Part shown: in pieces, positions 1 through 64,000 of the stretch
Layout of the letters: every line of letters begins with the position of its first letter
Position numbering within the stretch: the stretch's first letter is position 1
DNA from: Candidatus Magasanikbacteria bacterium CG11_big_fil_rev_8_21_14_0_20_39_34
GTDB taxonomy: Bacteria; Patescibacteriota; Patescibacteriia; Magasanikbacterales; UBA922
Assembly (NCBI GenBank): GCA_002787355.1
Contig: PCWN01000007.1
Span: 248,996-312,995 of the forward strand
Direction: 5' to 3'
DNA length: 64,000 bases
The notes under the pieces: model-generated
Seen by the model: the letters and a program-made list of their open reading frames with translations, nothing else
Database searches by the model: none
What the model was told of the DNA's origin: nothing
Program-made: the position numbers and the translations under genes

Positions 1-598
1 CACCGGGAAGTTCTGCAGAGGCAATGCGTACTTTGAGTGCTTCTTCATAGTCCATGTCATCTAAAATTACAATAGACTCGTAACTATATAAACTATATTC
101 CTGAATAGTCGCATCAATATCTTCATATGATATACCTGAAATTTTTGAAAGCTTTTTGAGAACAAGCTTCTTCTCTTCCTTATTTTGCGGGAGATCTTGT
201 GGAAGAATAACCAATGCAAAGCTTGGTATATTTTCTGTTAATTGAACACCATTTCTATCAAATATCAAACCTCTTTCCGCCTGAATTGGGAGGGTTCTTT
301 GTCGATTTCCCTCTGCGAGTACTCGCATGTCTTCGCCATGTACAATTTGAAGGTAAAAAAGCCGTATGAGCAAAAGTGAAAATACAATACAGATGAATCC
401 AAAAAAAACTCTGTGACCAGAAAAAAGAAAACTTTTTCCTACATGTTCACCACTAAAAACAACTGGGATTTGCTTGTGTGTTCCTTTTTCAAAATTAAAT
501 GAATCCTCGACCCAATTCAGCCTATATCTCCCAAAAAGTTTTGGGAAATTTTCATTGTCTATCTCGAGTCCAAAGAGATTTTTTTTTCCTTGATCCAT
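1..598 (-). CDS. mrdA: Penicillin-binding protein 2 (peptidoglycan transpeptidase), N-terminal part; the gene runs off the window edge
   Basis: The minus-strand ORF starts with ATG at 598..596 and translates as MDQGKKNLFGLEIDNENFPKLFGRYRL..., with an N-terminal TM helix and an ERGLIFDRNGVQL motif typical of the PBP dimerisation domain. It lies immediately downstream of mreBCD in the conserved order. It is absent from the ORF track because it is truncated by the window edge. Confidence 0.6.
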   Translation of the reverse strand, partial: MDQGKKNLFGLEIDNENFPKLFGRYRLNWVEDSFNFEKGTHKQIPVVFSGEHVGKSFLFSGHRVFFGFICIVFSLLLIRLFYLQIVHGEDMRVLAEGNRQRTLPIQAERGLIFDRNGVQLTENIPSFALVILPQDLPQNKEEKKLVLKKLSKISGISYEDIDATIQEYSLYSYESIVILDDMDYEEALKVRIASAELPG

Positions 599-603
599 AG
601 ATG

Positions 604-1122
604 TTATGAAAAAGCAATTTTTTTATTCCGAAAAATTTTGTGTAAAAATGGATAACTTATGAGAATTGCAGCACCCGTAAAAAGTGCCTCCCAAGCAAAA
701 GTAACTGAAATAAGGATCGCAGAAATGGCAATCTGATGAAAAAATGAAAAAATAAAGAGTACTCCCAAATAGAGTCCACGATATATTGCCAAAGACAGTA
801 CAAGAAGACCAAGTAAAGCAAAGATCGATCTATTCGTAAAGAGGTACATAAAGAGCCAGTATGAAAAAAGTACAGAGATGGGTCCAATAACTAAAAGAAG
901 ACCAAAGGGAGTACCCGTATACAAGTCAAGTATAAAAAAAAGAACAAATGCAACCCAAACAATTCGTCCGGAACCTCCCCAAAAAATAGAATTTACAAAA
1001 AAGAAAAAAAGAATATTGAGATGATCAAACGGATATGGAAGTAAGTAAAGACAAGTAAAATGAAGAAATATTACCAAAAATAAAATACAAATCCAACCAA
1101 TTGTTTTTAAAAGAGAATTCAT
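604..1122 (-). CDS. mreD: Rod shape-determining protein MreD (polytopic membrane protein)
   Basis: A 172-aa highly hydrophobic multi-TM protein directly downstream of mreC, matching the mreBCD operon position. Confidence 0.5.
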   Translation of the reverse strand: MNSLLKTIGWICILFLVIFLHFTCLYLLPYPFDHLNILFFFFVNSIFWGGSGRIVWVAFVLFFILDLYTGTPFGLLLVIGPISVLFSYWLFMYLFTNRSIFALLGLLVLSLAIYRGLYLGVLFIFSFFHQIAISAILISVTFAWEALFTGAAILISYPFLHKIFRNKKIAFS

Positions 1123-1125
1123 ACC

Positions 1126-1923
1126 CTAAGAAATAATAACTGAAACAATATGCACATTCCCTATTTGAGGATATGGTGTCAAAATAGCCCGTTGAAAAGG
1201 TTTGTATGGTTCTTTTTCAGTGGCCTGGATATTTCCTATAATAAGCCCACGGGGAATTTGATCTTCTAAACCGGAGGTAATAACACTATCTCCTACAGAT
1301 ATGACTTCATTTTGTGGAATGAGATTCATACGTACAGATAAACCAAACCCCCCTTCCACAACTCCCATACTTTTTTCTGTATTGAGGACCGTTGCAGCAA
1401 TGGCACTCTGATTATCATATATCAAACGCAAGACACTTTGGTTATCTTCTACACGTGCTATTTTTCCAATAAGATACCCACCACCAGCAATTACGGGTTG
1501 TCCAACTTCTATCCCCTGGTTTCTTCCAAGGTTAATAAGCATGGTATTTCCAACAGGTTCAACATTTAAACCAATTACTTGTGCACTCTTGTACTTATAA
1601 TCTGTCTTCTGTAAAAAGTTGAGTTGCTGTTTGAGCTGTTCGTTTTCATTTTTTAAAAGACCAAGTTGTGTATTGATAAGATCATAATCTTGCTGCCGAG
1701 TTAAAAGATCTTTGTACGCACTTTGGAGATCTTCAATGGATTCAAAATTTACTGTGTTATCATTAATCTGCATGCTCACTGAATAAAGTTCTGTGGAAAC
1801 AGGATTTATGATTCGCCGAATTCCATTTTCAAAAAAATTAAGTACACCAAAATAATGTAAACTAATGGTCACAAGAATGATGACGAAAAAAAGCAATAGA
1901 AATTGCAACTTTTTATTTCTCAT
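1126..1923 (-). CDS. mreC: Rod shape-determining protein MreC
   Basis: It has an N-terminal TM segment, a coiled-coil segment (LNTQLGLLKNENEQLKQQLNFLQK) and a beta-rich C-terminus. It sits between mreB and mreD. Confidence 0.7.
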   Translation of the reverse strand: MRNKKLQFLLLFFVIILVTISLHYFGVLNFFENGIRRIINPVSTELYSVSMQINDNTVNFESIEDLQSAYKDLLTRQQDYDLINTQLGLLKNENEQLKQQLNFLQKTDYKYKSAQVIGLNVEPVGNTMLINLGRNQGIEVGQPVIAGGGYLIGKIARVEDNQSVLRLIYDNQSAIAATVLNTEKSMGVVEGGFGLSVRMNLIPQNEVISVGDSVITSGLEDQIPRGLIIGNIQATEKEPYKPFQRAILTPYPQIGNVHIVSVIIS

Positions 1924-1934
1924 ACCAACTATGC

Positions 1935-2975
1935 TTAATCTCTGGCTGAAGGAAGTGCGATTTCTTTGAGAAGCTGTTCATCTTCAAGAAGGATACCGGT
2001 CCCACGAACCACAGCTGTAAGTGGATCATCAGCTACTCGAACTGGAATTTCTGCTACATTTGCAATAACCTTATCGAGCCCACGCAAAAGTGAACCTCCC
2101 CCTGCAAGAAGAAGACCCCTTTCATGGATGTCTGCGGTAAGTTCTGGTGGAGTCACCTCCAAAGTCATACGTACAAGGTCAAGAATAGCCTTGATGGAAC
2201 GATCAAGTGCAAGTTTTATATGCTCATTACTTACCATAACTTCTCGAGGAAGGCCGGTTACCACATCACGGCCACGCATTGGGAATTCAATTTTTTCATC
2301 TCCCAAAAGTGCAGCCCCAATTTTTATTTTTACTTGTTCTGCATAACTCTCACCAATAAAGAGATTGAACACTTCACGCGCATATTGGATAATATTTCTA
2401 TTCATTTCATCTCCGGCAATATCAATAGAACGCCAGGTAACGACTCCATTAAGAGATATAATAGCAACTTCTGTATTTCCGCCACCAATGTCTACAATCA
2501 TATTTCCAACCGGGTCTTGAATAGGCATTCTACATCCAATAGCAGCAGCCATAGGTTCTTGTACTAAGAACACCTCGCTGGCCCCGGCTGCAATAGTTGC
2601 ATCTTCTACTGCTTTGCGTTCTACTTCGGTTACTTCAAGAGGAACACAAATAACAACTTTTGGCCTATGAGTAAATGAAAGTCCACCTTCACTTACTTTA
2701 GAAAGAAAATATTTCAACATTTTTTCTGCAACTTCATAGTCAGAAATAATACCTCCCGTAAGCGGACGGGTCACCTCAATATGTGGAGGAGTTTTTCCAA
2801 GCATGTCTTTTGCTTCATTTCCCACGGCCAAAATTTGTTCGGTACGGGTATTGACGGCCACAACCGTTGGCTCATTGATAACAATCCCCTTTTCTTGTAC
2901 GTACAACAAAGTATTGGCCGTTCCGAGGTCAATACCAATTTTCATTCCAAACCTATTAAAAATGCGTCTAAACAT
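1935..2975 (-). CDS. mreB: Rod shape-determining actin-like protein MreB
   Basis: It carries the actin/MreB signature IGIDLGTANTLLYV and DIGGGNTEVAIIS over 346 aa. Confidence 0.9.
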   Translation of the reverse strand: MFRRIFNRFGMKIGIDLGTANTLLYVQEKGIVINEPTVVAVNTRTEQILAVGNEAKDMLGKTPPHIEVTRPLTGGIISDYEVAEKMLKYFLSKVSEGGLSFTHRPKVVICVPLEVTEVERKAVEDATIAAGASEVFLVQEPMAAAIGCRMPIQDPVGNMIVDIGGGNTEVAIISLNGVVTWRSIDIAGDEMNRNIIQYAREVFNLFIGESYAEQVKIKIGAALLGDEKIEFPMRGRDVVTGLPREVMVSNEHIKLALDRSIKAILDLVRMTLEVTPPELTADIHERGLLLAGGGSLLRGLDKVIANVAEIPVRVADDPLTAVVRGTGILLEDEQLLKEIALPSARD

Positions 2976-4209
2976 AAATATTTTCTATTTTAACAAACTC
3001 TGCTTCATCTTTGGTACGAAGTTTCATTTCGAGAGTTTCATTTTCCAGTGTCTTTTGACTTACAATATAGCGTTTTGGAATTCCCAAAAGATCACTTTCT
3101 GCAAATTTTTGACCAGCACTTACGTCTTCTCTATCGTCAAAGAGTACCTCAACTCCACTTGCTTTGAGTTTTTGATAAATTTCTTCTGCTTGCTTCTTGT
3201 CATTTTCTTCCCTACAAAGAGAGATGAGATGCACCTGAAATGGGGCCACTGATTCTGGCCACACAATTCCCTTTTCATCTGCAAAACGTTCTACAATAAC
3301 TCCCATCAGTCGAGTAATGCCAATTCCGTAAGAACCAAGGTGGACAGGAATATTTTTTCCGGTATTGTCAACATAATTTAATCCTAACTGTTCGGTCTTG
3401 AGTGTTCCAAAGTTAAAGATATTTCCAACTTCTGCAGTTTTTACCAAAGTAAGTTCCTCTTTGGTTACTCCTAAATCGTTCAACGTTTCTTCATTGAGCA
3501 CTTCTTCATTTATGGCAATGTTCTTTTCTCGATTTATGTAAATCATGTCCTCCCCAGCATCGGTAATGGTTTGAAATTCGTGACTAAACTGCGTAAAGGC
3601 ACCTCCGGAAGCAAATGTTACAAAGGTATCATCTTTGAGCCCAACACGCTCAAATACGCGCATATACGCCTCTATAACCCCATTATAAAATGCTTCATGC
3701 TGTTGTTCATCGGTAGCATAGGAATACATATCTTTCATAACAAATTCCCGACCACGCATAATTCCACTTTTTGCCCGCAACTCATTCCGAAGTTTGGTTT
3801 GAAACTGGTATACATAAATAGGCAGATCCTTGTAACTGGAAATATAGTGCTTCATCATCTCAGTGATTGGTTCTTCATGAGACCATCCAAATCCTAACTC
3901 GACACCATTTTTTAGGGAAGATTTAAACCATACATCAACTTTCTCATCATCCCAACGATCTGTTTGTTCCCAAAGCTCTTTGCGTTGGAGTGCAGTCATG
4001 ATCAATTCTTGTCCTCCAATGGCATCCATTTCCTCACGAACAATCTGTTTTATTTTTTCAAGGACTCGAATACCCAAAGGAAGATATGCATATACACCTG
4101 CCATTTCTTTATAAATATAACCAGCACGAATAAGAAGTTGAGCATTAAATGCTACTTCTCCTGCAGGTGCTTCTTTTCGAGCTTTCGTAAAAAGGAGTGA
4201 TTGACGCAT
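2968..4209 (-). CDS. proS: Prolyl-tRNA synthetase, compact class II form (413 aa, no editing-domain insertion)
   Basis: The N-terminus MRQSLLFTKARKEAPAGEVAFNAQLLIRAGYI matches ProRS, it has class II motifs, and the C-terminal anticodon-binding region includes GIPKRYIVSQKT. Confidence 0.85.
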   Translation of the reverse strand: MRQSLLFTKARKEAPAGEVAFNAQLLIRAGYIYKEMAGVYAYLPLGIRVLEKIKQIVREEMDAIGGQELIMTALQRKELWEQTDRWDDEKVDVWFKSSLKNGVELGFGWSHEEPITEMMKHYISSYKDLPIYVYQFQTKLRNELRAKSGIMRGREFVMKDMYSYATDEQQHEAFYNGVIEAYMRVFERVGLKDDTFVTFASGGAFTQFSHEFQTITDAGEDMIYINREKNIAINEEVLNEETLNDLGVTKEELTLVKTAEVGNIFNFGTLKTEQLGLNYVDNTGKNIPVHLGSYGIGITRLMGVIVERFADEKGIVWPESVAPFQVHLISLCREENDKKQAEEIYQKLKASGVEVLFDDREDVSAGQKFAESDLLGIPKRYIVSQKTLENETLEMKLRTKDEAEFVKIENIYV

Positions 4210-4210
4210 A

Positions 4211-4651
4211 TTATATATGATTATGTTCTTTCAGGCTACGCTTCAACAAATAAGACAAACCCAAAGCTAAGATAAAAAAAGAAAAATTCCATATGGTGAG
4301 TAACCCTCTCCCTTGAAGAAAGAGTAAAAAAATAAGAACGAGAGAGAGAATGAGAGATTGCTTGAAACTTTTGGTAACAAGACGGTAGATCGGGGGCGGA
4401 ACCTTGACTAGGTATGAATAGGCCAAAAAAAATAATAATGAGAATGATCCCACGAATGCAAAACAAAGGCTCAGATAAAAAAAGATAAATCCTAAACTGT
4501 TACTTGTAAAAGGATCAATATTAAAAAGGACTACCACAAAGGAAGCCCAACAGAGAAGGGTTGCCATGAGCATTACGATAATATATTGCTTGAGTTTCAT
4601 AAAAAAAAGCCATTCTATGGCCATTTTATCGTATAAAAGCAATGTTTGCAA
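4211..4651 (-). CDS. Hypothetical membrane protein (about 4 TM)
   Basis: A 146-aa hydrophobic ORF with no recognisable motif. It is tightly packed between proS and the DUF721 gene. Confidence 0.35.
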   Translation of the reverse strand: MQTLLLYDKMAIEWLFFMKLKQYIIVMLMATLLCWASFVVVLFNIDPFTSNSLGFIFFYLSLCFAFVGSFSLLFFLAYSYLVKVPPPIYRLVTKSFKQSLILSLVLIFLLFLQGRGLLTIWNFSFFILALGLSYLLKRSLKEHNHI

Positions 4652-4661
4652 GGGGATGATT

Positions 4662-4952
4662 TTATGAGAGATACCGTATCCTGTCTACCTCTTTTTTCCC
4701 TAATTTTTCATTGATTTTTGCAACTAAATCCTCATGGTGAAGACGAATCTCTTGAGCTATTACACTGCTTGCGCAGGAGACCGTAAGTGTCCTGTTTTTC
4801 AAAAAGAGGGGTCTAATATAAGCCATTTTTTCTTGATCAAAAAAGGAGGCAAAAGCTTTTTCTGCAATCTCAACAACGCGGGATGCATCAATTTGATCTT
4901 GTAGGGAGGTATTTTGCATTTTTTTGCGTATAGCGTCTCCAAGTGATTGCAT
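4662..4952 (-). CDS. DUF721 (DciA-like) small protein
   Basis: A 96-aa protein with the pattern typical of the DUF721 family (LTVSCASSVIAQEIRLHHEDLVAKINEKLG). These are often encoded near replication or repair genes, and here it is adjacent to a helicase-nuclease. Confidence 0.45.
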   Translation of the reverse strand: MQSLGDAIRKKMQNTSLQDQIDASRVVEIAEKAFASFFDQEKMAYIRPLFLKNRTLTVSCASSVIAQEIRLHHEDLVAKINEKLGKKEVDRIRYLS

Positions 4953-4968
4953 GCAATTATACTAAAAG

Positions 4969-7938
4969 TTAAAGTTCTCGATATTCACAAATTTCCTTGA
5001 AATCACAAAATTTACAGGTAAACTTATTGGGTTTTGCAGTAAAGTCTTTGGTATGTATACCATCGATGGTCTTTACTATCTTTGCCTGTAATTTTTCAAG
5101 GTCTTTATTTTCTCCTATAAAACTTGTCTTTACGTTATCATTTAGATAGTAAAAAGTCAACTTGGAGACCGGTCCAATGTGTCTATATTCAGGAAGACTT
5201 TCTGCAGCTATTTGGTAGATAAGCAGCTGCTCTTTATCCTCTGATGTTAGCTTTTCTTTCGTAGCACCCGTTTTATAATCAATAATCTCAATGGACTTAT
5301 CATCATGTTGATCAATCCTATCAATTCTTCCATGAAGAAGATAGTCCCCTACTTGAATCTTAAACCAACTTTCCAATCCCACGGGGACACTCCAATTCCC
5401 TTCTTGAGCTGCATAAAATGTTTGTAAAATTTCTTTTCCTTTTTCAAAGTAACTATCTTTTTGTGATGTACTTTTAAACCAATCATCTATCCAATTCCTT
5501 TTATACAGTGCAAGAAGTTCCTCCAAAGATGGAACTTGTACAGTGTTGCTATCGCGCGGAGGCTGAACAAACTCGGCAAAAAGTGAAACTTGTTTTGCAG
5601 AATTTTTTTCCTGAACCAGTTTATAAAAATCTTGAAGTGTTTTGTGCATGGTATTTCCAAAGCTAAAACTGGCACTTCCTTTCGTGGGAATTTTGAGTAT
5701 ATGTGCAAGTTTGTACTGATACGGACATGTTTCATAAGCCTTGATCTGAGAAAATGAAAATACTTTTGGAATATCATACACAACACCTTGCTTTTCCTGG
5801 GAGATATTTGTCTGTGTATCGGCAATAGAAAAAAGTGCTTCCATGTTCTTTTGAAGATTTTTTTCTTTGGCAATATCAATCCCTGACTCTCCAATAAAAC
5901 GAGAAATTTTTTTCTTTCTTTGTCCACCATAATCATCTGCACTACAGAGATACACACGTTCTTTCGCCCGTGTAAGTGCAACATACATAAGTCTTCTTTC
6001 TTCTTGATAGTGTATTTGGTGAGAAGAAATCTGTTCATGTATAAGCTCTTCTGGGACCTCAATGCCTTTTGATTGGGATCGTGAAGGAAAGCGCTCTTCT
6101 ACTGCGTCTAAAATAAAAACATATCTAAATTCCAAACCCTTGGCCGCATGAACCGTCATGATATTCACTGAATCCGGTGTGTCGGTTGGTTGATAGAGTT
6201 GACCTTCATCTCCAGCATCAAGGATATGTTCATAATTTTTCATAAAATGCTTAAGGTGCGGATCCGTGGTAGTTTGTTCATATTTTGTAAGAAGTTCAAA
6301 GAACTGCTTCAGTTGGTAAATTTGTCGAATGATTTCTGCATTTCCCTCTTCCTCTTTTTGTGTAAGATAAGAAAGATAACCGCTTTGCTCCAAAAATTGA
6401 TACAGTAATGTGGACGGCTTTTGTCCTCGTGCATTTTTCATTCCATCATGGATAATATTAACCACCTTATTACAGATATGAATTCCCTCCTGTGACACCC
6501 CAAACTCAGCAGCACGTTTGAGAAGAACATAGTAAGACAAACTTTTCTTTTTTGAAGCAAAAGTGATTTTTTGTATATCAGATTCTTTGAGTTCTAAAAA
6601 AGGAAGCCGAAGAAGTCGATACATGGCGCTATCTTCTTTATGCTGGTCTAACACACGAAAAAAATTAACACAATCAAGTACAAGCGGTTGGCGAAATAAA
6701 CCAGATGCTGCCAAAAATTCATAAGGAATTTTTGCCTTCTGTAACATATCAATATACGGCGTCGCATGACCATTTGCACGTACAAGAAGCGCAAAATCGT
6801 CCCATACAGCATCTTTATTATCCTGTTTTAAACGCAAAATTTCTTGTGCAACAGAAAAAATAAGATCCGTTTGGGTATCAAAATGAAAATGCTCTACGCT
6901 CTTTTGAGAGCTTTGTTTTTTTTGTGAGATAAGTTTTTTATCCAGCTGTAGTTTTACTTCCAAACGATCTGGATTATTATGCTGTACCAGTGTATGTGCG
7001 GCATCTAATATAGGTTGAGCAGAACGATAATTTTCTGAAAGTACAACTTCATGTGCCGTAGGAAAATCTTCTTTAAAACGCAAAATGTTGGAAACCGATG
7101 CCCCTCGGAACGCATAGATAGCTTGGTCATCATCCCCCACCACAGTAAGGTGTGCATGCTCTGAAAGACACTGGATGAGTCGGTATTGTGACCAATTGAC
7201 ATCTTGAAATTCATCCAAAAGTATATATTTAAATCTTTGTGAAAATTCTTTTTTTATCATTGGTCTTTCCTCCAATAACTTTACAGAGTAATAAATAAGA
7301 TCCGCAAAATCCATGCAAGCATTATCAAGTAACAGCTGATTGTAAACTTTGTACGCTTGTGCAATTTCCAGAAGTCTTTTCTTCTCATCTGCTTCATCCT
7401 CTTGAAACACCCGCTTATTTACATATTCTAGATACTCTTCCGGACTTATCATTTCATCTTTGCATTTTTGAAAATGAGAAATAAAATCATGAATATGTTT
7501 GGTTGGGTTCCCCAAAGGTTTGTAATATTCCAACGGAAACAAATCTAGGTTTTCTTGTACCAAGAGCCAGCATTCTGTTTGAGTCAGAAGTCGAAATTGT
7601 GTTGAAAGTCCAATATCAATACCAAAATTTTCTATAATTTTTTTGCAAAAATTATGAAAAGTAGATATTTGCATATCCAGATACCCAGTTTCCAGAAGAG
7701 CATCTACACGCTCCTCCATTTCAGAAGCCGCTTTTTCTGTAAATGTAATAGCCAAAATTTCCTCAGCCTTTCCCAGTTGGGACTTTATAATATGTGCAAT
7801 TTTTTCAGAAATTACCGTAGTTTTTCCTGTCCCAGCTCCGGCAATAATAAGAAGCGGATTATCAAAATAAAGAACCGCTTCTTTCTGTGCAGCATTGAGT
7901 TGTGTTTGTTTTTTATCCATTTTATTGCCCAAAAACAA
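4969..7938 (-). CDS. UvrD/PcrA-like superfamily 1 helicase fused to a C-terminal PD-(D/E)xK Cas4/AddB-like nuclease domain with a Cys cluster
   Basis: It has Walker A AGAGTGKTT, UvrD-type helicase motifs (VVGDDDQAIYAFRGA, LSENYRS), and a C-terminal ETCPYQYK ... CKFCDFKEICEY (C-x2-C-x5-C) region typical of Fe-S RecB-family nucleases. Total length is 989 aa. Confidence 0.8.
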   Translation of the reverse strand: MFLGNKMDKKQTQLNAAQKEAVLYFDNPLLIIAGAGTGKTTVISEKIAHIIKSQLGKAEEILAITFTEKAASEMEERVDALLETGYLDMQISTFHNFCKKIIENFGIDIGLSTQFRLLTQTECWLLVQENLDLFPLEYYKPLGNPTKHIHDFISHFQKCKDEMISPEEYLEYVNKRVFQEDEADEKKRLLEIAQAYKVYNQLLLDNACMDFADLIYYSVKLLEERPMIKKEFSQRFKYILLDEFQDVNWSQYRLIQCLSEHAHLTVVGDDDQAIYAFRGASVSNILRFKEDFPTAHEVVLSENYRSAQPILDAAHTLVQHNNPDRLEVKLQLDKKLISQKKQSSQKSVEHFHFDTQTDLIFSVAQEILRLKQDNKDAVWDDFALLVRANGHATPYIDMLQKAKIPYEFLAASGLFRQPLVLDCVNFFRVLDQHKEDSAMYRLLRLPFLELKESDIQKITFASKKKSLSYYVLLKRAAEFGVSQEGIHICNKVVNIIHDGMKNARGQKPSTLLYQFLEQSGYLSYLTQKEEEGNAEIIRQIYQLKQFFELLTKYEQTTTDPHLKHFMKNYEHILDAGDEGQLYQPTDTPDSVNIMTVHAAKGLEFRYVFILDAVEERFPSRSQSKGIEVPEELIHEQISSHQIHYQEERRLMYVALTRAKERVYLCSADDYGGQRKKKISRFIGESGIDIAKEKNLQKNMEALFSIADTQTNISQEKQGVVYDIPKVFSFSQIKAYETCPYQYKLAHILKIPTKGSASFSFGNTMHKTLQDFYKLVQEKNSAKQVSLFAEFVQPPRDSNTVQVPSLEELLALYKRNWIDDWFKSTSQKDSYFEKGKEILQTFYAAQEGNWSVPVGLESWFKIQVGDYLLHGRIDRIDQHDDKSIEIIDYKTGATKEKLTSEDKEQLLIYQIAAESLPEYRHIGPVSKLTFYYLNDNVKTSFIGENKDLEKLQAKIVKTIDGIHTKDFTAKPNKFTCKFCDFKEICEYREL

Positions 7939-7949
7939 ATTTTTTAGAT

Positions 7950-7975
7950 ATAAAAACCAGGCATAAAGCCCGGTC
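7950..7975 (-). terminator. Rho-independent terminator downstream of atpC
   Basis: On the minus strand there is a CCGGGC-UUUAU-GCCUGG hairpin followed by a U-run (plus-strand aaaaaccaggcataaagcccgg). Confidence 0.4.
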
Positions 7976-8009
7976 TTATTGTATCAATAAGTTCTCATGC
8001 AAACAAGGC

Positions 8010-8438
8010 TTAATTGAGATGGACTTCCCTATACTTACTTCCTACATGAATACGTGCCAATTCCTTCTCAATTTTTGCTTGTAACAAGGCAAAGTCAACA
8101 TCTGCCAGCTTATCTTCATTTTTGAGGAGTTCTTCTGCACGCTTGAGTGCGTCCTGAGCACGTGAAAGGTCAATTTCCTCTGCACGTTCAGCGGTATCTG
8201 CCATTATATACACTCTACTGTCCGATTGTATCTCCAAAAATCCCCCAGAAACAGCAACATTTATAGTACTCCCATCAACTTTATGAACATTCATCTCACC
8301 AGACTGTAATACAGAAATCAAAGGCGCATGTCTTTCACACACCGTAATCATACCATTGGTGGTAGGAATGGAGACTTTTTCTATTTCGTCGCTGTAGGTC
8401 ACTCCATAGGGAGTAACAATTTTAAAATCAATAGGCAT
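8010..8438 (-). CDS. atpC: F1 ATP synthase epsilon subunit
   Basis: A 142-aa protein, MPIDFKIVTPYGVTYSDEIEKVSIPTTNGMITV, at the last position of the atp operon. Confidence 0.85.
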   Translation of the reverse strand: MPIDFKIVTPYGVTYSDEIEKVSIPTTNGMITVCERHAPLISVLQSGEMNVHKVDGSTINVAVSGGFLEIQSDSRVYIMADTAERAEEIDLSRAQDALKRAEELLKNEDKLADVDFALLQAKIEKELARIHVGSKYREVHLN

Positions 8439-8462
8439 AATATAATGCTAGCGTATAAGTTC

Positions 8463-9875
<1,413 letters not shown>

Positions 9876-9899
9876 TTACAGTTATGTAATTAATGAATC

Positions 9900-10853
9900 T
9901 TATTCAAGTGCTGCCGCTCCTCCTGCAATTTCAGAAATTTCTTGTGTAATAGCAGCCTGTCTTGCCTTGTTAAAGGTCAACGTCAAGGAACCAATCATAT
10001 CCGAGGCGGCCTCACTCGCATTCTTCATAGCTACCATCCGTGCACTATGTTCACTTGCGGCTGACTCAAGTATAGTTTCAAACAACTGTACTTCCACAAG
10101 TCGTGGGATAATAGTATTGAGGATAGTTTCTAAATCCGGTTCAAATAAATAATTTTCAATTGGGAAAGGATCTTTATATGATTCATCCATTTCTTTTGGA
10201 AGTTGTTGCAAAGTTTTTTCCAAATCATGTTCTGAAATAGGAAGTAACTGCCTTATTTTTACCGTTTGAACCAAGGTAGATCCAAAATGTGTATACACAA
10301 CTGCAATCTTTTCATATTTCTTTTTCAAGAAGAGATCTACAACCATGTTGCTAATCGGAAGAACATCTTCGTAGGTTGGCTTTTCTGAAAGCTTATCAAA
10401 CACAGCTACCAAATCCAAACCATTTCTTTTTGCTATTAATGCACTCTTTTTTCCAATCCCCAAAACATCAATTTTTACATCTGACTCAGGTTCAATTTCA
10501 AAATCATTGGTAATTCTATGTTTTGAAAGATTTTGTTTGTCTTGTAAAAGTACTCCACATCTTTTGATTACATTGGCATTAAAACTTCCACATAATCCTC
10601 TATTTGAAGAAATAGCAATCAGTAACATGTTTTTGACTGGTCTTTTTTCTAGGAGAGGAAAATTTGGTTCGTCTACACGCGCAAGATGCGAAAGAATCTC
10701 AAGACAAAGGGACGCGTACATACGTGTAGAGAGTGCCGCATCTACCGCTCTTCGCATCTTTGCAGCAGAAACCATCTCCATTGCCTTGGTGATTTTTTTT
10801 GTGTTCTTTACAGATTTTATTCTGGCATTGATTGCCTTTGTAGAAACGGCCAT
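9900..10853 (-). CDS. atpG: F1 ATP synthase gamma subunit
   Basis: A 317-aa protein with the C-terminal ITQEISEIAGGAAAL helix conserved in gamma subunits. Confidence 0.9.
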   Translation of the reverse strand: MAVSTKAINARIKSVKNTKKITKAMEMVSAAKMRRAVDAALSTRMYASLCLEILSHLARVDEPNFPLLEKRPVKNMLLIAISSNRGLCGSFNANVIKRCGVLLQDKQNLSKHRITNDFEIEPESDVKIDVLGIGKKSALIAKRNGLDLVAVFDKLSEKPTYEDVLPISNMVVDLFLKKKYEKIAVVYTHFGSTLVQTVKIRQLLPISEHDLEKTLQQLPKEMDESYKDPFPIENYLFEPDLETILNTIIPRLVEVQLFETILESAASEHSARMVAMKNASEAASDMIGSLTLTFNKARQAAITQEISEIAGGAAALE

Positions 10854-10879
10854 AGTAGGTTCTTCTTTCTTGGAATCTT

Positions 10880-12373
10880 TTATTGTTTTTTAAATTCATC
10901 AAGAGCAAGTTTCAAATCCTCCACCACTTTATCATCCCACTTTCCTTCACGAATAGTTTCTAATAGTACAGATTTTGTACTTCTCATAAATTGAAGTAAT
11001 TTTTCTTCAACTCCACGAACATTTTCAACATTCTCTGCGTCCAAAAGTCCTTGGCTGGCTGCATATATTGATACAACTTGCTCCTCCACAAGCATTGGAC
11101 TGTATTGTGGTTGTTTCAGAAGTTCAGTAAAACGTCGTCCACGATCAATCTGCTTTTTGGTTTCTGGATCAAGATCTGAACTAAACTGTGCAAAGGCTTC
11201 CAACTCTCGAAACTGGGCCAAACTGAGTTTCAAGGTACCGGCAACTTTTTTCATTGGTTTGGTTTGAGCTGCTCCACCTACACGAGACACAGACAACCCA
11301 ACGTTAATAGCTGGTCGAACGCCTTTGTAGAAGAGATCACTCTCAAGATAAATCTGTCCATCGGTAATAGAAATAACATTCGTAGGAATATATGCAGATA
11401 CATCTCCTGCCTGTGTCTCAATAATTGGCAACGCAGTAATAGAACCTCCGCCATATTTGGTATTCAAACGACATGATCTCTCCAAAAGACGTGAGTGAAG
11501 ATAAAACACATCTCCAGGATACGCTTCACGTCCTGGTGGACGGCGCAAAAGTAATGACATTTCACGATATGCCCAAGCCTGTTTTGTAAGATCATCGTAC
11601 ACAATCAATACATCCTGTCCTTTGTCTGCAAAGTATTCTGCCATGGCAACTCCAGAATATGGAGCTAAATAACTCATAGGTGCTGGTTCTGAGGCTCCGG
11701 CTGTCACCACAATGGTGTAATCCATAGCTCCAAGTTCTTTCAAACGAGCAACAATGCGTGCAACTTTGGATTCCTTTTGTCCAATTGCAACGTAAACACA
11801 GGTCATGTTTTGTCCCTTTTGATTGAGGATAGTGTCAATGGCAATAGAGGTTTTTCCGGTCTGACGATCCCCAATAATCAACTCACGTTGACCACGTCCT
11901 ACCGGAGTCATCGCATCAATTGCTTTGATACCAGTTTGCATAGGAACACTTACGGGTTCACGAGACATCACACCAGAAGCAACTCGTTCGAGTGGATATT
12001 TTTTTGAAGTTTTCAATTCACCTAATCCATCTACCGGTTCACCAAGTGCATTCACCACGCGTCCAATAAGTGCCTCTCCTACGGGAACGGACATAATTTG
12101 TCCGGTTCTCTTTACGGTGTCCCCTTCTTTAATGGCTTTAAAATCCCCCAAAATAATTGCACCAACCGTTTCTTCTTCAAGGTTTAATGCAAGGCCTTTA
12201 ATTCCACCAGGAAATTCAAGCATTTCTTGTGCCTGACATTTTTCCAATCCGGTCATACGAGCAATACCATCTCCAACGGCAATAACGGTTCCAATTTCCT
12301 CAACCTTTATTTCAGTTTTTGATGCTTCAATTTGTTTCTTTAAATTGGCAACGATTTGATCTGTGTGTGACAT
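10880..12373 (-). CDS. atpA: F1 ATP synthase alpha subunit
   Basis: It has GDRQTGKTS Walker A over 497 aa, in the conserved operon order. Confidence 0.95.
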
Positions 12374-12374
12374 A

Positions 12375-12767
12375 CTACTGTTGAATTAATTCTCGTTTTA
12401 GTACTTCAAGTTGTGTTTTTATACTTCCATCTAGGATTTTATCTCCAGTATTGAGGATAATCCCTCCTATGATTGACTCATCAATCTCAGATTGTATATT
12501 TACTTTTTTTCCAAAACTTTTTTTTATTGCATCCAATGTAGAAGGCGCCAGTTTCTTTGCACTTTTTACTTGAATATCAAGTATACCTTCCTTTTTTTTT
12601 GCATATTTTTCAAACTCGGCAATGATATAGTTTACTTTTGAAAAAACGTACTCCCCCTTCAAAAAATTGATAAACTCAGCAATGGCAAGTTCCAACTCTT
12701 CTCCCTTCTTTCCCAACGTTATCTCGTAGAGAATCTTTGCATATTGTCGTGGAATCATTTTAGCCAT
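12375..12767 (-). CDS. atpH: F1 ATP synthase delta subunit (short form, 130 aa)
   Basis: It sits between atpF and atpA, with an OSCP-like C-terminal region. Confidence 0.65.
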
Positions 12768-12788
12768 AAAACCTTACTAAAAAAGAAA

Positions 12789-13295
12789 TTATTTTAATGA
12801 CGCAAGGATATCTTTAATATATTTTTCATCCTTTTTATCATTCAACTTCTCATGGATAATCTTCTCAACTGCAAGAACAACTAGCTCAATCGTCTCACGG
12901 CGCAAAGCATCTCGCATATCGGCTCTATCAATTTCTATATTCTTCTTTGCTTGTGCAATCAAAAGTTCAATTTCCTCTTTTGCCTTTTTCTTCATTTGTT
13001 CTCCTGCTCCCACTGCCTGTTGATGCGAATTTTCAACAATTTTATTGGCTTCAACTTTTGCATTATCAATAATATCCTGTGCCTTTTTTTCTGCCATCTG
13101 CAAATCAGTTTTTGACTTCTCATAGTTCTCCATTCCTTCTGTCATCTTACTTTGTCGTTCATCGATAACCTTCATGATGGGCTTAAATGCAAATTTTTTC
13201 AAAAGCCAGAAGACAACCAAAAAGTTAATAAGGTTGAAAAGTCCCATGTGCCATTCAAAACCAATTTTTCCAAGCGTTTCAAGTATATAATTCAT
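12789..13295 (-). CDS. atpF: F0 ATP synthase subunit b
   Basis: An N-terminal TM helix followed by a long charged coiled coil, at the expected operon position. Confidence 0.7.
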   Translation of the reverse strand: MNYILETLGKIGFEWHMGLFNLINFLVVFWLLKKFAFKPIMKVIDERQSKMTEGMENYEKSKTDLQMAEKKAQDIIDNAKVEANKIVENSHQQAVGAGEQMKKKAKEEIELLIAQAKKNIEIDRADMRDALRRETIELVVLAVEKIIHEKLNDKKDEKYIKDILASLK

Positions 13296-13368
13296 ATATA
13301 AAAAATGCTAAATTATACGGATTCATAACCCCCCAAGTTATGAATACGCACAATGCGTATTCTTAACC

Positions 13369-13584
13369 TTAAATAAGAAAGAATGCCACAAAGGCGTAGA
13401 TAGCGGTAGATTCTGCAAGCGCAACACCAATAATCATTTTGGTGAAAAGGCTTCCTTCGATCTTAGGATTTCTCCCCATTGCCTCAAAGGCTTTTCCGAT
13501 GAGATATCCCTCGCCGATTGCTGAACCAAACATGGAAAGGGTGCAAATTCCCTTTGCAATAAGTCTTGCTGCTTCTAGTTCCAT
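13369..13584 (-). CDS. atpE: F0 ATP synthase subunit c
   Basis: A 71-aa two-helix hairpin protein with the conserved carboxylate in helix 2 (ALAESTAIYAFVAFF). Confidence 0.8.
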   Translation of the reverse strand: MELEAARLIAKGICTLSMFGSAIGEGYLIGKAFEAMGRNPKIEGSLFTKMIIGVALAESTAIYAFVAFFLI

Positions 13585-13624
13585 AGGACTATATTAAGTA
13601 ACTAAATAAAAATAAATAAACCAG

Positions 13625-14416
13625 TTATACTGTGACTTCCTCTTCTTTCTGTACCGCCAAACCGTAATATGCTGCAGTTAATGCTCCAAATACGAGCGCT
13701 TGCAACACTCCTACAAAAATATTCATAGCCAACCATGGGGCAGGTACCACCGCAGCAAAAGCCCCCAGCAATATGGCTGCAAGCATATCTCCCGCAAACA
13801 TATTTCCAAACAAACGTAAAGACAGTGAAATAACTTTTGCAAATTCAGAAACAATATCCAGAAGTCCAATCAAAAAATCGATTATCGCAATAAATCCTTC
13901 ACCAATACTTTTTTTAAATCCTTCATATACTCCCTTAAATTTAAAAAATTTTCCTAAATGCCCAAAAAAACCAAAGGTTTTCATACTTTCATATTGTGTC
14001 CAAAGTACCATAGCAAGAGCGATACTAAATGTAGTATTAAAGTCATTGGTTGGGGTACGGAAGATAGATATCCCTTCATAGGTGATCGAGGTCAGTCCAG
14101 GAATAAGCGCAATAGTATTTGAAAATGCAATAAAAATAAAAAGAGAACCAATGAGTGGAAGGAGCTTACGGGCAGCTTCTTTTCCACCAGCAATTGATTC
14201 TAATAGTCCCAAGAAGAGCTCAAAGATCATTTCTATCGCAGTTTGGAGCTTTGTTGGGGAAAGTTTTTTATGTTTTCGCAGCACTATCAGAAAAAGGATA
14301 AAAAGTAAGGTAACAAAAATGCTCATTATCATTGCATTTGTTACCTGAAGACTACCGATATGTGTGACGATCTCAGGTTGTACAGTTGGTTTTTCTGCTT
14401 GTACCTGGAAAAACAT
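13625..14416 (-). CDS. atpB: F0 ATP synthase subunit a
   Basis: A polytopic membrane protein with the conserved Arg helix (LSLRLFGNMFAGD). Confidence 0.85.
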   Translation of the reverse strand: MFFQVQAEKPTVQPEIVTHIGSLQVTNAMIMSIFVTLLFILFLIVLRKHKKLSPTKLQTAIEMIFELFLGLLESIAGGKEAARKLLPLIGSLFIFIAFSNTIALIPGLTSITYEGISIFRTPTNDFNTTFSIALAMVLWTQYESMKTFGFFGHLGKFFKFKGVYEGFKKSIGEGFIAIIDFLIGLLDIVSEFAKVISLSLRLFGNMFAGDMLAAILLGAFAAVVPAPWLAMNIFVGVLQALVFGALTAAYYGLAVQKEEEVTV

Positions 14417-14419
14417 AGT

Positions 14420-14707
14420 TTATTCTTTTTCTGAATTGAGAAGTTTTTCTTCCTCTTCTTGTACATCCAGCGCATCATATTGGCGTTGAAGTTTCAGATA
14501 GATTCTAATAGTGAGAACCCATGAAAGTATGAAACTTATCAAAAGTATACTGAGAGTTCCATAGGGCTTTATGGAGTAAGTTGTATCAATCCACTTCCCT
14601 ATGAAAAATGCTGCCAATGCTGGAAGAGCAAATATAGCCAGAATCTGAAACATCATTCTAAATGTTTTCTGGACGAGTTCTTCCTTTTTTTGGTATATAG
14701 TCTTCAT
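14420..14707 (-). CDS. Small two-TM protein upstream of atpB, possibly AtpZ/AtpI-like
   Basis: A 95-aa protein with 2 TM helices, immediately upstream of atpB on the same strand (a 3-nt gap). Confidence 0.35.
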   Translation of the reverse strand: MKTIYQKKEELVQKTFRMMFQILAIFALPALAAFFIGKWIDTTYSIKPYGTLSILLISFILSWVLTIRIYLKLQRQYDALDVQEEEEKLLNSEKE

Positions 14708-14802
14708 ATGAAAAACAGCGTTGAAAACGCCGGTATTATACAGATTTTATTTAAATAGGTCAAGTATTTTTTTAAATAAGTTTTTGTGTATAACTCTCAT
14801 CT

Positions 14803-15261
14803 TCAGCTTTTGCCTTGCTTTAGCGCTAAATCTTTAGAAAATAGTATCCTGTTCTCTTGTACAGACTCTGCCGGTTCTACCGAAACAATACAAAAACCAT
14901 GAGAAACGAGATAGGAAAGCATCTCACGCCTTGAGTTGCGAGTTTTTATCGTCATATGTGAATACCCCCTTTTTTGAGCAAAATCAATTCCAAAATCTAT
15001 CATTGCACTCAAAATGCCCTTCCTTCTATATTCTGGGTTTACTCCTGCCATCCAACAGTAAAATGCCCCATCCCCTTCTTTATCATACCATACGCTATAT
15101 CCTATTGGTTCGTCACCTTCATACGCACACAAAAAAAGTGAAGTCTTCCCCTGACAACGTTGTAAAAAATATTCTTCATCAAATGTCCCTGTATCGGTAA
15201 ATTCCTTTACGGTTCTATTTACTCTTACAATGTCTCCAATAGGAGATTCTCTTACTATCAT
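14803..15261 (-). CDS. GNAT family N-acetyltransferase
   Basis: It carries the acetyl-CoA binding motif RRKGILSAMIDFGIDFAQKRGY (Q/RxxGxG/A). Confidence 0.7.
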   Translation of the reverse strand: MIVRESPIGDIVRVNRTVKEFTDTGTFDEEYFLQRCQGKTSLFLCAYEGDEPIGYSVWYDKEGDGAFYCWMAGVNPEYRRKGILSAMIDFGIDFAQKRGYSHMTIKTRNSRREMLSYLVSHGFCIVSVEPAESVQENRILFSKDLALKQGKS

Positions 15262-16100
15262 AGAGGAAGCTGAAAAAGAGTTTTTGCATTTTGGGTGGTT
15301 ATTTTTTCCGCTTCTTCATATGAAAGCTCACGTACCTTTGCAAACATCCGTACAACCTCTTCTACCAAAAAAGGTTCATTCCGTTTTCCACGATTGATTT
15401 GTGGAGTAAGGTATGGTGAATCTGTCTCCACCACAACCCGGTCCAAAGGGATCTTGTTTACCACCTCCAATAGCCATTCCTGTGGTAAAGGATCTGTTTT
15501 CTTGGGTGGAAAAGTAATAACCCCCGTAAATCCTAAGTAAAATCCCATATCTAAATACTTTTCTGCATGATCCCAATTACTGGTATAACAATGAATGGTG
15601 CCTTTTGGAAGTACCTCTAACTGAGAAAGCATCTCTATCAACTCGTCATGTGCATCTCTACAATGAATAACCATGGGAAGATTATGCAGAAGGGCAAAAC
15701 GTATATGATCCTGAAAAACAGATCTTTGTTTTTCTAAAACCTCTTCTTTGGATATATCTTTTGGAATATGGAAAAGATCCAAACCACACTCTCCTATTGC
15801 AATGACTTTTTCATGTTTGGCAAGATCTGCGTAATAGTCCCAATCAAAACTTTCCTCACGGGAAAGAAAGCTACTTTCTTCTTCATCTACGTGCGTAGAA
15901 TGAAGATGAATAGGATGAGTCCCAATACTCGCATAAATATTTTCGTATTGTTCTGCAAGCTCAACCGCCATTCTACTCGTGTCTTTCTGTGTGCCAACCA
16001 TATTCATGAGAACTCCTTTTTCCAAGGATTTTTTCAGCACGGCCTCTCTATCATTTTTGTAGGCTTGAAATTGTATATGACAATGCGTATCAAATAACAT
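15258..16100 (-). CDS. tatD: TatD family metal-dependent DNase/hydrolase
   Basis: The N-terminal MLFDTHCHIQF HxH motif and the TIM-barrel hydrolase pattern over 280 aa. Confidence 0.85.
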   Translation of the reverse strand: MLFDTHCHIQFQAYKNDREAVLKKSLEKGVLMNMVGTQKDTSRMAVELAEQYENIYASIGTHPIHLHSTHVDEEESSFLSREESFDWDYYADLAKHEKVIAIGECGLDLFHIPKDISKEEVLEKQRSVFQDHIRFALLHNLPMVIHCRDAHDELIEMLSQLEVLPKGTIHCYTSNWDHAEKYLDMGFYLGFTGVITFPPKKTDPLPQEWLLEVVNKIPLDRVVVETDSPYLTPQINRGKRNEPFLVEEVVRMFAKVRELSYEEAEKITTQNAKTLFQLPL

Positions 16101-16103
16101 AGA

Positions 16104-17891
16104 TTATTCTTCTATTTCAAAGTGAAAATCTTTATATTCATTCCCATCAAGTTTACTTTTGCTCAGAAAATCATCCATAAATAGTTTTGATTCATTTTCA
16201 TCCATCAAGTCCACCTGACTTTCAACACTTTTCAATGGGAAGGGATAAACAGAAATACTTTTTCCATCTAAAAGAATACCAACACTCAGTCCTTCCTGCG
16301 TTTCTTTTGAAAAATATTGATCAAACACAAAATTTCCCAACGAATAAAATATAGGCCTATTGTGATATATTTCCATTTCTTCTACAACATGTGGATGATG
16401 CCCTATGACCATATCTGCCCCAGCATCTATAAAAGTATGTGCAAGCATTTGTTGGCGAGTATTTGAAATATTTTTATATTCTACACCCCAATGAATATTT
16501 ATTATTATATAATCTACTTCAGAACGAAGGTCTTTCAAGAGCGACTCCATATCGGACACACGAAGTGGTGTAAGCGTATCATCAACACCCACAAAAGCAA
16601 TCTTTTTTTGTGAAATTTCTTTTATAAAAACTGAATCCGTTTTTGAAATTTGCAATGGTTTTCCGTAAAAATCTATGCCAGCATTTGCAAGATTTTTCTT
16701 TGACTCCTCAAAACCTGCACTCCCCATGTCTAAACTATGGTTGTTGGCAAGATTAAAGAGATTGAAATGATACTGTGTCAACATTGGAATAAGTTCTGGT
16801 TCAAATCGGAAAGCAATACTTTTACTGGTAGCCCGTCGAGTATCCGCAAAGGGACCTTCCAAATTTGCAGCGAGAATATCTTGACCAACAAACAGTCCTT
16901 TTTGAGGTTGAGTAATTTTGCTCAAAGGATATTCACTCCCAAAATTTTTGATATGATTTGCGACGTTTCTATCGAGCATAAGGTCACCAAAATTTACTAA
17001 AGAAATCATCACCTGCTCAAGCTTTTCCCCGTCCCCAAACAAGAATTCATTGGAGGAATTCCCTTCATAAAGAACCTTTTGTGATCTAAGTTGTTCCATC
17101 AACTGCAAAAAGAGATATTCTTCAGGAAGCATTTTTGGTTCCTGCATATCAAAAGAAAAATTCCGGAGAGCATGCAAAGCTTTTTCTTTCTGGAAAAAAG
17201 ATACTGATGCATTATCATATTTTGGATACTGTACTGATGATATAACCACAGAATCTTTAGGCAGTTCCTCTGCTAACTTTTTGGCAAGTTCACGAAGAGA
17301 ATCTTCCGAAAATGACTCTCCAAGTAATACAGAAACTATCCGAGCTTTCGGCAAAAATTTTGCAATTGGTGGAATGAAAAAATTCATTTCCTGATTCTGT
17401 ACAAATACAGAATCATTTTTTTCTAATGAAAATTCTTCAGAAATATTGTTTACAATTTTTCTATCTGAGCGAAGCAGCCCATATTCTGTTACAAAGTCAA
17501 AATCGGTGACATATGCCTTTGTCTGCGAATAAGAAGATCCAGCAGCCCCTAAAATAACAATGACTGATGGATGTTGCCCTGCAAGTTCTTTGGCAAAAGA
17601 AGGAAACATATCTTGTGAACTACTCGCAAAAGTAAAAATACCTCCACGTATATCTGCAGGAAATGGTGGAAGTGTAAATGGATTTTCCGGTTCTCTCCCT
17701 TGTGGAGTAATAGGAATCTCCCCTTTTGGCGTGTAATGATAGGGATTGAGTTGCAATATTGCCTGAGAAAATGCCGTCTGTGCCTCGAGGGAACGTACCC
17801 AAAAAGTAGCCGCAGCACTAACTGCCAAAAAAATGACTAAAACCAATGAGAGGAGACGAATGTATCTTTTACCAATGTGTGTATAGGACAT
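16104..17891 (-). CDS. Membrane-anchored CapA/PGA_cap family metallophosphoesterase with an N-terminal extension of about 290 aa of unknown function
   Basis: An N-terminal TM segment. The C-terminal half has NFGDLMLDR ... GHHPHVVEEMEIYHNRPIFYSLGNFVFDQ, characteristic of CapA-type metallophosphatases. Confidence 0.65.
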   Translation of the reverse strand: MSYTHIGKRYIRLLSLVLVIFLAVSAAATFWVRSLEAQTAFSQAILQLNPYHYTPKGEIPITPQGREPENPFTLPPFPADIRGGIFTFASSSQDMFPSFAKELAGQHPSVIVILGAAGSSYSQTKAYVTDFDFVTEYGLLRSDRKIVNNISEEFSLEKNDSVFVQNQEMNFFIPPIAKFLPKARIVSVLLGESFSEDSLRELAKKLAEELPKDSVVISSVQYPKYDNASVSFFQKEKALHALRNFSFDMQEPKMLPEEYLFLQLMEQLRSQKVLYEGNSSNEFLFGDGEKLEQVMISLVNFGDLMLDRNVANHIKNFGSEYPLSKITQPQKGLFVGQDILAANLEGPFADTRRATSKSIAFRFEPELIPMLTQYHFNLFNLANNHSLDMGSAGFEESKKNLANAGIDFYGKPLQISKTDSVFIKEISQKKIAFVGVDDTLTPLRVSDMESLLKDLRSEVDYIIINIHWGVEYKNISNTRQQMLAHTFIDAGADMVIGHHPHVVEEMEIYHNRPIFYSLGNFVFDQYFSKETQEGLSVGILLDGKSISVYPFPLKSVESQVDLMDENESKLFMDDFLSKSKLDGNEYKDFHFEIEE

Positions 17892-17949
17892 GCTATAACA
17901 TTAAAATATATTCAATATAACTGACGTCAAAGAAAAAGAGAATCTTACA

Positions 17950-18489
17950 TTACGGTAATACTACACCTTCTACATAATTGACACTTGATTCTATAATTTT
18001 GAGTGCTGCTGGAAAAAGTGGCCACAAAACAGCACCAATCTCTATGGCAACCGGAGCAAATTGAGAACTTCCCAGAGCGTCAGTAAGATGTTCATTTATG
18101 GGGAAACGCTCAATGAAGTACAGAATAATACCAATAGAAATAACTCCTTCAAAAAAACCAAGTGCCAGTCCTAAAAGCCTATTTATTGATTTTATAAAAG
18201 GTAATCTTGTAACGACATGCAATACTTTGTCTATAAAGAAAAAAGCAAGTCCTACTAATCTATTGATGACAATAAAGGCAACAATGAAAGTGGTTACCTT
18301 TGGCCAATTACTCCCCCAACCAGTAACATGAACAATCCAACTTGCAACAGGTTCGTAGTAATGACTCGACAGGTACACTCCAAGGATGGTTCCAAGAAGA
18401 CTGCCCAAGGTATGGATAAAACCAAACCAAAAACCAAATAATGCAAATCCTCCTACAACAACAAGGATAATTATATCGAGGAGTTCCAT
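17950..18489 (-). CDS. cvpA: CvpA family membrane protein
   Basis: A 179-aa, 4-TM protein with the N-terminus MELLDIIILVVVGGFALFGFWFG typical of the colicin V production protein family. Confidence 0.65.
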   Translation of the reverse strand: MELLDIIILVVVGGFALFGFWFGFIHTLGSLLGTILGVYLSSHYYEPVASWIVHVTGWGSNWPKVTTFIVAFIVINRLVGLAFFFIDKVLHVVTRLPFIKSINRLLGLALGFFEGVISIGIILYFIERFPINEHLTDALGSSQFAPVAIEIGAVLWPLFPAALKIIESSVNYVEGVVLP

Positions 18490-18524
18490 ATTTTTTTGTG
18501 TTTAAACAAAATTAAAAATAGGTA

Positions 18525-20027
18525 TTATGACTCCAAACGCTTAAAAAGGATCTCCCCTTTTGTCACTTCATTCCCCTTTGCAAGAACTCCCCATGCACGT
18601 GCTTGTTCTCCTTGTATTTGTTCGTGTGAAATATGAAGACTTTTTAATATATTTTCAGCAGATTCTGGAAGAAGTGGAAAAAAAGCAATTGCAAGATGTC
18701 TCAAGGATTCCACAAGAACATACAAAAGTGCATCAATGGATTCTCCATTCTTTGCTTTTTCCCAAGGTTTTTCTTCAGATATTTTTGCATCACATTTTGC
18801 GACAAAGCTATTGAGTTCGCGTACAACCTCATCAAAAGAAAATTTTCCAAAAGATTTATCATATCGCCCCCAAAAAGCCCGCACATCAAAAATATCCTCA
18901 CTCTTTTCTGGAATCTTTCCATCACTGTACTTTTCAATCATGGTCAGGATTCTGGAAGTAAGATTTCCTAAACCATTTACCAAATGAGCGGTGTAAAATT
19001 CTTCAAAACGCCTTGTCGAAAAGTCTCCATCCTCATAGGATGGAAGAGCTCCCAAAAGGTAAAAACGCACAGGATCAGTCCCATATTTTTCTACTACATC
19101 CACTGGATTTACCACATTCCCGAGGCTTTTACTCATCTTTTGTCCTTCACTGGTAATAAATCCATGGATAAAAATCTGCTTAGAACTTTCCAGTCCGGCA
19201 GAAAGCAACATTGCCTGCCACATCGCAGATTGCTGTCTTAAGTTATCCTTTCCTGCTACCTGAACTCCCGGCCAATAGGCTCTAAAGTTTTCCTCATCCT
19301 CTGGCCATCCAAGTGTGGAAATATAGTTTACCAAGGCATCAAACCAAACATACATAACATGCGTATCGTCTCCAGGCACAGGAACTCCCCATGGCATTTT
19401 TTCTTTTAATCGTGAAATACTAAAATCCTGTAAACCACCCTCAACAAATTTTCGTATTTCATCCAATCTATGTGCTGGTACTACAAAATCTGGACGTTCA
19501 GAATAGAGTTGCAAAAGTTTCTCTTGGAAAGCGGAAAAACGGAAAAAATAATTCTCCTCTTCTATAAGCTCAATATCGTACTTGATATGCAGCGGACATT
19601 TTCCATCTACCAACTCCGAGTCTGTTTTTTCTAATTCACAACCAACACAATATTTTACTTGATAATTTTTTTTGTAGATATCTCCATTTGCATCACACCG
19701 TTTCCAAAATTCTTGTGCCGCTTGTTTGTGATGAGGATCCGTTGTACGAATAAAATTTGTATAACTGAGATTCAATAACTCGCGCAAAGAATGAAAACGC
19801 GCAGCATATTGATCACAATAGTCTTGAGTATCAATACCCATTTCTTCTGCCTTTCGGTGAATTTTTAGCCCATGCTCGTCCGTACCGGTATTAAATACAA
19901 CCTCTTTTCCAAGAAGTCTTTCATACCGAACCAGAGCATCCGCTTGTATCATTTCCAAAGCAAATCCAATATGTGGGTCTGCATTTACATAGGGCAAGGT
20001 GGTTGTAAGATAATATTTTTCTTTCAT
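18525..20027 (-). CDS. metG: Methionyl-tRNA synthetase (class I, short form)
   Basis: It has the HIGH-like motif PYVNADPHIGFALE, the KMSKS motif KMSKSLGNVV, and Cys-containing zinc knuckles. Confidence 0.9.
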   Translation of the reverse strand: MKEKYYLTTTLPYVNADPHIGFALEMIQADALVRYERLLGKEVVFNTGTDEHGLKIHRKAEEMGIDTQDYCDQYAARFHSLRELLNLSYTNFIRTTDPHHKQAAQEFWKRCDANGDIYKKNYQVKYCVGCELEKTDSELVDGKCPLHIKYDIELIEEENYFFRFSAFQEKLLQLYSERPDFVVPAHRLDEIRKFVEGGLQDFSISRLKEKMPWGVPVPGDDTHVMYVWFDALVNYISTLGWPEDEENFRAYWPGVQVAGKDNLRQQSAMWQAMLLSAGLESSKQIFIHGFITSEGQKMSKSLGNVVNPVDVVEKYGTDPVRFYLLGALPSYEDGDFSTRRFEEFYTAHLVNGLGNLTSRILTMIEKYSDGKIPEKSEDIFDVRAFWGRYDKSFGKFSFDEVVRELNSFVAKCDAKISEEKPWEKAKNGESIDALLYVLVESLRHLAIAFFPLLPESAENILKSLHISHEQIQGEQARAWGVLAKGNEVTKGEILFKRLES

Positions 20028-20052
20028 ATTAAGTGTAGATCGAATAAGGTTC

Positions 20053-20781
20053 TTAAGTATTATACCCCTTTGGACTTACCACAAGGACAAACTCCCCCTT
20101 ATCCGGGATATCCAGAGAGAGTATATCTGAAAGCGTTCCCCTATAGATGCTCTCAAACTTTTTTGTAAGCTCCCGACACACCACCATGGTCCTGTTTTCA
20201 TCAAGCACCTCACTCATTTCCTGTAGACATTTTTTTATTCTATGACTTGATTCAAAAAAGGATACTGTATATTTTGATTCAGATACTTCCTCTAAAAATT
20301 TCCTTCGCTTATTTTTGTGGGGAATAAAACCTAAAAAGAGAAACTTATCTGTAGGGAATCCTGATACTGCAAGTGCTGCAGTAAGAGAACTTGCACCAGG
20401 AATGGGCACAATGTCTATTGCTTCTTCTCCTCTATATTTATTGGTAATGTAGTCTATCAAGACGTTCCCAGGGTCACTTATACCTGGGGTCCCAGCATCG
20501 CTTACCAAGGCAAGGTTTTTTCCTTGTGATAAAAGATCACAAATATGCTGAATTTTTTGATCATTACTGTGGTGATGATAACTCTGCGTTGAGACAGAAA
20601 TTTCATACCTATTCAGGATCTTTTGGGTCACACGTGTATCCTCACACAAAACCAGGTCTACCGTTTTGAGGATCTCCAAAGCACGAAGCGTAATATCTTC
20701 GAGATTTCCAATAGGTGTTGAAACAATATAGAGTGTACCAAACATATGCCAAATAGTACCAAATTTAGTGCATTTTTGCAA
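20053..20781 (-). CDS. rsmI: 16S rRNA (cytidine1402-2'-O)-methyltransferase RsmI
   Basis: The tetrapyrrole-methylase-fold N-terminus LYIVSTPIGNLEDITLRALEILKTVDLVLCEDTR. Confidence 0.85.
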   Translation of the reverse strand: MQKCTKFGTIWHMFGTLYIVSTPIGNLEDITLRALEILKTVDLVLCEDTRVTQKILNRYEISVSTQSYHHHSNDQKIQHICDLLSQGKNLALVSDAGTPGISDPGNVLIDYITNKYRGEEAIDIVPIPGASSLTAALAVSGFPTDKFLFLGFIPHKNKRRKFLEEVSESKYTVSFFESSHRIKKCLQEMSEVLDENRTMVVCRELTKKFESIYRGTLSDILSLDIPDKGEFVLVVSPKGYNT

Positions 20782-20837
20782 ATATAGGAAAAGATAAAAA
20801 AATTTGTTATACTATATGAGTCATTTATCAGTATTTT

Positions 20838-23162
20838 ATGAATAAAAAACACATTCTTCCCGTACTTTCTTTGACTCTTGTTTCGAGTCTGTTTCCTCTT
20901 TTGCAAGCCCTTGCCATAGATGAGGCTGCTTTTAATCCAAACTTTATCATTTCAGATGAGCAACTCGAAGACTCAGACAGCATGAGTAGACGAGATATTC
21001 AAATTTTTTTAGATGATAAAAATAGCACGCTTGCCAACTATTTTACAGAAGATGCAAATGGAAAACGAACGAAAGCATCTGAAATTATCTATGAAGCAGC
21101 CCAAGAATACAAAATAAATCCAAAATATATTTTGGTAAAACTCCAAAAGGAACAAAGTCTTATCACCGACCCAACTCCAACACAGAAACAGCTAGATTGG
21201 GCGGCAGGATATGGAGTCTGTGATAGCTGCAGTATGTCCGACCCAAAAATTCAGAAATTTAAAGGTTTTGGAAAACAAGTTGATAATGCCGCAGGTATCA
21301 TGCGCTGGTACTATGAAAATACAGATACTCAGTCTTGGATTCATAAACCATTTGTGGACTATATTATTGATGGTCAAAATGTGAGTCCTCAAACACAGGC
21401 AACGGCATTTCTCTATACCTACACTCCACATATACATGGAAATCTTAATTTTTGGAAACTTTGGAATGAGTGGTTTAACCAAACCTACCCCAGTGGGACT
21501 CTTCTCAAAGCCATCGGGAGTCCAGACGTATTTCTTATCCAAGATGGAAAAAAACGAAAAATCACAAACTTTCGTGCTCTCATTACACGTTTTGACCCCA
21601 AACTTATTGTAGAGGTCCCCTCTCTTGAACTTTCAACCTATGCAGATGGAGTTCCTATTTCTTTTGCAAACTATTCTATACTTTTTGATGGTGAAAACTA
21701 CTTTCTGCTTGATAATGATTATCTCAGGCCGTTTGCCAGTGCTGAGGTAGTTCGAAAACTTGGATATAATCCAGATGAAATTATCTCTGTAAACAAAAGT
21801 GACCTTGAGGGATACCCAATGAGTGCTCAAATAACCACCTCAAGTGCATCAAACCCTGCTGGGAAAGTCATTGAGCTCAACCAAAAAGGGAGACTCTACT
21901 TCCTCAAAGATGGTGTTTACCACTTTATTCCCAATAAGCAAGTCGCAGAATCAAACTTCCCCGGATATATCCCCGAGAAAGCAGACCTAAGTATTCTTGA
22001 TACGTTTCAGGAAGGAAAGACGTTAGGATTTAAAGATGGTACACTCATTCAGGTGCAAGGGTTTAATAAAATTTATGTCATTGAAAATGGAAAAAAACGT
22101 CATATACCCAATGAAAAAGTTTTCTTGAGTCTTGGATATAAATGGGAAAATGTCATTCCCACAGATTTAGAAACTTCTCTTCTTCATGAAGACGGTCTTC
22201 CAATAGAAGGAAAGCAACAAACCGTGGCACTTCAACCGGCTTCTCTCTCCTCCAATATAACAATAACTCCAACACCAAATTCTCCATCCCCTACACCTAC
22301 TCAACAAAATCCTTTGCCCACACCAACAAAAAATGGCCTGCCTGTTTTTCAAGAAACTGGAATAATGTATGAAACTCCTGGAGTCCCATCCTTTGTAGGA
22401 ACTCCTTATGACACAAAGATAGATTCCTATCTAATTGCAGATTATGATTCTCTGCAAATTCTTGAAGGAAAAAATGTTGACTCACCACGTCCACTTGCTT
22501 CTCTTACCAAAGTTATGGCAGCATATACCATGCTCGAAGAAGGTCTAGATCGGTCTACCGTGTCTATTTATGATGGAAGTAGGCACAAGGCAAGTTACCA
22601 CCGTTTTCGTATCCAAAATGGAGAAGCAATACGAAACCAGGACTTACTGTACTCAATGCTTGTTTCTTCTCTCAATACCCCTTCTATCATGCTGGCAGAT
22701 AGTCTCGCGACCCCAGACATTGTTGTTTCAAAGATGAATGCGAATGCAAAAAATTGGAATCTTAGCCACTCACAATTTGCAGATACATCAGGACTTGATC
22801 TACAAAATTTTTCTACAGCACGTGAGTATCTTTCCCTTTTCAAAAATACTCTGGAAAATAAAGAACTCAAACGCATCCTCAGTCTTGCATCCTATGAATA
22901 TGAAGAGGTCATAGACAAAGATACTCTAAAAATGCACCAAGATACACATTCTAATCAGTTGAAAGCAAAAACGGATCTCCCATTTACCATTACTGCAAGT
23001 AAAACCGGGTACCTCTACGAATCTGGTTTTAATCTTACCATGGTAGTTCAATCTAAACTTACACAAAAGAAATATATAATTATACTTCTGGGAAATCCAG
23101 ACTACACCAATAGATTCAAAGATGCAGAAGCCTTCGCTCGATGGGCTCTTGCTCAGCAATAA
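20838..23162 (+). CDS. Secreted multidomain protein with an N-terminal domain of unknown function, three tandem 55-60-aa repeats, a Pro/Thr-rich linker, and a C-terminal S11 D-Ala-D-Ala carboxypeptidase (PBP5-like) domain
   Basis: It has a signal peptide. The repeats are GSPDVFLIQDGKKRKITNF..., GRLYFLKDGVYHFIPNK... and GFNKIYVIENGKKRHIPNEKVF.... The linker is TPTPNSPSPTPTQQNPLPTPT. The SxxK active site is LASLTKVMAAY, with downstream SxN/KTG-like motifs. Confidence 0.7.
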   Translation: MNKKHILPVLSLTLVSSLFPLLQALAIDEAAFNPNFIISDEQLEDSDSMSRRDIQIFLDDKNSTLANYFTEDANGKRTKASEIIYEAAQEYKINPKYILVKLQKEQSLITDPTPTQKQLDWAAGYGVCDSCSMSDPKIQKFKGFGKQVDNAAGIMRWYYENTDTQSWIHKPFVDYIIDGQNVSPQTQATAFLYTYTPHIHGNLNFWKLWNEWFNQTYPSGTLLKAIGSPDVFLIQDGKKRKITNFRALITRFDPKLIVEVPSLELSTYADGVPISFANYSILFDGENYFLLDNDYLRPFASAEVVRKLGYNPDEIISVNKSDLEGYPMSAQITTSSASNPAGKVIELNQKGRLYFLKDGVYHFIPNKQVAESNFPGYIPEKADLSILDTFQEGKTLGFKDGTLIQVQGFNKIYVIENGKKRHIPNEKVFLSLGYKWENVIPTDLETSLLHEDGLPIEGKQQTVALQPASLSSNITITPTPNSPSPTPTQQNPLPTPTKNGLPVFQETGIMYETPGVPSFVGTPYDTKIDSYLIADYDSLQILEGKNVDSPRPLASLTKVMAAYTMLEEGLDRSTVSIYDGSRHKASYHRFRIQNGEAIRNQDLLYSMLVSSLNTPSIMLADSLATPDIVVSKMNANAKNWNLSHSQFADTSGLDLQNFSTAREYLSLFKNTLENKELKRILSLASYEYEEVIDKDTLKMHQDTHSNQLKAKTDLPFTITASKTGYLYESGFNLTMVVQSKLTQKKYIIILLGNPDYTNRFKDAEAFARWALAQQ

Positions 23163-23171
23163 TAAACATGT

Positions 23172-23963
23172 ATGCAACTTGTATTTTCAGGAATTGTCCC
23201 ACATACCCCCCTTCTTATAGAAAGTATTTCAAAAGAAAAGAAAGACTATCTCCAAAAGAGTCATGCCGCCATTTCTGAACTTGAACAATCCCTTTATGTA
23301 AGTAAGCCTGATGTTTTGATTATTCTCTCACTTCATGAGGGAAGATACGATAATGCTTTTACTATTAATACGCAACCAGAGTTCCTTGCTACCTTTGAAC
23401 AATTTGGTGACCTTTCTACCAAAAAGATTTGGAAGGGAGCTACACATTTAGGTGCTACTATTGCACATAGTGATACTCCCAATACCCTTCCTATACAACT
23501 CGTCTCCGAATCAAAGCTTGATTATGGAACAGCCGTTCCGCTCATACTTCTGACTCAACATCTTCAAAATATAAAAATACTTCCTATTGGATACTCCCAT
23601 CTTTCCCCTAAAGAACATTTTGACTTTGGAAGTCTTATTCGGGAAAGATTAGCGGAATCAAATAAAAGAGTTGCTATCATCGCCTCTGGAGATCTGGCGC
23701 ATACCTTAAGTCCTGCATCCCCTCTTGGGTATCATGAAGATGGACAAAAATTTGATACCTCGATTATTGAAATGCTTCAGTCTGGTAATACGGCAGGCAT
23801 TTTGAACCTTGATCCAGCAATTATTGAAAATGCCAAAGGTGATATCTATAAACCACTTCTTATACTTTTGGGGCTTTTACAGGATATGCGCTTTAATTTC
23901 AAAAATTTATCCTATGAAGCGCCTTTTGGGATAGGTTATCTTGTTGGACAATTTGAATTTTAA
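23172..23963 (+). CDS. LigB-family (class III extradiol dioxygenase subunit B-like / MEMO-like) protein
   Basis: A 263-aa protein with IVPHTPLL near the N-terminus and AIIASGDLAHTLSP, consistent with the LigB/DODA fold. The family assignment is tentative. Confidence 0.4.
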   Translation: MQLVFSGIVPHTPLLIESISKEKKDYLQKSHAAISELEQSLYVSKPDVLIILSLHEGRYDNAFTINTQPEFLATFEQFGDLSTKKIWKGATHLGATIAHSDTPNTLPIQLVSESKLDYGTAVPLILLTQHLQNIKILPIGYSHLSPKEHFDFGSLIRERLAESNKRVAIIASGDLAHTLSPASPLGYHEDGQKFDTSIIEMLQSGNTAGILNLDPAIIENAKGDIYKPLLILLGLLQDMRFNFKNLSYEAPFGIGYLVGQFEF

Positions 23964-23983
23964 AACAATCACAACCGTACGCT

Positions 23984-25861
23984 ATGCTTGTTGAAATTCT
24001 TCCGCTCAGGCAGGTTCCGCGTGCATTGGATCAGCTTACCTACCGCGTACCCAAGGAACTTCTCGACACAATATCTGTGGGTCAAATTGTGAAAGTCCCA
24101 TTTCGGAAGTCTTTTATTTCAGGCCTTGTTTTGTCATTGCACAGCACCGATACTATACACCTCCAGAATATCAAAGATGTAGACTCTATCATTTGTGCTC
24201 TTCCACTTCTTAATCAAGAATATGTCCTCAAGCTCCAGGAAGTTGCTAAAATGTATAGCACCAGTGCCGGGGATCTTGTAAAAAAATGTCTTCCCCCACT
24301 CCAAGTACGAAAGCTCAAGTCTCTAAAGAGCTTTCATCTTCCTCAATATAAAACACAAAAGGGAAAGAAAAAAATTCAATATCATTATTATTCCACACAG
24401 CAAGAGCACGCAAATTTTTTAAAAAAAGCTTCCAAGGGAAAAACTCTTATAATTATCCCTGAAACTTTTTATAAAAACACGCTTCTTTCCATATTCCAAA
24501 ATCAAAAAAATATTCCCATTATTTTTGATAGTTCAGATACAACCAAACAACTCTATGAAAATTGGTTTGCTCTTCACAGCAATGAGTCAAATATTATCAT
24601 AGGTCTTCGAAACGCCGTTTTTTTACCATTGTATCTCTTTGATACTATTATTGTAGATTACGAGCATGAACAAAATCACAAACATTGGGATCAGAAGCCT
24701 CGATTTCATGTCAAAGACGTCTTGGATATTCTTTCCCCCACTTTAAAAGCAAACATTCACTACGCAAGTTTTTGTCCCAGTGTTTCTTCATATCACTCGC
24801 TCTATAATGATATATTTTCCTTTGAAAAAAAGCTTAGTAAAACTACTCTTCTTTTTTCAAAACAAAAATCTTTTCCTTGCATCATTGATATGAAGGATGA
24901 AAAACGTGGCAAGAATTTTTCTTTTTTTTCAGAATATGTACAAAACCTTATTTTTGAAACTGAAGAAAATCTTTTCTTTTACCTCAACCGAAAAGGTTTT
25001 GCACGTTCTGTGGGATGTAGTCATTGCGATAACATAGAATCTTGTGCCAAATGTCATCTTCCACTTACTTATTTTAAGGATGAAAAAGTTTTACGTTGCA
25101 ACTATTGTCAGTATACAGAATCTTTTTCATCTACCTGTAAAAAATGTAAATCTTCTCTCGTTGAGTTGCAAGGTGTTGGGATTGAAATGGTGGAAAGTGA
25201 ACTCAAACGAGCTCTGCCTGATATTAAAAAAAACATTATCCGTATAGACTCCAATACCAGTGAAATCCCTTCATTTTCTGATTCGAGAAATATTGTGGTG
25301 GGTACCGCACGCGCTCTGGGGGTTATTGATTTTAAAAAATTTGATAAAATCATCATACTTGACCTTGATAGGCAGATGCTTATTCCCGAATATATGGCCA
25401 CAGAAAATATGTGGTCTACCCTTTGCTTTTTTGAATTTTTTTCACAATCCATGAGTAAAATAATTATTCAAACCCATAATACACAACACTTTTTACTCAA
25501 ATCCCTTCAGGAAAAAGACCGCTTTTACCGTACCGAGTTGCTTCTACGCAAAGAAACCCTTTATCCGCCCTATATTGCCCTTTCTCGATATTTTTATGGC
25601 GGAAGGTCCCCTGAACTCGCCTATCAGGAGGCAAAGCGCGTATACGACACTCTTAAGCGTACGTTGACAGAAACTCGAAAATCTGTTACTATCATTGGCC
25701 CCATAGAAATGCAGCCCAGATACTTCCGAAATCAGTACTGGTACTGTATAATAGCTAAAATGACAAAAGAAGCCTGGGAAAACGATCTCCCGTGGTTGAA
25801 TGCACACTTTCCCCCATCGTGGAAGGTGGACCCCAACCCTATTTCGCTTCTTTCACCATAA
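23984..25861 (+). CDS. priA: Primosomal protein N' (PriA)-like, with degenerate ATPase motifs
   Basis: It has a PriA-like N-terminus (LTYRVPKEL...VGQIVKVPFRKSFISGLVL) and the PriA Cys-rich region CSHCDNIESCAKCHLPLTY...LRCNYCQY...CKKCKS. Walker A (KKASKGKT) and motif II (VDYEHE) are non-canonical. Confidence 0.55.
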   Translation: MLVEILPLRQVPRALDQLTYRVPKELLDTISVGQIVKVPFRKSFISGLVLSLHSTDTIHLQNIKDVDSIICALPLLNQEYVLKLQEVAKMYSTSAGDLVKKCLPPLQVRKLKSLKSFHLPQYKTQKGKKKIQYHYYSTQQEHANFLKKASKGKTLIIIPETFYKNTLLSIFQNQKNIPIIFDSSDTTKQLYENWFALHSNESNIIIGLRNAVFLPLYLFDTIIVDYEHEQNHKHWDQKPRFHVKDVLDILSPTLKANIHYASFCPSVSSYHSLYNDIFSFEKKLSKTTLLFSKQKSFPCIIDMKDEKRGKNFSFFSEYVQNLIFETEENLFFYLNRKGFARSVGCSHCDNIESCAKCHLPLTYFKDEKVLRCNYCQYTESFSSTCKKCKSSLVELQGVGIEMVESELKRALPDIKKNIIRIDSNTSEIPSFSDSRNIVVGTARALGVIDFKKFDKIIILDLDRQMLIPEYMATENMWSTLCFFEFFSQSMSKIIIQTHNTQHFLLKSLQEKDRFYRTELLLRKETLYPPYIALSRYFYGGRSPELAYQEAKRVYDTLKRTLTETRKSVTIIGPIEMQPRYFRNQYWYCIIAKMTKEAWENDLPWLNAHFPPSWKVDPNPISLLSP

Positions 25862-25878
25862 ATATTTTTGAATTCGTT

Positions 25879-26382
25879 ATGCTCGATATCATTACGGTAC
25901 CAACTCCAAGCCTGCGAAAACGATCCAAAGAAATTGATCATAATTTTTTGGTTTTGGAGGAAACACAACAGTTTATAGATGATATGGTCACAACTATGTA
26001 TGAAGATGATGGGATTGGCCTTGCGGCCCCCCAAGTAGCCCAAAATATTCGTATCTGTGTTATAGGAAAGGAAGCCATTCCCAAAAAACATCACATCAAA
26101 GGAGACCTTATACTCGTGAACCCTACATGGGAAAGAATTTCAAAAAAGACCCTCTGGGATATTGAAGGTTGTCTTTCTGTACCAAGGATTTTTGGAAAAG
26201 TAAAAAGATATAAGGAAATTGAAATAAAAGCATGGGATAGAAACGGCAAACCTCTTTCTTTTGAGGCAAATGACTTTTTGGCCCGTGTTATACAACATGA
26301 AGTAGATCATCTCGACGGAGTTCTTTTCATTGATAAAGCAAGAGATTTATACGAAGTAGAAAGAAAAGACTCACGTCTGTAA
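25879..26382 (+). CDS. def: Peptide deformylase
   Basis: The motifs GIGLAAPQV, EGCLSVP and HEVDHLDG. The ORF track extends it to 25792, but the upstream part overlaps the priA end, so the start is probably the ATG at 25879 (MLDIITVPTP...). Confidence 0.85.
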   Translation: MLDIITVPTPSLRKRSKEIDHNFLVLEETQQFIDDMVTTMYEDDGIGLAAPQVAQNIRICVIGKEAIPKKHHIKGDLILVNPTWERISKKTLWDIEGCLSVPRIFGKVKRYKEIEIKAWDRNGKPLSFEANDFLARVIQHEVDHLDGVLFIDKARDLYEVERKDSRL

Positions 26383-26405
26383 TATACTTACTTATCTTTG
26401 CCCAC

Positions 26406-27347
26406 ATGCAACAAGACTCAGCTCAAAATGGAACCCCTATCGTTTTTTTTGGAACTCAAACATTTGCTTGTCACATTTTACAAGGACTTCTTCAGAGTCC
26501 TTTTTTTCATGTTTCTTTGGTTATTACCCAACCAGATAAACCCGTGGGGAGAAAAAAAGTTCTCACCCCTTCACCGGTAAAAACTCTTGCACAATCTTTT
26601 GAGATACCAACTGAAACTCCCAATTCTTTGAAGAATTATCAAATTCCTCCTGGAAGCCCCGCTCTTGCCGTTGTTGCACAATATGGGAAGATTATTCCAG
26701 AATCTATCCTAAATAGCTTTTCCATGGGTGTTATCAATGTACACACATCTCTTTTGCCAAAATATCGTGGCGCATCCCCCATACAATCTGCTATAGTGAA
26801 TGGAGATACTCAAACTGGGGTGACCATCATGCTTATGGACGTAGGAATGGATACTGGGCCAATTCTCTCTTATGAAACTCTAAGAATTTTACCAGATGAT
26901 ACTTATCCTGAGGTAGATCAAAAACTTGCCAATATTGGTTCAGAGTTACTCCTTCAAACACTCCCAAAAGTTTTGGATGGAACCATTACCCCACAAAAAC
27001 AAAATGATTCTGAAGCCACTGCTTGTAAAATGCTTTCCCGAGAGGATGGAAAAATACACTGGGATACAATGAAGGCAAACCATATATATAACCTATACCG
27101 AGGTCTTACTCCATGGCCTGGAGTTTGGACTACTCTGGATGGTTTACGACTCAAACTTCACAAAATCACTCCTTCAGAGAAAGGAATTCCTGCAGGAGTC
27201 CTCCTCTTTGAAGATGGGAAGATATACGTGGGAGCAATGGAGGGCTCAATAGAAATTTTGGACCTTCAACTTGAAGGAAAACCAAGCATGAATGCACAAA
27301 CCTTTATAAATGGGTTTCAAAAGTATAATCACGCACACTTGATATAG
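26406..27347 (+). CDS. fmt: Methionyl-tRNA formyltransferase
   Basis: It has the formyltransferase motif NVHTSLLPKYRGASPIQ and a C-terminal Fmt domain. This gives a def-fmt gene pair. Confidence 0.9.
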   Translation: MQQDSAQNGTPIVFFGTQTFACHILQGLLQSPFFHVSLVITQPDKPVGRKKVLTPSPVKTLAQSFEIPTETPNSLKNYQIPPGSPALAVVAQYGKIIPESILNSFSMGVINVHTSLLPKYRGASPIQSAIVNGDTQTGVTIMLMDVGMDTGPILSYETLRILPDDTYPEVDQKLANIGSELLLQTLPKVLDGTITPQKQNDSEATACKMLSREDGKIHWDTMKANHIYNLYRGLTPWPGVWTTLDGLRLKLHKITPSEKGIPAGVLLFEDGKIYVGAMEGSIEILDLQLEGKPSMNAQTFINGFQKYNHAHLI

Positions 27348-27353
27348 TGTCAT

Positions 27354-28811
27354 ATGCCCCAAACATTCATATCTGAAAAGATTTGTTTCCATAAGGAAAC
27401 CGTCTTGTATATTCTTACCTTTATTGGACTTCGAATTTTTTCTTACTTATTTACCTCTCATGATATCCTACAAGCAATCTTCTGTTTTGTTTCTATCATG
27501 CTTTTTGGTCTTCTTTACTTTAAAAATGAAGAATATGCTTTTCTCCTTCTCTTGGGCGAGCTCCTCCTTGGCGGATCCGGACACTTATTCGAATTTTTTG
27601 GCCTCTCACTACGACTCCTCCTTCTTATTTGTTTTTCCCTTTTATGGTTTTTACATCACACCCTCTTTTTGAAAACCATAAAGAAGTTCTACATACCACA
27701 TCATATTTTTCATCTTCTCATTGCACTTTCCTTTATTGTCTTTTTTTCTTTTTTTAATGGTTTACAATCAGGACATATCCCCCATAATGTCATCTCTGAC
27801 ACTATTCCATACGTCTATTTTACATTTCTTCTTCCATTCTATTTTCTTCTTCACAATGTTCATACTCAGCATTCGCTTCTTCGTCTTGTGGTCGCTTTTA
27901 TTGTGGGGAGTTCGCTTTTTTCCGTATTTAACTTCGTCATGTTCAGTTCTGGTGCTACAGTCATCCAGGGACCTTACTATTTATGGCTCCGTTGGGTCAA
28001 TTTGGCAAAAATAACAGACATGGGCGAAGGTTTTTTTCGAATCGTTTTACCGGAACATTTTCTTCTTATTCCCATTGCTCTTTTATTGATGTCACTTCTT
28101 ATAACAAAAATGCGTCATTCCAAGTTTTTTATTTTTCTTCTTATTCTCATACTTTTAACAACCATTATTGATCTTTCCAGAACACTCCTTTTGGGATTGG
28201 GAATTGGATCTTTTGTGCTCTTGTATCGTCATAACGTTCTAAGTTGGGTTAAGATCATGCTATTTACACTTCTTATATCTTTTATCCTTTTTGTATCTAT
28301 CAATTTTACAGCAAGCCAAGGGAAAACATTTGGATTTGACCTTTTTACAACCCGAGTAACCAGTCTTATAAACCCAGATACCGAACGAAGTACAAAAACA
28401 CGAATGGCACTCCTACCAGATATTTGGGCACAAATAGAAACGAGCCCCCTTTTTGGTAACGGTCTTGGTGCAGAAGTTACCTACTTTGATACCTATGAGT
28501 CAAAAGAAATAGCCACAACACAACTTGACTGGGGATATTTTGAGTTATTGGTAGAAATTGGAATTTTCGGAGCATTTATCTATTTAAGTGTTATTATACT
28601 TACTCTCTTGGGATTGTTGCATAAGATAAAAAACCATATTCTGCACAAAAGCTTTTATGTGGGTCTTCTTTCTGGCTTTGTTTCCTTACTTTTTATGAAT
28701 ATTACATCCCCAGCACTGTTTCATGTATTTGGTGTCTTTTTTATTGTTATCATAATAAGTATCATCATGCGCCCATATCACCTGCTTGATGCTTTTTTTC
28801 CTCCAGAATAA
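27354..28811 (+). CDS. Polytopic membrane protein, O-antigen ligase/Wzy-like
   Basis: A 485-aa protein with more than 10 TM helices and a loop region (ALLPDIWAQIETSPLFGNGLGAEV) reminiscent of the Wzy_C/O-antigen ligase family. The assignment is tentative. Confidence 0.4.
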   Translation: MPQTFISEKICFHKETVLYILTFIGLRIFSYLFTSHDILQAIFCFVSIMLFGLLYFKNEEYAFLLLLGELLLGGSGHLFEFFGLSLRLLLLICFSLLWFLHHTLFLKTIKKFYIPHHIFHLLIALSFIVFFSFFNGLQSGHIPHNVISDTIPYVYFTFLLPFYFLLHNVHTQHSLLRLVVAFIVGSSLFSVFNFVMFSSGATVIQGPYYLWLRWVNLAKITDMGEGFFRIVLPEHFLLIPIALLLMSLLITKMRHSKFFIFLLILILLTTIIDLSRTLLLGLGIGSFVLLYRHNVLSWVKIMLFTLLISFILFVSINFTASQGKTFGFDLFTTRVTSLINPDTERSTKTRMALLPDIWAQIETSPLFGNGLGAEVTYFDTYESKEIATTQLDWGYFELLVEIGIFGAFIYLSVIILTLLGLLHKIKNHILHKSFYVGLLSGFVSLLFMNITSPALFHVFGVFFIVIIISIIMRPYHLLDAFFPPE

Positions 28812-28814
28812 TCT

Positions 28815-29960
28815 ATGAACAAACATCCACTCACTTGGGTAGAAATATCCGAAAATGCTCTTAAAAATAATGTTTCCCTTCTGCGCAGTATCGTTGGTGA
28901 GCATGTCCTTTTAGCACCTTGCGTGAAAGGGAATGCCTATGGTCATGATCTTCTTACATGTGCAAAAATTTTTGCAGATTTTGGAGCGGATTGGCTTTGT
29001 GTAAATGCATTATTTGAAGCAAAAAAAATTCGAACTATCCTCAAAGATATTCCCATACTTGTTCTTGGATATATCCAGCTTCACGAACTCCAAGAAGCAG
29101 TAGAAAACAATGTCAAACTGGTAGTTTATAATACAGAAACCTTAGAGCAATTAGAGAAAATTGGAGCTACTACTGGGAAAGAAATTGATGTTCATGTAAA
29201 AGCAGAAACTGGGAACAATCGCCAAGGCCTCAAAAAAGATGAACTTGTGACCTTTTGTAAAGAGGTCAAGAAGAAAAAACATCTTCGTCTTGAGGGTATA
29301 TACACACATTTTGCAAATATTGAAGACACCACTGACCACAGCTATGCCATGCAACAGCTCCAAACTTTTCACGATATTCTTTTAGAACTTGAAAATAAAG
29401 GAATTGTTATTCCCATTAAGCATTGTGCCAACTCAGCGGCTACACTGCTATTCTCAGAAACTCATTTTAACATGGTACGACCAGGAATTGCTTCCTATGG
29501 CCTCTGGCCTTCCAACGAAACCTATGTTTCTTATCTTTCATCTGGAAAAAGTCCCCTTATGCTTTCCCCTGCACTTGCATGGAAAACAAAAATAGCCCAG
29601 GTAAAAGAAATCGATGCCGGACAGTTTATTGGTTATGGCTGCACCTACAAGACAACCCATCAAACACGATTGGCAATTCTCCCTATTGGATATTATGATG
29701 GATATGATAGAAAGCTTTCCAATCAAGCCTATGTGCTCATACACGGAAAACGCGCCCCTATTCGAGGACGCGTTTGCATGAATATAGTTATGGTAGATGT
29801 AACAGATATCCCAGATGTACACATAGAGGATGAGGTGGTGCTTCTTGGATCATCGGGAAGTGAACGCATTACCGCAGAGCAACTCGGAAACTGGACCGGT
29901 TCCATTAATTATGAAGATGTTACCCGTATTCGTGAATCTATTCTCCGTATTTCTGTGTAA
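28815..29960 (+). CDS. alr: Alanine racemase
   Basis: The PLP-binding site LAPCVKGNAYGHDL over 381 aa with a C-terminal beta domain. Confidence 0.9.
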   Translation: MNKHPLTWVEISENALKNNVSLLRSIVGEHVLLAPCVKGNAYGHDLLTCAKIFADFGADWLCVNALFEAKKIRTILKDIPILVLGYIQLHELQEAVENNVKLVVYNTETLEQLEKIGATTGKEIDVHVKAETGNNRQGLKKDELVTFCKEVKKKKHLRLEGIYTHFANIEDTTDHSYAMQQLQTFHDILLELENKGIVIPIKHCANSAATLLFSETHFNMVRPGIASYGLWPSNETYVSYLSSGKSPLMLSPALAWKTKIAQVKEIDAGQFIGYGCTYKTTHQTRLAILPIGYYDGYDRKLSNQAYVLIHGKRAPIRGRVCMNIVMVDVTDIPDVHIEDEVVLLGSSGSERITAEQLGNWTGSINYEDVTRIRESILRISV

Positions 29961-29962
29961 TT

Positions 29963-30550
29963 TTATAATGGAAGAGTAAGGTTAATACCGGAACCAATGG
30001 GTTGACCACTGGCATTCATTCCTACGGGAGCCGGATCAAAATTTACTGCAATAGGCATAAGATCCCCCGTAAGGGTAGAGTGATAGATCATTTTATTTTT
30101 TCTTCCGTATTCATACACTTCCTTTGTCACTTTTACATCTTGCTCACAGTATTCCTTTATCAAATCAATTTTTCCTTCTTTAAACCACTCCATAGCCTGC
30201 AGTCCATCTGCACTTTTTTGTATTTGCAATGTTGCCTTTGCTACATCATCTAATTTCAATCTTTTTCCAAAAGAATCTTTGATGACTTTCAACAAATCCA
30301 AGTGAGGAATTTGGGTAAGATCACCTGCATAGTACTTATTGAGGATAGGAAGATCAAAATGTGCGCTATTATATCCTATTATTCTTTCTGCTTTTTCAAG
30401 CAATGGCCAAAGCTCTGAAAGCTCATGTTCTTCAAAAGATCTATATGAATCATGCTCAAATTCATAAATGGATACCACAGTGATTTTCATACTCATGATA
30501 TCGCGGATATCTCCAATGGTTTCTATATCAAAAACAATTTCTCGTGACAT
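29963..30550 (-). CDS. DnaQ-like DEDD 3'-5' exonuclease
   Basis: Exo I motif FDIETIG, Exo II motif GYNSAHFDLPIL, and a C-terminal YxxxD-containing motif. Confidence 0.6.
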   Translation of the reverse strand: MSREIVFDIETIGDIRDIMSMKITVVSIYEFEHDSYRSFEEHELSELWPLLEKAERIIGYNSAHFDLPILNKYYAGDLTQIPHLDLLKVIKDSFGKRLKLDDVAKATLQIQKSADGLQAMEWFKEGKIDLIKEYCEQDVKVTKEVYEYGRKNKMIYHSTLTGDLMPIAVNFDPAPVGMNASGQPIGSGINLTLPL

Positions 30551-30561
30551 AATGCTTCCAT

Positions 30562-30915
30562 TTATTTTACTTTTTTAAACTTTACAGTAAAAACTGGTTC
30601 ATATTCATTCTCGTATTGGTCATTTACACTTACCGATTGTCCTTTTACATACTGGTTGAGGGTAATATCAGTTAACATTTCCTGATCTGATTCAATATCA
30701 ATCTTTATATCATCCATCTGAATAAATTCTTTTGAAAATTGTTCTTTTACCGTGTTTTCTATCTGTTTTTTTCTCTCACGAAAGGTCTTAAGCTCATCGG
30801 AAACATCCGTATATTCAGATACTGAAGAGAGTGCTTCTCTATATGCCTTGTTTATCTCTCTCAGCTTTTTTTTATTTTCTTCTATTCTCACAAAAATTTC
30901 CTGTAGGTCTTGCAT
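30562..30915 (-). CDS. Hypothetical coiled-coil protein
   Basis: A 117-aa charged protein predicted to be helical, with no recognisable motif. Confidence 0.3.
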   Translation of the reverse strand: MQDLQEIFVRIEENKKKLREINKAYREALSSVSEYTDVSDELKTFRERKKQIENTVKEQFSKEFIQMDDIKIDIESDQEMLTDITLNQYVKGQSVSVNDQYENEYEPVFTVKFKKVK

Positions 30916-30980
30916 AGACTACATAATTATAATGATTAGTTACAACAGTATATCACAGTTAAAACTCTTTGTTAAGAAAT

Positions 30981-31009
30981 AAAAAAACGAGTTCTTTACT
31001 CGTTTTTTT
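30981..31009 (-). terminator. Rho-independent terminator downstream of msrB (bidirectional architecture)
   Basis: The sequence aaaaaaaCGAGTtctttACTCGttttttt is a perfect hairpin flanked by A- and T-runs. Confidence 0.55.
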
Positions 31010-31024
31010 ATAATTCAATTTTTT

Positions 31025-31408
31025 CTAGTCCTCACCTTTTTTCTTAAAATCCAAGGCACAAGAGTTAATACAATATCTTTGCCCTGTGTTTGTGGGACCA
31101 TCATTAAATACATGTCCAAGATGAGATGAACAAGCCTTACAAGTGACCTCGGTACGCATCATTCCATGACTTGTATCTGTAGTAAGCACCACATGCTCAA
31201 GATTTTCTGGTTTATCAAAGCTTGGCCAACCACTCCCAGAATCAAATTTAGCATCTGAACTAAAGAGGTCTGCACCGCATGCAGCGCATTGATACATACC
31301 ATTCTCATGATGTTTATAATATTTTCCCGAAAAAGGAGCCTCTGTCCCCTTTTGTCTGAGAACAGCATATTGTTCTTCGGTAAGTTTTTCCTTGTATTCG
31401 TCTTCCAT
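31025..31408 (-). CDS. msrB: Peptide-methionine (R)-S-oxide reductase MsrB
   Basis: It has the two CxxC pairs and the [17 protein letters not shown] / RYCINS signature. Confidence 0.9.
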
Positions 31409-31414
31409 AGAATA

Positions 31415-33538
31415 TTATTTAGTATTAACAAGTTTATAATGTGCAAGAGAAAAACGCAAGGTTTCATACGGAATATTCCCTTCAAAATATTCAAATACGG
31501 GACTCAACTTTTCCGGATAACCATTCTTATCTACATAGTCTATGACCTGCTGGAGTTGCTCTTGGTTTACCAGCTTTTCAATTTCAATTGGTTGCCCCAT
31601 TTCATAGAGCTTTGCCAGATGTGCATAGATGGTTCCCGTATTCAAATTCCTTTCTTTTGCAATTTGTTCCGGGCTCCATCCCTTCTTATAATAGTCAAAG
31701 GTTACTACATAGGTTGCGCCTTGGATTTTTTTTCCTTCTTTTGTCTTTTTTTTGAGAAAATCCATGAGCAACTGGAGAATCTCTTCACCATACATTCTAT
31801 ACTTTGTTTGTCCAATTCCATTTATGCTGAGAAGATCCTCTTCTGTGGAAGGAAGCTTCTGTGCTATTTCCTCAAGAGTTGCATCTGAGGCAACCAGATA
31901 GGCTGCAATATCTTTTGCTTTTGCCACCTGTTGCCGCCATTTTTTGAGAAGTAAGTACAGTTCTTCTTGTGCGGATTCACGTGTTGTGGAACGCTGTTGT
32001 TGCCGCTTTATGGTTTCTTCTCTATCCAATAACCTTGCAAACTGTACCTTCTGTTTCCCAAGCAAAACTTCCTTCCCATAATCCGTTATCTGTAAAGTAC
32101 TTCCTCTATCATAGGCAATCTCCAAAAGGCCTAGATTGAGCATCTGGATAATATACTGCTGCCACTCGGGTGGAGAAATGTCTTTTCCTACCCCAAAGGT
32201 CTTAATTTTGTCATATCCATGAAATAAAATCTCATGCCTTTGAGAACCACGAAGGACATCTATGAGTATTCCCGCAGAAACTCTTCCCTGGAGTCGAAAA
32301 ACGGCAGAGAGTGCCTTCTGAGCTATGAGGCTTCCATCAAAAAATTCTGGTGGAGCATCACAAACATCACAGGCTCCACAATCTTTATGTACAGACTGTC
32401 CCAAATAGTTTAAGAGTATTCTTCTCCTACAGATAAGTGCATCTGCATACTGTTGCATACGCTGCAGTTTGGAATACTGTGTTTGGTTATTTTTACTTTC
32501 ACGTATAAGTTCTCGAAGAGTAATCACATCTGCAAAACTATAAAACAAAAAAGTATCTGCAGGCTGTCCATCACGTCCGGCACGCCCAATCTCCTGATAA
32601 TAGCTCTCTATATTTTTTGGAAGATTATAGTGAATAATATAACGAACGTTGGACTTATCAATCCCCATTCCAAAAGCAACCGTGGCACACATTACCTGAA
32701 TGTCCCCTTTTGCAAACTGTTCTTGCGTCTTTTCACGTTCTGATTTTTCCATCCCTGCGTGATAGGCAGCAACTGATATCCCAATTTTTTTGAGTTGATC
32801 CGCAACCTTTTCTGTTGATTTTCGAGATAAACAATAAATAATCCCCGAGTCTTCTTTTTTCCCCTGAATATACTTTCTGATAAATTGGATCCGTCCATTT
32901 GCTGGCAATACATTGAGGCGCAGATTTGGCCTATCAAAAGAAGAAACAAAAATTTCAGGGTGTTTCATGCAAAGCTGATCGACAATATCCCTCCTGGTAA
33001 GTTTATCTGCCGTTGCAGTGAGTGCCACAATGGGCACACCCGGAAATTGAGATTTTAATATACCAAGTTTGGTATATTCTGTACGAAAATCATGTCCCCA
33101 ACTTGAGATACAATGTGCTTCATCTATAGCAAATAAACTTATGGTTTTTTTGGAAAGCATGAAGAGCATTTGTGGACTCAAAAGTTTTTCTGGAGAAACA
33201 TATAATAATTTAAGTTTTCCCCTTTGAAATAAATCTTCCACTTCATCCTGCTCCTTCATGCTTTGTGAACTATTAAAGTATGCAGCCGGTACTCCATTTT
33301 GCTGTAAGCTCATGACTTGATCTTTCATTAAAGATATCAAAGGACTCACCACAATTGCAACTCCCTCAAACACAAGAGCAGGTATCTGAAAACACAGTGA
33401 CTTTCCCCCACCCGTTGGCATGAGTACCAGTGTATCTTTTTTCTTGAGTATTGCCTCTATAACCTTTGCCTGATTCTCTCGAAATTCACGAAACCCAAAC
33501 GTATCATTCAATATTTTTTTTGCTGCTTGTATATCCAT
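31415..33538 (-). CDS. recQ: ATP-dependent DNA helicase RecQ with an extra C-terminal HTH-like domain
   Basis: It has MPTGGGKSLCFQ Walker A, the DEAH box, the RecQ Zn-binding CxxC motifs, an HRDC region and an additional C-terminal tail of about 100 aa. Confidence 0.9.
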   Translation of the reverse strand: MDIQAAKKILNDTFGFREFRENQAKVIEAILKKKDTLVLMPTGGGKSLCFQIPALVFEGVAIVVSPLISLMKDQVMSLQQNGVPAAYFNSSQSMKEQDEVEDLFQRGKLKLLYVSPEKLLSPQMLFMLSKKTISLFAIDEAHCISSWGHDFRTEYTKLGILKSQFPGVPIVALTATADKLTRRDIVDQLCMKHPEIFVSSFDRPNLRLNVLPANGRIQFIRKYIQGKKEDSGIIYCLSRKSTEKVADQLKKIGISVAAYHAGMEKSEREKTQEQFAKGDIQVMCATVAFGMGIDKSNVRYIIHYNLPKNIESYYQEIGRAGRDGQPADTFLFYSFADVITLRELIRESKNNQTQYSKLQRMQQYADALICRRRILLNYLGQSVHKDCGACDVCDAPPEFFDGSLIAQKALSAVFRLQGRVSAGILIDVLRGSQRHEILFHGYDKIKTFGVGKDISPPEWQQYIIQMLNLGLLEIAYDRGSTLQITDYGKEVLLGKQKVQFARLLDREETIKRQQQRSTTRESAQEELYLLLKKWRQQVAKAKDIAAYLVASDATLEEIAQKLPSTEEDLLSINGIGQTKYRMYGEEILQLLMDFLKKKTKEGKKIQGATYVVTFDYYKKGWSPEQIAKERNLNTGTIYAHLAKLYEMGQPIEIEKLVNQEQLQQVIDYVDKNGYPEKLSPVFEYFEGNIPYETLRFSLAHYKLVNTK

Positions 33539-33570
33539 ACCAAAACCATTGTATCAAATTTTTTGAGATC

Positions 33571-33605
33571 AAAAAAGGGGCAAAAAGAAGCCCCTTTTTC
33601 TTTTT
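33571..33605 (-). terminator. Rho-independent terminator downstream of the giant surface-protein gene
   Basis: The sequence aaaaaaGGGGCaaaaagaaGCCCCttttt is a GC hairpin with flanking A/T runs. Confidence 0.55.
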
Positions 33606-33615
33606 AAATTCTGAG

Positions 33616-36600
33616 TTATAGGCTAAATAGAGCGGATATTTCAGGTTGTGTTAAAACACGGTTATATACCCGTACATCATCCATATAACCAGAAAATGGC
33701 TGTGTTCCGGTTCCAGATTGATTTTTGTCATGGAACTTCGTATCATTGTTGGTTGCTCCAACTCCAATGTCACCACTATGAGACCACACCTGTGATCCCT
33801 CACCAGACGCACGAAGGCTTCCATTGAGATATCCTCGTAGAGCATCTTGTGTACGTGTTGTTCCACCCTGGAGTGTGAGTACAACAGAATACCAATTTCC
33901 TGGAGTAATAGTTCCCAGATCTAAGAAGGTTCCCCTCCAACCAGACTCGTTGGTAGGTTCATTCCAACCACCAACATACAGATGTCCGGCATCTATATAG
34001 ATATTGAGCCCCCTTGAGGTTCCTCCTTCTTCAAAGAGAACTTGACGAGAAGAAACAGCACTTGGATTAAATACCAATGAAATACTTCTTGCTGTTTGTA
34101 CCGCAGTATTCATAAGCGGACTATCCTTAAAGTGAATGTAGTCATCTACTCCATCAAATGAAGCTGACTCACCATACTTTCCATTCTGAACCACTTGTAC
34201 ACCATTTTTTAATTCACCATTATTTCCAAGTCCTGAATAGTCCCAAGCATACGTTCCTTCAATCACAAAGGGAAGCTGCATCACCAAACTTGTTCTTGAA
34301 AGCGGATCATTCTTCACTTCAAAAGGAAGTCGTGCATCTGACGCCTGGTCATGAAGCAATGCAACCTCTGAGGCATCCAATTCTCGGTTGTAAATCTTGA
34401 GTTCATCAATTGATCCCAAAAGTGAAGACGCACCGGAACCAGACTTTGCTCCATCGTGAAAGAGCGTATCACTATTTACAGCTCCTACTCCAATACCGCC
34501 TGAGTGATCCCAGAGTTGGGATCCCATACCTTCCTCGAAAAGTACTCCATCTACATACCCCTTCAAAGCTTTTGCTTGTAATGTTGTTCCCCCGTTTAAT
34601 GTCAGAACAACATGATGCCAAACACCAGACTGAATAGCTGCGGTAGACAAATACGTCCCCTGCCAGCCACTTTCATTTGTGGGAGTATTCCATCCTGCTA
34701 CATAGAGTTTTCCTGAGTCAATATAGAGAGATAATCCTCGCACCGTTCCACCCTCTTCATACAAAACCTGACGTTTTGAGATGTCAAAAGCTTGAAACCA
34801 GAGAGAAATACTCCTCTGACCATAAATACCAAGGTTGGTATCATCGGAATTTGGAACCTTTACATAATCTGCATTTCCATCCAAAGTGAGTGATCCTTGA
34901 CTATGACCAAATACAGGATTTATATATGCATTCCCTGAAAGTGTAGCATTATGTGAAGCAGGTGATGCATCCGTGAGATCAAAATCAAAATGATAGTCCC
35001 CCACCAACCCAACTGGAGAAACATCTTGTGGTGGTGGAACACTTTGCGCTTCTACGGTAAAACTGTGTTGTGACTTGTTTGCCACAGTCCAAGAATTCGC
35101 CAACACATTTCCCGCTACATCTTTCACATTCTCAACGGCAAAGTAATAAGATACCCCATAGTCAAGTGGCAGTGTTGTATTGAAGGTTGCAACTTTATTT
35201 TGTGAGTTAAGTGTTAAGCTATTCAAGAATACCACCGTATCATCACTCATACGTCTGAGTTGCAAGTTTGTATAATTTACGGTAGCGGGATCCACTGCCT
35301 CGCTGAAGGTAATAAATGGAACAACATCCACAGAAACATTTTGCTCAAGAGCTGCGGGACTCTGGAGAGTAACCGTAGGCGCAAGTACATCTTGTTGATC
35401 TGGGGTAAGCGGATCACAGTCCTCATCTTTGCCATTATTGGCAATCTCAATCGCCCCTGGGTGTACGCTCGCGTCATTGTCATTGCAATCTATCTGAGAG
35501 TTATACCCATCCGCATCAGCATCAAGGAAATCCCGTGTTACTGGGTTGCAATCATTATCCACTCCATCGTAGAGTACTTCTGTAGCTCCTGGGTGGATAC
35601 TGGCATCATTGTCATTACAGTCTACTGTTGAAGAGTATCCATCCGCATCGGCATCAACTTCAACTGGTGGTTCCACTGGGCCTGGATTGCTTGATTCTAT
35701 TATTTGTGCAAGTTCTAATCGTGCAGCTTCCCAAGTATCTGGATCAATTGACCAACTAATGTCTGTGTGCTTCCAGCTTGCTCCAGGTTCTTCTACACCT
35801 ACTTCCCACAATACTTTAGGAATAATCTCTTGAATTATTTGATCTACCCTTTGTGGGTCAACGGCACTTGCCAAAGCAAGGTAGTCTGCATCTTGAATAC
35901 CTCTTCTCCAGTATTTCAAACGAAGACTCGCAATTGGACCATTCATACCATAGGACTCTTCTCTATGCCGAACATCGGTTCCAGGATAAAACAATACTCC
36001 GTCTCCATTTCCTATTGGAGTATACTGACTGGCACCCGTTTCCCCTCTTCCACCTTCCGGATCCGTGCTATTGTCATACTGAGTTTGATTTCCAAAGGTT
36101 TGAGCATGGGTAAAGAGATTTGTATGAGGAGCATTTCCCTCATCCTGTGATGAACCATTGAAATTATGGTAATAGGTACTCTCCCAATAAAACCATCTAT
36201 CAATCCCTTCCTTATACTGTGTCCAAGGAATGGTACGCAAAGCAACACCATCATCTTCTGTCATAAAGGTTCCTGTTGCTGGTCGTGCGCCATTATAGAA
36301 GTAAAGCCTCTTTCCTGGATCATTTTTGTAGAATGGGGTATTTTTTGTTCCCCAATCCGTTGGTGCCACAGAAAAGGTAGTCGGAGAAATATCTACAGAA
36401 GGCATCTGTGTTCTTCCCGTATCTGCTCCAGCCGTCACCAAGGTCATAAGCGCACTTCCTGGACCGCTACTTTGCTCAATATCTTGTGCCCATCTTTGGA
36501 GTTTGTCATAGTTTCCGCCGGGTTCATCCATAAGATATACAAAGTGCTCTACATCTGGGGCATTTTGGTTAAACCAACTCTGCCAGGCATCAGCATGTCT

Positions 36601-39072
36601 TTGTAATTCTCCTCTATCCAGCCAATCATAAATGCTCCCTGAAAAGTCTCTGTTATCATTCCATGCCCAAGCAATGGCTCCATAGGTTCCAATAGAATAT
36701 ACTCCATTACCTACTCCAACTCCAGGGCCTTTATATCCGTTTTGTGCCGTAAAGAGGTTTCCATTCAAACGTGGAATCCAAGCATCATTTGGTCTATTAT
36801 TTCCTGCACCTTCATCAATCAGTGAAATTTTGTGTCGGTGTGCCATGAGAAAATAATTATCCACCAAAGTAGAGTTTGTATATCCATACCTTCCTTGAAT
36901 TTGACCATCCGGTTCTCCTGAGATAAAAAGCATGGTCTTTGAAGTTGGTTCATCCGGCAATACAAAGTTTTTTACTTCAAGTTGAACCGGAACAAAAGAA
37001 ATATTCCCATTTTGATTCACTTTTACCTGCCCTTGGTAGATTCCAGCAGGTGCATCTTTTGGAATATAGATGTCCGCCCAAATACTTTGATTCTCACCTG
37101 AGGGAATTGTAAATGGTTGTTCCAACTCCAGAGGAACTGCAATATCTGGGTAGTATTTATCGTGATCTGGTCTATCTGTCCAATTATATCCTGTACCCCA
37201 TCCACGTGCATCATGTGGTCTTTGCAAACGCAATGGCGTGTGTCTCTGGTCATACTGTCCATAGCCAAGGGTACTCACACCTTTTATTTGAAGATAACGA
37301 ACATAAAAGAGCTCAATATCTCGATTGGTCCAGTCAAAAAGGGTATTTTTATCTCCACTATAGGGTGCAGAACCAATTCTATAATTGCCTGGCCCTGTAA
37401 GCTCATCAAAAGTAACATTTAGGTTTCCAGCTGCGGTATTGCCCGCTTCTAACACTAAGTTAAAAGCTACCACCTCATTTTTTGCACCAAATAACTGTAC
37501 TTGTTGCCCATTCCAGGCACTATTCACAATACTATTTGGGTTATTACTGAACCGAAGTTCATCTTTGGTCACCTTATCTTCCCCATTATTTGCCCAAATT
37601 CCCGTAAGATTTCCACCAACAGAGACAGGAATATCAATAGAAAAGTTACTATTGGATACCCGAACTTCATTGTTATCGAAATAGCTTTTTAAAGTCAGTA
37701 AGATAGCAGATCCATCTGAGGGTAAATTAGTATTGAGAAGTTGCTGAGTTCCATTTAATCCTGTATATGCAGAAAACTGACTTGGATTTTGTGCTGTTCC
37801 TACCAAAAGATCATAACTATTTGCATCTACCTCCTGCCATGATACCGTCACATTCTTACTGCTGAGTACTGCATTATTTTGAGGTTGGAGTATCTGAGAA
37901 GCAAGTGGAACAATATTTCTTACATGTGCTGTAAATTTATATCCCGTTGCAGAATATTGTGCCGGATCTACTTCGTAACCCGTGCTATTATTTGCATAAA
38001 TGCGTACATAAAACGTTCTTCCATCTTCTGGAAGGTTATCAATGGTAATGGAATTTGTTTTTGTTGTAAACCAACCACTTCCTGCAAGCGTGCCCGAGAT
38101 ACTTCCTACCGAGTCCCCAATGGCCAACGCATAGTGATCCAAACGTGAGTCTACTACAGGATTCCACTGCAGTGTAAGACTTGTAGATGGCAACTGCTGA
38201 GGAACAGAGGTATCCCCTGTATTTTGTTGTTGGTAAAAGGAAGAGTCAGGAGCTGTGAGCTGAAGTGGGCTCAATGCAGGATCCACCACCGGTGGTTCAA
38301 CGACAGGTCCACTCACATCTACCGAAAAAGTACTTTGGGATTCCAATGCTCCACTTCCCGCAAAATTGCTTCTGAGTGTCAAATACACCAAAGAACCATC
38401 TGTTGGAAGGTTGGCATCAAGTAATTTTTGTGTTGTTTGTATTCCGGTATAGGTAGCAAACGCTTCTTTATTCTGAGCTGTTCCTACGAAAAGATCATAT
38501 GTTTGTGCCCCAACATCTTGCCATTGGACTGTTATCGAGTCTGTATTGAGAACCGTGCCATCTTGTGGTTGTATTATGTTTGCTGCTACCTCAACGACAC
38601 CTCCTGTGTTTGAAGTAAACTTGTATGTTTTTGCAGAAAACTGCCCTGAATCAACTTCGTAACCACTACTATTGTTTGCAAAAATTCTTATATAAAAGTC
38701 GCGACCATCGCTTGGAAGATCCGTAAGCGTAAGAGAGTTATTTCGTGTTGTTAACCAACCTCCTGTAGGTAATATTCCCGTGATACTCCCGGGAGTATCC
38801 CCTACGGCAAGCGCATAATGATCAAAATTTGTATGCGACACGATATTCCACTCTAAAGAAAGCGTGGTACTCGGTAATGATTCCGGTATGGAATTATCAT
38901 CCGTATATAATTGCTGGTAGTACCTCGAGTCAACACTGGTAAGCTCCAGAGGATTCCCTGTGGCATATGCAGGCGTAATCAAACTCAGAGGTCCTAATCC
39001 TGGTACAATTGCTGTCACCACTATAACCAGTATTTTGAAAGCATGTACAATCCCCCTATATAGTTTATTCAT
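33616..39072 (-). CDS. Giant (1818 aa) secreted/surface multidomain protein. It has a signal anchor, a roughly 215-aa module duplicated in tandem, a central hydrolase-like region of about 600 aa, two Asp/Cys-rich putative metal-binding motifs, a bacterial Ig-like (SbsA-type) domain, and two C-terminal concanavalin-A/LamG-like lectin domains
   Basis: The N-terminal hydrophobic signal is KILVIVVTAIVPG. Residues about 40-255 and 265-480 are clearly homologous (LELTSVDSRYYQQLYTDDNSIPESLPSTTLSLEWN... versus LQLTAPDSSFYQQQNTGDTSVPQQLPSTSLTLQWN...). DADADGYSSTVDCNDNDASIHPG... occurs twice. The two LamG-like units contain LYVAGWNTPTNESGWQG and LYVGGWNEPTNESGWRG. Confidence 0.8.
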   Translation of the reverse strand: MNKLYRGIVHAFKILVIVVTAIVPGLGPLSLITPAYATGNPLELTSVDSRYYQQLYTDDNSIPESLPSTTLSLEWNIVSHTNFDHYALAVGDTPGSITGILPTGGWLTTRNNSLTLTDLPSDGRDFYIRIFANNSSGYEVDSGQFSAKTYKFTSNTGGVVEVAANIIQPQDGTVLNTDSITVQWQDVGAQTYDLFVGTAQNKEAFATYTGIQTTQKLLDANLPTDGSLVYLTLRSNFAGSGALESQSTFSVDVSGPVVEPPVVDPALSPLQLTAPDSSFYQQQNTGDTSVPQQLPSTSLTLQWNPVVDSRLDHYALAIGDSVGSISGTLAGSGWFTTKTNSITIDNLPEDGRTFYVRIYANNSTGYEVDPAQYSATGYKFTAHVRNIVPLASQILQPQNNAVLSSKNVTVSWQEVDANSYDLLVGTAQNPSQFSAYTGLNGTQQLLNTNLPSDGSAILLTLKSYFDNNEVRVSNSNFSIDIPVSVGGNLTGIWANNGEDKVTKDELRFSNNPNSIVNSAWNGQQVQLFGAKNEVVAFNLVLEAGNTAAGNLNVTFDELTGPGNYRIGSAPYSGDKNTLFDWTNRDIELFYVRYLQIKGVSTLGYGQYDQRHTPLRLQRPHDARGWGTGYNWTDRPDHDKYYPDIAVPLELEQPFTIPSGENQSIWADIYIPKDAPAGIYQGQVKVNQNGNISFVPVQLEVKNFVLPDEPTSKTMLFISGEPDGQIQGRYGYTNSTLVDNYFLMAHRHKISLIDEGAGNNRPNDAWIPRLNGNLFTAQNGYKGPGVGVGNGVYSIGTYGAIAWAWNDNRDFSGSIYDWLDRGELQRHADAWQSWFNQNAPDVEHFVYLMDEPGGNYDKLQRWAQDIEQSSGPGSALMTLVTAGADTGRTQMPSVDISPTTFSVAPTDWGTKNTPFYKNDPGKRLYFYNGARPATGTFMTEDDGVALRTIPWTQYKEGIDRWFYWESTYYHNFNGSSQDEGNAPHTNLFTHAQTFGNQTQYDNSTDPEGGRGETGASQYTPIGNGDGVLFYPGTDVRHREESYGMNGPIASLRLKYWRRGIQDADYLALASAVDPQRVDQIIQEIIPKVLWEVGVEEPGASWKHTDISWSIDPDTWEAARLELAQIIESSNPGPVEPPVEVDADADGYSSTVDCNDNDASIHPGATEVLYDGVDNDCNPVTRDFLDADADGYNSQIDCNDNDASVHPGAIEIANNGKDEDCDPLTPDQQDVLAPTVTLQSPAALEQNVSVDVVPFITFSEAVDPATVNYTNLQLRRMSDDTVVFLNSLTLNSQNKVATFNTTLPLDYGVSYYFAVENVKDVAGNVLANSWTVANKSQHSFTVEAQSVPPPQDVSPVGLVGDYHFDFDLTDASPASHNATLSGNAYINPVFGHSQGSLTLDGNADYVKVPNSDDTNLGIYGQRSISLWFQAFDISKRQVLYEEGGTVRGLSLYIDSGKLYVAGWNTPTNESGWQGTYLSTAAIQSGVWHHVVLTLNGGTTLQAKALKGYVDGVLFEEGMGSQLWDHSGGIGVGAVNSDTLFHDGAKSGSGASSLLGSIDELKIYNRELDASEVALLHDQASDARLPFEVKNDPLSRTSLVMQLPFVIEGTYAWDYSGLGNNGELKNGVQVVQNGKYGESASFDGVDDYIHFKDSPLMNTAVQTARSISLVFNPSAVSSRQVLFEEGGTSRGLNIYIDAGHLYVGGWNEPTNESGWRGTFLDLGTITPGNWYSVVLTLQGGTTRTQDALRGYLNGSLRASGEGSQVWSHSGDIGVGATNNDTKFHDKNQSGTGTQPFSGYMDDVRVYNRVLTQPEISALFSL

Positions 39073-39230
39073 AAAAAATTTGTTAAGATTGCACCCCCAA
39101 CGTAGTAAATTTTTGTTTTTATTACATACGGAGAAATTTTAAAATTAGAACCCTCCATCGCTGTAATCATAACATAAAGAAAAAAGAATGCAAACTGTGT
39201 GCACCCTTTCTTCTGCTTCTCTTTTTTTGA

Positions 39231-41498
39231 CTAGTTTACCACCTCAAAATCTGGCTGATTCTTATCTTTTTTTAGTTCAATTTTAGATATTTCAGACAAG
39301 TCAGAAAGCGCGTGGGCCTTGAGATATATATTTGAGAATGTATATAAAACATCGCCAATATACAAAGAACGAAGTACATTATTATCATAGTAGTTATATC
39401 CCCAAAAGAAATCACTTTCAGCAGGTGCTCCTCCATCGGAATGATCAATTTTTCCTTTGAGTTCAATTTTATCTGCAGTTATTTCAAACACCGCAGCACC
39501 AGAGAAAGTAAGTTTTCCCCAAGATTCTCCCCCAATTGATTCTCGCAAGCTTACGGGAATGGCCAAAAGATTTTTTTCTTTTGAGAATAAGAATGCTTTA
39601 TGATCATAGAGTGCAATGGAATCACTTCCTCCATCTCCAAGAGTTGCCGTTGTCTTTTCCTTTGGATTTGATACATCTGATACATCGAAAAGTGAAATTT
39701 TGATTCCCTTTGTTACAACAGAACCATATGAATTTTGCATAGTATCTTTTCCTATTCCAATAAGCGTATTCTCATCATAGGGGTGAAGATAATTTGAGAA
39801 TCCTGGCACTTTTAATTTTCCAAGGACTTTGGGCGCCTTTGGATCCAGTAAGTCAATTACAAATAGTGGGTCCACCTGTTCAAATGTTGTCATGTATGCC
39901 CTATTTTGCATAAACCTCACTGAATAAATTCGTTCTTCTGGTGCAAGATTGGTGAGACTTCCCACAATCTTCATATCTGCATCAAGCACATAGAGATTGC
40001 TAAAGGATTTCTTTTCTTCATCCGTGAGATATTGACTCCAGAGATTTCCACGAGTCGTAGCAATTCTAAAGTATCCTCCTGATTCATCCATAGAAAACTG
40101 ATTGAGAACACTTCCGGGAACTTCTCCTGTTTTTTCAAAGTGGATCTGACCATCTTGTAAAGCAATTTTATGAACAACAGTTTTTTCTATCTCCCCTATC
40201 AACTTGGAATATTTTTCTCTCATCATGGTATCAAATTGATCCTGAAGTGTCTTCTGCTGTTCTGGCGTCTGAGAATCTGCATATGCATAAAGAATCTGAC
40301 GGATTTTGTCTCTCTTTTCCCAGTCGGAAAGAATGAATTTTTCTACCGATTCAATTTTTTGAACTTTGAGTTTATCTTCAGCATTCAAAAGAGGAAAAAA
40401 GAGTGTTTTACTTACCTCAAACTCTATTTCTGATTCATCCAAATATTTTGTGTGCGTAAGATACATGGCATTTTCTGAAACATACATATTCTGTTGCCAA
40501 GGAAGAAGGAAAACATTTGCACTCACGGGCATGTCTGGGTTGACAATGTTAATGGCAGAAACCGTTACATAATTGAGGTTATTATAGGGAACATCAAAAT
40601 AATACACTTCCGGTAAAAGACAATTTGGCTTGTCATTACAATCCATTACCGTTTTTTCACCATTTACAATCATTTCCGGCAAGAGTGGACGCGGACCACC
40701 GCCATAGAAGGAGTTATATTTATCAGTTACAAAGTAAACATAATTCCCAATCATGCGGGAATTATTATAATTCCCTTCCAAATCCATATCTTTTATTTGC
40801 TTTGGATTTTTTTTGTCAGAGATGTCAAAAACCTTAAAGAAGGTGTACTGACTCTGTCCCCAAGGTGCAAAACTTTTTGATGTCTCTATAGGCTGAAATT
40901 GTGTATCACTTCCAAAAACAACCAACCTATCTCCTGAAATATAGAGTTCTTGTGGGCGAGAACGGAAAGCGATTTTTGAAAGGATTTGAGCGTTTTCAGC
41001 AGGATACGCATCCAAAATAAAGAGATCATTCTTTACGACCGCATAAACATACTTTCCATCTGTTTTTATAATATCTGATTCATCCACTCCCTGCACTTGA
41101 ACATTTGTTTGTGAGTAATCCGAAGTATTTGCTGCTGTGGGCATAGGTACTGGTGCACCAGCAACCGCATCATTCATCATTGGAGCTGCCATAGCCATGG
41201 TTTCCATCTTCATACTTCCGCCGGCACCCATTCCGCCACCCAAGGCTGACGGTTCATTATTTTTGAGAAACATGGCCAATTCACCAAGGTCCTTAAATTT
41301 CTTTAAGGTTCCTTGCTTTTGAAGTTCTTGATCCAGACTCTGAGAAGTGAGGTTTCCATTGGTAGGCTGTTGTGTTGTCTCACTCCCTGGCTTTTGGCTT
41401 GATGGAGCTGGTGTTACGGATCCCATCTTCCATGACATACTACAACCACCCAAAAAAAGCGTTGCAAAAAGTAAAAATGGAATATATTTTTTATACAT
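39231..41498 (-). CDS. Lipoprotein with a C-terminal beta-propeller domain (COG4880-like secreted beta-propeller protein)
   Basis: It has the lipobox LFLGGC|S, a low-complexity Ser/Gln/Met/Ala-rich linker, and a large beta-rich C-terminal region. It is co-oriented with and immediately upstream of the giant protein gene. Confidence 0.55.
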   Translation of the reverse strand: MYKKYIPFLLFATLFLGGCSMSWKMGSVTPAPSSQKPGSETTQQPTNGNLTSQSLDQELQKQGTLKKFKDLGELAMFLKNNEPSALGGGMGAGGSMKMETMAMAAPMMNDAVAGAPVPMPTAANTSDYSQTNVQVQGVDESDIIKTDGKYVYAVVKNDLFILDAYPAENAQILSKIAFRSRPQELYISGDRLVVFGSDTQFQPIETSKSFAPWGQSQYTFFKVFDISDKKNPKQIKDMDLEGNYNNSRMIGNYVYFVTDKYNSFYGGGPRPLLPEMIVNGEKTVMDCNDKPNCLLPEVYYFDVPYNNLNYVTVSAINIVNPDMPVSANVFLLPWQQNMYVSENAMYLTHTKYLDESEIEFEVSKTLFFPLLNAEDKLKVQKIESVEKFILSDWEKRDKIRQILYAYADSQTPEQQKTLQDQFDTMMREKYSKLIGEIEKTVVHKIALQDGQIHFEKTGEVPGSVLNQFSMDESGGYFRIATTRGNLWSQYLTDEEKKSFSNLYVLDADMKIVGSLTNLAPEERIYSVRFMQNRAYMTTFEQVDPLFVIDLLDPKAPKVLGKLKVPGFSNYLHPYDENTLIGIGKDTMQNSYGSVVTKGIKISLFDVSDVSNPKEKTTATLGDGGSDSIALYDHKAFLFSKEKNLLAIPVSLRESIGGESWGKLTFSGAAVFEITADKIELKGKIDHSDGGAPAESDFFWGYNYYDNNVLRSLYIGDVLYTFSNIYLKAHALSDLSEISKIELKKDKNQPDFEVVN

Positions 41499-41578
41499 AA
41501 TTTTATTTGTGAAAAATAAATGTTTATCTGTTGCTATTATACCATATTTTCAGAAAAAATGCAGTATAACTCCATTTT

Positions 41579-42355
41579 TTATTTTTTCACTATGGTATGG
41601 AGTACAGAGATAATTTTTTTGTTTACTTCTTCTACTTCTTTCTTTGAACGTCTATAATCATGACCAATTTGAGGAAAGAAGATATATTTTTTGGGCTCAT
41701 GGGCAAAAGAGAACAGTTCTTCAATTTCTTCCTTTGGTACAATGACATCTTGCCCGCCGGCCACACAGATAAAGGGCACATGAAGATCCTTGATTACCTC
41801 CATGGCACTGTATTTGTCTCTATCCAAAACATGAGCAAATGGAACAGCAAATTCCCTTGTACCTTCCATATCATTGGGGAGATCCCTTTTGGAAATATGG
41901 ATATGTTCCTGTTCCCACTCTTCACGTTTTTTTCCTACCATAGGACCCGTGGATGGCATGATGGCAAGAACTGCCGAGATGCTTTTCTCTTTTACTGCAA
42001 AAAGAATAGAAACCTGTCCGCCACGACTATGTCCTCCAAGCAATACCTCATTATATTCTCCTCCCTTTTTCATATATTCAAGTACGGTTTGAATATCTAA
42101 AATGTATTGCGTTGTTGTATAATCTTCTATGTTTCCTTCACTTTCCCAAGTTCCGGTTGGATCAAAACGTACCACAGTATATCCATCTATACATAAACTT
42201 TCTGCCAAAGAAACAAGATGAAGATAATCCTTGGAATCCAAAAAACCCGGGCAAAGAATTGCCAACTTCCTCGTATTTTGTTCATTTTGATGAATTGCAA
42301 TACTCAAATCTCCTTTTGGAGAAGGGATCATTTTTTTAAAAATATGCATACGCAT
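41579..42355 (-). CDS. Alpha/beta-hydrolase fold serine hydrolase
   Basis: The nucleophile elbow is GHSRGG (GxSxG) over 258 aa. Confidence 0.7.
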   Translation of the reverse strand: MRMHIFKKMIPSPKGDLSIAIHQNEQNTRKLAILCPGFLDSKDYLHLVSLAESLCIDGYTVVRFDPTGTWESEGNIEDYTTTQYILDIQTVLEYMKKGGEYNEVLLGGHSRGGQVSILFAVKEKSISAVLAIMPSTGPMVGKKREEWEQEHIHISKRDLPNDMEGTREFAVPFAHVLDRDKYSAMEVIKDLHVPFICVAGGQDVIVPKEEIEELFSFAHEPKKYIFFPQIGHDYRRSKKEVEEVNKKIISVLHTIVKK

Positions 42356-42357
42356 CT

Positions 42358-42984
42358 CTATAATGGCAAAAAGAGTTTTTCTAATTCTTTTTGTTCCTTT
42401 TCAAAAAGCTTTGCCTTATATATTTTTTCTACAATTTCCTGTTCAGCAAAATTTTTATTATGAACTACAAGATCTGTAAATTCTTCAAAGGTAACCGGTT
42501 TCAAAGTAATTTTTTCTCCTCCATCCAGCTCGAGTTCTGCAACTTTTTTCAATCCCTTGGCAACAAAGGTGTAGACTACCCAATCTATTTTGGGAGTGGG
42601 GTGTTGTGCATCCCATAAAATAAATTCTTCTGCTTCATAACCACTTTCTTCCAAAAGTTCCCTTTTTGCCGCAGCTAAAATATCTTCTCCGTCATCCACT
42701 CTTCCACCGGTAGCACCTATGTAGGGCTCCTTACCTGGCTGTTCTTGTTCTGTCAGAAGAATACGCCCATCATCCAATACCGGAAAGACCACCACGGTAT
42801 CCGGACGTTTCAATTTTTCAAAAATGGCAGTTGTCCCATCAAAAAGTTTTTGTTCCCACTGATATACATCAAAAATAACACCATCAAATACTTTTTTGGC
42901 ATGATCTGGTATGGGTTGTACTGATTCAGGACGTAAAATATCCATATAAAAATTATTCATTAATAATATACCATTCTCCCTCAC
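42358..42984 (-). CDS. NUDIX hydrolase
   Basis: The Nudix box is GGRVDDGEDILAAAKRELLEESG. Confidence 0.75.
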   Translation of the reverse strand: MRENGILLMNNFYMDILRPESVQPIPDHAKKVFDGVIFDVYQWEQKLFDGTTAIFEKLKRPDTVVVFPVLDDGRILLTEQEQPGKEPYIGATGGRVDDGEDILAAAKRELLEESGYEAEEFILWDAQHPTPKIDWVVYTFVAKGLKKVAELELDGGEKITLKPVTFEEFTDLVVHNKNFAEQEIVEKIYKAKLFEKEQKELEKLFLPL

Positions 42985-43612
42985 TTATGACTTCCATATT
43001 CCCGTCCACTACCTTCAATGCAGACTGGTCATCCAGAACATACATGGTTTCTGTCATACCACTTGTCGCTTGAGCTATATTTTCTTTACGAAGTTTTGGA
43101 AACCAAACACTATTGAGATGAGGCACAACGTAATAATCAACCAAATGCAATCCTGGAATATCTTGCTTTTCATCCAAATCTTCTTCAAATAATTCTTGGG
43201 ACATACGCAGGGCCAAATCTTTTGATACGATAATACTTCCCGCACTCACTCCCACATATACTTTATTTTCAAGCAACTCCGGCAACATCTTGGTCAATCC
43301 GGATTTTTCTATCCATCGCATGAGATGATATGTATTTCCTCCTTCAAAATACAAAACATCTGCATTTTCTAATTTTGTTCTCAAAAGATCCGGTTCAAGA
43401 GCAGAAATGTCTGCAATGTCTATTTCTGCAAAACCACATTGTTGCAAAGAAACCAAATCCTCAATGAGCCATCCCTTATCCCCTACTTCTACATTTGAAG
43501 CGGTTGGGATAAATGCCAACTTTGTCTGTTCGGGTGTTTTGCCTACCAACTCAAATAAGGCTTTTTTGAGAGATTCATTGCGTATTCCCGCAGAAGTAAG
43601 AAGAAGTTTCAT
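42953..43612 (-). CDS. Peptidase S51 (dipeptidase E / cyanophycinase-like) family protein
   Basis: It has the class-I glutamine-amidotransferase-like fold with Ser nucleophile context VGVSAGSII. The N-terminus MKLLLTSAG is typical of PepE. Confidence 0.65.
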   Translation of the reverse strand: MKLLLTSAGIRNESLKKALFELVGKTPEQTKLAFIPTASNVEVGDKGWLIEDLVSLQQCGFAEIDIADISALEPDLLRTKLENADVLYFEGGNTYHLMRWIEKSGLTKMLPELLENKVYVGVSAGSIIVSKDLALRMSQELFEEDLDEKQDIPGLHLVDYYVVPHLNSVWFPKLRKENIAQATSGMTETMYVLDDQSALKVVDGNMEVISEGEWYIINE

Positions 43613-43666
43613 AGATATTGATATTAGGTAATTTTACGTACACAAAAATAGTTAATGTGAGAGAAC

Positions 43667-44293
43667 ATGTTTACCTTCACAGTATACCAAACGCTTGAAT
43701 TCCCAGCAATTATTGGTATACTCAAAGGGAAATGTATTCAATTATTTGCTATGTCAACCATTCGTTTTACAACCAAACTTCTTACTATTGGATCCACTAC
43801 CCTTGTACACCTTCCCCTGAGCGCTAGTAAAAAGCTCCCTTCTCGTGGGATGGTTATGGTGGACGGAAATATCAATGGTTTTGATTTTCAGGCCCCCTTG
43901 GAGCCGGATGGAAAAGAAAGTCACTGGTTTGAGGTAGAGAAGGCTCTACTCAACGGAACAGGAATAAAGCCAGGAGATACACTCACACTTACCATTACTC
44001 CATCCAAGAATTGGCCAGATCCAAAAATACCAAAAGACTTCCAAGAAGTTCTTTTTGCCAATACAGAAGCCAAAAAAACCTGGATGGATACCACTCCCCT
44101 TGCCCGTTGGGACTGGATACGTTGGATACGATCCACCAAACAACCGGAGACAAGAAAGAGACGTATTGAAGTAGCTTGCTCAAAACTTGAATCTGGAAAA
44201 AAAAGACCCTGTTGTTTCAATAGGAATCTTTGCACACAACCATCCGTATCACACAATGGAATCCTTCTTGAGAATACAGAGTCAAAAAAATAA
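43667..44293 (+). CDS. DUF1905 plus YdeI/OmpD-associated (bacteriocin-protection-like) domain protein
   Basis: The DUF1905-like region is MVMVDGNINGFDFQAPLEPDGKESHWFEV, and the C-terminal YdeI-like region is TWMDTTPLARWDWIRWIRSTKQPETRKRRIE. Confidence 0.5.
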   Translation: MFTFTVYQTLEFPAIIGILKGKCIQLFAMSTIRFTTKLLTIGSTTLVHLPLSASKKLPSRGMVMVDGNINGFDFQAPLEPDGKESHWFEVEKALLNGTGIKPGDTLTLTITPSKNWPDPKIPKDFQEVLFANTEAKKTWMDTTPLARWDWIRWIRSTKQPETRKRRIEVACSKLESGKKRPCCFNRNLCTQPSVSHNGILLENTESKK

Positions 44294-44326
44294 TTACACT
44301 CTATTTATTCACTTGAGTAAAAAAAT

Positions 44327-44560
44327 ATGAAACATATTCACTTGAAGCCAAGCTGGACAACCATTATCCTCTTTATGGCAATTATTCTTGCTCCCATCAT
44401 AGACGGCTACCCTGCTTTTGTCTTATTTTTTACGTATATAAAACTTGGTGAATTTTCTGCCCTTTTACTTATCCTTGGTTTTTTTGTATTTGCCTATATG
44501 GTTGCATACATGTTATCAAGAGGAATACTCTACACAAAAAATAGGTTGATGAGAAGATAA
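44327..44560 (+). CDS. Small two-TM membrane protein
   Basis: A 77-aa hydrophobic protein with no known motif. Confidence 0.3.
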   Translation: MKHIHLKPSWTTIILFMAIILAPIIDGYPAFVLFFTYIKLGEFSALLLILGFFVFAYMVAYMLSRGILYTKNRLMRR

Positions 44561-44588
44561 TCAAAAATTTGGATACCCTAAAAATGAT

Positions 44589-44960
44589 TTGTTTATGAAA
44601 ACATTTGTACAGTTTTTACTGAGTCTTCTTACAAGTATACTTCTTGGCATCTTGGGGCTTGGTGTCGGTGCCACTATTGGCGGTAATTTTGGTTTTCCTG
44701 CATTTGGGGGAAATGTTGGATATGAAGCCGGAGGTGTTTTTTTTGCAATTTTGGGAATTTCTTTGGGTAGCTTTTTCTTTTTTACATTACAAAATAAATT
44801 ACAATCAAAACAATTTCAATTCAAAATGCTCCTTGCAACTGCACTTACATTTTTTAAAGGAAACAAACCAAAAGCAAATTTAAAAATATGTTTCCAGTCT
44901 TTACTATTTATATTTCAAATTCTTGATCAACTTCTGCTAGATGTGTTTTTAACTCGTTAA
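44589..44960 (+). CDS. Small Gly-rich membrane protein
   Basis: A 123-aa protein with an N-terminal TM helix and Gly-rich hydrophobic segments (GVGATIGGNFGFPAFGGNVGYEAGG). Confidence 0.3.
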   Translation: MFMKTFVQFLLSLLTSILLGILGLGVGATIGGNFGFPAFGGNVGYEAGGVFFAILGISLGSFFFFTLQNKLQSKQFQFKMLLATALTFFKGNKPKANLKICFQSLLFIFQILDQLLLDVFLTR

Positions 44961-45876
44961 TCCCAGCGTCAAGAGCGTCAATATAAACTTCAAGTTCATA
45001 ATTTTCAAAATTGCCGGTTTGTTGAAATGTTTCAATTTTGCCAAATACATAATCTAATTTTTTGATTACTTCTTCTGTTCCTGGAATCCTCAAAGTTTCT
45101 CCAAATTTACCATAACGATTTTCCAAGCCTCTTTTTATCTTTTTATATAGCTTGTGATAATGATTAAAACTAGGCCACGCTAAAGGGTGACCCCATTGAA
45201 CGCCATAAATAAGATTTATCTGATACAGAGAAGGCTTATTTAACAAATCGGCTAATTTTTCATTTTTGAATTTTGTTTTGTGTTCTTTCTCTTCTTTTTG
45301 AATTTCTTTCATAACCATTTCTAATTCATTTCCGAGATGTTTATCTTGCTGACTGATGATATCCGCAAATTTTATGGTTTTACTTTCTGTTTTTGAGTGC
45401 ATCCACAACCTATATCTGAAACCGTCTTTGCTCAAAGATGAGCGGTCAATGGTACAAGAGGTAATTTCGTCATTTTCATACTTTGATTTATTACCTCTAT
45501 TTTCCTTTTTTACAGGGTGTCCGATGGTTTCATTTCTGACTTGTCTAATTTTAAAAAGTTCGGAATATTTATTGTCTGTACAATTAATTTTTTTGCTTAT
45601 ACCAAATAAAGATATTTTCAAAAAGTTTACAGCGTCTTGCTGGATAAAAAGAGCTTGTAAAAGTCCATAGGTTGCTAAATATGGGTTTTTTATAAATAAA
45701 TCGTTCGAATTTTTTTGGAAATCTTCTATTGCCAAGCAGGTATCTTCCAGCGTATCTAATGCCGCACAAAATTGATTCCAGTCGCCACTCTGTTTTCTGG
45801 AATAAACTTGAGTCTTTTTTATTGTGGAGCTATTAAAAAGCTCCCTGATTTGATGGGTGATTTCTGTAACGAGCAT
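44908..45876 (-). CDS. Hypothetical island protein with a HEPN-like Rx5H motif, a possible abortive-infection-type RNase
   Basis: A 322-aa protein. KIRQVRNETIGHP fits the HEPN Rx(4-6)H signature in a predicted helical N-terminal region. Its codon usage is more AT-rich than neighbouring housekeeping genes. No other recognisable domain was seen. Confidence 0.35.
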   Translation of the reverse strand: MLVTEITHQIRELFNSSTIKKTQVYSRKQSGDWNQFCAALDTLEDTCLAIEDFQKNSNDLFIKNPYLATYGLLQALFIQQDAVNFLKISLFGISKKINCTDNKYSELFKIRQVRNETIGHPVKKENRGNKSKYENDEITSCTIDRSSLSKDGFRYRLWMHSKTESKTIKFADIISQQDKHLGNELEMVMKEIQKEEKEHKTKFKNEKLADLLNKPSLYQINLIYGVQWGHPLAWPSFNHYHKLYKKIKRGLENRYGKFGETLRIPGTEEVIKKLDYVFGKIETFQQTGNFENYELEVYIDALDAGINELKTHLAEVDQEFEI

Positions 45877-45923
45877 ATCTTATAAATAAAAAGGAAAGAA
45901 ATTTTTGGTTTTCTGCCGCCGCT

Positions 45924-46058
45924 TCACTCCTCCAAAAAGGCTAATAAGTATAGTTTAACATTTTTGCAGAGTTTACGCCCGCCTTTTCTCCGTCGTTTGC
46001 GTCGGCGCGAGGCGCGACGGTAACTCGGAAGTCCACTCACGCTTCGCAAGCAAATCAT
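45924..46058 (-). CDS. Tiny (44 codon) arginine/lysine-rich ORF in a GC-rich spacer; it may be a structured non-coding element instead
   Basis: It translates as MICLRSVSGLPSYRRASRRRKRRRKGGRKLCKNVKLYLLAFLEE. The ATG is 9 nt downstream of, and in frame with, the TAA stop of the NDT-like gene. The region is locally GC-rich (CGN codons or a GC hairpin CGTCGGCGCGAGGCGCGACG). It is below the ORF-track size cut-off. Confidence 0.2.
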   Translation of the reverse strand: MICLRSVSGLPSYRRASRRRKRRRKGGRKLCKNVKLYLLAFLEE

Positions 46059-46067
46059 ATTTTGTTC

Positions 46068-46436
46068 TTACATTTGATTCAGAATTTGTTCAATTCCAAA
46101 AATTAATTCTTTATTATTAGAATATTCAACAAAGTTCTTTGAAACTACTTTTAATGAACCTGATACTTTTGAACCTTTTTTGAAAATACATACTATTGGA
46201 ACTCCGTATGTGTCTGCCCAACCTAATTCAATTCCTAAACCAGTAGCTGGTTCAGAAACTTCTGCAATTAATAATTCTGCTTCATTTTTCAAATAGTCTT
46301 TGGAATTGAATGGTTCATCAGAAGTTTCATGAGGTAAAACAAAAGTATGTTCACCATTTAAGGAACTTTGTCTAATTGGTTCATATAATTCTTTTTTGAA
46401 GTCAAAACTTCTTGAATGTGCAACGTAAATCTTCAT
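46068..46436 (-). CDS. Nucleoside 2-deoxyribosyltransferase-like (NDT/SLOG-clade Rossmann-like) small protein
   Basis: A 122-aa protein. The N-terminus KIYVAHSRSFDF and the C-terminal ATGLGIELGWADTYGVPIV match the NDT-family pattern (K-I-Y-x-A... / D-x-G-T-x-x-E-x-G-x-A-x-x-x-G-K/V-P-V) with the catalytic Glu. It is a very AT-rich gene. Confidence 0.5.
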   Translation of the reverse strand: MKIYVAHSRSFDFKKELYEPIRQSSLNGEHTFVLPHETSDEPFNSKDYLKNEAELLIAEVSEPATGLGIELGWADTYGVPIVCIFKKGSKVSGSLKVVSKNFVEYSNNKELIFGIEQILNQM

Positions 46437-46575
46437 AAAGTAAAAAATTGATTGTTTATATATAAATCTGATGGTGCAAAACTTGATTACTCCTAATGTT
46501 CACGTATATCTGATGTTGCAACCGCAGCGAGCACTACCGCCCAAGCAACAGCAGGAGCGAGCCAGATATACGCTA

Positions 46576-47139
46576 TTACGAGTTGTAATTTCTAAAACTA
46601 TTCCTCATTCCAGCTGCATCATTTAATATTTCGTACTTATTCCCCACAATCCGAAAATGTCTAGAAAAATAATACTTCTTAGAAGAACTGTTTAGAGCCC
46701 AATAGATAATTTCTATTTTAGATGTACCTATTATATCTGTGGGTTTGGTGTTTGGTATTCTATAACTCTTTGAGTGATGTTTAAGACTTTGGTCTGGATA
46801 CAAAATCACACTTTCATCATTGGCTGATTTGCTTTTTTCACCATTGAATTCGGACATCCCGATAAATTGAATAGGGACTTTTCCCACGTTCTTCACAGAA
46901 TAAAAAAACTGTATAAAATCTGTCGTCTCACTCAAATTTTTTCCGTCACCGCTTACAATTAATTCAATATCACGCTCTATTGTTACATATGGGGTTGTAA
47001 ATAGTTCAAGTTGCTTCTCCGACACATTTGAAAGGACGTGCGTTTTATATGTATACCAAATCGTAATTATAACAAGAACTATTGTTGAAAGCGCTTGAAC
47101 AGCAGCCACGTTTTCGTTTAAAAATTTAATTAAATACAT
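46576..47139 (-). CDS. Hypothetical N-terminally membrane-anchored protein
   Basis: A 187-aa protein with one N-terminal TM helix (LSTIVLVIITIWYTY) and a beta-rich soluble part. No motif was recognised. Confidence 0.35.
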   Translation of the reverse strand: MYLIKFLNENVAAVQALSTIVLVIITIWYTYKTHVLSNVSEKQLELFTTPYVTIERDIELIVSGDGKNLSETTDFIQFFYSVKNVGKVPIQFIGMSEFNGEKSKSANDESVILYPDQSLKHHSKSYRIPNTKPTDIIGTSKIEIIYWALNSSSKKYYFSRHFRIVGNKYEILNDAAGMRNSFRNYNS

Positions 47140-47253
47140 AGTTTTAGAAATTATTTCAGCTGACGTCTATGAATAGTCGAAGTTTGAAAGTGCTAAAATG
47201 GGAGCCTTAGCGACCCACCACTGCCAAATTTGGGTGAGTGAGCGTTAAAAAAA

Positions 47254-47487
47254 TTATTTCAAAAATTTGTATTCAATAAATAATCCTATTAGTACAGGCA
47301 CAGTGCCAATAACAATAAGCCAAAACGTTTTAGGACGTTTTTCAATAAATTCATGCAGTATGCGACTTTTTATCATTTTTGTTCCTTGCCCATCAATCTT
47401 TGCACCTTGAATATCGCAATCTTCAAATGTGTTATCTTTTGCCTCTTTTCTGACATGAAGGGAGAATTTTTGATTATTTTTGGTCAT
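47254..47487 (-). CDS. Small tail-anchored membrane protein
   Basis: A 77-aa protein with a C-terminal TM helix (TFWLIVIGTVPVLIGLFIEY). Confidence 0.3.
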   Translation of the reverse strand: MTKNNQKFSLHVRKEAKDNTFEDCDIQGAKIDGQGTKMIKSRILHEFIEKRPKTFWLIVIGTVPVLIGLFIEYKFLK

Positions 47488-47548
47488 ATTTTTGAAATAA
47501 TTTTTACCGAGTGAATCGACTATACTGTATTAGCAGATGTAATGCCAC

Positions 47549-48244
47549 TTAGATTTTACTGCTTAGATGCTTAACAATTTTTTGGATTTCTTTTAGAGAC
47601 TTCTGCATAAGCGTCAATGCAGAAATATTGACACTATCAAATTTGAAATCAACCCACAAAATTCTTTTCACCTGAATTGAAGGATTTGGAAATGGCATAT
47701 TTGTTGTTTGGTCTACTTCAGATCCAAAAATTCTTGCTCCCTTTCCGAATTTTGCAAGTTTCGGATTATAAGACAGGCCGCCACCTTGAATGTGGTCAAC
47801 ATCCACACATTCTTGCTCTTCTCTTGTTTGTTCAATGAGGTCAACATGCTTGTTTCCTATGTTTACATCGTTAAATTGCTTCAACCACATTTGTTCTTGC
47901 CCCTGAAATGGCTGAATTGATAACAAGTATGAATAAAGATCGAGATTACCATCTTTAAGTCCGGGGAACCATTTATTTATACACTTTTCGAAACTTGTCA
48001 AATCGGGAAGGATCGGGAAATAAAAAATCTTGCTTCCTTGATTATTTACAACCGAACTTTCACGAATTTCATTTGCTAGATAGTCAAGTACTGAGCGAAT
48101 ATTTTCAAAAAGATTTTTTATTTCCACCTTCAATTCAGGTTTAATTTGCTTCTTATGCAGGGAATTATTGTATTCCTTTGTGATCTCCTCTAATTGTTGA
48201 GCAGCCTTCTTTAACAGTGCTTTTATACTTTTTGCTCTTTTCAT
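47549..48244 (-). CDS. Hypothetical island protein (231 aa)
   Basis: It is the first gene of the minus-strand island gene string and has no recognisable motif. A helical N-terminus is predicted. Confidence 0.35.
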   Translation of the reverse strand: MKRAKSIKALLKKAAQQLEEITKEYNNSLHKKQIKPELKVEIKNLFENIRSVLDYLANEIRESSVVNNQGSKIFYFPILPDLTSFEKCINKWFPGLKDGNLDLYSYLLSIQPFQGQEQMWLKQFNDVNIGNKHVDLIEQTREEQECVDVDHIQGGGLSYNPKLAKFGKGARIFGSEVDQTTNMPFPNPSIQVKRILWVDFKFDSVNISALTLMQKSLKEIQKIVKHLSSKI

Positions 48245-48332
48245 AATTTTTAGTTAAATGGCACCATTTCCGCTAACGTTTCTAAGTATGTAAAATTTTA
48301 CTGAAATAGTCTGGAAAATTGGGCGATGCCCC

Positions 48333-48361
48333 TTGACGAAGCCGATTAATTTTAATACAAT
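48333..48361 (+). promoter_or_regulatory. Near-consensus sigma70-type promoter (TTGACG-17 nt-TACAAT)
   Basis: TTGACG is at 48333-48338 and TACAAT at 48356-48361, with a 17-nt spacer. No protein-coding gene follows on this strand. Confidence 0.5.
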
Positions 48362-48367
48362 GAATGA

Positions 48368-48556
48368 GACCGCCTTACGTGGCGCCTGCTGTGTAACAGC
48401 CGAAAGGTGCGTGTACCAGTAGTTTCAGGCACGAGGAACTTAAAAATGCTGGGACCAGAATAGAACTTGACCTGCTATTTATAGCAGAGATAGTGATTCC
48501 CTAACCATGCGGTTTCTAGGACTGTCTCGAGATCCATTTGAGGCGGTTTTTTTTTG
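48368..48556 (+). ncRNA. Candidate sRNA of about 190 nt (identity unknown; 6S-like architecture is possible)
   Basis: It lies downstream of the promoter above. It is GC-rich relative to the genome. The 5' ACCGCCU pairs with the 3' AGGCGGU as a closing stem, followed immediately by U9. It has internal hairpins such as CUGCUAUUUAUAGCAG. No ORF is present. Confidence 0.4.
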
Positions 48557-48591
48557 CTAAAAACAAATTACTCCGACATTTTCCTAACTAG

Positions 48592-48678
48592 CGGAGAAGG
48601 CGGGATTCGAACCCGCGGTACGGTTTCCCGTACACATCCTTTCCAAGGATGCGCATTCGACCACTCTGCCACCTCTCC
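48592..48678 (-). tRNA. tRNA-Ser (anticodon GGA), class II with a long variable arm; CCA is not encoded
   Basis: It folds by hand into a cloverleaf. The acceptor stem is GGAGAGG/CTTCTCC, the anticodon stem-loop is CATCC-TTGGAAA-GGATG, the variable arm is TACGG-GAAA-CCGTA, and the T-arm is GCGGG-TTCGAAT-CCCGC. Confidence 0.9.
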
Positions 48679-48697
48679 GTAATATATGTTCCTCTTT

Positions 48698-49471
48698 TTA
48701 GGAGCTTTTCTTTTTCCTCAAAAATATCCAAACTCCCAAACAGAACAAGACTATAGAAAAATATTGCGCCGGTGTCAAGCCCAAAATACGCACGTCCGAG
48801 TAGATAAGATCCGTGGCTCTATAGAAATCAAGAAAAAATCGTACAAAACCGTAGTACATGGCCACTATTCCTGCAAAAAACCCTGTGGAAAATTTCTTTT
48901 TGCGGACAAAGAAAAAGGCAAGAGCAAGCGGAATCATGGCAAGAATTTCCATCAACGCCATGTCCAAGCGTGGTCCTCCCGGACTTTTGAGTGCTAAAAG
49001 AGAATGAGACAACGTTCCCGGATGATCATGGATAAGAAAACATCCTACTCTTCCAACAATCCAACCAAACACCGCTCCAAACGCAAAGATATCCAAAATT
49101 TCTGATAAATCCTTTTTGGAAAACGATGCTTTTTTTCTGGCGTAGTAGAGTCCACCCAAAAATGCTCCAACAAAACCTCCGTAGGAAGAAAGTCCCCCTT
49201 CCCATACTTTTATAATATCTATGGGATGAGCCAGGTAAAATGACAGATCATAAAAAAGAATATGAAAGACCCGAGAAAAAACAAGACCAAAGAGAATAGC
49301 ATAGCTTGCCATATCAATAAGTTTTTCTGCCACTTCTTTTGAAAACAGTCTTTTTGCTCTTTTATAAATAATAAAAACAGAAAGTAACATTCCAAGCGCA
49401 ACAAAAAATCCCCATACTTGAATAGGTATGGGACCCAGATGTACAACGGTAAATTGAAAGTATGGAATCAT
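48698..49471 (-). CDS. lgt: Prolipoprotein diacylglyceryl transferase
   Basis: A polytopic membrane protein with the Lgt signature region GRVGCFLIHDHPG and a typical N-terminus. Confidence 0.85.
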   Translation of the reverse strand: MIPYFQFTVVHLGPIPIQVWGFFVALGMLLSVFIIYKRAKRLFSKEVAEKLIDMASYAILFGLVFSRVFHILFYDLSFYLAHPIDIIKVWEGGLSSYGGFVGAFLGGLYYARKKASFSKKDLSEILDIFAFGAVFGWIVGRVGCFLIHDHPGTLSHSLLALKSPGGPRLDMALMEILAMIPLALAFFFVRKKKFSTGFFAGIVAMYYGFVRFFLDFYRATDLIYSDVRILGLTPAQYFSIVLFCLGVWIFLRKKKSS

Positions 49472-49477
49472 AAAAAA

Positions 49478-50824
49478 TTAGTTACTTTTCCACTCTGAAA
49501 TAACTTCAAAAATTTGTTCTTCGTTGTCTACTATCTGGTAGAGCTCATCATCTTCATCAGAAACTGTATCTACATCATGCACCAATACCTTCTTGATAAA
49601 TTTGTGAAGTGGCAACCAAAATTTATGATCCACAAGAATAACCGGACGTTTCTTTATCTTACTTGTTTGCATCAATGTTAACACCTCAAAGAGTTGGTGC
49701 AAGGTACCAAACCCTCCAGGAAAAAATATAAAGGCATCAGAAGGTGCTGTCACAATAAGTTTTCTGGTAAACGGAAATTTGAAAATAATAGAATCTGTAA
49801 GGTAAGAATTTACTTCCTTGTGGCCAGCAACTTCCATACCAATTCCAATGGATCTTCCTCCCTCATGAAAAGCTCCTCGATTTACCGCCTCTGCAATTCC
49901 ATATTTTCCTCCTGTAATAACCGTATATCCATGTTTTACCGCCAACTTTCCAACTTTGAGTGCAGACTGATAGTATGGACTTTTCTTTGGAATACTTTTT
50001 GTTCCCAAAATAGTAACATCCTTATCCAGACCACTCACAAATTCAAATCCCTGAACTAACTCTGACATGATTCTAAAAACTCGCCAGTTCACATTTTCTA
50101 AACAGTGAAAGTTATCTGCAGAGAGATCACATGTCTGATTATGTGCGTCATCATGTCCTTTAATATATTTAAAAGCTTCTTGTGCACTGTCTACCACATG
50201 CCAGCTGTTTATTTGTTCTGCGGTCATAGACCCCGCTCCCTCAATGCAACATGATTTCAAAAACTTAATAAGTGGCTTCCAGTATGATGAACCAACGAGA
50301 ATAATTGGTGATTTATTCATCATCCCCAACTCCATAAGGTCTACAACTTCAAAAAACTCATCCATGGTTCCAAATCCTCCCGGAAAATACACAAAAGCAT
50401 GCGCAGGAGACGTAAGCATTACCTTTCTGGTGAAGAAGTAGTTAAATGAAGTAGATCGAGTTACATAAGGATTCAAGACTTGTTCAAAAGGAAGCTCAAT
50501 ATTTAATCCCACAGATTGGCCCTTCCCCTCAAATGCCCCTTTGTTTGCCGCTTCCATAATCCCCGGTCCCCCTCCGGTAATAGTAGTAAAATTATTTTCC
50601 GCTAAAATTTTTCCAATTTCATAGGCTACTTTGTAATAAGATTCATCTGGATGAAATCTGGCAGAACCTAAAATAGTCACTTCATTTTTTAATTCAGAAA
50701 GAAATTGATATCCCTCCACAAATTCCGCCATGATACGAAAAATTCTCCATGATTGACGGAAATCCCCTTTTTCACGCATGATATATCCAAACCTCCTTTT
50801 ATGGTTGTATGGTTTTTTCTTCAT
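49478..50824 (-). CDS. Tandem-duplicated LOG family protein (two TIGR00730-type Rossmann domains fused)
   Basis: It has two copies of the PGGxGTxxE motif (FPGGFGTMDEFFEV and FPGGFGTLHQLFEV), each preceded by a GGGPGIMEA / TGGKYGIAEA nucleotide-binding motif. Confidence 0.75.
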   Translation of the reverse strand: MKKKPYNHKRRFGYIMREKGDFRQSWRIFRIMAEFVEGYQFLSELKNEVTILGSARFHPDESYYKVAYEIGKILAENNFTTITGGGPGIMEAANKGAFEGKGQSVGLNIELPFEQVLNPYVTRSTSFNYFFTRKVMLTSPAHAFVYFPGGFGTMDEFFEVVDLMELGMMNKSPIILVGSSYWKPLIKFLKSCCIEGAGSMTAEQINSWHVVDSAQEAFKYIKGHDDAHNQTCDLSADNFHCLENVNWRVFRIMSELVQGFEFVSGLDKDVTILGTKSIPKKSPYYQSALKVGKLAVKHGYTVITGGKYGIAEAVNRGAFHEGGRSIGIGMEVAGHKEVNSYLTDSIIFKFPFTRKLIVTAPSDAFIFFPGGFGTLHQLFEVLTLMQTSKIKKRPVILVDHKFWLPLHKFIKKVLVHDVDTVSDEDDELYQIVDNEEQIFEVISEWKSN

Positions 50825-50842
50825 AAAAATGATTATGGTGAG

Positions 50843-51046
50843 TTATGTGGTAAACCAAGAACGAATGTCTTTGCAAGCAAAAGTTCTCTCTTCTCCTTTT
50901 TCCGTATCAAGTGCTCGCAAACACCACTGAGCTTCTCCATGCCATGGAGTCTCTGTAAAAATTATTTCTTTTGGAATAATGGTTCGTACCCTTGTTTCTC
51001 CCTGCCAATTGGTATACAAAATTTTTATTTCTTTTTCCTTCTCCAT
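50843..51046 (-). CDS. Small hypothetical protein (67 aa)
   Basis: The ORF is compact between LOG and gatA, with Trp/Glu-rich sequence ILYTNWQGETRVR...WHGEAQWCLRALDTEKGEERTF. The family was not recognised. Confidence 0.3.
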   Translation of the reverse strand: MEKEKEIKILYTNWQGETRVRTIIPKEIIFTETPWHGEAQWCLRALDTEKGEERTFACKDIRSWFTT

Positions 51047-51052
51047 AAATGA

Positions 51053-52474
51053 TTATTGGATCTGATGCCCCACCCTCAACAAAAGTTCTTCAGACATCCT
51101 TTTGCCCATGATCTGCAATCCAACCGGTAGACCCGCAGTAGTATTCCCAGCAGGAAGAGATATGCCAGGGATTCCAGCCACTGCCGCAGGACCTACAAAA
51201 ATATCTGCCAAATACATAGCCAGCGGATCACTTGATTTTTCTCCTAAATCAAATGCCGGAAATGGTGACGTTGGTGTTACCAAAACATCTACCTCTCTAA
51301 AAACGCGTTCAAAGTCTTGACTGATCAATGTACGCACTTTTTGAGCTTTTCGGTAATAGGCATCATAGTATCCAGCAGACAATGCATAGGTACCAATCAT
51401 AATGCGTCTTTTTACTTCTTCAGGAAATCCTTTTGCACGAGATTGTGCATATATGCCAAGAAGAGTATCTGCTTCTTCACGGACTCCATAGCGGATTCCA
51501 TCAAGCCGCCCCAAGTTTGAACTGTCTTCTGAAGGAACTAGAATATAATAGACCGGAACGGCATATTTGGTATAGGGAAGACTTACCTCCACCAACTCAC
51601 ATCCTAATTCTTTAAACTGTTGTATTTTTTTCTCAACCAATACTCTTGTTTCTTCATCCATTCCAGCCATTTCAAAATATTCTTTTGGAACTCCAACCCG
51701 TAAACCTGAAATGTCTTCTTCCAAATGTTCTCCATAATGTGGAACCGGAACATCTACCGTTGTTCCATCTTTTTCATCTTTTCCGGCCATTGCCTCAAGA
51801 ATGATTGCTATATCTTCTGAAGTTTTTGCAATGGGTCCTACCGTATCCAAAGAACTGGCCATAGGCATGATTCCATAGCGTGAATTTCTTCCATAGCTTG
51901 GCCGTAAACCAACCACTCCACACAAACTTGCCGGAAAACGAATAGATCCTCCAGTATCTTCCGCAATACCATATATACACATATGATCTGCAACGGATGC
52001 CGCAGAACCACCGGAAGACCCACCTGCTACTTTGGAGAGGTCATGTGGATTTTTTACCGGTCCATACATGGAGTTTTCGTTACTTGCACCATGCCCAAAG
52101 GCATCACAGTTTACCTTCCCAAGAATAACGCCACCCTGCTCTTGAATTTTTTTAATAACCGTAGCAGGATAGGGTGCAATATAATTATCCAAAATCTTTG
52201 CAGATCCTGTAGAACGCATATCTTCCACACAGATAGCATCTTTCACTGAATATGGAATACCTGTAAGCATTTTTTGTTGGCCGGACGCAATCATCTCATC
52301 TGCACGTTTTGCCTGTTCCAAAGCAACTTCTGAGGCAACGGTAATAAATGCATTGATGTCTTTATTCCTTTCCTCTATACGCTTCAAACAAGCCTGTGTT
52401 AACTCAACAGAAGAAAATTTCTTTTCCTTTAACCCCTCATAGGCTTGTTTTAAAGTAAGTTCATTCAAATTCAT
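51053..52474 (-). CDS. gatA: Glutamyl/aspartyl-tRNA amidotransferase subunit A
   Basis: The amidase signature GGSSGGSAASVA with Ser-cisSer-Lys triad context. Confidence 0.9.
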   Translation of the reverse strand: MNLNELTLKQAYEGLKEKKFSSVELTQACLKRIEERNKDINAFITVASEVALEQAKRADEMIASGQQKMLTGIPYSVKDAICVEDMRSTGSAKILDNYIAPYPATVIKKIQEQGGVILGKVNCDAFGHGASNENSMYGPVKNPHDLSKVAGGSSGGSAASVADHMCIYGIAEDTGGSIRFPASLCGVVGLRPSYGRNSRYGIMPMASSLDTVGPIAKTSEDIAIILEAMAGKDEKDGTTVDVPVPHYGEHLEEDISGLRVGVPKEYFEMAGMDEETRVLVEKKIQQFKELGCELVEVSLPYTKYAVPVYYILVPSEDSSNLGRLDGIRYGVREEADTLLGIYAQSRAKGFPEEVKRRIMIGTYALSAGYYDAYYRKAQKVRTLISQDFERVFREVDVLVTPTSPFPAFDLGEKSSDPLAMYLADIFVGPAAVAGIPGISLPAGNTTAGLPVGLQIMGKRMSEELLLRVGHQIQ

Positions 52475-52477
52475 ACT

Positions 52478-52771
52478 CTATTCAAAAACTTTTTTTACTT
52501 TGAGTAATGATCCAACCTTTTCTGGAAAAGCATTTATAATTTTTTGTTGAACCGCATCATTTGGCTCTCCCACGGTATCTTCTCGTGTCACATTCATAAG
52601 CCCGGTTACCTGACAGGTTTCTTCTACATCTTCGGTATCTACTTCATTTAATATTTCAATATAATCAAAAATTACCGAAAGTTGTTCGGCATAGATTTCT
52701 TTTTCTGAGTCAGAAAGCTCAAGTCGTGCTAAAAGAGCAATCTCCTCTATTTCATGCGGAGTTAATTTCAT
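52478..52771 (-). CDS. gatC: Glutamyl/aspartyl-tRNA amidotransferase subunit C
   Basis: A 97-aa protein directly upstream of gatA with a typical GatC N-terminus (EIEEIALLARLELSDSEKE). Confidence 0.8.
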   Translation of the reverse strand: MKLTPHEIEEIALLARLELSDSEKEIYAEQLSVIFDYIEILNEVDTEDVEETCQVTGLMNVTREDTVGEPNDAVQQKIINAFPEKVGSLLKVKKVFE

Positions 52772-52869
52772 AGTGAATTTAGTCCTATTTTAATACAATG
52801 TAGCCTTCTATGCAAGTTCTCTTCTTGCTCTGAGACACTAGACATTTCTTTTTTTCTATGCTTAAATGA

Positions 52870-53040
52870 AAGAGCTATTGCCCACCACGGCAAAGAGGGG
52901 TTTCCCTGATCGTCAGGGAGTCGGCAGTCCACCAAGTTGGGGCAACCGCGAGGTCTGTGTCCAATGCCGATAAGCGCTTTCTTCCTCGGTCAAAAGCGCT
53001 TACCCTCTTGACCCAACCCCAAAAAAAGGATAAGTATGTA
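52870..53040. ncRNA. GC-rich multi-hairpin structured element of unknown function; strand unresolved
   Basis: It has consecutive perfect hairpins: UUGCC-N7-GGCAA, CCCUGA-UCG-UCAGGG, and AAGCGCUUU-N11-AAAGCGCUU. Its GC content is well above the local background. Both strands carry only short overlapping ORFs. A weak hairpin plus T8 follows at 53043-53070. Confidence 0.3.
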
Positions 53041-53089
53041 AAAAAGCCCTTAATTTAGGCTTTTTTTTGTTTTATACACAGGTCTCCTC

Positions 53090-53118
53090 TTGACAAAATA
53101 TAAAAAATGGTATATATT
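53090..53118 (+). promoter_or_regulatory. Near-consensus sigma70-type promoter (TTGACA-17 nt-TATATT)
   Basis: TTGACA is at 53090-53095 and TATATT at 53113-53118, with a 17-nt spacer. Confidence 0.5.
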
Positions 53119-53123
53119 GGCGA

Positions 53124-53357
53124 GTCGACGTCTGAAGATTCAGGTAGTTGAAGAAAACCGGAAGGACATAGAAGCCTTCAACAAACGGTATTCCGAAAAC
53201 ACCCACACCCGAATCGACGGATTCTCTCACCCTCTGACCGAGGACCACCAGTCTCGACCTTTGCCCGGGGTCACTGGTGATGGAGGGATCGTCTCGAGCT
53301 CCAAGCTCCTGACGTCGACACTCCAATAAAGAGTCTCAATAATGGGGCTTTTTTTGT
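53124..53357 (+). ncRNA. Candidate sRNA of about 230 nt (identity unknown)
   Basis: It lies downstream of the promoter above. It is GC-rich. A 5' GAGUCGACGUC pairs with a 3' GACGUCGAC-A-CUC closing stem. An internal stem is GUUGAAG...CUUCAAC. It ends in GGGGCUUUUUUU. The overlapping 79-aa ORF (53090..53329) starts at TTG inside the -35 box and is rejected as coding. Confidence 0.4.
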
Positions 53358-53421
53358 TTGTACAAAATTTTTTTGTATTGTATAAAGATTGTCTGTCATT
53401 AACTGGATTACGTGCAGGTAG

Positions 53422-53533
53422 GTAGATTGCCACGCTGTATACTCAGCTCGCAATGACAATTTGTCTCTGCCTCCGGATGACCCCCTCCTCTCCGTCATTG
53501 CGAGGAGTCCGTAGAGACGACGTGGCAATCTTC
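53422..53533. repeat. Long nested near-perfect palindrome (stem-loop of about 110 nt) immediately 3' of ligA
   Basis: The outer arms are GTAGATTGCCACG / CGTGGCAATCT(T)C. The inner arms are ACTC-ag-CTCGCAATGAC / GTCATTGCGAG-GAGT. This gives about 26 bp of pairing around a 36-nt C/U-rich loop (GTCTCTGCCTCCGGATGACCCCCTCCTCTCC). Confidence 0.5.
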
Positions 53534-53550
53534 GTGTTAGAAAAGAAATT

Positions 53551-55611
<2,061 letters not shown>

Positions 55612-56538
55612 CTACTTTATAAGTGCGGAACCTTCTTCAGAAAATGGGTTCCCCTTTTTGTATTCACTCCACGCCTGAAAAACATAGGCAACGGTTTTCT
55701 CAGGAAATTCGGTATCTGCAAACCAACCACAGATCCCACTTTTTTCTTTTTCACTTGCAAATGGTTCTCCTTCCCATTCTTCACACATAAAATATATATC
55801 CATGTATGCTCGTCCTCGGTTTCTATATCGAGTATGAATGTGCTTTAAATTTTCCTTCTTGATGTGAACTCCTGCTTCTTCTTCTGCCTCACGAATAGCC
55901 GCACTATACAAAGATTCTGCCTCCTGTGCATGTCCGGAAGGAAGTCCAAAAAAACCATCCATATACCCAGTATTTGCTCGCTCTATAAGGAAAATTTTAT
56001 TTTCTCGTACCAAAAATACAAACACCGCAACATGCGTTTGCAAACGTACTTCACCGGTCTCTGGGAGATCAGAAAATGGGACCGTAATTTTTTCTTCTTC
56101 TTTTATATTCAACTGATCACGACATTGCGATACCATGGCCTCTGCATCTTCATCATTTTCTAGTGTAAAAATAAGAAAATCACCTCTTCCGGAAATATGA
56201 TGTGTAGAAATTTCCATTCCTTGGTAACTCCAACAATGTGTTGTTCTATGCAATACTGCTTTTACTCCATACTTTTCTGAAAGTTCTGCAATTTTTGCCT
56301 CTACATCCTGCAATGGCGTATTTTGAACCAAATCAAAGCCCGAATTTCTTTTTTTTAACTCTATAAGAGTCTGGGATCTCCCCTCTTCTATAATTTTTAC
56401 TACACCACCATCTGGCACTGCAAAATAAATATCAATTACTTGTTTTTCTAATTCAAAAATTGCCCCAAATGCAGAAAGTGCATGATCCATTTTGTGAATA
56501 GATTCTATACGATATTTTATTTCATGTTTCATACACAA
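55612..56538 (-). CDS. CYTH (CyaB/thiamine-triphosphatase-like) domain fused to a NUDIX hydrolase domain
   Basis: The N-terminal half has the CYTH pattern (HEIKYRI, QVIDIYF, LIELKK, GDFLIFTLE). The C-terminal half has the Nudix box GHAQEAESLYSAAIREAEEEAGV. Confidence 0.6.
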   Translation of the reverse strand: MCMKHEIKYRIESIHKMDHALSAFGAIFELEKQVIDIYFAVPDGGVVKIIEEGRSQTLIELKKRNSGFDLVQNTPLQDVEAKIAELSEKYGVKAVLHRTTHCWSYQGMEISTHHISGRGDFLIFTLENDEDAEAMVSQCRDQLNIKEEEKITVPFSDLPETGEVRLQTHVAVFVFLVRENKIFLIERANTGYMDGFFGLPSGHAQEAESLYSAAIREAEEEAGVHIKKENLKHIHTRYRNRGRAYMDIYFMCEEWEGEPFASEKEKSGICGWFADTEFPEKTVAYVFQAWSEYKKGNPFSEEGSALIK

Positions 56539-56942
56539 TTTTTAAGAGCAAAACGAGCAGAATCTGAGAGATCCATTTTTTCCAATGCATACGAAATGGA
56601 AACAAATCCATATCCCTGCCCTTCTTGTAAATTAATAGCTACGGGTTCTAAAAAATGAGCTTGAAAAAAAGTATACAAACAATCTATCCCAGGAATAGAA
56701 ACATTTTCCATACAAACGTCAAACGGAATTCCCGACAACCCTGTTTCTTCTTCTACCTCTCGAGAAATTGCCTCTCTATCTGTTTCACCTTCTTCCACAT
56801 GACCACCAAAAAGCGACCATTGATTTGGAAAGGCTATCTCTGGTTTGTTATCCCGATGCATTAAAAGGATTCGTCCCTTATCATCAAAACACAATGCACC
56901 TACAATTTTTTTTATCATACTGTAAGAAACCTTAAGTACCAA
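56529..56942 (-). CDS. NUDIX hydrolase (MutT-like)
   Basis: The Nudix box is GGHVEEGETDREAISREVEEETGL over 137 aa. Confidence 0.75.
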   Translation of the reverse strand: MVLKVSYSMIKKIVGALCFDDKGRILLMHRDNKPEIAFPNQWSLFGGHVEEGETDREAISREVEEETGLSGIPFDVCMENVSIPGIDCLYTFFQAHFLEPVAINLQEGQGYGFVSISYALEKMDLSDSARFALKNCV

Positions 56943-57697
56943 TCAATGACAGCCGTCCCCCATAACAGTGTGGCAAAAGTAGCAATACTTAAATATGTTC
57001 CAAATGGAGTCTGAGAAGCGAGAGTCTTTTTCTTGAGTGCTACTAGCACCAAACTCACCAAAGCACCGCCTACATATGCTAACATAAGTGCTACCAAAAT
57101 CCCAGGAAACCCAAGTATTACCCCCATAAAGAATCCAAGACGCACATCCCCACCACCAATCCATCTTCCTTTTGAAAGCATATATTGCAAAAAGAAAAAA
57201 CCAAAACCTATGAGAATACCCCAGGCAAGGCTATTGAAGCTCTGCCATCCAAAAAATACTGCAAAGGGAAGCAAAAGGACAGCTGGAAGCGTAGACCAAG
57301 CATCGTGAATCTCACCAAATTTTAGATCATAAAAAAAGGTAAATCCAAGAATACAAAATAAAATGAGATTTCTAAAAAAAAGCAAAGAAAACGCATACTG
57401 GTCCGCAAGCAAGATAAGACAAAAACCAAGAGCAAAACCAAGTTCTGCAAGAAAAAACGTGTAGGAAAGACGTTCTTTGGTATATCTGGATCTTCCTCCT
57501 TGGAGAATAAAGCTTACCAAAGGAATATTTTCAAACCAACGCAAAGCCTTTTCCGTATGAATGCATTTTGATCTTCCACGGAAAATAGATTGCCCATGAT
57601 GTTTTCTGTATACCCAAGCATGGATAAAACTTCCAAAGCAGGCCCCAAGACAAAATAATACAAAAAGTAAAAGAAAATTCTCCATATGGGATATCAA
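56915..57697 (-). CDS. pilD: Prepilin peptidase (A24 family)
   Basis: A polytopic membrane protein with GGGDVRLGFFMG (the A24 catalytic Asp context) and an N-terminal Cys-containing cytoplasmic segment. Confidence 0.8.
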   Translation of the reverse strand: MISHMENFLLLFVLFCLGACFGSFIHAWVYRKHHGQSIFRGRSKCIHTEKALRWFENIPLVSFILQGGRSRYTKERLSYTFFLAELGFALGFCLILLADQYAFSLLFFRNLILFCILGFTFFYDLKFGEIHDAWSTLPAVLLLPFAVFFGWQSFNSLAWGILIGFGFFFLQYMLSKGRWIGGGDVRLGFFMGVILGFPGILVALMLAYVGGALVSLVLVALKKKTLASQTPFGTYLSIATFATLLWGTAVIDWYLRFLTV

Positions 57698-57773
57698 AAA
57701 TAATAGTTATACCTATTATACCACAAAAAAACACCGCTCCTTTGAGGAACGGTGTTTTTGACTATATCCACGA

Positions 57774-58217
57774 CTAGTTTGTTATACCATCTTGTGTTGC
57801 AGTAAATGCTCCTGCGTTAAGTGGTGAAACATTTGTCTCAAGAGATCCTGTAATCGAAAATCTTGTACCGGTAGAAGAGTATCGATATTCAAAACTTCCC
57901 GGGTCAGATGGAACGAGTCCCATATATGGACTAGATCCACAACTTGCAGCATCCGTAAATCCACTTGCAGCATTTAGACAGGTTGTCGTAGAAGCTCCAA
58001 GAACGATGCCTTGTTGACTTGGGTATGCGTTTTGATCGGTATAATACAGTTCCAAAGCTGTTTGGACCTGTTTTATATCTGAAAGACGTTTTGAGTCTCT
58101 TGCTTTTGTTCTTGCAGAACCGAGTGCGACTACAGCAAGTGTAGACAACAAACCGATGATTGCAATTACAACCAAAAGCTCAATAAGTGTAAAACCCTTT
58201 TTATTCATGTTTGTCAC
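57774..58217 (-). CDS. Type IV pilin / pseudopilin
   Basis: The N-terminal class III signal and methylation motif [27 protein letters not shown]. Confidence 0.8.
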
Positions 58218-58288
58218 CTCCCCTCATAGTGGTTTCGTTCATATTTGAATCCATCAAAAAGCAGACGCTACAATCTCTGTAACATCTC

Positions 58289-58675
58289 CTAAATATTTAG
58301 GACTTTTTTTACTTTCTCCACCGTTTCAGATGGCTTGAAATGAGCCTTGATGAGGTAGTCCTCCGCTCCAAGGTCAAGCCCTTTGTCTACATCATCCTTT
58401 TGACCAAGATTGGTTAAAAGGATAACGGGAATATCGGCAACTTCTTTGTCTGCTTTGGCATGCTCGAGTACCGTAAACCCATCCATTTTGGGAAGCAGGA
58501 TATCTAATAAAACAATATCTGGTTTTTTCTTTTTAATATCTGCAAGTCCAGATTCACCATTATCTGAAACGCTTACCTTGAACCCTTCCATTTCAAATTT
58601 AGTTTTGTAAATATTTGCCAAAAACGAATCATCTTCAATGATAAGTACATGAACGTTTTCTACTTTTTTGGGCAT
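58289..58675 (-). CDS. Stand-alone response-regulator receiver (CheY-like) protein
   Basis: The acidic pocket DD, the phospho-acceptor context DIVLLDILLPKMDG, and T/K signature residues over 128 aa. It is embedded between pilM and the pilin gene. Confidence 0.8.
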   Translation of the reverse strand: MPKKVENVHVLIIEDDSFLANIYKTKFEMEGFKVSVSDNGESGLADIKKKKPDIVLLDILLPKMDGFTVLEHAKADKEVADIPVILLTNLGQKDDVDKGLDLGAEDYLIKAHFKPSETVEKVKKVLNI

Positions 58676-58776
58676 AAGGAATGTAATTTAAACACTTCAA
58701 ACTTAGTATATCAAAATATTGGTTTTCCTACAACACTCACATTATTCTACAAAAAGAAAATTATTGCAATACAGTT

Positions 58777-59946
58777 TTACACAATGTTGCGCATAGCAAG
58801 CCCAATGGTTACTCCCATACGTGGCCCAATGGTATCCAATACGGATTTTAATCCCTGTTGGTACACCACCCTTGCCCATGGATCTCCTACAAAAACACGC
58901 ATAGGAAAACGCTGTTCTATAAAATCTTTAAACAAAGGAAAAACCGCGGAACCTCCAGTCAAGATGATCTTTTCAGGTTTTTTTTCTTCATTTCCATTTT
59001 GTTTCAAAAACAAATTAAAACTGTATTCAATTTCTTTGATAATAGGGTCTATAACCGGATGAAATAAACTATCTGGGACATTCATCTTTTCTTGATCGCT
59101 GATATCTAGCTTTATCTGTTGTGCAAGTTTTTGGTCTACTCCAAGATGTGCCGCCAAAATAGTATCAATAGACTGCCCACCCATTTGGATACTTCTGTGG
59201 GTCATAGGGAGTCCCTGATCTACAATAAAAAAGTTGGTACGCTCCGCTCCAATATCTACAATCATGGATGTAGATTTATCAAGACCCACAAGTGCACGAG
59301 CAAGAGCAAAAGCTTCTGTTTCCAACTCCTGAAGTTGCAATCCAGCTTTTTCAAAGATAGCGGTATAAAAAGCTACCAGTTGTTTGGGAGCTGCCGTGAC
59401 CAAATATTTAAAAAACTTTGGATCACGCCCATCTATATCTGGAACCTTCTGGAAAACAATTTGCATATCATCAATTTCATTGGGAAGCATCTTCTTTATC
59501 TTTGCGCGGATATGATGATTGAGTTCTTTTTCATCTACCTTTGGGAGGGTCACCAATGCATGAAAGATATAGGAAACCGGCAAACTTGCCGTTGCGTAAG
59601 AAGATGTCACCTTTGCTTCTTTGAGAAGTTGTTTCAAAATAGCACCGTATTTTTCTACACGTGCATCATCTTCAAAATGAGCAAATTTGGTTGACTTTTG
59701 TTTTTTTGGTTCTTCTTTTTCCATTTCCGGCCGCATACGTGGAGCAATCTGATGAATCTCTGGCATGGGTTCTTCTGCCAACTCATCATGATGCACTCCA
59801 TGTAAATGGACATCCAAATCCGCATCAGCAAGACCATATGTCCACAATTGTGGCCGCCCTTTTGTTTTTTTGAGCTCCACAAGTTTTATTCCACCCGCAC
59901 CAATGTCTACTCCCAAAAAAGAATCACTTTTATTTTTTCCAAACAT
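58777..59946 (-). CDS. pilM: Type IV pilus assembly ATPase-like protein PilM
   Basis: The actin-like fold N-terminus FLGVDIGAGGIKLVEL and PilM-type architecture over 389 aa. Confidence 0.8.
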   Translation of the reverse strand: MFGKNKSDSFLGVDIGAGGIKLVELKKTKGRPQLWTYGLADADLDVHLHGVHHDELAEEPMPEIHQIAPRMRPEMEKEEPKKQKSTKFAHFEDDARVEKYGAILKQLLKEAKVTSSYATASLPVSYIFHALVTLPKVDEKELNHHIRAKIKKMLPNEIDDMQIVFQKVPDIDGRDPKFFKYLVTAAPKQLVAFYTAIFEKAGLQLQELETEAFALARALVGLDKSTSMIVDIGAERTNFFIVDQGLPMTHRSIQMGGQSIDTILAAHLGVDQKLAQQIKLDISDQEKMNVPDSLFHPVIDPIIKEIEYSFNLFLKQNGNEEKKPEKIILTGGSAVFPLFKDFIEQRFPMRVFVGDPWARVVYQQGLKSVLDTIGPRMGVTIGLAMRNIV

Positions 59947-60135
59947 ACATTATAAAAATGGAAAATCAATAAATATTGTGTTTATTATACCATACCTTTC
60001 TTTTTTAAGAAAACATATTACGCAAACCAATCAAAAATTAATGGTAGACTCCTCTCTTTTTTGGAGAAATAGTACCTTGCCAAAAGTGGATAAAACCGTT
60101 ACACTTCAACCATAGATTATGAATATACATCCCTT

Positions 60136-61494
60136 ATGATACATCTTTTTAATACCCTCAGCAGAAAGAAAGAACCCCTGGAAGCGATTACTCCCGGACA
60201 CATTGGTCTGTATACTTGTGGCCCTACCGTTTACAATTATGTTCACATTGGGAACCTCAGAACCTATGTCTTTGAAGATATTCTTGTCCGAGCTCTCAAG
60301 GCGAAAGGCTACCAAGTAAATCATGTCATGAATATTACCGATGTAGGACATATCACCGGTGACGCAGATCTTGGTGAGGATAAAATGGAAAAAGGATCAA
60401 AGCGAGAAGGAAAATCCGCTTGGGATATTGCACGCATGTATACACAGGCTTTTGAGCAAAATATGATTGACCTCAATATTTTGGAGCCAAATACCTGGTG
60501 TAAAGCTACAGACCACATTCCTGAGCAGATTGCTATGGTGCAAACACTCATGGACAAGGGTTTTACCTATGAAACCAGTGACGCCCTATACTTTGATACG
60601 ACCAAGATTGATGATTACGGAAAACTCGCGAACCTCCAAAATCAACAACTCCAAGCAGGGGCCCGCGTAGAAATGGGAGAAAAAAAGAACCCGCACGACT
60701 TTGCTCTTTGGAAATGGAGCAAAGAAGGAGAAAATAGACAGATGGAATGGGATGCATTTGGAAGAAAAGGATTCCCCGGCTGGCACATAGAATGTAGTGC
60801 CATGGCGGTAAAGTATCTTGGAGAACATTTTGATATTCATTGTGGAGGGATTGATCATATTCCGGTGCATCATACCAATGAGATTGCACAGACGGAGGCA
60901 GCAACCGGTATAAAGCCTTGGGTAAATTTTTGGCTTCATGGAGAATTTCTTCTTATAGATAGTGAAAAAATGGCAAAATCTGGAGAAAACTTTATTACTC
61001 TGCAAACCCTTAAAGAAAAAAATATTGATCCCCTTGCCTATCGTTTCTTCCTCTTGCAAACGCACTACCGCAAGCAGCTCAATTTTTCTTTTGAGGCACT
61101 GGAGGCTGCAGCGGCCGGGTACAAAAAGCTCAAGCGTATGGTACGCGAAATTCCAGAGCATACCGCACGCGACCCTCGCATTCATGAGGAATTTATGAAA
61201 GCCGTGAAAGATGACCTCAACATGCCAGAAGCTTTGGCGGTACTCTTTATGGGACTCAAAGATAACCTCGTAGACCTCGAAACCATAATTGAATTTGACA
61301 AGATTCTTGGACTTAGACTCCATGATATAGAAAAAGTAGATATCTCAGATGATGTACAGTCTCTGCTTGATCGCCGACAAAAAGCTCGTGATGAAAAAAA
61401 TTGGGAGCTTGCAGATCTTCTGCGTGAGGAGATCCAATCCCTTGGGTATGTGCTTGAGGACACAAGTGATGGTCAGAAGGTAGAGAGGGAATAA
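60136..61494 (+). CDS. cysS: Cysteinyl-tRNA synthetase
   Basis: The HIGH region YTCGPTVYNYVHIGNLRT, the KMSKS motif KMAKSGENF, and the zinc-binding Cys/His residues. Confidence 0.9.
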   Translation: MIHLFNTLSRKKEPLEAITPGHIGLYTCGPTVYNYVHIGNLRTYVFEDILVRALKAKGYQVNHVMNITDVGHITGDADLGEDKMEKGSKREGKSAWDIARMYTQAFEQNMIDLNILEPNTWCKATDHIPEQIAMVQTLMDKGFTYETSDALYFDTTKIDDYGKLANLQNQQLQAGARVEMGEKKNPHDFALWKWSKEGENRQMEWDAFGRKGFPGWHIECSAMAVKYLGEHFDIHCGGIDHIPVHHTNEIAQTEAATGIKPWVNFWLHGEFLLIDSEKMAKSGENFITLQTLKEKNIDPLAYRFFLLQTHYRKQLNFSFEALEAAAAGYKKLKRMVREIPEHTARDPRIHEEFMKAVKDDLNMPEALAVLFMGLKDNLVDLETIIEFDKILGLRLHDIEKVDISDDVQSLLDRRQKARDEKNWELADLLREEIQSLGYVLEDTSDGQKVERE

Positions 61495-61515
61495 ATATTA
61501 AAAAAAGTTGCCAGT

Positions 61516-61998
61516 ATGTTAAAAGCCATTCTTAGTGACTTATCTCGTACACTCCTGTTCCCTGTGGATGAAAACTATACAGGAAAACTTAATGCACTTC
61601 ATGAAAGCTTAAAGGAAGATCCCAATTATGACATTCATAAATATTTTTTTCTGAATGAAGAACTTCTTTCTTTTTATAAAAGTATAAATAAACATATAGA
61701 TATCTATATGTTTACCACAAAATATATTCAAGAATGGCCACCACTAAAAGAACAAATGAATGGAATATTTAAAGATATTTTTAGTGGTGCACGTCTCAAC
61801 TTGAAAAAAGATGATCCAGAGGCATATAACAGAATTGCAGAAAAGATTGGACTTGAACCAAGTGAAATACTTTTTATTGACGATAGTGAAGCAAATACAG
61901 ATGCAGCAAAAGAAGCTGGTTTATTTACCATACTTTTTGAATCAAAACAAAAGGCAATTATAGATCTCAAAAAGGCATTGGAAAATTCCACAACATAG
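61516..61998 (+). CDS. HAD-superfamily hydrolase-like protein
   Basis: The N-terminus LSDLSRTLL (HAD motif I-like) and the C-terminal ILFIDDSEANTDAAKEAGL (motif IV-like). The assignment is tentative. Confidence 0.45.
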   Translation: MLKAILSDLSRTLLFPVDENYTGKLNALHESLKEDPNYDIHKYFFLNEELLSFYKSINKHIDIYMFTTKYIQEWPPLKEQMNGIFKDIFSGARLNLKKDDPEAYNRIAEKIGLEPSEILFIDDSEANTDAAKEAGLFTILFESKQKAIIDLKKALENSTT

Positions 61999-62006
61999 AA
62001 GCTTAG

Positions 62007-62471
62007 ATGGCAACCATTCTCCCCTACACAGAAACATATAAAGATGAAGTGATTCATCTTATTTTACAAGTGTATGAAAGCGAGTTACATTTTGTTGGAT
62101 ATGAGCGGCCCGATATTTATGATGTATCCGGTACATACCAGAAGAGTGACCGCAGTAACTTTTGGATAGCACTGGAAAACAATGAATTGGTAGGTACCGC
62201 TGCTATTTTTGAAAAAACCACGGATATTGCATACCTCAAAAGAATGATCGTAAGGAAAGATTATCGTAAGCAAGGACTTGGGAGAGAACTCTTGGATACA
62301 GCACTTTCTTTTGCAAAAGAAAACGGATATAAAACTGTTTATGCGGGAACGGTTCTTGAAAACCCCAATGCTATTGCATTCTATAAACGCAATGGCTTTG
62401 TAGAAGAACAACCAGCCCCAATAGATATCACAGCCTCCGGTGACTCTATTTGTCTGAAAAAAAGTTTATAA
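62007..62471 (+). CDS. GNAT family N-acetyltransferase
   Basis: The acetyl-CoA binding motif RKDYRKQGLGRELLDTALSFAKENGY. Confidence 0.75.
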   Translation: MATILPYTETYKDEVIHLILQVYESELHFVGYERPDIYDVSGTYQKSDRSNFWIALENNELVGTAAIFEKTTDIAYLKRMIVRKDYRKQGLGRELLDTALSFAKENGYKTVYAGTVLENPNAIAFYKRNGFVEEQPAPIDITASGDSICLKKSL

Positions 62472-63013
62472 AGGGATTACTAATCTATACGTATATGGAT
62501 GAAAGAAGAATGCAGGATTTATTCCATACCATAAGTCAAGATATTACAAATACTCCTGAAAATGCAGCAATGGTTTACAGATCAATGGTAAGTCAACTCA
62601 ACAAAGCAGGAAGAAAAGATATTCTTGATAATCCTATACTCTTAGATCTTGGTGGAGGAAAAGGTGAACTTTCAAAATATTTAAACCAACAAGGAGTTAC
62701 ATCAATAAGTCTTGATTATGACTCGGCAGGAGTTTCAGCAGAAGCAAACCCTGTAAAAGCAGATGCTTACCATATGCCTTTTGCAGATTCCAGTATAGAT
62801 ATAGTGCATGGCAGAGGAACCTTCGATGATACCAAGTACACACATGATTTTCCAAAACTTATAGCAGAAATAGCTCGTGTATTAAAACCAAAAGGTATCC
62901 TCTCTATAATGGACTACTCCCCGCCACCAGATACTGAGCTTGAAAAATTTTTTAAACGACTTACGGATCCAGATGACGATACATTCGCTTTATGGGAAAA
63001 AAGAGAAAGTTAA
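62450..63013 (+). CDS. Class I SAM-dependent methyltransferase
   Basis: Motif I is ILLDLGGGKGELS, and the acidic motif II is SLDYD. Confidence 0.7.
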   Translation: MSEKKFIKGLLIYTYMDERRMQDLFHTISQDITNTPENAAMVYRSMVSQLNKAGRKDILDNPILLDLGGGKGELSKYLNQQGVTSISLDYDSAGVSAEANPVKADAYHMPFADSSIDIVHGRGTFDDTKYTHDFPKLIAEIARVLKPKGILSIMDYSPPPDTELEKFFKRLTDPDDDTFALWEKRES

Positions 63014-63049
63014 AATGATTGAGAAAAATATAAAGTAATGTCTTAGTTT

Positions 63050-63373
63050 ATGAAATCCATAAAATTTAGAGAAAATTTGAGTAAACTTATTCTTCAGGGA
63101 GAAAAGGACACCACATGGAGACTCTTTGATGATAAGGATTTGACAGAAGGTGATGTGCTCAATTTTTTGGTATGGGAAACAGGAGAAGAATTTGCGACAG
63201 CAAAAATTATAGACGTAAAAGAAACGACTTTCCAAAACCTAACAGAGGAAGACTGGGCCGGACATGAAAAATTTGTTTCAGATGAAGAAATGTATAAAAG
63301 GTATACAGAATATTACAAACGTGAAGTAACACCTGACACAAAAGTAAAAATCATAAAGTTTGAATTGGTATGA
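63050..63373 (+). CDS. ASCH (PUA-like) domain protein
   Basis: A 107-aa protein with an N-terminal LILQGEKDTTWR pattern typical of ASCH domains. Confidence 0.5.
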   Translation: MKSIKFRENLSKLILQGEKDTTWRLFDDKDLTEGDVLNFLVWETGEEFATAKIIDVKETTFQNLTEEDWAGHEKFVSDEEMYKRYTEYYKREVTPDTKVKIIKFELV

Positions 63374-63813
63374 AAACTTCCCAATGTGACTTTTGTAGTC
63401 TTCCAGAAATTCAAATGCGCACCATATTAGAAGATGAATACGCTTGGGCCTTTCCTACCAAAATGCCTATTGTCCCCGGACATATACTTATCTGTCCCAA
63501 ACGGTGTATTGCCGTAATAGATGATCTCCAACCACAAGAATGGGCCTCTATTCTACAAATTACCCTACTCCTAAAAAAAGCACTTCAAAAATCATTTGGT
63601 GCCGTGGGATTTAACTACGCACTCAACGAGCATGAAGTTGCAGGTCAAACAGTTCCGCATATCCATTTTCATCTCATACCAAGAAAAGAAGGAGACACAG
63701 GCATTTGGAATTATGAACCCAGAAAATTTCTTTACCGCCCAGATAGGAGAACAACGACTCCTGAAGAAGAAATTCTTGAAATCACGAGTATTTTGAAAAA
63801 TGCCCTGCAGTAG
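63370..63813 (+). CDS. HIT family nucleotide hydrolase/transferase
   Basis: The histidine triad is VPHIHFHLIPR. Confidence 0.8.
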   Translation: MKTSQCDFCSLPEIQMRTILEDEYAWAFPTKMPIVPGHILICPKRCIAVIDDLQPQEWASILQITLLLKKALQKSFGAVGFNYALNEHEVAGQTVPHIHFHLIPRKEGDTGIWNYEPRKFLYRPDRRTTTPEEEILEITSILKNALQ

Positions 63814-63910
63814 TGTAGGAGGGTTTTAGATATATAAAACCCTCCATGAATACTCGAAACGCCTACCAAAGTTTTATCAAATTTTACATTGATTCACAAT
63901 AATTAAATAA

Positions 63911-63939
63911 AAATACTCTTTTCTGAAGAGTATTTTTAT
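63911..63939 (+). terminator. Rho-independent terminator after the HIT gene
   Basis: AAATACTCTT-ttctg-AAGAGTATTT is a perfect 10-bp hairpin followed by TTTAT. Confidence 0.5.
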
Positions 63940-64000
63940 CTTGTCTTTTTATTTTTTAAGTAGCACTTCTTTCTTCTTGAAGCCCATCAATAAACTTTTG

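Follow-up and report, generated by a model that had tools for sequence, protein, structure and literature searches.

The 779-nt spacer between gatC and ligA (positions 52772-53550) is probably a mosaic of three independent elements, namely two small RNA genes (M1 and M2) and a REP-like dimer (M3), at a recurrent landing site. It is the longest of the 57 intergenic gaps of the window (i.e., the whole 64-kb stretch of DNA analyzed), in which the median gap is 21 nt and the next-longest gaps measure 614 and 453 nt; the unusual length reported in an earlier note on this DNA was thus borne out. The flanking genes, gatA (51053-52474) and gatC (52478-52771; start codon at 52771) on one side and ligA (53551-55605) on the other, all lie on the minus strand, and all three modules are read on the plus strand, antisense to both gatC and ligA. 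The earlier note had also described GC content far above background; this is true locally, with 100-nt peaks of up to 62%, and modest on average (45% in the spacer versus 38.1% in the window). A GC content of at least 56% per 100 nt occurs at just six places in the 64 kb, and three of these (52861-53020, 53171-53340, and 53411-53530) are the M1, M2, and M3 modules. The three distinct structured modules of the earlier note were recovered where it had placed them, on the basis of folds, promoter and terminator signals, and perfect palindromic arms. The open reading frames of the spacer are pseudo-ORFs, as had been suggested, with none reaching the threshold in a Pfam scan.

The middle module, M2 (53124-53357, plus strand; ~233 nt), was delineated from its fold, its promoter, its terminator, and comparison with a related contig. 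Searches with GatC, LigA, and GatA placed the nearest relatives on either side of a gap between 100% and 70-75% identity, with one exception, a 2.9-kb contig (L091) with 85% identity in LigA. The promoter scan identified TTGACA-17-TATATT (53090..53118, plus strand), which matches 11 of 12 consensus positions and of which L091 keeps both hexamers and the spacing; the terminator scan identified an intrinsic terminator (53328-53357), also kept in L091, which is specific to the plus strand because its stem includes three G·U pairs. The description of this module as a promoter-driven RNA therefore stands. In its predicted fold (-82.6 kcal/mol, z -3.4), a closing stem formed by GTCGACGTC and GACGTCGAC (53124-53132 with 53311-53319) encloses three arms, and a tail, ACTCCAAT (53320-53327), lies between the closing stem and the terminator.

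M2 and its L091 counterpart are 82% identical over 280 nt, and all 61 predicted pairs (61/61, in two sequences only) are kept in both, with five compensatory changes, four one-sided changes to G·U, and four invariant G·U pairs. Eight pairs that are G·U in one or both sequences would become A·C on the opposite strand, so that these pairs work on the plus strand only. When pairing partners were slid by 1 to 3 columns, pairing fell to 32-45%, and a shuffle control for covariation, again on two sequences, equaled the observed value in 9 of 500 trials. Six 1-nt indels separate the two sequences and break every frame across M2, which excludes a coding function. Strand, conserved structure, and non-coding status are thus established by comparison, and we infer from the sequence signals that M2 is expressed as a stand-alone small RNA gene of the plus strand; within these two sequences, it has the promoter, the terminator, and the compensatory changes expected of an independent bacterial small RNA gene. 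Transcription from the near-consensus sigma-70 promoter would begin a few nucleotides before a closing stem of 9 to 12 bp, which would pair the 5' end of the RNA with its 3' part and enclose a GC-rich, three-armed structure of ~180 nt; at the 3' end, a short single-stranded pyrimidine-rich tail (ACUCC) would precede the intrinsic terminator. A covariance model of M2 (R1) found no match to its interior outside the L091 lineage, L171 included. An 18-nt block of M2 is invariant between the window and L091; three viral contigs match it as a bare 18-mer only, which is the level expected by chance.

M1 (52873..53068, plus strand; ~195 nt) is a candidate small RNA delineated by folding. It is preceded by a promoter-like site read from the sequence (52839..52867, plus strand; TAGACA, a 17-nt spacer, and TTAAAT, with TG at -15/-14 as in an extended -10), which the promoter scanner missed because position 2 of the -10 hexamer is T. 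The multi-hairpin block folds on the plus strand at -67.9 kcal/mol (z -2.9), with a predicted 5' hairpin (52879-52892) and a four-way junction whose closing stem, AAGAGGG/CCCTCTT (52893-52899 with 53003-53009), is followed inward by three hairpins (52903-52919, 52920-52971, and 52972-53001); a pseudoknot between GUUGGG (52936-52941) and CCCAAC (53012-53017) is possible. A C-rich tail, GACCCAACCCCAAAAAAA (53010-53027), precedes the terminator hairpin AAAAAAGCCCTTAATTTAGGCTTTTTTTT (53040..53068), which stands between an A-run and a T-run and, judged from the folds of both strands, could serve in either direction; it would end M1 on the plus strand and stop ligA read-through on the minus strand. 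The 3' end of M1 is present in L091, whose contig breaks off within M1, so that the comparison covers the last ~20 nt of the junction, the tail, and the terminator; the L091 version of the terminator forms on the plus strand only, because its stem needs two G·U pairs. A covariance model of M1 (R2) found no convincing homologue in 680 kb of relatives, the sole match being an unconvincing one in L130 (20.6 bits) in the matching slot and on the matching strand. M1 is modeled as a putative second gene of M2-like layout, with a promoter, a four-way junction closed by a 7-bp stem, a C-rich tail, and a terminator.

On this model, M1 and M2 would be stable trans-acting RNAs. Their paired ends would shield them from end-dependent RNases, and the parts at work would be the exposed C/U-rich segments and the loops, which could pair with G-rich sites (e.g., ribosome-binding sites) or bind a protein. 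Stand-alone small RNAs with an intrinsic terminator and a C-rich single-stranded seed are known in Firmicutes (RsaE/RoxS). M1 and M2 resemble RNAs of this type in their own predicted sigma-70 promoter and Rho-independent terminator, their size range (100 to 250 nt), and a structured body with exposed C-rich segments, but they show no sequence or Rfam relationship to them, and their 5' end would be locked in a long closing stem. The C/U-rich tail could also simply reflect the C-rich composition of the plus strand. The apical loop of the third junction hairpin of M1, UCCUCGGUCA (52983..52992, plus strand), is a perfect 10-nt complement of M2 positions 53235-53244 (UGACCGAGGA), which fall within the invariant 18-nt block. 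A complement of this length arose in 5 of 300 dinucleotide shuffles, and the global M1-M2 duplex energy was no better than in shuffles. This loop-loop complementarity may reflect a contact between the two RNAs, and we treat it as a lead only.

The third module differs in kind. Judged by its sequence, M3 (53425-53530) is no RNA gene but consists of two (C/T)GTC-tagged, REP-like palindromic repeats that form a dimer, head to head. It is a nested palindrome with 11-nt perfect arms at 53424/53521 and 53447/53494, composed of a left unit on the minus strand (53425..53458; TGTC-ATTGCGAG-CTGAGTATACAG-CGTGGCAAT-C), a 34-nt inter-unit spacer (53459..53492) that is variable and is longer and AT-rich in L091, and a right unit on the plus strand (53493..53530; CGTC-ATTGCGAG-GAGTCCGTAGAGACGA-CGTGGCAAT-C). 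The unit, GTCATTGCGAG-hairpin-CGTGGCAATC, is present in at least 120 viral contigs, which share exact 21-nt flanks around a covarying inner hairpin: the inner sequences comprise 119 distinct versions, of which 59% have a terminal stem of at least 4 bp (versus 2.5% after shuffling), and in 125 of 165 viral instances the base before GTC is T. Single viral contigs carry up to nine copies, with no clear bias in orientation relative to genes. Units of this type also occur at other loci of Patescibacteria (L023/L104, L047, L114, and L150), with the opposite, tail-to-tail arrangement in L023 and L047. The only two copies in the 64-kb window are those of M3, which is tandemly duplicated in L091; promoter-like hexamers upstream of M3 are not kept there.

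We compared the M3 units with CGTC-REPs and REPINs (Di Nocera et al. 2013, PMC3733652; Bertels & Rainey 2011, PMC3116915). Members of the CGTC/TGTC-REP superfamily have an unpaired tag, an 8- to 9-bp stem starting with A-T and T-A, and a loop of 4 to 5 nt, and they mostly form head-to-head dimers with spacers of 20 to 100 bp, with numerous copies scattered through a single genome (PMC3733652). M3 is like them in its unpaired (C/T)GTC tag at one end, its stem starting with A-T and T-A, its head-to-head arrangement across 34 nt, which allows folding into a single long hairpin, its extragenic position adjoining the 3' end of a gene, its dispersal over many unrelated genomes, and the absence of a dedicated transposase nearby. 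It departs from their stem and loop definition in having a 5-bp outer stem (ATTGC/GCAAT) instead of a continuous stem of 8 to 9 bp, followed by a conserved internal loop (GAG/CGTG) and a variable, covarying inner hairpin of 9 to 18 nt where CGTC-REPs have a 4- to 5-nt loop, and its tail is C(C/T)N versus CCA. The exact M3 consensus was not found in PMC3733652, and a literature search for the repeat sequence returned primer matches only. No RAYT (Y1) or other transposase occurs among the window proteins, so the REPIN-RAYT association is not seen in the window. Other identities considered for M3 were SRP RNA (GGAA/AGCA motifs are missing and no model matches), a k-turn within the unit (there is no A on the 3' strand), and, for the arrays, CRISPR or TIGR (L181 has identical inter-unit spacers, and the inner "spacers" are each complementary to themselves); all were rejected.

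Two contigs from the same population (L002 and L008) diverge from the window just outside the TGTC end of the left unit, at ~53460, and M3 therefore marks real structural variation, i.e., a strain breakpoint within the population; L002 carries a gene of 63-66% GC. M3 is probably a hotspot for duplication and rearrangement. The idea of a mobile element or intron remnant thus fits M3 alone, as a dispersed REP-type dimer; M3 is not an intron, and it shows no transposon ends or target duplication of the classical kind. Compared with a MITE, in which target-site duplications flank terminal inverted repeats, M3 has the inverted units, with no clean direct repeat at their edges.

The surroundings of ligA and gatC in relatives place these elements in a wider context. 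Among relatives, the length of the spacer varies between 7 nt and 3.1 kb, and the sole close relative available keeps M2 with compensatory changes; the view that absence from close relatives would count against the spacer is thus answered differently for the spacer as a whole and for M2. L171 (70% LigA identity) has a counterpart of M2 and lacks M1 and M3. An M2-like layout, consisting of a TTGAC promoter, a G-started closing stem 5 to 10 nt after the -10 hexamer, a variable core, a CUYC tail, and a terminator, was found in L171, L302, L303, L016, L019, L026, L029 (three units), L031, L097 (two units), L111, L116, and L165, and analogous TTGAC(A/T) promoters stand at the equivalent place in many relatives. 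The closing stem begins at the predicted transcription start in every lineage and covaries between species (4 of 12 pairs in one comparison and 3 pairs in another), support that is partly circular since these units were picked by a scan requiring a closing stem. The copy number of closed-stem RNAs varies from 0 to 3 between related genomes. Other relatives have tRNA or tRNA-like genes in the same slot, GC-rich foreign ORFs (an OMP decarboxylase of 61% GC in L018, a peptidase M49, and an amino-acid kinase), or a restriction-modification system (L172-L177); the GC-rich foreign genes each have a local AT-rich promoter (e.g., in L018, L116, L151, L028, and L302). As far as these sequences tell, small RNA genes and foreign DNA have repeatedly settled at the ligA|gatC junction, both in Magasanikbacteria and in other Patescibacteria.

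A possible but doubtful extension is that M1 and M2 represent a class of "closed-end" small RNAs, undescribed until now and evolving fast, in Magasanikbacteria and their relatives among the Patescibacteria, present as one to three cassettes in a conserved ligA/gatC expression slot, and that the two may form a kissing pair. Such RNAs would have a strong promoter and a G-started closing stem showing covariation from species to species, around a GC-rich core that is hypervariable, with a CUYC tail and a terminator at the end, and would share their slot with non-canonical tRNA-like genes and promoter-equipped foreign genes. Since the M2 core is undetectable beyond the L091 lineage, this "family" is defined by layout and flanks, with no shared core. 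If the class is real, a conserved frame around a replaced or fast-diverging core would point to diversifying selection, e.g., on decoy, immunity, or host-interaction RNAs in these episymbionts.

The same relatives suggest another origin, in which M1 and/or M2, although transcribed, have no function and are what is left of GC-rich DNA gained by horizontal transfer, their structure being a by-product of GC content. The slot collects GC-rich foreign DNA (the genes of L018, L116, L151, L028, and L302, and that of L002), so the GC-rich cores could have begun as decaying cargo and M1 could still be such cargo; the interiors of both RNAs have no homologue outside the nearest lineage. We consider this unlikely for M2, and less so for M1. 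M2 keeps 61 of 61 pairs with five compensatory changes at 82% identity despite six indels, the closing stem lies at the predicted transcription start in every lineage, and neither tblastx against the related loci nor the Pfam scan revealed any protein similarity.

Alternatively, M2, and M3 as an RNA, could serve chiefly as antisense regulators of ligA, with ligA mRNA tuned by convergent transcription or by RNase III cutting the duplex. Any ligA transcript not stopped before 53068 would be fully complementary to M2. The M2 terminator works on the plus strand only, and the scan found no minus-strand terminator from the ligA stop to 53068; a ligA 3' untranslated region of ~480 nt would consequently overlap M2. 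In L171 and in the clade of L019, L026, and L029, however, a single bidirectional terminator serves both the small RNA and ligA, and the two do not overlap. The overlap seen in the window is thus a side effect of M3 having been inserted, the RNA layout being older; moreover, a plain antisense RNA needs no conserved internal structure. We therefore regard antisense control as quite unlikely.

The history of the M3 insertion may be legible in TTTGTACAAAAT (53356..53367), directly after the M2 terminator: these 12 nt are identical to those encoding the last LigA residues (...DFVQMT*) in L171, where they likewise come straight after the orthologous terminator, and are probably a relic of the ancestral ligA 3' end. 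The LigA C terminus in the window is ~5 amino acids longer than in relatives, and the 3' end of ligA seems to be where M3 entered. M3 would now form the first part of the ligA 3' untranslated region and may act there as a 3' stem-loop barrier. The relic also weakly resembles the current ligA end, the only trace of a direct repeat around M3.

The position of M1 directly upstream of gatC raises the question of whether its minus strand is a cis-regulatory leader (a riboswitch or T-box-like element) of the gatCAB operon. T-box control of gatCAB is known in Clostridium, and the minus strand of M1 folds about as well as the plus strand (-73.6 kcal/mol, z -2.7). However, a promoter-like site on the minus strand (52787..52815; TTGCAT-17-TAAAAT, then AGG), read from the sequence because its -35 hexamer is too weak for the promoter scanner, separates M1 from the start codon of gatC; L171 has the matching arrangement TTGCCA-17-TAAAAT-AGG upstream of gatC, and the site is probably the gatC promoter. 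No minus-strand promoter was found upstream of M1, where a terminator stands instead; L171 and many other relatives have gatC with no M1-like leader; and no T-box or riboswitch model matched at E≤10. A leader function is accordingly very unlikely.

It is highly improbable that a single element, whether a long composite non-coding RNA or a degenerate intron or mobile element, accounts for the whole spacer. Three GC-rich structured blocks do lie close together, with short T-rich direct repeats after each, but promoter and terminator are separate for M1 and M2, which also differ in evolutionary history, L171 has an M2-type unit alone, the M3 units are members of a dispersed and unrelated family of repeats, and neither Rfam nor Pfam scans of the window's genes gave any intron, transposase, integrase, or reverse transcriptase signal; the composite locus, one of the options of the earlier note, was therefore abandoned. 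The spacer may still be a regulatory hub, another option of that note. Least credible of all is the proposal that the closed-stem RNAs, M1 and M2 as well as those of relatives, serve as orphan guides in an RNA-guided system, for which the TIGR-Tas stem-loop array is the nearest candidate. TIGR arrays, which are frequent in CPR, have palindromic but variable stems around variable interiors, lie beside a Nop-domain (Tas) gene, and contain 8- to 12-nt spacers flanked by box C/D motifs that yield 36-nt tigRNAs (Faure et al. 2025, PMC12045711); the closed-stem units share the CPR setting, the variable but always palindromic stems, the variable interiors, and, in relatives, the tandem arrangement, but no Nop-domain gene was found among 56 scanned proteins of the window plus gatC, gatA, and ligA, each unit has its own promoter and terminator and is not cut from an array, the cores of M1 and M2 are far larger (116 to 196 nt), and no regular box C/D-spacer pattern is seen.

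At the gathering score, Rfam 15 matched only a tRNA-Ser (48592-48678) in the 64-kb window, with no match in the spacer, and at E≤10 on 52700-53620 it returned only subthreshold terminator or leader look-alikes (15 to 22 bits). Further Rfam scans, of 15 related loci at the gathering threshold, of L171 and L091 at E≤1, and of L029 at E≤10, returned nothing but tRNAs and spurious hits resembling miRNA precursors or terminators. ARAGORN found no tmRNA. In agreement with the earlier note, none of the modules is an RNase P, tmRNA, SRP, or T-box RNA, nor is any of them an intron, and the Rfam match that it had named as a possible reclassification did not appear. Blastn of the three modules against 170 related loci matched only the same population and L091, and phage and plasmid collections gave no match. 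Individual candidates were also set aside: retron, DGR, or group II intron RNA (no reverse transcriptase domain in any window protein), 6S RNA (varying copy number and a fold unlike a rod), RNase P (CR-I/CR-V are missing), Y RNA (no model match, and no Ro gene in the window), 5S rRNA (no Rfam match), and attC/integron sites (no core sites and no integrase). Housekeeping RNAs with paired ends (6S, Y, SRP, and RNase P RNA) are like M1 and M2 in their strong promoter, paired 5' and 3' ends, and GC richness in an AT-rich genome, and in relatives the slot is shared with tRNA genes; they differ in that M2 matches no covariance model at E≤10 and has a three-armed junction rather than a rod with a central bubble, in that closed-stem RNAs vary from 0 to 3 copies between related genomes, and in that the window has no TROVE/Ro gene.

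To our knowledge, the non-coding RNAs of candidate-phyla-radiation bacteria are almost uncharted, and our literature search found no description of the RNAs presented here. If M1 and M2 prove to be ordinary lineage-specific small RNAs, the finding amounts to routine annotation; M2 is nonetheless a clean, covariation-supported candidate with defined predicted ends, directly testable in metatranscriptomes. The comparative picture may outweigh the single locus, as the ligA|gatC junction appears to be a recurrent insertion and expression site across Patescibacteria at which closed-stem RNAs keep turning up, conserved in frame but unrelated in their cores. A UUUGCCC apical-loop motif is suggestively common to M2, L091, L171, and L303, although the surrounding helices do not align. 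Rfam has no entry for the M3 unit, a palindromic repeat variant that is both sharply conserved and very widespread, occurring in CPR bacteria as well as in at least 120 viral contigs.

The 779-nt spacer (52772-53550) between gatC (52478-52771) and ligA (53551-55605), both encoded on the - strand together with gatA (51053-52474), ranks longest among the 57 gaps of the window (median, 21 nt). As the earlier note had claimed, it contains three GC-rich structured modules (M1, M2, and M3, in order from gatC to ligA). The GC content of these modules is 56 to 62% per 100 nt, compared with a spacer mean of 45% and 38.1% for the window; they account for three of the six spots of such GC in the 64 kb, with a tRNA at one of the remaining spots. 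On the + strand, each module folds better than shuffled sequences (z of -2.9, -3.4, and -2.2 for M1, M2, and M3, respectively). The inverted repeats described in that note are present, the overlapping ORFs that it had called pseudo-ORFs are without Pfam support, and the Rfam covariance models that it had proposed as a check include no family that fits the spacer RNAs. The feature is real and the initial description fits in part: the spacer contains one small RNA gene backed by covariation, probably a second such gene, and a dimer of a REP-type repeat. Pfam scans of the remaining window genes identified ordinary housekeeping functions (i.e., ATP synthase, MreB/C, tRNA synthetases, RecQ, PriA, pilus genes, and NUDIX) and no reverse transcriptase, transposase, integrase, Nop-domain, or TROVE protein.

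The closest relatives in the genome collection are Magasanikbacteria with LigA identities of 60 to 67%; the sole close relative available is a 2.9-kb JGI contig (L091; LigA 85% identical). M2 (53124-53357, +) ends in an intrinsic terminator (53328-53357), the stem of which includes three G·U pairs and therefore works on the + strand only; its promoter (TTGACA-17-TATATT; 53090-53118) agrees with the consensus at 11 of 12 positions. M2 is 82% identical in L091, where the promoter hexamers, their spacing, and the terminator are all intact. In the two-sequence alignment, all 61 predicted pairs form in both sequences; 5 are altered on both sides and still paired, 4 have one-sided changes yielding G·U, and another 4 are G·U in both. 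Because these eight G·U-type pairs would read as A·C mismatches on the - strand, the strand is fixed as +. In a control, sliding the 3' partners by 1 to 3 columns lowered the pairing to 32 to 45%. Six single-nucleotide indels across the M2 body rule out every reading frame; M2 is noncoding and structurally conserved. The supported fold consists of a closing stem (GUCGACGUC/GACGUCGAC, which GAG/CUC can extend) with three arms inside, followed by a single-stranded ACUCCAAU tail. The covariation comes from two sequences, a small number, and a shuffle control equaled the observed value in 9 of 500 trials; on this sequence evidence, M2 appears to be a genuine, unclassified small RNA gene.

M1 (about 52873-53068, +) is a candidate small RNA with an M2-like layout and weaker evidence. 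A promoter-like site with an extended -10 element (TAGACA-17-TG-c-TTAAAT; 52839-52867, +) is located approximately 6 nt upstream of the RNA, which comprises a small 5' hairpin and a four-way junction (closing stem AAGAGGG/CCCUCUU), a C-rich tail (GACCCAACCCCAAAAAAA), and a hairpin between an A-run and a T-run that is able to terminate on both strands. The L091 contig stops inside M1, so that comparison is limited to the tail, the terminator, and the ~20 nt at the 3' end of the junction, which comprise the 3' strands of hairpin 3 and of the closing stem. In L091, the terminator stem needs two G·U pairs and hence forms on the + strand only. A covariance model of M1 (R2) found no convincing relative. 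The main rival explanation casts M1 as a leader of gatCAB on the - strand; this is unlikely, because a gatC promoter-like site (TTGCAT-17-TAAAAT-AGG; 52787-52815) separates M1 from the gatC start codon, no - strand promoter was found ahead of M1, and no riboswitch or T-box model matches it. The gatC site is kept (TTGCCA-17-TAAAAT-AGG) in L171, a relative with 70% LigA identity that lacks M1. M1 is a probable second small RNA gene. The apical loop of its hairpin 3 (52983-52992) is a perfect 10-nt complement of M2 positions 53235-53244, within an 18-nt block that the window and L091 share without change; 5 of 300 shuffles gave a 10-mer complement by chance, and the predicted pairing represents a lead.

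M3 (53425-53530) is a dimer of a dispersed palindromic repeat, not an RNA gene. Each of its two arms holds one unit, in which fixed flanks enclose a variable inner hairpin: (C/T)GTC-ATTGCGAG-hairpin-CGTGGCAAT-C. The same unit occurs in unrelated contexts in other Patescibacteria (L114; L150; L023/L104, between response regulator and pilin genes; and L047, between gatC and gatA), and an exact-flank pattern scan located it in at least 120 stretches of viral contigs, with up to nine copies per contig. Among the viral matches listed, 59% of 119 distinct inner sequences have a terminal stem of at least 4 bp (shuffled, 2.5%); in these sequences, the hairpin is conserved through covariation and the flanks are invariant. 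The unit is absent from Rfam. The CGTC-tagged REP superfamily forms head-to-head dimers with a 20- to 100-bp spacer (Di Nocera et al., PMC3733652). M3 shares with it the tag, a stem opening with A-T and then T-A, and the head-to-head dimer with a spacer, but has a split stem carrying an inner hairpin and is therefore filed as a variant. The unit (GTCATTGCGAG-covarying hairpin-CGTGGCAATC) is extremely widespread among viral loci (L178-L297, the at least 120 IMG/VR contigs of that scan), such as L194 (2670-11920), L181 (11383-11520), and L209; human-gut phage records carry it too, and the GenBank entries for phages leave it unannotated. The viral units are often co-oriented, in arrays of 3 to 9 copies with periods of 42 to 54 nt.

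In L091, M3 is tandemly duplicated along with the final ligA nucleotides, and the promoter-like hexamers found upstream of M3 in the window are not retained. Two loci of the same population as the window (L002 and L008) are 100% identical to it across gatC, M1, and M2 and part from it exactly at the tagged end of the left M3 unit; past this breakpoint, L002 has a terminator and then a 63 to 66% GC gene of unknown function. Since the M3 unit is far below the assembler's 141-nt k-mer, these breakpoints seem to reflect genuine structural variation. The M2 terminator is immediately followed by TTTGTACAAAAT (53356-53367), a sequence identical to the codons that end LigA in L171, where these codons likewise adjoin the orthologous terminator directly. 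The LigA C-terminus of the window and L091 extends about 5 residues past those of relatives (…DFVQMT*, …EFLKMV*). The ligA end (53551-53600) and the relic-like 53356-53367 are 200 nt apart, the latter adjoining the M2 terminator. We infer that 53356-53367 is a relic, resembling the ancestral LigA end, and that a segment bearing M3 entered ligA at its 3' end, parting ligA from a terminator once shared with the small RNA. As a side effect, ligA read-through would run antisense across M2 as far as the terminator at 53040-53068. M3 itself, as with other REP dimers, probably does nothing beyond placing a stem-loop where the ligA 3' untranslated region begins and promoting duplication and rearrangement.

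The ligA-gatC-gatA synteny is widespread in Patescibacteria, with a ligA-gatC gap of 7 nt to 3.1 kb. Many relatives (L171, L302, L303, L016, L019, L026, L029, L031, L097, L111, L116, and L165) carry one to three units of a common layout, antisense to both genes: a TTGAC(A/T) promoter, a G-started closing stem of 9 to 15 bp located 5 to 10 nt past the -10 element, a variable GC-rich core of 60 to 200 nt, and a pyrimidine-rich CUYC tail, an A-run, and a terminator. Across species, the flanks can be aligned, unlike the cores, and the closing stems show covariation. Part of this pattern came from a scan that demanded a closing stem, so the frequency of the layout is a biased estimate. The promoter, tail, and terminator are common to L171 and M2; a search with a covariance model of M2 (R1) did not detect the L171 unit. 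A UUUGCCC motif near the apex of a 3'-proximal hairpin is found in M2, L091, L171, and L303, within helices that do not align. In other relatives, the slot contains tRNA genes, some with aberrant anticodon arms, and in further ones it is occupied by a restriction-modification system or by GC-rich ORFs of foreign origin that bring AT-rich promoters of their own. The site is clearly variable, and its tRNA genes, small RNA units, and foreign ORFs mark the junction as a hot spot, both for acquired DNA and for small genes with strong expression.

Abnormal anticodon arms were observed in the tRNA-like genes that occupy the ligA-gatC slot in L119 (spacer 5020-5300, -), L127, L028 (6622-6701), and L048 (6072-6153). 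The L119 sequence has acceptor, D, and T arms and a 26-nt hairpin insert replacing the anticodon loop, and the first such sequence of L127 has a ~50-nt insert, as seen by eye; neither was called by ARAGORN, which called two tRNAs downstream of the latter. Those of L028 and L048 were called with odd anticodons (aat and act) at position 37. The tRNA of L028 and that of L119 each share a transcription unit with a closed-stem hairpin RNA located ahead of it. The slot genes of L018 (2354-3202), L116 (5200-7236), L151 (5087-5926), L002 (2368-3192), L028 (6118-6477), and L302 (2600-2900) have 52 to 66% GC in Patescibacteria genomes of 30 to 45% GC, with a local AT-rich TTGACA promoter ahead of several; their products include OMP decarboxylase, peptidase M49, an amino-acid kinase, and several proteins of unknown function, and the genes look like horizontally acquired cargo. 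In L172-L177 (about 230-2410; GatC-70% relatives), gatC is preceded not by ligA but by a Bsp6I-type restriction enzyme and a LexA/S24-fused DNA methylase, another sign of an insertion hot spot. The L025 spacer (6038-6582, -) includes CUGAUGAGGCAGAGAGUCGAAAG, which resembles a hammerhead core and was uncalled by Rfam at the gathering score. L025 and L035 have CACACGAACGAG in common, in GC-rich spacers of 380 to 545 nt that may hold a larger RNA.

Small RNA genes (M1 and M2) and a REP variant (M3) are known kinds of elements, here in a variable hot spot. For the spacer RNAs, 6S, Y, SRP, RNase P, 5S, and retron RNAs were considered and rejected. TIGR-Tas systems, which are CPR stem-loop arrays, need a Nop-domain gene, 36-nt-scale units, and box C/D motifs (PMC12045711), none of which is present in the window; the closed-stem RNAs resemble these arrays in that the stems are "variable but always palindromic." No account of these RNAs turned up in the literature searched; the closed-stem RNAs possibly represent a CPR-specific, fast-evolving class. 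M1 and M2 would be stable trans-acting RNAs, with paired ends that may shield them against end-dependent decay and an exposed C/U-rich tail and loops that could meet G-rich partners (e.g., ribosome-binding sites) or a protein; M1 and M2 may also touch each other via a loop-loop contact.

Two other regions of the window were also noted. A 191-nt gap (45877-46067) with a local GC peak of 56% (GCCCGCC…GCGTCGGCGCGAGGCGCGACGG), flanked by two unannotated - strand genes, may be a structured leader or a further small RNA. It lies in a run of four successive - strand genes without Pfam domains (44908-45876, 46068-46436, 46576-47139, and 47549-48244), separated by unusually long gaps (191, 139, and 409 nt). 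Just downstream of this run, an unannotated small RNA candidate (48333-48556, +) adjoins tRNA-Ser. It had no Rfam match, even at an E value of ≤10, and has a promoter (TTGACG-17-TACAAT) followed by a 185-nt structure (minimum free energy, -64.4 kcal/mol; z of -3.0), the 12-bp closing stem of which (GAGACCGCCTTA/TGAGGCGGTTTT) leads directly into a T9 run.

Follow-up and report, generated by a model that had tools for sequence, protein, structure and literature searches.

A probable structured noncoding RNA gene in the ligA-gatC spacer of a narrow Magasanikbacteria lineage

What does the GC-rich island between ligA and gatC of a Magasanikbacteria genome encode: a stand-alone RNA, a small protein, or nothing with a function of its own? 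The question arises within a stretch of 64,000 nt, referred to as the window throughout, which has a GC content of 38%. The LigA protein encoded in it is 100% identical to one of Candidatus Magasanikbacteria bacterium CG11_big_fil_rev_8_21_14. Its host is an uncultivated member of the Patescibacteria/CPR, bacteria with tiny genomes and few recognizable regulators; the source genome comprises only about 1 Mb. The locus itself is a spacer of 779 nt extending from gatC (52478-52771, - strand) to ligA (53551-55605, - strand), in which the public gene calls place nothing. The order ligA, gatC, gatA on one strand is kept in nearly all of 80 Patescibacteria loci, with the ligA-gatC spacer ranging from about 80 nt to 2 kb in length. 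The 448-aa gene following gatA in the window (49478-50824, - strand) was assigned as a two-domain LOG/Lysine_decarbox (LDcluster4) gene with a faint DprA-like signal, based on precomputed Pfam matches on the identical gene in locus L083. As this gene is not gatB, gatB must be located elsewhere.

Close relatives were sought on protein level. Among GTDB representative genomes no LigA exceeded 67% identity to that of the window, and a search of 5.8 billion proteins revealed just two organisms closer than this, represented by a JGI contig (L081, LigA 85% identical) and a Logan contig (L082, LigA 70% identical). Protein searches with GatC and with a C-terminal fragment of LigA returned nothing closer than these two, and a GatC scan of genome contigs returned no relatives. 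On DNA level, the pattern TTTGCCCG-N(20-50)-GACACTYCAAWAAR gave 28 matches in a metagenome collection, all of them chance by blastn, the collection apparently being devoid of the source contigs; a looser pattern gave 37 matches in a viral collection, again all chance by blastn. The earlier note on this DNA had suggested looking for conserved copies in the gatC-ligA spacer of related genomes, and both relatives carry one: the same RNA at the same site and in the same orientation, on the strand opposite both genes. The L081 spacer is 78% identical to that of the window, the entire RNA included. In L082 the spacer measures 274 nt, and its strand opposite ligA hosts a TTGACA promoter, a closing helix, a branched GC-rich interior, a tail, and a terminator. 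A profile of window and L081 had its top nhmmer match among 890 kb of loci at this very spot (database-wide E = 0.16), on the tail segment equivalent to 53320-53331. Recognizable copies of the RNA were, in total, found in three genomes, i.e., the window, L081, and L082. The elements of the transcription unit and its two homologues are the following:

53090-53118, + strand: sigma-70-type promoter, TTGACA (53090-53095), 17-nt spacing, TATATT (53113-53118), 11/12 match
53124-53355, + strand: predicted RNA transcript of about 232 nt, with the 5' end deduced from the promoter and the 3' end from the U-run
53328-53355, + strand: intrinsic terminator, hairpin at 53328-53353 with loop AAUAAU, then U7; the stem covaries
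53090-53329, + strand: 79-aa ORF whose start codon is the TTG within the -35 box; not considered a gene
L081, 2559-2798, - strand: homologue, fold z = -3.96
L082, 3331-3519, - strand: homologue, fold z = -7.04

The promoter described in the earlier note, TTGACA-17-TATATT, is present and is the best + strand site of the region, being one of only four sites in the 64-kb window that match at 11/12 or better. L081 and L082 retain its CTTGACA box and its spacing to the closing helix, which begins 5-6 nt past the -10 box. The GC-rich transcript of about 230 nt that had been proposed to follow it corresponds to the predicted 232 nt, with a GC content of 51-54%, and the terminator expected at its end was found as a hairpin with U-run. 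In L082 three pairs of the terminator stem are changed on both sides while the loop is the same. The L082 hairpin is perfect, directly adjoins the stop codon of ligA, and has A- and U-runs at its sides, which would let it serve both strands. The minimum free energy of the + strand amounts to -82.6 kcal/mol (z = -3.36), compared with z = -0.97 for the reverse complement; according to this prediction, the fold is specific to the + strand, and several G-U pairs are consistent with this strand. The unit runs toward ligA, convergently with it, and away from gatC, and downstream of it the + strand holds nothing other than ligA antisense. Own promoter, intrinsic terminator, and no same-strand gene downstream are the generic marks of a stand-alone sRNA, and all were found here, with promoter and terminator retained in both L081 and L082. 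A cis-acting leader, riboswitch, or T-box of gatCAB was considered and rejected: the RNA lies on the + strand, gatC and ligA on the - strand, and the fold is + strand specific. Being on the opposite strand, the RNA is not a leader of gatC or of ligA.

The predicted secondary structure comprises a closing helix (P1), three arms (P2 to P4), and a single-stranded tail:

53124-53132, + strand: 5' strand of the closing helix P1, GUCGACGUC, pairing with 53311-53319
53311-53319, + strand: 3' strand of P1, GACGUCGAC, pairing with 53124-53132
53137-53215, + strand: arm P2, a long irregular hairpin with sub-hairpin GAAGG/CCUUC; compensatory changes compared with L081
53199-53209, + strand: C/A-rich stretch ACACCCACACC, predicted to be unpaired; identical in window and L081
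53223-53288, + strand: arm P3 of the predicted fold, pyrimidine-rich 5' CUCUC against purine-rich 3' GGAGGG, enclosing CCUC-UGACC-GAGG and an apical hairpin
53256-53272, + strand: apical hairpin of P3 with loop UUUGCCCG at 53260-53267; the loop is invariant, the stem covaries
53296-53308, + strand: P4, small hairpin GAGCU-CCA-AGCUC, overlapping the 8-mer GUCUCGAG (53291-53298)
53320-53331, + strand: single-stranded G-poor tail ACUCCAAUAAAG; GACACUYCAA is kept in L081 and L082

P1 forms the core of an inverted repeat, the longest in the spacer, with arms at 53115-53140 and 53303-53328. Of the pairing between the 5' end and a 3' segment that had been noticed from the letters alone, the 9-bp core GUCGACGUC/GACGUCGAC is conserved, whereas the GAG...CUC extension is lost in L081. 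The L082 closing helix, GUCCGAUGCA/UGCAUCGGAC, spans 9-10 bp and keeps every pair, five of which are changed on both sides. Within P2, the window and L081 differ by paired replacements, with GAAGG/CCUUC becoming GGGGG/CCCCC, GAA/UUC becoming GAG/CUC, and GUU/AAC becoming GUA/UAC. The C/A-rich stretch ACACCCACACC has a similar counterpart, CCACUCAC, in L082, and P3 is represented there by an arm ACCUUCCCA/UGGGGAGGU. The apical loop UUUGCCCG is identical in all three genomes, the stem below it changing from GACC/GGUC in the window to GAAC/GUUC in L081 and GGU/ACC in L082. The hairpin CUGACCGAGGACC (53234-53246) is identical in window and L081. P4 is kept with a different loop in L081 and is absent from L082, and the L082 tail reads GACACUUCAA. 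The architecture common to the copies is P1 with three arms, i.e., a four-way junction, followed by the G-poor tail and the terminator. As P1 begins 5-6 nt past the -10 box in all three genomes, a helix should enclose the 5' end. The base register between P1 and P2 is ambiguous, because GUCGACGUC is partly self-complementary.

When pairs predicted from the window sequence only were scored in L081, this resulted in 50 unchanged, four with a one-sided change, five compensatory, and seven broken. Under a permutation null in which the substitutions were reassigned among paired positions, on average 11.1 pairs were broken compared with a corresponding observed number of six (P = 0.002). RNAalifold on window and L081 gave 61 pairs, none broken and five compensatory, while the individual minimum-energy folds of the two sequences have 45 of about 66 pairs in common. 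Since MAFFT and RNAalifold misalign L082 when given three sequences, its helices were compared by hand and by script. Compensatory substitutions, as expected of a structured sRNA, are present at a depth of three sequences, and with a recognizable copy in three genomes only, the covariation rests on few independent events. A covariance model (R1) built from window and L081 matched only its two input sequences; with filters off it scored L082 at 6.4 bits (E about 1) amid noise, so that the family is not extendable by this model.

Taken together, the structure-keeping compensatory changes and the lack of conservation of the 79-aa ORF (see below) indicate a real structured noncoding RNA, and we consider it likely that the locus holds such a gene. 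The more specific reading, predicted with a probability of roughly 0.78, is that a noncoding RNA of about 232 nt with a stable fold is transcribed on its own from 53124-53355 (+), and that this gene belongs to a narrow Magasanikbacteria lineage and is passed on vertically in the ligA-gatC spacer.

Four other explanations of the island have to be weighed against this reading. The stop-free runs of 87-88 codons on both strands of the window spacer could be taken to encode a small protein, be it the 79-aa ORF of the + strand or one of the ORFs of 68-108 aa on the - strand. As the earlier note stated, the 79-aa ORF does start at the TTG inside the -35 box. The same note had named conservation of this ORF as a protein as the observation that would speak against an RNA, and such conservation was not found: six 1-nt indels between window and L081 fall within the ORF and shift every frame, the substitutions are spread over the codon positions at 12/13/12 and show no third-position bias, and the L081 + strand has stops in all three frames, no frame being open throughout on either strand. 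The longest open stretches in L081 cover 58 (+) and 72 (-) codons and lie in other frames. A phmmer search against 1.84 billion representative proteins yielded no real homologue of the ORF, the sole match being weak (8/22) and spurious, recurring eightfold along a repeat protein that binds peptidoglycan. Public-record gene callers called nothing in the spacer. Where a genome is AT-rich, a GC-rich island can be expected to contain long open frames, and the 79-aa ORF is an artefact of such an island; a coding function of the spacer is extremely unlikely. A second explanation links the RNA with another candidate of the window, at 48366-48556, either as a 6S-like pair binding the polymerase or as a paralogue with a common protein site. 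Both are promoter-driven, structured, and GC-rich, both measure 190-230 nt with paired ends, and the earlier note had pointed to GUCUCGAG followed by UCC in each, suggesting two paralogous sRNAs comparable to 6S-1/6S-2 pairs or a shared protein-binding site. The motif indeed exists in both RNAs, but at chance level: an 8-mer or longer is common to 36.5% of dinucleotide-shuffled pairs, and an 8-mer with a nearby 3-mer occurs in 9%. The best local alignment of the two RNAs is a 13-mer carrying the motif, with z = 2.1 and 5% of shuffles scoring as high. At the position of GUCUCGAG, L081 reads GUCUAGAG, and in L082 its hairpin is missing, this segment being deleted. Neither blastn (E <= 10) between the two candidates nor model R1 applied to 48366-48556 gave a match. 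With the motif at chance level and mutated or absent in the relatives, neither paralogy nor a shared protein-binding site is supported. As for a 6S identity, Rfam models give no 6S match at E <= 10 for either RNA. The minimum-energy and consensus folds of window, L081, and L082, with arms supported by covariation, are multi-branched and thus unlike the 6S rod of closing stem, large central bubble, and terminal stem. We therefore regard any such pair as very improbable.

The main rival holds that the act of transcription matters and not the RNA, in that a strong convergent unit with two-way terminators would uncouple ligA from gatCAB, either because the two transcription events interfere or because the RNA pairs in antisense with ligA read-through transcripts, which RNase III then cleaves. 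In the Magasanikbacteria loci examined, spacer RNA genes always lie opposite the ligA/gatC strand, which fits such a role, as do the L082 terminator that abuts the ligA stop and could end both strands, and a promoter-like site of gatC's own in the window (TTGCAT-17-TAAAAT, about 52800-52830, - strand). The interiors of the spacer RNAs are, moreover, very different between genera. Neither interference nor antisense pairing, however, requires that compensatory changes keep several internal helices and that one loop stays invariant, and several relatives with spacers of 80-130 nt and no RNA gene have the same operon layout. On this balance an effect of transcription alone appears unlikely. A mobile-element remnant or cargo, or a fortuitous GC-rich insertion devoid of function, would agree with the spacer being a variable hot spot of 80 nt to 2 kb that accommodates tRNAs, other RNAs, ORFs, and a palindromic repeat, and with the differing copy number of a neighboring element in window and L081. 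Against it, position, promoter, and structure agree across three genomes with LigA identities as low as 70%, and substitutions keep the structure. The window contains no second copy, and phage and plasmid collections gave no similar record. Such an origin is rated as very improbable.

Concerning known families, Rfam 15 at gathering threshold detected tRNA-Ser and nothing else in the whole window, and in the loci of 13 relatives only tRNAs. At E <= 10, the regions 52750-53600 and L082:3300-3620 gave terminator look-alikes only, and 48366-48556 gave such look-alikes at most. The Rfam/Infernal search recommended in the earlier note has thus assigned neither RNA to a described family. No paper on noncoding or small RNAs of Magasanikbacteria, or on 6S RNA in CPR bacteria, was found in the searchable literature. 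So far as Rfam 15 and this literature show, the RNA at 53124-53355 belongs to no described family.

The candidate at 48366-48556 (+) has features of its own. Its promoter, TTGACG-17-TACAAT, lies at 48333-48361, its closing helix doubles as terminator, and its fold reaches z = -3.1. It neighbors tRNA-Ser(GGA) (48591-48678, - strand), with a promoter TTGACA-17-TATAGT at 48750-48778 (-), about 70 nt upstream and among the four best of the window. The lgt-tRNA-Ser arrangement is kept in most Magasanikbacteria loci. In more distant relatives the site beside tRNA-Ser carries unrelated sequence; the L082 contig ends there.

Further elements were observed around the RNA. A second GC-rich island of the same spacer, at 52868-53068, possibly on the + strand, is preceded by a weak promoter-like sequence (TAGACA-17-TTAAAT, 52838-52866) and consists of a closing helix AAGAGGG/CCCUCUU, then a C-rich tail GACCCAACCCC, with a good two-way terminator at 53040-53068. 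Its strand is uncertain, the fold z-scores being -2.24 (+) and -3.07 (-). Rfam gave no match to it; its 3' part is conserved in L081, where the contig ends inside, and it is absent from L082. Ten nucleotides (52983-52992) of the 12-nt apical loop UCCUCGGUCA of a hairpin in this island are perfectly complementary to 53235-53244, i.e., to the conserved hairpin UGACCGAGGA of the RNA at 53124-53355. Judging from the sequence lengths, we estimate that chance would produce about 0.04-0.3 such matches; the L081 contig stops 6 nt before the loop. A nested palindrome (53424-53531), in which AGATTGCCACG...CGTGGCAATCT encloses CTCGCAATGAC...GTCATTGCGAG, is situated between the stop codon of ligA and the terminator of the RNA. 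The window has one copy of this palindrome and no other was found there, L081 has two in tandem (about 2190-2500), and L082 has none; the element looks like a small REP/MITE-like repeat. A GC-rich patch at 45895-46065 showed no significant structure on either strand.

In other Magasanikbacteria, the ligA-gatC spacer contains between one and three RNAs. They are promoter-driven and GC-rich, measure 95-300 nt, and are closed by a long terminal helix, behind which a G-free C/U-rich tail leads to a terminator. Located on the - strand of the respective locus, these spacer RNAs are:

L019:7007-7585, - strand: spacer RNAs in three tandem units, the middle one being a decayed copy of the L016 RNA
L016:7010-7300, - strand: spacer RNA
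L009:7007-7267, - strand: spacer RNA
L021:7019-7206, - strand: spacer RNA
L006:7019-7306, - strand: spacer RNA
L002:4256-4651, - strand: spacer RNA

None of these RNAs matched Rfam, and their interiors are not alignable to the RNA at 53124-53355. An all-against-all blastn of 38 spacers gave no link to it except a 26-nt promoter match in L017. Other spacers (L018:7055-7848, L033, L037, L038, and L044) host tRNA genes, likewise opposite ligA, several of which seem to contain insertions. The L018 tRNA looks co-transcribed with a hairpin RNA before it and a second hairpin after it, and a GC-rich membrane-protein-like ORF follows. One could propose that the spacer RNAs of L002, L006, L009, L016, L019, L021, and L017 together with the RNA described here form one fast-evolving, lineage-specific class, of which 52868-53068 is perhaps another member. 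The traits of this class would be a promoter, a terminal helix of 9-15 bp, a G-free C/U-rich tail (CACUUCC, CCCCUUC, ACUCCAA, or the like), a terminator, and a position always opposite ligA. We consider this grouping doubtful, and the RNAs may alternatively be unrelated tenants of a permissive site. If it were true, the class could represent a CPR-specific housekeeping or RNP RNA multiplying by tandem duplication, and its members might interact, as the 10-nt complementarity between 52983-52992 and 53235-53244 would suggest.

Returning to the RNA at 53124-53355 as a vertically inherited noncoding RNA gene, its conserved and highly structured nature, its consensus promoter, and its retention in a genome of about 1 Mb suggest that it matters to the cell. 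The conserved near-consensus promoter is placed such that the predicted transcript begins at, or 1-2 nt before, the 9-10 bp helix P1, from which three arms radiate in a four-way junction, with the G-poor tail and the intrinsic terminator behind. A closed 5' end, high GC content, and a strong promoter would make for an abundant, long-lived, trans-acting RNA. Loop UUUGCCCG, hairpin CUGACCGAGGACC, and the unpaired ACACCCACACC are likely contact surfaces, as they are identical in window and L081 despite a divergence of roughly 20% around them. Through these invariant, exposed elements the RNA may contact a protein, serving as its scaffold or sequestering it, or may pair with G-rich targets. Protein binding is a tentative assignment for the mode of action, and base pairing an equally tentative one. 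Within the window the complement of loop UUUGCCCG is not enriched, and unrestricted RNAduplex predictions between RNAs were uninformative. We tentatively picture a stable RNA acting in trans by way of its conserved apical loop UUUGCCCG. As a kind of object, a stand-alone bacterial sRNA is ordinary, and the more exciting 6S-like paralogous pair does not hold. The RNA at 53124-53355 nevertheless offers a concrete target for metatranscriptome work and for a covariance model as genomes of the clade appear.

Among known systems, 6S RNA (SsrS; RF00013 and related families) is an abundant stand-alone RNA of about 180-200 nt, often expressed from a strong promoter and present in two copies in some bacteria. 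The RNA described here resembles it in standing alone, in the closing stem that joins 5' and 3' end, and in its strong promoter, but differs in matching no 6S model at E <= 10, in its four-way junction, and in having no detectable second copy. RsaE/RoxS-type sRNAs are C-rich, base-pairing RNAs of Hfq-independent bacteria with a pattern of repeated UCCC loops. As in these, the exposed C-rich segments, namely ACACCCACACC, CCCUC, and ACUCC of the tail, could pair with G-rich ribosome-binding sites, and promoter and terminator are its own; unlike them, this RNA is much longer and more folded, has no UCCC-loop repeats, no target found, and no Rfam match. Y RNA and similar closed-end RNP RNAs join their ends in a long helix around a variable interior. 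Although no Rfam match to Y RNA or YrlA was obtained and the neighbors are ligA and gatC, with no adjacent Ro/Rsr gene, the present RNA shows the same long helix between 5' and 3' end, then a short pyrimidine-rich single-stranded tail with U-run, and its interior is variable as well. GC-rich intergenic islands in AT-rich genomes have been found to yield orphan structured noncoding RNAs (the GC-IGR approach of the Breaker laboratory; PMC6429828, PMC11109978). Compared with these orphans, the RNA at 53124-53355 matches none of the curated motifs in Rfam 15 and occurs in three genomes of one candidate-phylum lineage, but it has in common with them a long intergenic region of far higher GC content than the genome, which folds stably, shows covariation, and has no downstream gene associated with it.
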